Source: Sedimentisphaera cyanobacteriorum
GTDB lineage: Bacteria > Planctomycetota > Phycisphaerae > Sedimentisphaerales > Sedimentisphaeraceae
Length of the DNA: 32,000 bases
NCBI RefSeq assembly: GCF_001997385.1
Contig: NZ_CP019633.1
Coordinates: forward strand, 1,080,001-1,112,000
Reading direction: 5' to 3'
Part shown: positions 1 to 32,000 of the stretch, one piece after another
Layout of the letters: every line of letters begins with the position of its first letter
Numbering within the stretch: position 1 is the first letter of the stretch
Made by a program: the position numbers and the translations under genes
Notes under the pieces: model-generated
Database searches by the model: none
What the model saw: only the letters and a program-made list of their open reading frames with translations
Told to the model about the DNA's origin: nothing

Positions 1-5
1 CAAAC

Positions 6-726
6 AGAAAGAAGCGGGAGATGTCCTCACGGAAGGCCCACGCGCATCAGCTTTTCGCTCAAAGACCTTGAGAAACAGTTCAAAAGAACAGGTTTTTAGC
101 CGCTCTTTATACCAACCGGCAGCTTGGCGTGTATTTCCGAATGAGATTATCTATATGGTCGCTTTGCCGTTTTATAGACGCGTATAAGTGGAGATTGTTC
201 AGAGCTCTGGTGAAGTTGTGGTCTTCCCATCGGATTTTGAAATACACATCGCCGTTGATATAGTCTGTGAGAAAGCGTGTGCCAATCATAAGAGATAAAA
301 GACGCACTGCCTGATTAATATGCTCTATTTCCGAACTGACAAGCACATCACCGCCAGCCTGCATAAAACCTTCCAGCAGACACTCAAACCTTTTTATATC
401 CAATGAGGCCGAGCAGAACTGCTCAGGGGATTCTTCTGATACGGTATTCGCTGCAGAACGTATCATATCGCCGAAATCAAACAAGACAGAACCCTTCATC
501 ACAGTATCAAGGTCGATTACGCAAAGAGGCCGGCCTGTTTCTTTGTCGAGAATAACATTATTAATCTTGGCATCGTTGTGGGTTATTCTAAGGGGAACTA
601 TGCCGGTTTCTATTTTATCCTGCAGAGACACCAGATCAGAGCTGTTTTCAAATACAAAATCAACCCATTCCTGCACAGAAGAAAGCCTGCCCGCCCTGTT
701 CTCTATAGCGGCCTGCTCGAGCTGTC
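6..726. repeat. Direct repeat copy 1 (~721 bp), a long target duplication abutting one end of the IS
   Basis: Manual alignment shows 6..726 equals 2598..3318 at a constant offset of 2592 with one mismatch (a417 vs c3009). Identity stops at 5/2597 and at 727/3319, exactly at the IS termini. Confidence 0.9.
107..726 (-). pseudogene. 3' fragment (about 205 codons plus stop) of the NahK-like kinase gene, a duplicated copy truncated by the IS end
   Basis: The translation is identical to the C-terminal part of the 2699..3832 protein except F vs C at one position. The ORF-track extension to 763 reads into the IS inverted repeat from a TTG and has no counterpart in the intact gene. Confidence 0.85.
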
Positions 727-741
727 CTGACTTCGGCGGTA
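727..741. repeat. IS terminal inverted repeat (transposase-distal end)
   Basis: CTGACTTCGGCGGTA is the exact reverse complement of 2582..2596. Confidence 0.85.
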
Positions 742-751
742 AATTTTCATA

Positions 752-781
752 AGTCCTTGTCAATAAAGGACTCGATTTTTT
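752..781 (+). terminator. Terminator-like hairpin plus T6 run just inside the IS end, oriented inward
   Basis: AGTCCTT (752..758) pairs with AAGGACT (766..772) across a 7-nt loop. It is followed by cgaTTTTTT (T run 776..781). Confidence 0.35.
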
Positions 782-829
782 GCGCAGGCACTACAAACCC
801 TATTTCGGAAGGTTTTTCGGCGGGTGAAA

Positions 830-2452
830 TTACATTTTGTAAGGCGTTGTATTGGTGCTGAGATTAACTGTTTTATAGAGTTTTCTTGCGTCCTCGTTAA
901 TCTTTGATGGCAGGACATATCTGCACTCTGTTTTCTTATCCCAGAGTATGCTCAGCTGCACGTGGTTGAGGGCATTTACAATCCTCGCCACAGACATCGG
1001 CTCAAATCTCAGCCGAACCCTGTAGGCCAGATTTCTCGCGCAGGTTAGAGCGATAAAGCATATCAGTATATGGGCTTTGATTCGTTTCGGCGTCCAGTGG
1101 TATATCGGCCGTATCTTCAGATCGTGCTTGCTTATCCTGAAGCACTCTTCAATCAGCCAGAGCTGCCTGTAATGATCTACTACAGCCGAATCATCCATAT
1201 CCTTAACATTCGTTATAACACCGTGAAGACCATCAAAATTCGCAGCCTCTTCATATTTCTCTTCATCTATCCGGCAATCTATATCGCCGGTAACACGCAT
1301 AAACTTCTTGTAGCCGTAGTTGCTTATAAGTGATTTGGGGTTGCTGCTCTTTTCAAGCTTCTCCTGGAGCTTTCTTATAGCTTCATCCCTGTCGTGCTTA
1401 TTCTTTTTAGCGAGTTTATCGCTGTAGGTAACAATAAGCCTTGTATCTTTGCCGTAATCAAAGCTTCTAAGCGGGGCATTGGATTCTGTAACCTTTGCTT
1501 TCCATTTATCAGTGAGGCTTTTAAGCCTCGCTGCCACAATATACTCAACTCCCTGCTTTTCAAGGTAATCAAGATTAGCCTTGCTAAGCATTGCGCTGTC
1601 TGCGGTGAAGATAACACGCTTGAGGTTGTATTTCTCTTTGATCTTAGGGATTACAGTATGCAGCGTATGCCCTTCATACTGATTGCCGGGGAATACCTCA
1701 TAACCTACTGGAAGCCCTTCTGATGTGGACAGAAGACCAAGGACAACCTGCGGCTGATTGAACTTCATATCCTTGCTGTAGCCGTTCTTTTTGAGCTCAT
1801 CTTCTGTAAATGATTCAAAATAAAGCGTGGTGCAGTCGTAGAAAAGAAGACTTATCTCTTCGCCGAGAAGGCCTTTAGCAGCACTGTGAGCACAGTTTTG
1901 AGCCTTGCTGATAATATCATCTGTGATATTATCCATCATACGGTAAACGCTGTCTAAAGAAAGGTTAATGCCGAAGTCTTTGGAGAGATCCTGAACGCTG
2001 CTGCGTTTGCTCACTGGGTTTGCAAGCCTTGCCATTGTGATATGACGAAGGTTTTTGCCTGCAGACTCTTTGCGTCTATCGAAAAGATTGTTAAAGCCAA
2101 GCTCATTGTAGATGCTGCCGAATACCTCATGGATGCCTGTAGTTATGCGTGCCTGTTCCCTGAGATTCTTTAGATTGACCCGCAAAGGCTTATCATCAAT
2201 GTTTTTGCGGGCAACTATTGCAGCTTCTGCAAGATGCTCAGGCTTGAAAAGTGCCGGCGTTTTCTCGGCCTCAAGCTTGGCCTTCTCGAATTCGGCAAAA
2301 TCCTTGAGCCGCTTAAGCTCTTCTTCTGTGAAGGCTGTGCCGAGATGACGAACTATACGCTGACGAGGCTGGTTCTTCTCGTTGCGATAACTCTCTACAA
2401 TCTGTACCGACTGCTTCGGACTGTTTTTTGATGTCTTTACTCGTATAAACAT
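830..2452 (-). CDS. IS1634-family DDE transposase
   Basis: 540-aa ORF. The N-terminus MFIRVKTSKNSPKQSVQIVESYR... is typical of IS1634-group transposases. Candidate DDE residues lie in LFYDCTTLYFES, VIFTADSAMLS and YRQLWLIEECFRISK (IS4-type Y-R-E-K block). Confidence 0.9.
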   Translation of the reverse strand: MFIRVKTSKNSPKQSVQIVESYRNEKNQPRQRIVRHLGTAFTEEELKRLKDFAEFEKAKLEAEKTPALFKPEHLAEAAIVARKNIDDKPLRVNLKNLREQARITTGIHEVFGSIYNELGFNNLFDRRKESAGKNLRHITMARLANPVSKRSSVQDLSKDFGINLSLDSVYRMMDNITDDIISKAQNCAHSAAKGLLGEEISLLFYDCTTLYFESFTEDELKKNGYSKDMKFNQPQVVLGLLSTSEGLPVGYEVFPGNQYEGHTLHTVIPKIKEKYNLKRVIFTADSAMLSKANLDYLEKQGVEYIVAARLKSLTDKWKAKVTESNAPLRSFDYGKDTRLIVTYSDKLAKKNKHDRDEAIRKLQEKLEKSSNPKSLISNYGYKKFMRVTGDIDCRIDEEKYEEAANFDGLHGVITNVKDMDDSAVVDHYRQLWLIEECFRISKHDLKIRPIYHWTPKRIKAHILICFIALTCARNLAYRVRLRFEPMSVARIVNALNHVQLSILWDKKTECRYVLPSKINEDARKLYKTVNLSTNTTPYKM

Positions 2453-2460
2453 AAATGCAG

Positions 2461-2488
2461 ATTATACGAAATCAAAACATTGTGTCAA
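2461..2488 (-). promoter_or_regulatory. Consensus sigma70-type promoter for the transposase (TTGACA-N16-TATAAT)
   Basis: On the minus strand, TTGACA lies at 2488..2483, followed by a 16-nt spacer and TATAAT at 2466..2461. The ATG (2452) lies only 8 nt after the -10 and no SD is visible. Confidence 0.6.
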
Positions 2489-2581
2489 AAAAATAAAAAA
2501 TTAGGCACTACGAGCGAACCGAACTTAACAAACCCTCATAACAGCCTCAAAACGCACTTTTTGCAGAGTTTTCCACAATCA

Positions 2582-2596
2582 TACCGCCGAAGTCAG
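2582..2596. repeat. IS terminal inverted repeat (transposase-proximal end)
   Basis: TACCGCCGAAGTCAG is the reverse complement of 727..741. Confidence 0.85.
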
Positions 2597-2597
2597 G

Positions 2598-3318
2598 AGA
2601 AAGAAGCGGGAGATGTCCTCACGGAAGGCCCACGCGCATCAGCTTTTCGCTCAAAGACCTTGAGAAACAGTTCAAAAGAACAGGTTTTTAGCCGCTCTTT
2701 ATACCAACCGGCAGCTTGGCGTGTATTTCCGAATGAGATTATCTATATGGTCGCTTTGCCGTTTTATAGACGCGTATAAGTGGAGATTGTTCAGAGCTCT
2801 GGTGAAGTTGTGGTCTTCCCATCGGATTTTGAAATACACATCGCCGTTGATATAGTCTGTGAGAAAGCGTGTGCCAATCATAAGAGATAAAAGACGCACT
2901 GCCTGATTAATATGCTCTATTTCCGAACTGACAAGCACATCACCGCCAGCCTGCATAAAACCTTCCAGCAGACACTCAAACCTTTTTATATCCAATGAGG
3001 CCGAGCAGCACTGCTCAGGGGATTCTTCTGATACGGTATTCGCTGCAGAACGTATCATATCGCCGAAATCAAACAAGACAGAACCCTTCATCACAGTATC
3101 AAGGTCGATTACGCAAAGAGGCCGGCCTGTTTCTTTGTCGAGAATAACATTATTAATCTTGGCATCGTTGTGGGTTATTCTAAGGGGAACTATGCCGGTT
3201 TCTATTTTATCCTGCAGAGACACCAGATCAGAGCTGTTTTCAAATACAAAATCAACCCATTCCTGCACAGAAGAAAGCCTGCCCGCCCTGTTCTCTATAG
3301 CGGCCTGCTCGAGCTGTC
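2598..3318. repeat. Direct repeat copy 2 (~721 bp), part of the intact kinase gene plus 101 nt downstream of it
   Basis: See copy 1. It starts directly after the IS end and ends in the middle of the kinase CDS. Confidence 0.9.
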
Positions 3319-3814
3319 TAAGGCGAAACTTGCCGTCGTGAAAATTGGGGATGGTTTCGTGAAGTTCATCTTGAAAATCTTCCATATTGGAAATAAAACT
3401 GCCGTATGCATAGGCAATATTGAAGAGTTTTTCAGGGTCTTCGAGGCTTTCGTGAGTTTTTCCGTCGATAAAAAGATGACACCTCCAGCAGTTCCCGCTG
3501 CTGTCGGTATAGAAATGCTCTCCACTGCGAGTTTTGAAAACCTTTAGAACACGTTTGTCCAGATCCTCCACCCCCGATTTGGCCAAAGCTGCTCGATGGT
3601 GATCTACTACACGCACCAGATTGTGCATAAGCTTATCGGGCTCAGTAAAAACTGAGGTGTTTATCCGCTGAAATATATAATTGTGTAAAACGCCTTCTTC
3701 CCGTGCAGTGATGTGATAGGTATTGTTTATATTGCCATTCCCGCACCTTTTCGCACAGTCAAACTCACCCCTGATATCAAAAGCTTCGAAGGCCTTTCTG
3801 ATTGTCTTCTTCAC
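2699..3814 (-). CDS. N-acetylhexosamine 1-kinase-like phosphotransferase (NahK/LnpB family, APH fold)
   Basis: Blocks match my recollection of Bifidobacterium NahK: GNGNINNTY, FQRINTSVF, PLRITHNDAKINNVILD, IDLDTVMKGSVLFDFGDMIR, RFLTDYINGDVYF. I prefer the GTG start at 3814, which is preceded by GGAGG-aaaa. The ORF-track TTG at 3832 lies inside the U-tract of the rpmA terminator. Confidence 0.8.
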   Translation of the reverse strand: MKKTIRKAFEAFDIRGEFDCAKRCGNGNINNTYHITAREEGVLHNYIFQRINTSVFTEPDKLMHNLVRVVDHHRAALAKSGVEDLDKRVLKVFKTRSGEHFYTDSSGNCWRCHLFIDGKTHESLEDPEKLFNIAYAYGSFISNMEDFQDELHETIPNFHDGKFRLRQLEQAAIENRAGRLSSVQEWVDFVFENSSDLVSLQDKIETGIVPLRITHNDAKINNVILDKETGRPLCVIDLDTVMKGSVLFDFGDMIRSAANTVSEESPEQCCSASLDIKRFECLLEGFMQAGGDVLVSSEIEHINQAVRLLSLMIGTRFLTDYINGDVYFKIRWEDHNFTRALNNLHLYASIKRQSDHIDNLIRKYTPSCRLV

Positions 3815-3824
3815 TTTTCCTCCG

Positions 3825-3859
3825 AAAATCAAAAGAGACGGCTCTGTTAAAGCCGCCTC
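3825..3859 (-). terminator. Intrinsic terminator downstream of rpmA
   Basis: The minus-sense RNA is GAGGCGGC-uuuaacaga-GCCGUCUC, an 8-bp stem with one G:U, followed by UUUUGAUUUU. The equivalent plus-sense hairpin would have an A:C mismatch, so it is strand-specific. Confidence 0.6.
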
Positions 3860-3885
3860 CTGTTATTCATTTTTAGGTAGCCTTT

Positions 3886-4131
3886 TTATGCTTCAGGGCA
3901 GTCTATATGAACTCTTTTGCCCTGAAATCTCACCTTGCCCTCTTTCAAGGCGAAAAGTGTGTAGTCTTTTCCAAGACCTACATTAAATCCCGGATGGAAT
4001 CTTGTGCCGCACTGACGAACAAGAATTGACCCGGCTTTTGCCTGCTGACCACCGTACAGCTTAATCCCGCGATACTGCGGATTGCTGTCTCTGCCGTTCC
4101 TGGATGAACCCTGACCTTTCTTATGTGCCAT
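3886..4131 (-). CDS. rpmA: 50S ribosomal protein L27
   Basis: [24 protein letters not shown]... is the canonical L27 N-terminus. An RBS (GAGGA) lies 7 nt upstream. Confidence 0.95.
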
Positions 4132-4198
4132 TGATAAATCCTCTTATCAAAAAATTATCAAAATTCAGTTAAACTTTCACTGCTGTGAAAAGTTTATC

Positions 4199-4227
4199 AT
4201 ATTATGTTAAATGCAAATGTCCAGCAA
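4199..4227 (-). promoter_or_regulatory. Candidate sigma70-type promoter for rpmA (TTGCTG-N17-TAATAT)
   Basis: Minus strand: -35 at 4227..4222 and -10 at 4204..4199. It sits between the rpsT terminator and rpmA. The predicted leader of about 60 nt begins in a hairpin (4171..4195). Confidence 0.5.
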
Positions 4228-4240
4228 TTTCTGCCAAACG

Positions 4241-4280
4241 GGAAAGAAAAACCTGCAATTCGACAAAAGAAATGCAGGTT
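4241..4280 (-). terminator. Intrinsic terminator downstream of rpsT
   Basis: Minus sense: AACCTGCA (4280..4273) pairs with TGCAGGTT (4257..4250) across a 15-nt loop, followed by TTTTCTTTCC. Confidence 0.65.
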
Positions 4281-4304
4281 CACAGCTCGAAATTTTAAGA
4301 ATTC

Positions 4305-4586
4305 TCAGCCGGCCTGCTCTTTGCCTTGAAGCTCTTGAAGCTTTTTAGCCATACGAGCTTTGGTTCTTGAGGCGGTATTTTTGTGCATAGTTCCTTTAGC
4401 TGCCACCTTGTCAATGCGTCTCTGCACGGCAAGGTAATACTGCTCTGCCTCTTGAACCTCGTGATTTCTCACTGCAAGCTCAAACTTCTTAATCGCAGTG
4501 CGCACCATACTCTTGCGAGCGCGGTTGCGCTGCCTGCGTTTGACATTCTGCCGAACTCTTTTTTTGGCCGATAAAGAATGTGCCAC
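4305..4586 (-). CDS. rpsT: 30S ribosomal protein S20
   Basis: MAHSLSAKKRVRQNVKRRQRNRARKS... is typical of S20. It has a GTG start with GGAGA 7 nt upstream. Confidence 0.95.
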   Translation of the reverse strand: MAHSLSAKKRVRQNVKRRQRNRARKSMVRTAIKKFELAVRNHEVQEAEQYYLAVQRRIDKVAAKGTMHKNTASRTKARMAKKLQELQGKEQAG

Positions 4587-4941
4587 GTATAAATCTCCCT
4601 GATATTATATTTCTCAAAATCTTTCGACTGAGAGGTTATTCAATCGTTATTCTTAGAAACTGCGAATTATATAACCTGAGAAACGCTTTTCAAGAGAAAA
4701 ACAAAAAAATTTTCAGGTTTCAGAATAGCCGGAAACTAACTCGGATTCAATTTTACAGCGTTACAAATGCACATATCAGCGATTCTGCCCCTTTCCAGCA
4801 GGCCAAGGCTGAAAAATGAACATATTATGATAATTTTCGAAATAAAGATTGCTGGATTTTTTCTTGTGTTTATTTAAAATAGTCTGCTGAGTGTATGATT
4901 AATCAGTAAGAATGAAGCCGCAAGCTTCTCAGGATAATAAA

Positions 4942-5298
4942 ATGTTTATAAAAGCCTTAAAAGCAAAAATTCACAGAGCAAATATCACCGATTCGCAGCT
5001 CGAATACCCGGGGAGCATCGGAATAGACTCCGATCTGCTCGAGGCGTCCGGCATAGCGAATTATGAGGCAGTACTCGTAGCTAATGTGAACAACGGTGAA
5101 AGAATAGAGACCTACGTAGTTCCGGAACCTGCAGGCAGCGGGAAGATTACGATCCTCGGGGCTGCTGCAAGGAAATTTGAGCCTAAAGACGTAGTAATCA
5201 TTATAAGCTTCGGGCTGTACAGCCCCGAAGAGATGAGAACCCATAAACCTCGAGTTGTCTTGGCAGATCATAACAACGGGATCAAAGAAACTCGATAA
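4942..5298 (+). CDS. panD: Aspartate 1-decarboxylase proenzyme
   Basis: MFIKALKAKIHRANITDSQLEYPGSIGID... aligns with the PanD N-terminus, including the self-cleavage G-S site. I prefer the ATG at 4942 (AGGA 7 nt upstream) over the ORF-track start at 4912. Confidence 0.9.
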   Translation: MFIKALKAKIHRANITDSQLEYPGSIGIDSDLLEASGIANYEAVLVANVNNGERIETYVVPEPAGSGKITILGAAARKFEPKDVVIIISFGLYSPEEMRTHKPRVVLADHNNGIKETR

Positions 5299-5310
5299 CT
5301 CAAGGAATTT

Positions 5311-6309
5311 ATGTTTCCGGAACTGTTTAGAATACCTTTCACCGATCTTACGGTAAAAAGCTACGGGACTATGCTGGTGCTGGGTCTTTTCGCAGGTTTC
5401 TGGCTGATAAGGAAAATGTGCGCCAAGGCCGGCACGGGAACCAGCGCAGAAACACTGATAAACACGGCAATGTATTCGCTGATTGCCGGTATTGTTGGCG
5501 CAAGGGCGATGTATGTAGTACACTACAAGGTGTATAAAGAGGGGTTTATGGAAATTTTCGCTGTATGGAACGGCGGGCTTGAACTGCTCGGCGGAGTAAT
5601 ATTAGCGATTGCATTCATCCTGTTCTACCTCTGGAAGCAAAAATGCGACATGCTCACAAGCCTTGATGTACTCTCAGTTGCTTTGCTTGTCGGCATCGCG
5701 GTCGGGCGAATCGGCTGTTTCCTAAACGGCTGCTGCTACGGGCAGGTAACAGACCTACCTGTGGGGGTAGTATTCCCGTATGGTTCCATAGTTTACAATG
5801 CCCAGGCGCATCCGGATCCACTCAGAGACAGAGACGAGCCTTATATTGATCTGCCGGCGAAGTTTTACGGTCTCAATACAGAGAAGGGCTGGATTCCTGC
5901 CGGCGAAGAGAATAAAACGAAATATCCGCTAAAACCCAAAGATATGCTCACCGAGGCAGAGAAGAAACTGGTTAGCAGAGGCGGGCCGTATCAGGCAAAG
6001 CCGGTACATCCTACTCAGCTTTACTCCAGCGCTGCAAACGCTGTTAACTGTCTGCTCGCCTTTGTCTTTTGGCGACGATACGGCTCAGGCAGAAATAATG
6101 ACAAGAAATGCAAGGGCTGCACGTTCAGCCTTGTTTTTATACTGTATTCAATATCCCGCTTTCTGGTGGAATCTTTAAGAGACGACAACCCGTATGAAAT
6201 CGGTATGCTCACGATTTCCCAGCTTATCAGCATCGGGCTTTTCGCTGCCGGAGCTGCAGGATTAATTTACTACTCGACAAGGAAAAAAGCGAATGGGCTT
6301 ATACGATAG
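5311..6309 (+). CDS. lgt: Prolipoprotein diacylglyceryl transferase
   Basis: A multi-pass membrane protein with Lgt blocks GRIGCFLNGCCYG and HPTQLYSS. The start lies 12 nt after the panD stop. Confidence 0.9.
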   Translation: MFPELFRIPFTDLTVKSYGTMLVLGLFAGFWLIRKMCAKAGTGTSAETLINTAMYSLIAGIVGARAMYVVHYKVYKEGFMEIFAVWNGGLELLGGVILAIAFILFYLWKQKCDMLTSLDVLSVALLVGIAVGRIGCFLNGCCYGQVTDLPVGVVFPYGSIVYNAQAHPDPLRDRDEPYIDLPAKFYGLNTEKGWIPAGEENKTKYPLKPKDMLTEAEKKLVSRGGPYQAKPVHPTQLYSSAANAVNCLLAFVFWRRYGSGRNNDKKCKGCTFSLVFILYSISRFLVESLRDDNPYEIGMLTISQLISIGLFAAGAAGLIYYSTRKKANGLIR

Positions 6310-7150
6310 AGATTACGTACAATATAATTACCGGCCGAGGCATACAAATCCAACAGGCTTTCCTTCAATCACGCCTGTTGTGAAGATACTTCTGATTGCA
6401 AACATAGCGGCCTTCGCAATCGACCAGATCATGGGCGGTCAGATTAGTATGCTCTGTGCGCTGATAAACGAACCGCTAACCAGATCGCTGGAGCTTTGGC
6501 GGTTTGTAACGTTTCAGTTTATGCATGCCAGCGTGGGGCATATACTTATGAATATGATCGGTCTTTATTTTCTCGGCACGCATTTCGAGAGCAAATGGGG
6601 CTCTCAGCGATTTCTCGCGTTTTATCTAACCTGCGGGGTTGTTGGCGGGATATTTTTCTTCCTCTTTAAGATTATCGGATTTATCGGTCCGGGAGTTTTG
6701 GTGGGAGCATCAGGAGGCGTACTTGGACTGCTCGCTGCTGCTGCAATACTTTCGCCGCAGTTTGTTGTGTTTATATTCGTTTTCCCCGTACCGATAAGAA
6801 TGGCCGCAATAGTTATCACGATAATGTACGGGGTGAACGTTTTATCCGGAGGGCAGAATGCCGGCGGAGATGCTGCACATATTGGCGGTATGCTCGCAGG
6901 AGCGATTTACTGCTGGTGGCCAAAGATAAGGCGGACAAAATTCGGGCAGTTTGTAAGATCCAGCACGAAGGATTTTTCCTCGCATAAGCCGTTTCACTCG
7001 CAACCTGAACACCCTAATACGGTTACTCAGGCCGAAATAGACAGGATACTCAAGAAAATTCACGAAGAAGGCATTCATAAATTGTCCCAGAGAGAGCGGA
7101 ATATCCTTAAAAACGCCACCAAAAAAGAGCGTGAAAAGAACAGGCATTAA
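6293..7150 (+). CDS. Rhomboid-family intramembrane serine protease
   Basis: WRFVTFQFMHASVGHILMNM, the GASGGVLGLL catalytic Ser motif and the HIGGMLAG catalytic His motif are present. It overlaps the lgt 3' end by 17 nt. Confidence 0.85.
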   Translation: MGLYDRDYVQYNYRPRHTNPTGFPSITPVVKILLIANIAAFAIDQIMGGQISMLCALINEPLTRSLELWRFVTFQFMHASVGHILMNMIGLYFLGTHFESKWGSQRFLAFYLTCGVVGGIFFFLFKIIGFIGPGVLVGASGGVLGLLAAAAILSPQFVVFIFVFPVPIRMAAIVITIMYGVNVLSGGQNAGGDAAHIGGMLAGAIYCWWPKIRRTKFGQFVRSSTKDFSSHKPFHSQPEHPNTVTQAEIDRILKKIHEEGIHKLSQRERNILKNATKKEREKNRH

Positions 7151-7151
7151 A

Positions 7152-7174
7152 AGCTTGGGCTTGCGCTCAAGGCT
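7152..7174. terminator. Weak hairpin between the convergent rhomboid and pepF genes (possible bidirectional terminator)
   Basis: AGCTTGGGC-ttgc-GCTCAAGGCT forms about 9 bp with a bulge and a wobble or mismatch. The only U-tract, on the minus sense, is short (TTTAAT). Confidence 0.3.
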
Positions 7175-7195
7175 GTAAAGAGCAGAAGCGGCTTG

Positions 7196-8917
7196 TCAGC
7201 TTTTCCAAAGCTCTTTTCGAACTGTCTCAACAAGCGGAGCGATATGCTGTCTTGACATATCGAAACTAACTCCAGCGGTTTCAAACAGTTCAGGCAGAGG
7301 CCTCGACCCGCCGAGGGAGAGAGCTTTCCAGTAGTCGCTGAGCGTTTTTTCGTTGTTGCTGAGGCTGTTCTGCCATATACCGAGGGCTCCAAGCTGAGCA
7401 ATTCCGTATTCGATATAATAAAGCGGCACCTTGAAGAAGTGCAGAATTCTCTGCCACTGCCTTGCAGTGAGCTGCTCGCAGTAGGAAATATCCAGCGGAG
7501 CTGGGCGGAATCTTTTGTTCAGATCTAACCAAATGCCTGCAAGCTCATCCGGATCGGTGATTCTCTCTTCGTAGATGCGGTGCTGGAAGGCATCCACCAT
7601 CGCAACGCTGGCAAGGATTTGGAGCGTTTTTTCGAGCTGAATACATTCGGCCCTTCTGCACTCCTGCCCGCTTTGGTATATCAATGAAAGATACGGCATC
7701 ACCAGCAGTTCCATACTCATCGAAGCCACCTCGCAGAATTCCATCGGTGCATGGCGGTATTCAAATATCTGCTGGTCTCTGCAGGCGAAGGTATGGAAGG
7801 CGTGCCCGCTTTCATGGAAGATTATTCTAAGGTCATCATTTACTCCAACAAGGTTGGCAAATATAAACGGAACCCCCGCATCAAAAAGAGTTGACTGATA
7901 CCCGCCCGGAGCCTTGTTTTTCCTGCTTTCCAGATCAAACAGACCTTCCATTCGCATCATATCAAATATACCTGCAAGCCTTCCGTTTAGCTGATGGAAC
8001 ACGCTTGAGGCCTTAGAAAGGAGCTCTTCTGTATTTTCAAAGGGCTTCAGCGGAGGATTGCCGTCCGGGTCAACAGCCAGATCCCAAGGCATGAGCGTAT
8101 CAACGCCGAGACGGAGCTTTCTGTCTTCGTAAATTTCAGATAAGGCAGGTACAACCACCTTCTCAATCGCTTCGTGAAATTCTTTGCAGTTTTGCGGGGT
8201 ATAATCAAAGCGGTGCTTGTCTTGAAACACGTATTCGAGATAATTCTCAAAGCCCGCATTCTCTGCAATCCTCGAGCGAAGCTCCACCATCTCTGCAAAG
8301 AGCGATTCAAAGCTTTGCCTGTCTGTAAATCTCTTGCCCGCAGAAGCCCTCCAAGCAGATTCCCTGATGTTTCTCTCGGGCCTTAGCTGATATTTTGCCA
8401 TCTGCTGGAAAGTCTGCTTTTTCCCTTCAAACTCCACAAGCTGCGAACCTGCAAGCTTTTCGTATTTCTGAACGAGAAGAGACTCCTCAGTAAAAAGCTC
8501 AACATTCTTCTCGGTGTATATTTCCAAATCCGTCTGCAAGGCTCTGCTGAGGACTTCAGATTTCTCTTTATCCAGCGGATATTCTTTTAGGAGTTTGCTT
8601 GTCTTTTTGTCGATCTGATTGCTGAAAGCTATCACAAGCGGACGGATGGCAGTTGTGAAATGCCTGTAGAGCTTTTCCACTTCCTTATCGCTCGTATCGC
8701 AAGTGAGCTTGATATTCAGCATAGAACCGTATTGATCGATTGCGCTGAAGAGCTCTGCCTTGAAACGCAGAAACTCCCAAACCCCTTCCCTGCTCTGCAC
8801 AGGAAAATCCAAAAGCTCGTTGAAAAGTTTTTCAGTTTCTTCTCTGCTTGAAAAATCAGGGCTGTTTTCTATAAATTCCCTTTTTCGATACAAACCAAGT
8901 TTGCTGAAATCAGGCAT
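7196..8917 (-). CDS. pepF: M3B-family oligoendopeptidase F
   Basis: It carries the HESGHAFH zinc motif and the length and architecture of PepF. I prefer the ATG at 8917 (MPDFSKLG...), which avoids a 64-nt overlap with the upstream gene. The ORF-track start is 8989. Confidence 0.85.
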   Translation of the reverse strand: MPDFSKLGLYRKREFIENSPDFSSREETEKLFNELLDFPVQSREGVWEFLRFKAELFSAIDQYGSMLNIKLTCDTSDKEVEKLYRHFTTAIRPLVIAFSNQIDKKTSKLLKEYPLDKEKSEVLSRALQTDLEIYTEKNVELFTEESLLVQKYEKLAGSQLVEFEGKKQTFQQMAKYQLRPERNIRESAWRASAGKRFTDRQSFESLFAEMVELRSRIAENAGFENYLEYVFQDKHRFDYTPQNCKEFHEAIEKVVVPALSEIYEDRKLRLGVDTLMPWDLAVDPDGNPPLKPFENTEELLSKASSVFHQLNGRLAGIFDMMRMEGLFDLESRKNKAPGGYQSTLFDAGVPFIFANLVGVNDDLRIIFHESGHAFHTFACRDQQIFEYRHAPMEFCEVASMSMELLVMPYLSLIYQSGQECRRAECIQLEKTLQILASVAMVDAFQHRIYEERITDPDELAGIWLDLNKRFRPAPLDISYCEQLTARQWQRILHFFKVPLYYIEYGIAQLGALGIWQNSLSNNEKTLSDYWKALSLGGSRPLPELFETAGVSFDMSRQHIAPLVETVRKELWKS

Positions 8918-8925
8918 TTTCAAAC

Positions 8926-9903
8926 TCACTTTCCAATGGCCTTTTTCTTGTAGAATTTCGTTCCCGCAGACATATTGAACGATTTCCATGTTGTCCAGTC
9001 GTCCGAGGTTTGTTCGTTTTCGATGGCATCGTTGGCAAAATTGAGCTTAGCGTCTAAATCGTCCAGATAGCTCACCATAAGTGCTTCGAGAGTTGAAGGA
9101 ATTTTGGGCGAACCGAATTCATATTTACCGTGATGGGATACGAGGATGTGCATGAGGTTGTCAACGATTTCCTTATTAGGCTCAATGCCCTTCTCAAGCA
9201 GGACATCTGTTTTCTGATCGAGCCATATTGCAGACTGCACAATATGGCCTACAAGCTGGCCGGTGTTTGTATAGCCGAATCCGAGGGCGTATCTGAGCTC
9301 CTCTGTTTTGGCTAAGTCGTGCAGGAAAATCCCCGCCACTACCAGCTCGCCCTGCACCTGCGGATAATACGGAAGAATCCCTACTGCCGCTTTGAGCATA
9401 TTATTCGTATGCTCCAGCAAACCTCCCAGATAGGCGTGATGCATTTTTACAGCGGCCGGTGCCTTGCGGAAATTCTCCATCAGCTGCTCGTCTGCGAGAT
9501 ACTCATCCATCAAAGCCTTCAGATACGGGTCTTTTATCCTTGAAAGAATCTCACATATCTCGCTGTACATCTTGTCAATGTCTTTATCAGTAGCAGGCAG
9601 GAAATCTGCCACATTCACCTCGGAAGTGTCGATCACCTCTACTCTGTTTACGACAATCTGGAGCGAGTCCTTGTAAAGCTCTGTTTTTCCGTTTACTCTA
9701 ATAAATCCTTCTTTGGGCAGGCTTTGGTATGTCTCTTCGGAGGCATTCCACATCCTGCAGTTTACCTTGCCGGTTTTATCGGAGAGAAACATCGCTATGT
9801 ACAAATCACCTCTTGATGTATTCCTAAGCACCGGCTGGGTAACCATAAATATATCATTCAGGGTTCGGCCTGGTTTAAGTTCGTTTATAAACTCGTGGGG
9901 CAT
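8926..9903 (-). CDS. YhaM-family 3'-5' exoribonuclease (OB fold plus HD domain)
   Basis: An N-terminal OB-fold region is followed by HD-domain blocks HHAYLGGLLEH, FLHDLAK, LVSHHGKYEFGSPKIP and YLDDLDAKL. These are collinear with my recollection of B. subtilis YhaM. Confidence 0.8.
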   Translation of the reverse strand: MPHEFINELKPGRTLNDIFMVTQPVLRNTSRGDLYIAMFLSDKTGKVNCRMWNASEETYQSLPKEGFIRVNGKTELYKDSLQIVVNRVEVIDTSEVNVADFLPATDKDIDKMYSEICEILSRIKDPYLKALMDEYLADEQLMENFRKAPAAVKMHHAYLGGLLEHTNNMLKAAVGILPYYPQVQGELVVAGIFLHDLAKTEELRYALGFGYTNTGQLVGHIVQSAIWLDQKTDVLLEKGIEPNKEIVDNLMHILVSHHGKYEFGSPKIPSTLEALMVSYLDDLDAKLNFANDAIENEQTSDDWTTWKSFNMSAGTKFYKKKAIGK

Positions 9904-9907
9904 TTAA

Positions 9908-12181
9908 TTATATTCCTTTCTCAAGCATTTTTTCTATTTCGCTTGCCCTTGATTTGCTCAAAACTTCTTCTGCAAAACTTCTGCATTTTTCGCTGTCGAG
10001 CTGTACTATCCGGCGTTTGAGCTGTGGCAGCGAGGCCGGCGTAACGCTCATATCGGTAAGCCCGATACCCACAAGAAACGCAGTTAGGCTTGGGTCTGCG
10101 GCCATCATACCGCAAATGCTCACAGGCTTATCCGCCCTGCGGCAGGCATCAATAATCCGCTTCAAAGCCCTCAGAACTGATGGATGATGCGGGATGTAGA
10201 AATTTTCAACCATCTCGTTTGTCCTGTCCACTCCAAGCATAAACTGCACAAAATCATTTGTGCCGATGGAGAAGAAATCCGCCTCTTGAGCAAATTCATC
10301 AATCTGCTCAACAACGCTGGGAAGCTCAACCATAATCCCAACTTTCGGATTTGTATTATGCACAAGCCCCTCTTGCTCCAATTTCTGCCGGCATTCATTT
10401 ACAATACTGCGGGACATATCAAACTCATCCAGAGAGCTTATCATCGGGAACATAATCCCAACATCAGCATTCGCCCCTGCACGAAGGATAGCCCTGATCT
10501 GCTGAATAAATATATCCTTTTCTCTGAGAGAAAATCTTATGCTTCTAAGCCCTATAGCAGGATTTTTCTCCGCTGCGTCGTGGTAGTAGGAGAGCATCTT
10601 ATCGCCTCCGACATCCAGCGTTCTGAAGGTTACCCGCCTGCCCTTCATCTGATCAACGAGCTTTTTGTAAACTACAAACTGTTCCTGCTCTGTGGGAAAA
10701 CTGCTGCGGACTATAAACGGGAATTCAGTTCTGTAAAGGCCTACCCCTTCGCAGTTCATCTTTGCCGCAAGCTTAACGTCACTGAGCAGGTTTATATTTG
10801 CATAGAGGCTGATCCTCTTGCCGTCGAGGGTTTCCGTTCCGCGTGCGAGGTCTATTTTGCCCTCTTCTACAGCCTTTCTCGTTGAGATGCTCTTATCAAA
10901 TTCGTCAAGGATTTCTTTCTCGGGATTTATGTACAGATTCCCAGCATCAGCATCAAGCAGGATATCCGTCCCGTCCGGCAGCTCAGTAAGCTCGGAACGA
11001 TTTGCGATTACCACAGGCATACCCAGCGAGTTTGCAAGGATGGAAAGATGGCTTGTTACCCCTCCGCTAACCAGAACCACGCCGGCTGCATTCTCTCCGC
11101 TCAAACGCAGAAGATCAGAGGGGAAAAGATCCCTCGCTATAACGATCCGCCCGCTGAGATTGCTCTCATACTCCGAATCACTGAGCATATTGTCAATGAT
11201 TCGAAGGGCTATATCCTCCACATCATTTGCCTTTTCACGAATGAAGATGTTTTCTGAACCGGAAAAAATATCGATATAGCTTTTTGATACCTCTATAACT
11301 GCATCTGGCGCATTTTTGCCATCCTCATTGATAAGCTTTTCTACTTTTTTTATAAAGGTCTTGTCCTTCAGGATTAAAAGATGCGAGGAAAAAATCAGAG
11401 AGGCCGCATCATCAAGCCTGTCCTCAACCTTTTTCTGAAGCGTTTCGAGCTGCTGACTCGTTGCTTCAATAGCCTGACGGAAAGCATCAGCAGTTAAATG
11501 GTTTGGATAGTCTTTATTTTTGAGGCTCTTAAAGCTTCTTTTCTTGTCGATAAGCTTAGATTTTGATCTGGCAAACCCCTTCGATGCAGATTTGCCCTTT
11601 ATGAAATGCTGCTTACCCGAATCTTCAAGCCTCGGGGAGGTCTCTACAGAATTCAGATTGCTGCCTGAACCGCTGTCCATTGCCATGAGAAAACGGGCAT
11701 TTTCGATCATATTGCCAATCTGCGATGCAACAGCAGTGCAGGCAATCTGATCTGCCTCATCAAATATGCAGTCGGGCTTTCTCTGGAGCGTTAAAACACC
11801 AATCCGCTCTATGCCCCTAAGCACGGGAACTGCGAGAAAGCACTCGAAAAGCTCTTCGTTTATCCCCTCAAATGAGCGGAAATCGGGATGCTCTGAGGCC
11901 TTTGATACGTTGATAAGCTCCTTGAGCTTAAGAGCCTTTCCAGCAATCCCTTCGCCCAGTGAGAGTTTTACTGAGTTTATCGAGCTCTCCTTGAGCCCTA
12001 CTGTTGCTTTGAGAGTAAGAACCTTTTCCGCATCATCGTAGAGGTAAATTGAGCATACGTCAGTCTGAAGGTGCTTCTGTACGAGACTGACAATCCTCTG
12101 AAGGAAATTCTGCACACTCACGCTGTCCCTGAACAGGTGGTTTAATTCGCCTATATCGCACAGAAGCTTTTTGTGATGCAT
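9908..12181 (-). CDS. ptsP: GAF-domain phosphoenolpyruvate-protein phosphotransferase (EI-Ntr type)
   Basis: An N-terminal GAF-like region is followed by PEP-utilizing enzyme blocks GGVTSHLSILANSLGMPVV (phospho-His), GLYRTEF, FFSIGTNDFVQF and CGMMAADP. Confidence 0.85.
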   Translation of the reverse strand: MHHKKLLCDIGELNHLFRDSVSVQNFLQRIVSLVQKHLQTDVCSIYLYDDAEKVLTLKATVGLKESSINSVKLSLGEGIAGKALKLKELINVSKASEHPDFRSFEGINEELFECFLAVPVLRGIERIGVLTLQRKPDCIFDEADQIACTAVASQIGNMIENARFLMAMDSGSGSNLNSVETSPRLEDSGKQHFIKGKSASKGFARSKSKLIDKKRSFKSLKNKDYPNHLTADAFRQAIEATSQQLETLQKKVEDRLDDAASLIFSSHLLILKDKTFIKKVEKLINEDGKNAPDAVIEVSKSYIDIFSGSENIFIREKANDVEDIALRIIDNMLSDSEYESNLSGRIVIARDLFPSDLLRLSGENAAGVVLVSGGVTSHLSILANSLGMPVVIANRSELTELPDGTDILLDADAGNLYINPEKEILDEFDKSISTRKAVEEGKIDLARGTETLDGKRISLYANINLLSDVKLAAKMNCEGVGLYRTEFPFIVRSSFPTEQEQFVVYKKLVDQMKGRRVTFRTLDVGGDKMLSYYHDAAEKNPAIGLRSIRFSLREKDIFIQQIRAILRAGANADVGIMFPMISSLDEFDMSRSIVNECRQKLEQEGLVHNTNPKVGIMVELPSVVEQIDEFAQEADFFSIGTNDFVQFMLGVDRTNEMVENFYIPHHPSVLRALKRIIDACRRADKPVSICGMMAADPSLTAFLVGIGLTDMSVTPASLPQLKRRIVQLDSEKCRSFAEEVLSKSRASEIEKMLEKGI

Positions 12182-12246
12182 TGAAATACCCTGCCTTAAG
12201 CAGCAGAAGCTGCCAAGATAAAAAATGATTAAATAATATTTATACG

Positions 12247-12280
12247 AAAAGCCCCGAGATTATACTCCCAGAGGCTTTTT
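12247..12280 (-). terminator. Terminator-like hairpin downstream of GH2 gene A
   Basis: Minus-sense RNA: AAAAGCCUC-ugg-GAG uauaau CUC-GGGGCUUUU, then UCGUAUA. Pairing is better in the minus sense, where one position is a U:G wobble instead of a C:A mismatch. Confidence 0.45.
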
Positions 12281-12287
12281 GGTGCAA
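12259..12287 (-). promoter_or_regulatory. Candidate sigma70-type promoter for ptsP (TTGCAC-N17-TATAAT), overlapping the hairpin above
   Basis: Minus strand: -35 at 12287..12282 and -10 at 12264..12259. The -10 forms the hairpin loop. The site is about 80 nt upstream of the ptsP ATG. Confidence 0.45.
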
Positions 12288-12336
12288 TAGTAATCCTGTT
12301 TTCGGTGCCGTTGAAAAGCTTTGGAAATCAGTCCAA

Positions 12337-15554
<3,218 letters not shown>

Positions 15555-15562
15555 AAAGCTGC

Positions 15563-18846
<3,284 letters not shown>

Positions 18847-18916
18847 TTAAGGGGATTAACGAACAGCTGCCTGTCAGGTGATGGAAGAAATAAAAGTGGC
18901 AGGTCTTTTTTATAGT

Positions 18917-18944
18917 TTGACATATCCCTGCGGCAGGATAAAAT
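18917..18944 (+). promoter_or_regulatory. Candidate sigma70-type promoter for the S8-like gene (TTGACA-N16-TAAAAT)
   Basis: TTGACA lies at 18917..18922 and TAAAAT at 18939..18944, 36 nt upstream of the ATG at 18980. Confidence 0.5.
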
Positions 18945-18979
18945 TAAGCTTTATGAATCTTTAATTGAATTCGGCATAA

Positions 18980-20578
18980 ATGCTCAGAATATTCTGTTAT
19001 ACAATTTTAACCGCTGCAGTCTCCGCAGCGGCATTAGGAAATATTGAGCCTCGTTCATACAGACTGATGGGCTTTGAGACAGCCCTCTCGGCTGAGAATG
19101 TAAGGATGCTCCTTGTTGGCAGGTGCGCAGATATAAGCAGCGGGCAGTCAAAGGACGATTTTATCCCTAATACCACGCTTGATATATTCAGCGAATCAAA
19201 CTTAAGCTGGTCTGACAAAATAGAGCCTACCGGCTTTTCAGAGCATATGAATTCAATATGCTCATTGGTCGCCGGCGGGGGCAGCTTCTTAGAAAACGGG
19301 GAGTTCATAGAATACAACGCCCCGCTGAGCAGCACATCAATTTTCATACAAAAATACTGGGATTTTCTCGCGGAGAATGTGGTAGAGCAGAGAATGAAAA
19401 ACCCGCCGGAGGTTCTTAGCATAAGCTTTGGAACTACAGTGGAGAACTGGTGGACCAAGGGAGCTGAAAGACTTCTGCAAAAATACGATATTGCGGGATT
19501 TGCAAGCATCGGCAACGGGGAAAAAATGGGCAGCAACTGCCTGTATCCAGCCGCATCACAAAATTTCATCGGCGTGGGCACTGCGTCTGCGAAAAATTTC
19601 CCCAACTTTGATTCGAATCTGCTGGGCAAGGCAGAAAACTGCTCCTACAGCAGTGATGAGCGGATAGTTAAGCCGGATTTCGTTGCCCCGGGCAATTTCC
19701 TTGTTTCCGATCTGGAAGGCGAATTTGTTAATACTGGCAGTTATTCGAGCTTTGCCGCACCAGCGGCAGCCTCAGCAGCGTGCATTCTGCTCAGCGAGAT
19801 GGATGATTTTGAATACGAAGGGCTAAATGGCAATAAAAGCAGCCTCGTGCGTGCATTGCTTACGGATACTGCCATAAAGGGAGCTTACTGGCATAAAGGC
19901 AAATGGGAAACAGCCGATGACAGCACCGCTGTCTTCGACTGGCAGCAGGGAGCCGGGATGATAGATCTCTCTGGAAGTCAGTCAAGGCTCAGTGCAGGAT
20001 TAAACCGTCCTGGAAAGGTGTCCTCAGCTGGATGGGATGCCGGAAAAATCTCTGGCAGAAGGGAAAAGCTCTACACATTTAAGCCCGAAAGAGAAAACGG
20101 GTATATCTCAGGGAGCCTTTGCTGGAAGAGGTTTTTCAATAAAGACTTCCCATTTGATCCTAACGAGACTCGCAACGTTAACCTGAAGCTTGAGCTGTGG
20201 GGAATAAAACACGACGGGGAAAAGGTTTTGGCAGCACACAGCGACAGCAAACATTCAAACGTGGAGCATATTTTCCACCCCGTAAGCGGAAATTACAAAT
20301 CCTATCAGTTTGCCGTAGTTTTCAGCGACGAGGAATCAGTTAAATCTGCGGATAAGAAGGTGAAATTCGCCTTTAGCTGGGGGGAACGGAAAGTGCCTGC
20401 AAACTGGAAGGGCTGGCTGGATGTCAATTCAGACGGTCTGCTTGATTTCAGCGATGTGGAGCTGATGCTCTCGGCCTTAAGCAGCGAGGAAGGCGGGCTC
20501 GATCTCAACAACGACGGCAGCGGGAATCTAATAGATATTATGCCCGCTATGGCAGAGATAATGAAGAAATATGAATAG
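18980..20578 (+). CDS. Secreted subtilase-like (S8-fold) protein with C-terminal dockerin-like repeats
   Basis: It has a signal peptide. S8-like blocks occur in canonical order: SEHMNSICSLVAGGG (His?), VLSISFG, FASIGNGE (Asn), YPAASQNFIGVG, DFVAPG and GSYSSFAAPAAASAACILL (Ser). The Asp assignment (CADISSG) is uncertain. The C-terminus DVNSDGLLDFSDVELML...DLNNDGSGNLIDIMPAM (20420..20575) resembles two dockerin / EF-hand Ca-binding repeats. Confidence 0.55.
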   Translation: MLRIFCYTILTAAVSAAALGNIEPRSYRLMGFETALSAENVRMLLVGRCADISSGQSKDDFIPNTTLDIFSESNLSWSDKIEPTGFSEHMNSICSLVAGGGSFLENGEFIEYNAPLSSTSIFIQKYWDFLAENVVEQRMKNPPEVLSISFGTTVENWWTKGAERLLQKYDIAGFASIGNGEKMGSNCLYPAASQNFIGVGTASAKNFPNFDSNLLGKAENCSYSSDERIVKPDFVAPGNFLVSDLEGEFVNTGSYSSFAAPAAASAACILLSEMDDFEYEGLNGNKSSLVRALLTDTAIKGAYWHKGKWETADDSTAVFDWQQGAGMIDLSGSQSRLSAGLNRPGKVSSAGWDAGKISGRREKLYTFKPERENGYISGSLCWKRFFNKDFPFDPNETRNVNLKLELWGIKHDGEKVLAAHSDSKHSNVEHIFHPVSGNYKSYQFAVVFSDEESVKSADKKVKFAFSWGERKVPANWKGWLDVNSDGLLDFSDVELMLSALSSEEGGLDLNNDGSGNLIDIMPAMAEIMKKYE

Positions 20579-20596
20579 TTCTGCGGAGCAGTAATC

Positions 20597-22012
20597 TTGA
20601 AGAAAACCCCCTTAGCAGCATTTGCAGGTGCGATAGAATGGATAGTAGTGGCCTTGGTATTTGCCCTTATTTTCCGAGGGTTCGTGGTGGAGGCGTTCAA
20701 AATTCCTACCGGCAGTATGGCCCCAACCCTCCGCGGCGACCACTTCCACCTTACCTGCCATCAATGCGGAAAGCAGTTTGATGTTGGCTTTCAGGCCGGC
20801 AGAAACAGAAATCCCAATATAGCAAAATTCACTAAATGCCCTGTATGCGGCTATCTGCAGCGAGTTGGAGCCCCAAAAACAGGCGGCGACAGAATCCTTG
20901 TTCTCAAAAGCATTTATCAGTTCCGTGAGCCTGAAAGATGGGATGTGTTTGTGTTCAAAAATCCCACCGAACCGAATATCAACTACATCAAACGGCTTGT
21001 CGGACTGCCCGGGGAAACTATACACATCTACGACGGCGATCTTTTTATTGACGGGGAAATAGCGCGAAAGCCGGAAAAGATTCTCGAAGAGATGTGGATG
21101 CCGGTTTACAGCAACGACTATCTGCCTTCAAGGCCTCAGGAACCGAGATTCAGCAAAGACGGGGATACTTGGGAAAGACCATTCACAGAAGAAGGTGGAA
21201 GCTGGGGTTATTCTCAGGAAGGAAGGGAAATATCCTGCTCCAGTAAAGGTATATCTCAGCTCAAATATGATTCTCAAACAGGCAACGGTTTCGGTGCATA
21301 TTACGCTTACAATGCATCACCGGCATACCCGGGAGAAATATGCAGCGACTTAAAAATGGAATATCAGGTTCTCTTGAACGATGACACAGTCAAAATTGGA
21401 GCGAGCATAAATAAGTATGGTCGAGTTTACAGGGGTCTGGCAGATTTTGAGAAGAACAAGATGTTCCTGATTAAGAGCTATAACGGCAAGGAGCAGGTTC
21501 TTGCAAGCAAAGATATTCCTGAGCTCAAAGCCAAAAAATCTTTGCCGCTGAGCTTTAACAATGCAGACTACCGCCTTAGTTTCAGTTTAGGCGAATGCAG
21601 CCTGGAATATGTACTGGGCAGCAAAATAGGAGATATAGGCAAGCCCGGAGACAGCAGAAAGCCGCAAATATCTCTGCTTTGCTCTGGCCAGGCAGAATTC
21701 AGGCATATAAGTATTTGGCGGGATATGCATTACATCACCTACGGGGTAAAACGCGGGGATGAACCCTTCGAGCTTGGAGAGGATGAATTCTTCGCTTGCG
21801 GAGACAACAGCCCGAGCAGCGCTGATTCAAGGCTGTGGGATATTGAAGGCATAGGCAACAACGGAGACAAATTCCCTGTGGGCGTTGTGCCGAGGGAGTA
21901 TGTTTCAGGCCGGGCATTTATGGTTTACTGGCCCGGGAGCCTGAAGTTTAAGCCGGACGGTAAAATGCCGATACCTAACGTAGGCCAGATGCGGCTTATC
22001 TACGGCGGGTAA
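20597..22012 (+). CDS. lepB: Signal peptidase I (S26A), long form with a Cys4 insertion
   Basis: An N-terminal TM segment is followed by box B GSMAPTL (Ser40), box D YIKRLVGLPGE (Lys132) and box E GDNSPSSADSR. It has a TTG start with GGAG 8 nt upstream. Confidence 0.85.
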   Translation: MKKTPLAAFAGAIEWIVVALVFALIFRGFVVEAFKIPTGSMAPTLRGDHFHLTCHQCGKQFDVGFQAGRNRNPNIAKFTKCPVCGYLQRVGAPKTGGDRILVLKSIYQFREPERWDVFVFKNPTEPNINYIKRLVGLPGETIHIYDGDLFIDGEIARKPEKILEEMWMPVYSNDYLPSRPQEPRFSKDGDTWERPFTEEGGSWGYSQEGREISCSSKGISQLKYDSQTGNGFGAYYAYNASPAYPGEICSDLKMEYQVLLNDDTVKIGASINKYGRVYRGLADFEKNKMFLIKSYNGKEQVLASKDIPELKAKKSLPLSFNNADYRLSFSLGECSLEYVLGSKIGDIGKPGDSRKPQISLLCSGQAEFRHISIWRDMHYITYGVKRGDEPFELGEDEFFACGDNSPSSADSRLWDIEGIGNNGDKFPVGVVPREYVSGRAFMVYWPGSLKFKPDGKMPIPNVGQMRLIYGG

Positions 22013-22033
22013 TCAGGGAGGAGAAAAGAGAAA

Positions 22034-22795
22034 TTGCAGGATTTTCTGGAAGATTTATGCTTTGGAGCGGGAAGGATTACCCTCAAAGCAAGACAAAGCC
22101 TCTCAGGCCTCAAAATAAACGCCAAAAGAGACAAGGACTACGTTACTGAAACTGATGTGGCAGTTGAGGAGTATATCACCAGAAGAATAGCCTCAGAGTT
22201 TCCCGAACACAGCATACTCGGTGAGGAAAAAGGGCTTACAAAAGGCTCAGCCGAACGCTGGATAATCGATCCGATAGACGGAACAAACAGCTTTATGCAC
22301 GGTCTGCCTTTCTACTGCATATCAGTTGCATTTGAACGGGAAGGAAAAGTTCAGCTCGGCGGTGTTTATGCGCCTGTTCTGGATGAATTTTTTATCGGGA
22401 TAAAAGCCTGCGGGGCATTTCTCAACGATAAGAAGATTTCCGTTTCCTCTACAAAAGATATTGGGATGTCTATGGCGGTAACGGGATTTGCCTGCCTTAG
22501 AGAAGGGAAAACCGATTACGGACTTAAGCTCTTCAACAATGTTGTCCCGAATGTGCGGGATATAAGAAGGCACGGCTCAGCCGCAATGGACACCTGCTAT
22601 CTTGCAGCAGGCAGATTCGATTTTTACTGGGAAAACTTTCTGAACATCTACGATCTTGCAGCAGCAAAGCTTATACTGGAAGAGGCTGGGGGGATGCTGA
22701 CAGATTTTTCAGGAACTGAAGTAAAACTTTATTCAGAAGCTGCGGCTTCCAACAGTTATCTTCACAGCAAAATCCTTGAACTTTTGAATAAATAA
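22034..22795 (+). CDS. suhB: Inositol monophosphatase family protein (SuhB-like)
   Basis: LGEE, WIIDPIDGTNSF and GSAAMDTCYLAAGRFD are the IMPase signature blocks. It has a TTG start. Confidence 0.8.
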   Translation: MQDFLEDLCFGAGRITLKARQSLSGLKINAKRDKDYVTETDVAVEEYITRRIASEFPEHSILGEEKGLTKGSAERWIIDPIDGTNSFMHGLPFYCISVAFEREGKVQLGGVYAPVLDEFFIGIKACGAFLNDKKISVSSTKDIGMSMAVTGFACLREGKTDYGLKLFNNVVPNVRDIRRHGSAAMDTCYLAAGRFDFYWENFLNIYDLAAAKLILEEAGGMLTDFSGTEVKLYSEAAASNSYLHSKILELLNK

Positions 22796-22845
22796 ATTGC
22801 ATCGTACTGAAAGCAGGCAGTTCCTGATGTTTATTCATGCGCATT

Positions 22846-22877
22846 AAAAAGGCCTGCCTATATTGAAAGCAGGCCTT
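22846..22877 (-). terminator. Intrinsic terminator after the PEP-CTERM gene (it may also stop the convergent suhB transcript)
   Basis: AAGGCCTGC (22849..22857) pairs with GCAGGCCTT (22869..22877) across an 11-nt loop. The minus sense continues with TTTAATG. Confidence 0.6.
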
Positions 22878-22905
22878 CTCTGGTCTTATAAGCAAACCAA
22901 AAGCC

Positions 22906-23445
22906 TTATTTTTTTCTCCGGATAAGACCTAATGCTCCAAAACCCAGCAAGCCCATAGTGGCCGGTTCCGGAACTACTGTGATCTCTGTGGGATTTGAGG
23001 TATCGAGAGCCTCATCATACTGGGTATTTGTGCCTGTATAAAGCGTGGCATCCTGTCCAATAGCACCGTAAAGGTACTTATCATCAGGTGAATGGCCGTC
23101 GCTGCCGAAATCAAAATCTGAATCGTCAACGAAAGACATTGTCTCAATATCGTAGTTGATGGTGAACCAATCGTACTGCTTTGCGCCTGCAGTAACCTGT
23201 TCAAATGTTCCTAAATGCACATCTGAAGGGTTATAGAAGCTTACTGTCATACTCTCAAGAGCTGAGTAGTCGGCAGTAGTTATGCTGGAAGCACTGTCGT
23301 CATAGATCATAGTGCCAAGCATATAAAATTCATCATCACCTTCCCACGAAAGGTCAACCTCAATCTGAGCTGCTAAAGATTGCCCTGATAAAACAGCCAA
23401 CGTAAATGCAATTATCACTGCAAATCTCAAAACACTTTTGTTCAT
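22906..23445 (-). CDS. PEP-CTERM sorting-domain protein, otherwise uncharacterised
   Basis: It has a signal peptide (MNKSVLRFAVIIAFTLAVLSGQSLA). The C-terminus is VPEPATMGLLGFGALGLIRRKK, that is PEP motif, hydrophobic helix and basic tail. Confidence 0.85.
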   Translation of the reverse strand: MNKSVLRFAVIIAFTLAVLSGQSLAAQIEVDLSWEGDDEFYMLGTMIYDDSASSITTADYSALESMTVSFYNPSDVHLGTFEQVTAGAKQYDWFTINYDIETMSFVDDSDFDFGSDGHSPDDKYLYGAIGQDATLYTGTNTQYDEALDTSNPTEITVVPEPATMGLLGFGALGLIRRKK

Positions 23446-23518
23446 TTGAAAACTCCCTCGAGATCAAACCTAAAATTTGCTCAGGGCAACGTACCCTGAA
23501 CATCTAATTATCAATTTA

Positions 23519-23546
23519 ATTATAAAACCCACAATTTCGATTACAA
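23519..23546 (-). promoter_or_regulatory. Candidate sigma70-type promoter for the PEP-CTERM gene (TTGTAA-N16-TATAAT)
   Basis: Minus strand: -35 at 23546..23541 and -10 at 23524..23519. The predicted 5' UTR of about 65 nt contains a hairpin, TCAGGG/CCCTGA (23481..23499), and a GGGAG RBS. Confidence 0.5.
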
Positions 23547-23591
23547 GCTTTTTTTTGAATTTTTAACTTAATTTTGAACTTTTTCTAAAAA

Positions 23592-24806
23592 CTAACTTTT
23601 TACAAGTTTTTCTGCCAGACTCAGAGCCTGCAAACGCGTGTTTACCTCTAAATCAAGCTGGGCATGATACACTTTTTCAAGAATACCGCCTACCTCCGGG
23701 CCAGGGCTAAGCCCAAAATCAAGGAGATCCTTCCCGTTAATCAGCGGTGCTGGTAAAATTTCTTTGCCTTCAAACTCATCCTGCCTTTCTTTTATGATTT
23801 TCAGATTATCATTTAAGTCCCCGCTGAAGGACTGAAATGCCCTTTTTAATTCAAAAAGAAACTCAAATCTTTCATCTGCAATCAGCTTTCGAAATTTATG
23901 CAAAGCCATATCAGGAAAATCCAGCAAATAAAAATTATCTCTGCACCACTCAATAAGCTGAATGCTTTTGCTGCTGAGCTTGAGCTTTCGGGCAAACTGG
24001 GCTGCTTTCTGCCAATCTTCCATGAAAAGCATCAAAATACCCATTTCGAGGCTTACGGGACGGGCATAAAATTTTAGCAGGCATACCCCCCTGCTATCCT
24101 CAGTGAAATTATGCTGTAATATGCCGGACGAAAGGCCTGTTTGGATAAGAAGCTTAATACCGACAGCTGGTCTGGGGCTTAAGAATATCTTCTCCAGCTC
24201 CACAGCAATCCGTTCACTGCTTATTCTGCTAATTTTTTCAGAGAATTCGGAAACCGCTTTTAAAGTTTGCGGCTCTATTTCAAATCCCAGCTCCGCGGAA
24301 AATCGCACTGCACGAAGCATCCTAAGATAATCCTCCTCAAAACGCTCCTGAGGATTTCCGATAGTTCGTATAATCCCCTTTTCGATATCTTCCCTTCCGC
24401 CTACATAATCAAAAACTTCCTCTTCAACCGGATCAAAGAACAGGCCGTTGATTGTGAAATCTCTTCGTTTTGCATCTTCCTCAGGGTCAGTAAAAATGAT
24501 AGAATCGGGTCTTCGCCCGTCTGTATAGCCCCATTCGCTTCTGAAAGCGGCCACCTCTATCTGATGTTCTTTAATCATCACCAGAACAACGCCGAACTGA
24601 GCCCCCACAGAAACGGTTCTTCTGAAAAGTCTCTCCACCTCATCCGGACGGGCATCAGAAGCGATATCGTAGTCTTTCGGCTCCCTGCCTATAAGCATAT
24701 CACGAACGCAGCCCCCTGCATAAAAGGCAGTAAAGCCGTTGTCTCTGAGCGTTTTCAAAACCTTAAACGCTGCTTTACGGGCGGTAATGTTTTTACCTTC
24801 ACCCAA
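23592..24806 (-). CDS. cca: Class II tRNA nucleotidyltransferase (CCA-adding enzyme / poly(A) polymerase family)
   Basis: GGCVRDMLIGREPKDYDIA, RRDFTINGLF and ERFEEDYLRMLRAVRFSA blocks are present. The start lies 1 nt after the rsmD stop. Confidence 0.8.
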   Translation of the reverse strand: MGEGKNITARKAAFKVLKTLRDNGFTAFYAGGCVRDMLIGREPKDYDIASDARPDEVERLFRRTVSVGAQFGVVLVMIKEHQIEVAAFRSEWGYTDGRRPDSIIFTDPEEDAKRRDFTINGLFFDPVEEEVFDYVGGREDIEKGIIRTIGNPQERFEEDYLRMLRAVRFSAELGFEIEPQTLKAVSEFSEKISRISSERIAVELEKIFLSPRPAVGIKLLIQTGLSSGILQHNFTEDSRGVCLLKFYARPVSLEMGILMLFMEDWQKAAQFARKLKLSSKSIQLIEWCRDNFYLLDFPDMALHKFRKLIADERFEFLFELKRAFQSFSGDLNDNLKIIKERQDEFEGKEILPAPLINGKDLLDFGLSPGPEVGGILEKVYHAQLDLEVNTRLQALSLAEKLVKS

Positions 24807-24807
24807 C

Positions 24808-25407
24808 TTACTCGGTCTCCTGAGAATCGCCGCTCTTAAGTTGGAAGAAGGTTTCTGTCATATTGCCCCAGCTGCGCCGCTGACTTACTTCAAGCAGGCC
24901 GTATTGATCTTCCATTACTGACCTTTTATGCGTACGAACCAGGATTAACCCGTCTTGGGCTATTTGGCCTGCTAGGATAATCATAAGCTTGCCGATTCTC
25001 GAGTTTTGTGAGATGTCTTTTGTGGTTGGGTAAGGCGGATCGACAAAGATCAAGTCAAACTTCTCTTCTGCCGAAAGCACCGGTGCGCCGCTGCGGAAGG
25101 CATCTGCACTTACTACTTCGCATCGGTCTTGGAAACGTGCTTTCTCGATATTCTGCTCAAGGATCTCAACCACCTGCTTATCCTGCTCAACAAAGGTAAC
25201 AAAATCAGCCCCTCTGCTGAGAGCTTCAAGGCCGAGGGACCCGGTGCCGCAAAATAAATCTGCCACTTTACAGCCTCCCGGCATAGAGCAGGAATTAACA
25301 AGTATGCTGAAAACCGCTTCTTTTACTCTGTCTGTAATTGGACGCGTACTCATAGATTTGGGGCTCAGCAGCTTCATGCCGCGTCTTTCGCCCGCGATTA
25401 TTCTCAT
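24808..25407 (-). CDS. rsmD: 16S rRNA (guanine966-N2)-methyltransferase
   Basis: MRIIAGERRGMKL...TRPITDRVKEAVFSIL...DLFCGTGSLGLEALSRGA...FVDPPY is the RsmD pattern. Confidence 0.85.
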   Translation of the reverse strand: MRIIAGERRGMKLLSPKSMSTRPITDRVKEAVFSILVNSCSMPGGCKVADLFCGTGSLGLEALSRGADFVTFVEQDKQVVEILEQNIEKARFQDRCEVVSADAFRSGAPVLSAEEKFDLIFVDPPYPTTKDISQNSRIGKLMIILAGQIAQDGLILVRTHKRSVMEDQYGLLEVSQRRSWGNMTETFFQLKSGDSQETE

Positions 25408-25446
25408 AATTAGCCCCGGCTTGTAATAAAAATTAACAACGATGTT

Positions 25447-26370
25447 TTATAAGGCAAGCAAGTATTTAATCAGCGCCCGCTGGAAATGCAGGCGGTTTTC
25501 TGCCTGCTGGAATATTACAGACTGCTGGGATTCCATCACCTCGTCTGTTATCTCACAGCCCCTGTATGCAGGGAGGCAGTGCATTACGCGGCAGTCTTTG
25601 GGGGCCTTTTCCAGAAGAGCAGAATTAACCTGATAGTTCTTAAATTTTTCTATCCTCTGCTGTTTTTCGCTTTCCTGCCCCATACTCACCCAAGTATCGG
25701 TGTATATCACGTTTGCCCCTTCAACAGCCTTGAAAGGATCGCTGCACTGTGATACAGAATCAGCGCCTATATTGTTGGCCTGCTGAACAGATTCCTCATC
25801 AAGCATATGCTCAGGCGGCGCAGCAATCACAAGCTCCATCCCCAGCTTTGCGCAAGCATTGGCAAGAGAGCGGGCAACATTGTTCCCGTCTCCGATATAG
25901 GCAAATTTAACCCCGCCGAGATTGCCAAACACCTCAAGTGCTGTAAGCACATCTGCCATCGCCTGACATGGATGTGAGAAGTCTGTTAAGGCATTTATCA
26001 CCGGCACATCCCCCCATTCGGCAAGGCCTGTAACGGTGCTGTGGGCGTATGTTCTTGCCATTATGCAGTCAACATAGCCGGTGAGAACTCTTGCAAAATC
26101 CTTCACAGGCTCACGCTTTCCTATCCCGCCTGCATCTTCTTCTGTTTTAACGTAAACAGCCTGACCTCCCAGATCGATCATTGCTGTTTGAAAGCTCATT
26201 CTCGTTCTAAGGCTCGGCTTTTCAAAAAGCATAGCGAGAATTTTTCCTTCAAGGCAGAGGTCTCTGCCGCCGGATTTGTAGAGTTTTTTCAGATCAATCC
26301 CAAGCTCAAGCAGCTCTTGGAGCTGTCCCGGAGAACAATCCTTAATTGACAAAAAGTGGTCCATAATCAA
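25447..26370 (-). CDS. argF: Ornithine carbamoyltransferase
   Basis: SLRTRMSF, HPCQAMAD, DTWVSMG and HCLPAYRG are OTC signature blocks. Confidence 0.9.
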   Translation of the reverse strand: MIMDHFLSIKDCSPGQLQELLELGIDLKKLYKSGGRDLCLEGKILAMLFEKPSLRTRMSFQTAMIDLGGQAVYVKTEEDAGGIGKREPVKDFARVLTGYVDCIMARTYAHSTVTGLAEWGDVPVINALTDFSHPCQAMADVLTALEVFGNLGGVKFAYIGDGNNVARSLANACAKLGMELVIAAPPEHMLDEESVQQANNIGADSVSQCSDPFKAVEGANVIYTDTWVSMGQESEKQQRIEKFKNYQVNSALLEKAPKDCRVMHCLPAYRGCEITDEVMESQQSVIFQQAENRLHFQRALIKYLLAL

Positions 26371-26419
26371 TTTTCCGTATAAAGCATTTTAGAAATTGCC
26401 GTTAATGGCAGACTAAAAA

Positions 26420-27622
26420 CTAATCAGCATCCTCAGAATCTTTAATGAACTCACCAAGCCCCTGTTCGAAAATTTTCAGCGCTTCATGAATATTTTCTTT
26501 TGAGGCAGTCATTGAGGGCATAAACCGAATCACATTTCCCTGAGTGCAGTTTATCCTTAGCCCCTTCTCAAGGCAAATATTCACAAGCTCACTGCACTGG
26601 GCTGAAAACTGAATGCCGATCATAAGCCCTTTGCCGCGTACTGCCTGAATTACTGAGTATCTTTCGGCCATATCTTCGAGCTTTTCTGCTGCATATTCGC
26701 CCATTTTTTTTGCGTTTTCCAGCAGTCCTTCCTCCTCAATCGCCTCGAAAACGGCAATCGATGCTGCGCAAGCGAGGGAATTTCCGCCGAATGTTGAGGC
26801 GTGAGTCCCGGGTACAAGAGATGCAGCGACCTCGCTGCGTGCTGCAATTGCGCCTATAGCAACGCCTCCGCCGAGGGCTTTGGCCAGCGTTATCACATCA
26901 GGCTCAATGCCGTAATGCTGATAGCCGAACCATTGGCCTGTGCGACCCATACCCGTTTGAACCTCATCGAGAATCATAACTGCTCCATGAGCGGTGCAGA
27001 GCTCACGGATTTTGAGCATATATTCTTCTGTGGCGGGGTTGATGCCGCCTTCACCCTGTATCGGCTCGACGAGAATTGCCGCTGTTTCATCGTCGAATGT
27101 TTCTTCGAGCGCTTGTATATCATTAAACGGCACATACTTGAAGCCCGGGAGAAGCGGGAGAAAGCCCTTGTGGTGTTTTGGCTGGCCTGTCGCTGAAACC
27201 GCTGCGAAGGTCCTGCCGTGGAAGCTGTTTAGAGTTGTGATAACCTTGTATTTATCCTTGCTCGTTGCAAGGCGGGCAAGCTTGAGGGCAGCCTCGTTTG
27301 CCTCCGCTCCGCTGTTGCAGAAGAAGCACTTCCCGCCAAAGCTCTTTTTGCTTATAAGCTCGGCAAGACGCCCCTGCTGTTCTGTGTAGAAGGTGTTGTC
27401 TATATGCAGCAGCTGCTCGGCCTGCGATTTGATTGCGCTGGTAACCTTCGGGTGGCAGTGTCCTATCCCGCTGACTGCCCAGCCGGGGAACATATCGAGG
27501 ATTTTATTGCCTTCAGAATCGTAGAGCCAGTTGCCCTCGCCCTTCACAATAACCTTGCGAACGCGGCCGTAATTTGCTATCACGTATTTATCGAATAATT
27601 CTAAAACTTCCTGAGTATCCAT
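26420..27622 (-). CDS. argD: Acetylornithine aminotransferase (class III PLP aminotransferase)
   Basis: MILDEVQTGMGRTG and the TLAKALGGG PLP-Lys block are present. It sits between argB and argF. Confidence 0.85.
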   Translation of the reverse strand: MDTQEVLELFDKYVIANYGRVRKVIVKGEGNWLYDSEGNKILDMFPGWAVSGIGHCHPKVTSAIKSQAEQLLHIDNTFYTEQQGRLAELISKKSFGGKCFFCNSGAEANEAALKLARLATSKDKYKVITTLNSFHGRTFAAVSATGQPKHHKGFLPLLPGFKYVPFNDIQALEETFDDETAAILVEPIQGEGGINPATEEYMLKIRELCTAHGAVMILDEVQTGMGRTGQWFGYQHYGIEPDVITLAKALGGGVAIGAIAARSEVAASLVPGTHASTFGGNSLACAASIAVFEAIEEEGLLENAKKMGEYAAEKLEDMAERYSVIQAVRGKGLMIGIQFSAQCSELVNICLEKGLRINCTQGNVIRFMPSMTASKENIHEALKIFEQGLGEFIKDSEDAD

Positions 27623-27631
27623 AATAATTCC

Positions 27632-28504
27632 TTACTTGATAATCTGTGTGCCGATTCCTTCTTCCGTGTAAATCTCCAGAAGCAGTGAATGCTGAAGGCG
27701 GCCGTCAATTATATGGGCCTTGCCCACTCCGCCGTCTATGGCCTTAAGGCACGAATCTATCTTCGGCAGCATACCGCCAGCTATTACTCCCTTATCGATA
27801 AGACTCTTAATTTCATCTTCGCTTATCGAAGAAATCCTCGATTCAGGATCATTGATATCTTGACGAATTCCGTGGGTGTCGCTGAGCAGTACGAATTTTT
27901 CCGCTCCTACCGCTGCTGCTACCACCCCTGCAACGCTGTCTGCGTTTATATTTAGCTTCTGGCCTGCTATATCAATACCCAGCGGAGCGAGCACGGGTAT
28001 CGTACCTGCGCGGCAGAGCTTTTCGAGGAGCCTGCTGTTCACTCCTTCCACCTCGCCTACGTAGCCGAGGTCCAGCTTGCGTCCGTCTTCCTTGAGCTCC
28101 AGAGGCTTTCCTGTAACAGCGCAGCTGCTCATTGAATGCAGCCCCATTGAATCACAGCCCATCTCGGCGAGTATATCGCAAAGAGGTTTGTTCACCTCAT
28201 TTATGAGCGTATGCTCTACAATTTTCAAAGTGATACGGTCTGTATAACGCCTGCCGTGAACCCATTCTGGCTCAATTCCTGAGGTTTCCATTGCCCGCAA
28301 GATGTGTTTTCCGCCTCCGTGCACGAGAAGAGGCATTATCCCCACGGTATGCATAAATACAACATCTCTGAGAAGTTCACGCTGAAGGACTTCATCGTCC
28401 AGGATGCTTCCGCCAAGCTTTATAACGACAATCCTGCCTTTGAACTGGCGAATGTATTCCATTGCTTCAATTAAGGCTTTGGCTTTGTTTATAGCATTTT
28501 GCAT
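27632..28504 (-). CDS. argB: Acetylglutamate kinase
   Basis: VVIKLGGS, LVHGGG and NINAD amino-acid-kinase blocks are present. I prefer the ATG at 28504 (GGGGA 6 nt upstream) over the ORF-track TTG at 28537. Confidence 0.9.
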   Translation of the reverse strand: MQNAINKAKALIEAMEYIRQFKGRIVVIKLGGSILDDEVLQRELLRDVVFMHTVGIMPLLVHGGGKHILRAMETSGIEPEWVHGRRYTDRITLKIVEHTLINEVNKPLCDILAEMGCDSMGLHSMSSCAVTGKPLELKEDGRKLDLGYVGEVEGVNSRLLEKLCRAGTIPVLAPLGIDIAGQKLNINADSVAGVVAAAVGAEKFVLLSDTHGIRQDINDPESRISSISEDEIKSLIDKGVIAGGMLPKIDSCLKAIDGGVGKAHIIDGRLQHSLLLEIYTEEGIGTQIIK

Positions 28505-28556
28505 AAAAGTTCCCCAAATTAAGCCTCTTGCCGGCAAGCCTGAAATCGCCGGCGCA

Positions 28557-28570
28557 TAATTAATTATTCA
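28557..28570. promoter_or_regulatory. ARG-box-like AT-rich palindromic site upstream of argB
   Basis: TAATTAATTATTCA matches 12 of 14 positions of the core TGAATAATTATTCA as I recall it. It contains the perfect 12-bp palindrome ATAATTAATTAT (28558..28569) and lies 53 nt upstream of the argB ATG. Confidence 0.25.
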
Positions 28571-28581
28571 TAAATGAAAAA

Positions 28582-28653
28582 AGCCAGCGGTGGGATTTGA
28601 ACCCACGACCGCTGGTTTACAAAACCAGTGCTCTACCACTGAGCTACGCTGGC
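28582..28653 (-). tRNA. tRNA-Thr (anticodon UGU)
   Basis: The cloverleaf was folded by hand: acceptor GCCAGCG/CGCTGGC, D arm GCTC-AGTGGTA-GAGC, anticodon arm CTGGT-TTTGTAA-ACCAG, 5-nt variable loop, T arm GTGGG-TTCAAAT-CCCAC, discriminator T. It is 72 nt and the 3' CCA is not encoded, since TTTTT follows. Confidence 0.95.
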
Positions 28654-28682
28654 ATTCCGGCTTTTTTCTTGAGAGAAGTGGA

Positions 28683-28710
28683 ATTCTATAATTTCACAAT
28701 ATCTTTTCAA
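28683..28710 (-). promoter_or_regulatory. Candidate promoter for tRNA-Thr (TTGAAA-N16-TAGAAT)
   Basis: Minus strand: -35 at 28710..28705 and -10 at 28688..28683, about 30 nt upstream of the mature tRNA 5' end. Confidence 0.4.
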
Positions 28711-28792
28711 GAAGATTTTTGAGAAAAATCACACGCTGCAAGATTCGCAAGTTGTAATTGCTCAATTTGTTGAATTCGACAAGGCAGTTAGC

Positions 28793-30520
28793 TCAGTATT
28801 TCTGGAGCTCGCTGGGTATATACCACTCTTTGATGTTCACCCCGAGCTTATGAATCTTCACGCCTTTAATTCGATTGTTCATAAACGCAATTGAAGGCCT
28901 TACGAACATAAATGTGTATGGTTGGTCTTCGTTGATGATTTTGTGGAAGCGGTGATACAGGCGGTTTCGTTTTTCATCATCGAGTGTTCTTCTGGCCTCT
29001 TCAAGGATTTCATCGACAGTCTCGTTTTTATAGCCGATGTAATTCGAACCGCCCTTTGCGATCTGGCTTGAATGCCAGATCTGGTAAGGGTCTGTTTCCA
29101 CATCGCCCTGCCAGGCGAGGGTTGTTGCCTCGAAATCCTTGTTATGCAGCCTGTCGAGGAAAACCGACCATTCGAATGGATCAACCTCCATAATGATACC
29201 CGCCTGAGAAAACTGGTCTTTAAGCACTTTTGCAGTCTGTTCAGTAATCGGCGAGCCGCTGACAATCATAAGCTTAAACTTAAATTCTCGTCCGTTTTTA
29301 TCTCTGATACCGTTGCCGTTTGTATCTTTCCAGCCTGCCTCACTGAGCAGTTCTCGTGCCTTGTCGGGATTGAATTCGAGAGGCTCAACATTCGGGTTGC
29401 ACTGTGGACTTCCCGGGCTGAAAGGCCCGCTTACAATGCCTACAAGACCTTCCCAGATATGGTCTTTAATCTTCTCTCTGTCTATCAGATGTGTTAATGC
29501 ATTTCTTACTTTGCTGTCTTGGAAAAGCTCGCATTCAAAGTTCCATGAAACGTATGTGTAGCTGTTGTCTGGAATGAGATATTTATATATGTTGAATTTT
29601 TTCTTGAACTGCTCGTCATCCTTATAGCTTGTGTACTGCTCTGGAAGAGGAGCCATAACATCAATCTGACCGGATTTCAATGCAGTTAGGGCAGCCATAT
29701 CATTGCTTATAAATTTATATATAAGCTTTTCGAAATTAACGCCTTCTCCCCAGTAGTTTTCATTTTTCTCGAGTACAATCTTATCCCCGACATCCCACTG
29801 ACCGAAAACAAACGGGCCGCTGCCGACAGGGTCTGAAATATTCGAGTTGAAATCCTGAGCATCTTCATACTCGTAGATATGCTTTGGCACAATCGGCGTT
29901 TCACCTATCATACCGAATGCGAGGAAGTAAGGACGTTTCATATGGAAAACAACTGTTCTCTCATTAACAATCTCGCAGCTTTTGAAATCAACGAAGTAAT
30001 TCCTTATATTTGCAGCGTCGATTTCAACGTCCATTATTGTTTCGTAAGTAAATTTCACATCCTCGGCTGTAACCGGCTCGCCGTCTGAGAACCAGATATC
30101 CTCCTTCAGACGGAATTCTATCTTCAGCCCGTCTTCCGATATATCCCAGCTCTCTGCGAGAAGGGGCTGATATTCAAGGCTGTCGCGGTTACGCCTGACA
30201 AGGGTTTCAAATACAAAGCAGTTTTTCGAGCCAACAATAGTATCTGCATAGGCGTCTTTTGAGGTAATGGGGTTTAGAGTGGGAGGTTCAGAACTTAATC
30301 TCCATATAAGCCAGCCGCCGTCTTTTGCAGAAGCCTGAGCCGAATCGGTATCAGAAGCCGGGCGATATACCCTGCTGTTTTTTCCCGAGACCTTCTTTTC
30401 AAGCTGATTAACCCTCTCAAAGAGCCTGTCGGACTGTTTCATCTCAAGCCCCTGGAGGAATACAAGAATAAGCAGAATCAATACTACAAAGAACTTAAAG
30501 ACGCTGGACTTTCCCGTCAT
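28793..30520 (-). CDS. ABC transporter substrate-binding protein, family 5 (peptide/nickel type)
   Basis: 575 aa with an N-terminal hydrophobic anchor. Overall similarity is to the OppA/DppA-type SBP_bac_5 fold (for example LIWRLSSEPPTLNP, GPFVFGQW, NENYWGE). An RBS (GGAAGG) lies 7 nt upstream. Confidence 0.8.
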   Translation of the reverse strand: MTGKSSVFKFFVVLILLILVFLQGLEMKQSDRLFERVNQLEKKVSGKNSRVYRPASDTDSAQASAKDGGWLIWRLSSEPPTLNPITSKDAYADTIVGSKNCFVFETLVRRNRDSLEYQPLLAESWDISEDGLKIEFRLKEDIWFSDGEPVTAEDVKFTYETIMDVEIDAANIRNYFVDFKSCEIVNERTVVFHMKRPYFLAFGMIGETPIVPKHIYEYEDAQDFNSNISDPVGSGPFVFGQWDVGDKIVLEKNENYWGEGVNFEKLIYKFISNDMAALTALKSGQIDVMAPLPEQYTSYKDDEQFKKKFNIYKYLIPDNSYTYVSWNFECELFQDSKVRNALTHLIDREKIKDHIWEGLVGIVSGPFSPGSPQCNPNVEPLEFNPDKARELLSEAGWKDTNGNGIRDKNGREFKFKLMIVSGSPITEQTAKVLKDQFSQAGIIMEVDPFEWSVFLDRLHNKDFEATTLAWQGDVETDPYQIWHSSQIAKGGSNYIGYKNETVDEILEEARRTLDDEKRNRLYHRFHKIINEDQPYTFMFVRPSIAFMNNRIKGVKIHKLGVNIKEWYIPSELQKY

Positions 30521-30557
30521 TTGAGAGCCTTCCCGTGATTATGTCAGTTTACCCGGT

Positions 30558-31601
30558 TCAGATGCCTAAGCTTTTTGGAGCCTGCCCGGAGGGGTAAGTG
30601 AAGCCGAGCTGCTGAGGCAGAAGTCCTTCAGTGTCGGCGCCTCCGAAAACCTTGGTGTAGCTTTCCTGAAGAGCCTGATAATCCTGCTTTCCTATTGCGG
30701 ATGTTATAGAGGAATCGTTTATCCCTAAATCAGGCAGGATATTTTTTTCAATCTCACTTATAAGAGCGGCCAGCTGCGCCTTGCTCTTTGCCTCAAGCAT
30801 ATTGTCGGGGCTTAGTGCAATGGAATATTTTTCAACTATGTAAGCAAAAGTTTGGGCGAAAGGTTCTTTCAGGCTGTCGCTGCCTGTCTGAATCCTTGAG
30901 GCGGCAGCTTTGAACAGCTCAGCATCGCAATACTCATTCCTCGCCTCGCCCTTTGAATAAATTTCCATCCTGTTATTCATAAGGCTCTCAAGCATTTGGT
31001 CTGCAGCATCATTATTGAGCTCAACGCAGAGCTTGGAGAGAATTCTTCCTACAAGAGCGGTATCTTCCTGATTAGCCATCTCTCTGAGATCTGCTAAAAG
31101 CTCTTCAGCGCCTTGTCCGCCCTGCTTTATAGTGCTGATATTATTCGGGGTTAGACAGATTTTTACCGCCCAGTATCTTGAAGAAGGCTGAGAAGACTTT
31201 GAAAGAGAGCGGGCGAACTGGAAAAACTCAGAACTGTCAAGCTGGGAAGCCATCCTCGCCATCATAACCTGAAAACCCGCTGCGAAAGTCTTGTCTTCCC
31301 AAGTGTCAACTACATTCATTACTGAAGCAATATTTTCCTTGAGAGTTTGGGCAAACTGACTCTTATACTGCTGCTGGTCTTCTTTGGGCTTTCTTAGAGT
31401 AAGCTGGTCCATAGCCTTTACTGCCCCTGAGAGGTCGTCAGCATTGAGCATTTCATCAAACTGCTGGTCTATAAAAGCCGCAAGGGTTTGAGCATCTTCT
31501 TCACTTAGAGAAGATTTAGCTCGAATGTCATCAATCTGTTTTGTTGTTACAGCAAATGAACAGCCTGCAGCAAGCAGGATAATAATAAGTTTTCTAAACA
31601 T
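30558..31601 (-). CDS. Hypothetical helical lipoprotein
   Basis: The ORF has the signal peptide MFRKLIIILLAAGC, with lipobox LAAG-C. I prefer the ATG at 31601 or 31604 (GAGG upstream) over the ORF-track start at 31640. I recognise no family. Confidence 0.6.
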   Translation of the reverse strand: MFRKLIIILLAAGCSFAVTTKQIDDIRAKSSLSEEDAQTLAAFIDQQFDEMLNADDLSGAVKAMDQLTLRKPKEDQQQYKSQFAQTLKENIASVMNVVDTWEDKTFAAGFQVMMARMASQLDSSEFFQFARSLSKSSQPSSRYWAVKICLTPNNISTIKQGGQGAEELLADLREMANQEDTALVGRILSKLCVELNNDAADQMLESLMNNRMEIYSKGEARNEYCDAELFKAAASRIQTGSDSLKEPFAQTFAYIVEKYSIALSPDNMLEAKSKAQLAALISEIEKNILPDLGINDSSITSAIGKQDYQALQESYTKVFGGADTEGLLPQQLGFTYPSGQAPKSLGI

Positions 31602-31638
31602 CATATACCTCATTAAAATATTCTGGCAATCGGGTATC

Positions 31639-31668
31639 ATATTATCAATTTTTGTCGCTCTTTGTGAA
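31639..31668 (-). promoter_or_regulatory. Candidate promoter for the lipoprotein-SBP operon (TTCACA-N18-TAATAT)
   Basis: Minus strand: -35 at 31668..31663 and -10 at 31644..31639. The long spacer makes this weak. Confidence 0.3.
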
Positions 31669-31740
31669 GATATTTTATTTAATTCTTTGCTTACATCCAG
31701 AAAAAACCTTCGCTCTTCGGGAGAATATAGCGTATTTTTG

Positions 31741-31768
31741 TTGCATTAGAAGGAATAAAAATTATAAT
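31741..31768 (+). promoter_or_regulatory. Candidate sigma70-type promoter for rpsO (TTGCAT-N16-TATAAT)
   Basis: TTGCAT lies at 31741..31746 and TATAAT at 31763..31768, about 100 nt upstream of the rpsO ATG. Confidence 0.45.
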
Positions 31769-31800
31769 TTCCACACAGATTAGCAAGCTTTGAAGGCTTA

Positions 31801-31845
31801 GCCCGGCACGGGCCTGCGTAACGCTCGGCCGGGGCGTATGTTTTT
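31801..31845 (+). promoter_or_regulatory. GC-rich structured element plus T5 run in the rpsO leader
   Basis: GCCCG-gca-CGGGC is a perfect local hairpin (31801..31813). It competes with a long-range pairing of GCCCGGC (31801..31807) with GCCGGGGC (31828..31835), followed by gtatgTTTTT (T run 31841..31845). Confidence 0.3.
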
Positions 31846-31867
31846 AAAGTAACAAGAAAGGTTTCAA

Positions 31868-32000
31868 ATGATAAACAAGGAAAAGAAAAGTCAAATTATC
31901 TCTGACTACCAGACAGACCAGAAAGACACTGGGTCTCCCGAGGTTCAGGTTGCGATTCTCACAGCGAGAATCAATGAGCTCACCGAACACCTGAAAACCC
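31868..32000 (+). CDS. rpsO: 30S ribosomal protein S15 (5' partial, runs off the window)
   Basis: My own translation is [44 protein letters not shown]. The DTGS-EVQVA-LT-I--L block is diagnostic of S15. It is absent from the ORF track because it is truncated. Confidence 0.9.

Follow-up and report, generated by a model that had tools for sequence, protein, structure and literature searches.

An IS1634-family insertion sequence flanked by a 720-bp direct repeat at the mutL-kinase junction of Sedimentisphaera cyanobacteriorum, a probable case of long target duplication

The window that we have analysed, a stretch of 32,000 nucleotides from the genome of Sedimentisphaera cyanobacteriorum (Planctomycetota), contains an insertion sequence (IS) of the IS1634 family that lies between two direct copies of a 720-bp segment. 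Judging from the sequence of the locus, it is very probable that a single such IS transposed into the junction between two convergent genes, mutL and the gene for a NahK-like kinase, and duplicated 720 bp of its target. Long target duplications of variable length have been known for IS1634 and IS1549 since 1998-99.

The IS extends over positions 726..2597 (1,872 bp), lies on the minus strand when oriented by its transposase gene and is present as a single copy within the window. Its inverted ends are perfect over 16 nt, reading CCTGACTTCGGCGGTA at the transposase-distal end (726..741) and the complement of CCTGACTTCGGCGGTA at the transposase-proximal end (2582..2597), or over 17 nt if a chance extension into the flank is counted. 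The C found at 726 and again at 3318 may be counted with the IS or with the repeat; since CCYGACTTC makes up both ends of the IS in every relative, each time after a target T, we have adopted the symmetric reading, in which the IS is 726..2597 and the repeat measures 720 bp. The only long ORF of the IS (830..2452, minus strand) encodes a DDE transposase of 540 aa that is 100% identical to AQQ10217.1, and a promoter-like site, TTGACA-16-TATAAT at 2461..2488 on the same strand (12/12, by consensus match only), lies inside the IS, 9 nt upstream of the transposase ATG. The transposase matches Pfam DDE_Tnp_1 and, with the NCBIfam model NF033559 ("IS1634 family transposase"; cutoff 100), scores 375.2 bits over profile positions 1-482 of 483, whereas the next-best family model, IS4, reaches 35 bits, which is under its own cutoff. 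The catalytic residues D206, D285 and E435 are invariant in the 27 sequences of the relatives' alignment, and Y428 and K442 (seven residues past E435) are invariant as well, with L rather than R at Y+3, a variant of YREK.

IS1634 is now treated as a family of its own, the members of which are 1,500-2,000 bp long, have one ORF, share the inverted-repeat consensus C-----YT and usually lack the arginine of YREK (PMC2266710). The ends of the element, which read CCTGACTT with C at position 1 and T at positions 7 and 8, fit this consensus; the model score, the DDE triad, the size and the single ORF fit likewise, and on these grounds of sequence the element is a member of the IS1634 family. The first-pass annotation had recognized the family correctly and had placed it as a group within the IS4 family, an older arrangement that no longer stands. 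When the transposase was compared by sequence with solved structures no match was returned; only a fold search, with an AlphaFold model of pLDDT 79.6, gave a best match, to the Tn5 transposase (E 7e-7). In the S. cyanobacteriorum genome, transposase genes with 99-100% identity number at least nine, those besides AQQ10217.1 including AQQ08391, 08610, 08643, 09023, 09585, 09746, 09945 and 10122; together with the perfect repeats of the sister genome (see below), this number is an indirect sign of transposition activity. A scan of the genome collection gave a closest copy at 59%, with none nearer.

Outside the two ends of the IS, 6..726 is identical to 2598..3318 (721 nt) except for one mismatch, A at 417 against C at 3009, and a direct repeat this long cannot be the product of chance. 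The match breaks off on both sides, where base 5 is C against G at 2597 and base 727 is C against T at 3319. The left copy of the target duplication thereby occupies 6..725 (720 nt, or 721 with the C at 726; first base A, last base T) and the right copy 2598..3317 (720 nt), and the codon that holds the mismatch specifies Cys and Phe in the two copies and Ser in Sedimentisphaera salicampi, which favors neither allele as the ancestral one. The repeated segment takes in the final 30 codons of mutL with their stop, 7 nt of spacer and the final ~205 codons of the kinase gene; because it spans the 3' ends of both convergent genes, mutL and the kinase gene both stay full length. At 1..99 (plus strand) stands the 3' end of mutL, 32 codons and the stop, which lies in the left copy from base 6 onward and is continuous with the full-length gene, its frame 1 reading QTERSGRCPHGRPTRISFSLKDLEKQFKRTGF before the stop and being identical to the C-terminus of the S. 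cyanobacteriorum MutL protein P0247, which has 652 aa and four MutL Pfam domains and the C-terminal endonuclease region of which ends in a CPHGRP motif. The idea that the start of the repeat at base 6 reflects a contig end was considered and rejected, as 1..99 continues the complete 652-aa MutL on the same 2.95-Mb contig. On the far side of the IS, the last 30 codons of mutL with the stop codon (2598..2691, plus strand) survive as a dead 3' fragment that is fused to the IS end in the frame ERSGRCPHGRP...TGF followed by the stop.

The intact kinase gene runs on the minus strand over 2699..3832, with its last ~205 codons in the right copy of the repeat; NCBI starts it at 3814, 6 codons further in, which gives a protein of 371 aa (P0001, 100% identity). 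A dead fragment comprising the last ~205 codons and stop is left at 107..725 (minus strand), and the ORF at 107..763 is a chimera that has its start within the IS end and continues into this fragment. The kinase carries an APH domain (Pfam PF01636) and matches the solved N-acetylhexosamine 1-kinases 4OCU, 4WH1 and 4OCJ over residues 16-363 with E values of 3.5e-55 to 5.5e-54; by homology, it is a NahK-like enzyme of the APH fold. Much of this picture had been drawn in the first-pass annotation. The 721-bp direct repeat with its one mismatch was borne out, and the inverted ends, which had been given as 15 bp, are indeed perfect and measure 16 nt. The repeat had been described as ~620 nt of the kinase gene plus 101 nt downstream, and the IS as an insertion inside a kinase gene that remained intact; the kinase portion and the full length of the kinase gene both hold, whereas the "101 nt" prove to be the 7-nt spacer together with the mutL 3' end, and the segment spans two convergent genes, both of which were spared.

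One alternative is that the 720 bp are single copy in the cell and that the contig path is chimeric, owing to a repeat that was resolved wrongly or to a population that was mixed. Collapsed IS-spacer-IS cycles are indeed seen in short-read contigs of relatives, but the present sequence comes from a cultured strain and from one contig of 2,951,611 bp, the two copies differ by one base, the full-length MutL and kinase proteins at NCBI draw on different copies, and two other complete genomes as well as chromosome-scale long-read MAGs show an identical architecture. Because of the single contig, the one-base difference and this recurrence, we consider an artefact highly improbable. No genome paper for strain L21-RPul-D3 was found in a literature search.

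A site without the IS had been sought in a relative, and it was found in the sister species S. salicampi, the nearest relative examined, where locus L037 is collinear with positions 1-730 and 2598-9820 of the window and carries the mutL-kinase segment once, with neither IS nor duplication. The empty junction expected for S. cyanobacteriorum would read caaac, a single copy of the 720 bp and then ctaaggcgaaac. The single-copy site implies that no duplication predating the IS existed in the common ancestor, and it bears on a second alternative, in which slippage or unequal crossing-over first produced a tandem 720-bp duplication and the IS landed later exactly at its junction. In that case the IS ends, which join the repeat at either end without a base between them, would owe their position to a coincidence that must recur at every relative, and this order of events is the least probable of all those considered here.

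S. salicampi also harbors the same kind of IS elsewhere. The copies in its complete genome (CP021023.1) are 90% identical to the window element at the protein level and have the common termini CCTGACTTCGGCGGT, and all six of the recovered copies (6/6) have perfect repeats abutting both ends, with lengths of 43, 73, 97, 186, 355 and 1,743 bp, the longest of which contains a whole sulfatase gene (462 aa). More distant relatives, at 45-78% identity, were drawn from long-read MAGs and metagenomes, and CCYGACTTC-ended elements were found in the Planctomycetota, Melioribacteraceae, Bacteroidota, Gammaproteobacteria and other groups. Repeats of 19, 28, 42, 80, 185, 209 and 222 bp flank the IS in Melioribacteraceae MAGs and repeats of 59, 133, 154, 202 and 478 bp in a Pseudomonadales MAG, in which, in addition, repeat mates of 77 and 111 bp are swapped between IS copies; other relatives have repeats of 52, about 57, 780, 894 and about 1,190 bp. 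Altogether, both flanks could be matched for 25 of 41 elements, which show long, variable duplications of 19-1,743 bp, and 13 of the 41, with at least 300 nt of flank per side, have no matching repeat within the available flanks, three swapped-mate elements being counted apart. Among the 41 elements there was no repeat of 2-18 bp, and the 5-6 bp typical of the family was never seen.

Most members of the IS1634 family are credited with AT-rich target duplications of 5-6 bp, and the repeats of IS1634 and IS1549 with 8-514 bp, for which no model was proposed (2008 review, PMC2266710). A length of 720 bp exceeds the latter range, yet it is not extreme and falls well inside the range for this lineage; thus the first-pass annotation was right to set the duplication at or beyond the long end of what had been described, as far as published elements go, though not with respect to the element's own relatives. 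It had also held that a transposase from a family with short, fixed duplications would speak against the interpretation, and most IS1634-family members do make short ones, but in elements closely related to this one they are long and variable wherever both flanks could be matched.

The same survey is what weighs on a third alternative, that two IS copies inserted in the same orientation 720 bp apart, on sister chromosomes or in a recent ancestor, and that homologous recombination between them then left one IS between two copies of the segment. The product would have exactly the sequence observed, a target half-site ending in T would still be expected at each junction, and the swapped repeat mates of relatives indicate that IS-mediated recombination does occur. 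Against this, two nearby insertions would have to be assumed for each of 25 independent elements, which come from at least seven genomes, not one element has kept a short duplication, and the repeats of the recovered S. salicampi copies are perfect in 6/6 cases at six different lengths. Recombination between two insertions accordingly seems to us very unlikely, if less remote than an artefact of assembly, and we return to a single transposition as the preferred account, in agreement with the first-pass annotation.

The target sites provide a clue as to how such a transposition could proceed. The cuts at the locus are caaac^AGAAAG on the top strand and GAGCTGT^CTAAGG as read on the bottom strand, and both follow the T of a TTYT^Y half-site. 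Among 186 distinct junctions, 87% have T at position -1 and 86% a pyrimidine at -2, with T accounting for about 57% at -3 and -4. We considered whether the T adjoining each IS end might be part of the IS and rejected this, since the other copy of the repeat has T at its outer edge (position -1) in 40 of the 43 original half-sites that were reconstructed (with a pyrimidine at +1 in 34), and the T must therefore derive from the target. That both cuts come after T in the same kind of half-site suggests two strand transfers that were spatially uncoupled. In the mechanism that we propose, the two 3'-OH ends of the element would have been joined to opposite strands of the target at sites 720 bp apart, and host DNA synthesis would then have copied the 720 nt between the joints on both sides, so as to yield mutL-D-IS-D-kinase (D being the duplicated segment) with one complete 3' end for each gene. 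The duplication would thus have been made in a single transposition event, and the gap would presumably have been filled by strand-displacement or replicative synthesis. A broader proposal, for and against which the case appears to us evenly balanced, is that the CCYGACTTC clade never makes a 5-6-bp duplication, that its ends integrate independently at inverted TTYT^Y half-sites with 19 bp to at least 1.7 kb between them, and that transposition itself duplicates gene ends or whole genes.

Long duplication is a behavior that is not confined to mycoplasmas and mycobacteria and that marks a widespread clade. Published lengths end at 514 bp; the range now reaches 720 bp here and, elsewhere, 894 and 1,743 bp in perfect repeats. 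The T-rich half-site common to both cuts is a concrete clue that each end picks its own site, and a duplication of this kind can leave two convergent genes whole or yield a second copy of a complete one. If the proposed mechanism is true, an IS of this kind could land inside or between genes without killing them, and the clade would offer both a natural system for uncoupled strand transfers with long gap repair and an overlooked route of gene duplication. Young copies in two cultured Sedimentisphaera species (the transposase genes of S. cyanobacteriorum and the six recovered copies of S. salicampi) provide material for direct experiments.

Among known systems, the Tn5 / IS50 transposase (IS4 family; PDB 1MUH, 3ECP) resembles that of the present element in DDE chemistry and as the best structural match of the predicted fold, with an identity of about 12% and TM-scores of only 0.33-0.39, and it differs in the fixed 9-bp stagger made within one synaptic complex, from which the two strand transfers proposed here would depart. 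ISGka5 of Geobacillus kaustophilus, an ordinary IS1634-family member for which a 6-bp duplication was observed experimentally (PMC8024623), has in common with our element the family, a DDE transposase without the YREK arginine and C-----YT ends, whereas its duplications are of the AT-rich 5-6-bp type and no examined repeat of the CCYGACTTC clade is shorter than 19 bp. IS1549 of Mycobacterium smegmatis (Plikaytis et al. 1998, cited in PMC2266710) belongs to the same family and also makes long direct repeats upon insertion, in a host of another phylum and within the 8-514 bp reported for IS1634 and IS1549 together, as against 720 bp here. IS1634 itself, from Mycoplasma mycoides subsp. mycoides SC (Vilei, Nicolet & Frey 1999, cited in PMC2266710), is alike in family by the NCBIfam model, in its single ORF and size near 1.9 kb, and in its short inverted repeats and long, variable direct repeats; it is unlike our element in host, Mycoplasmatota rather than Planctomycetota, and in the length of its repeats, which the 720 bp of S. 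cyanobacteriorum and the 1,743 bp of S. salicampi both surpass.

The direct duplication flanking the insertion sequence (IS) is as the first-pass annotation described it, with bases 6..726 of the window recurring in the same orientation at 2598..3318 (721 nt), a single mismatch between the copies (417 A vs 3009 C) and a sharp stop of the match at both edges. The IS is bounded by perfect inverted repeats of 16 nt, reading CCTGACTTCGGCGGTA at 726..741 and the complement of this at 2582..2597, and the C at 726/3318 can be assigned either to the IS or to the repeat. Because the sequence CCYGACTTC marks both IS ends in all relatives and is preceded by a target-derived T, we read the ends symmetrically, which gives an IS of 1,872 bp (726..2597) and a repeat of 720 bp; there is no further copy of the IS within the window. 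The sole long ORF of the IS (830..2452, minus strand) encodes a transposase of 540 aa, and 9 nt upstream of its ATG, still inside the IS, lies a perfect match to the sigma-70 consensus (TTGACA-16-TATAAT, 2461..2488, minus strand), which is a consensus match only.

The duplicated segment consists of the 3' ends of two convergent genes, namely the final 30 codons of mutL with its stop, a 7-nt spacer, and the final ~205 codons of a kinase gene, likewise with its stop. The kinase gene that remains intact, on the minus strand at 2699..3832, encodes a protein 100% identical to a 371-aa Sedimentisphaera cyanobacteriorum protein, and its earlier designation as NahK-like is upheld by an APH domain and by full-length matches to solved N-acetylhexosamine 1-kinases (E 3.5e-55). 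The annotation had described the rest of the segment as 101 nt downstream of the kinase; the kinase portion of that description stands, but the remainder is not mere spacer, since the plus-strand translation of 1..99, QTERSGRCPHGRPTRISFSLKDLEKQFKRTGF*, is identical to the C-terminus of the annotated 652-aa S. cyanobacteriorum MutL. The left repeat copy supplies the 3' end of the complete mutL, its kinase part being a dead fragment; in the right copy the roles are exchanged, with the kinase completed and the mutL part dead. Both genes are full length despite the insertion. We also considered whether the start of the repeat at base 6 might be a contig-end effect, and rejected this because full-length mutL runs into the left copy. 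A chimeric minus-strand ORF of 218 aa (107..763) begins at a TTG in the IS end and continues into the dead kinase fragment; since it lies downstream of the transposase gene in the same orientation, expression of a truncated kinase C-lobe is possible. The window also contains two tandem minus-strand paralogs of GH2 beta-galactosidase (12337..15432 and 15563..18724), which are 91% identical over 220 nt covering their 5' ends and upstream sequence (15335-15554 vs 18627-18846), other matching stretches within the genes being at 72-86%; gene conversion or a common regulatory or signal region could account for this.

It is unlikely that this repeat-IS-repeat arrangement (D-IS-D) arose as an assembly artefact, since the source genome is a single contig, one base distinguishes the repeat copies, each of two full-length annotated proteins draws on a different copy, and the same architecture appears again in other complete genomes. 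That a tandem duplication was already present before the IS arrived is contradicted both by the exactness with which the IS abuts the repeat, to the base, and by the sister species S. salicampi, whose kinase and MutL proteins are 87% and 89% identical to those of S. cyanobacteriorum. There the two genes are convergent across a 7-nt spacer without an IS, and the locus is collinear with window 1-730 and with 2598-9820. S. salicampi therefore has one copy of the segment, with the single-copy junction that the annotation had proposed to look for in relatives, and the duplication is thus not ancestral.

The transposase ORF scores 375 bits against the NCBIfam model NF033559 "IS1634 family transposase" (cutoff 100) and all other IS family models stay below their cutoffs, which bears out the original family assignment. 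Its Pfam domain is DDE_Tnp_1. Alignments with sets of 16 and 26 relatives show no variation at D206, D285, E435, Y428 or K442, and Y+3 is a residue other than arginine. A search of solved structures by sequence alone detected nothing; the AlphaFold model (mean pLDDT 79.6) has the Tn5 transposase as its top solved-structure match (E 7e-7). The protein is 100% identical to AQQ10217.1, which is encoded together with the 371-aa kinase on one S. cyanobacteriorum contig of 2,951,611 bp. This genome carries at least nine transposase genes of the same IS at 99-100% identity (seven distinct 540-aa proteins under nine AQQ accessions), which indicates a recent expansion.

Among relatives of the IS, the length of the duplication varies widely. 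The IS of the complete S. salicampi genome (CP021023.1; 90% protein identity, same 15-nt termini, 1,872-1,874 bp) is flanked at all six recovered copies by perfect direct repeats with edges exactly at the IS ends, of 43, 73, 97, 186, 355 and 1,743 bp. Each copy of the longest (locus L117, 3112..4854 and 6727..8469) contains an entire 462-aa sulfatase gene, so that here transposition has doubled a whole gene, one to each side of the IS. At L119 (about 4500..4854 and 6727..7312) the flank holds, besides the 355-bp duplication, several diverged 30-90-nt repeats of 82-96% identity. Repeats are of about 57 bp in Limihaloglobus sulfuriphilus (69% identity); 19, 28, 42, 80, 185, 209 and 222 bp in two Melioribacteraceae assemblies; 59, 133, 154, 202 and 478 bp in one Pseudomonadales MAG; and 52, 780 (98.5% identical), 894 (perfect) and about 1,190 bp (96%) in further relatives. 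Three IS copies of the Pseudomonadales MAG (CBDBDZ01) have their repeat mates on other copies, in that 111 bp to the right of L017 are found to the left of both L015 and L022, and 77 bp to the right of L022 are found to the left of L017, an exchange that indicates post-insertion recombination among IS copies. Other layouts were also seen. At L024 / L078 (1690..5727) the same IS ends lie ~4.04 kb apart, with two additional ORFs (419 aa and 271 aa) before the transposase and a 57-bp perfect repeat still flanking the whole, which may represent a nested second element or a passenger-carrying derivative. In the short-read contigs L001, L044 and L075 the IS is followed by a ~224-252-bp spacer and then the IS start again, with terminal overlaps of 99 nt (L044) and 60 nt (L075); this is the expected look of a D-IS-D collapsed in a de Bruijn graph, and could be misread as a circular element.

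Abutting repeats are present at 25 of the 41 complete elements that have 300 nt or more of flank on each side; mates are swapped at three, and the available flank shows no matching repeat at 13. No element has a repeat of 2-18 bp. These figures bear on the possibility that two close insertions in the same orientation recombined, which would yield an identical sequence; such an event would, however, have to be repeated at every element, and no element has kept a short duplication. The first interpretation, a long duplication made by transposition, is thus supported.

The junctions themselves share a half-site. Among 186 distinct junctions the base adjoining the IS end (-1) is T in 87%, -2 is a pyrimidine in 86%, and -3 and -4 are T in about 57%. 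When 43 original half-sites were rebuilt from the repeat copy away from the given IS end, 40 had T at -1 and 34 had a pyrimidine at +1; the T therefore belongs to the target and not to the IS. Each duplicated segment thus starts A(R)AA and finishes TTYT, that of the window starting AGAAAG and finishing GCTGT. The simplest mechanistic reading of these sequences would be two strand joins at separate half-sites, followed by copying. Each IS end would be attached through its 3'-OH to the 5' side of an A, on its own strand and at its own half-site, with the two joining sites on opposite strands in a 5' stagger whose spacing would not be set by the transposase complex. Strand-displacing or replicative synthesis would then copy the intervening tract on both sides. 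We offer this joining and repair chemistry for the window IS as a proposal only.

Long variable duplication has itself been known for 25 years. Beyond the routine are how broad the clade is, a range that now reaches 1.7 kb and takes in duplication of a whole gene, the common half-site as a mechanistic clue, and the neat way in which two convergent genes are spared. The window element is a maker of long, variable duplications of the IS1634 family, in a phylum new for such elements. It shares with that family the variant YREK motif, without arginine at Y+3, that is its defining mark (De Palmenaer et al. 2008, PMC2266710), and its size and C-----YT end consensus agree with the family table of the same paper. 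The two known long-repeat makers of the family produce 8-514 bp (PMC2266710), and ISGka5 gave an experimental duplication of 6 bp (PMC8024623). The 720 bp of the window IS exceeds any length in the literature examined but is ordinary within its own clade.
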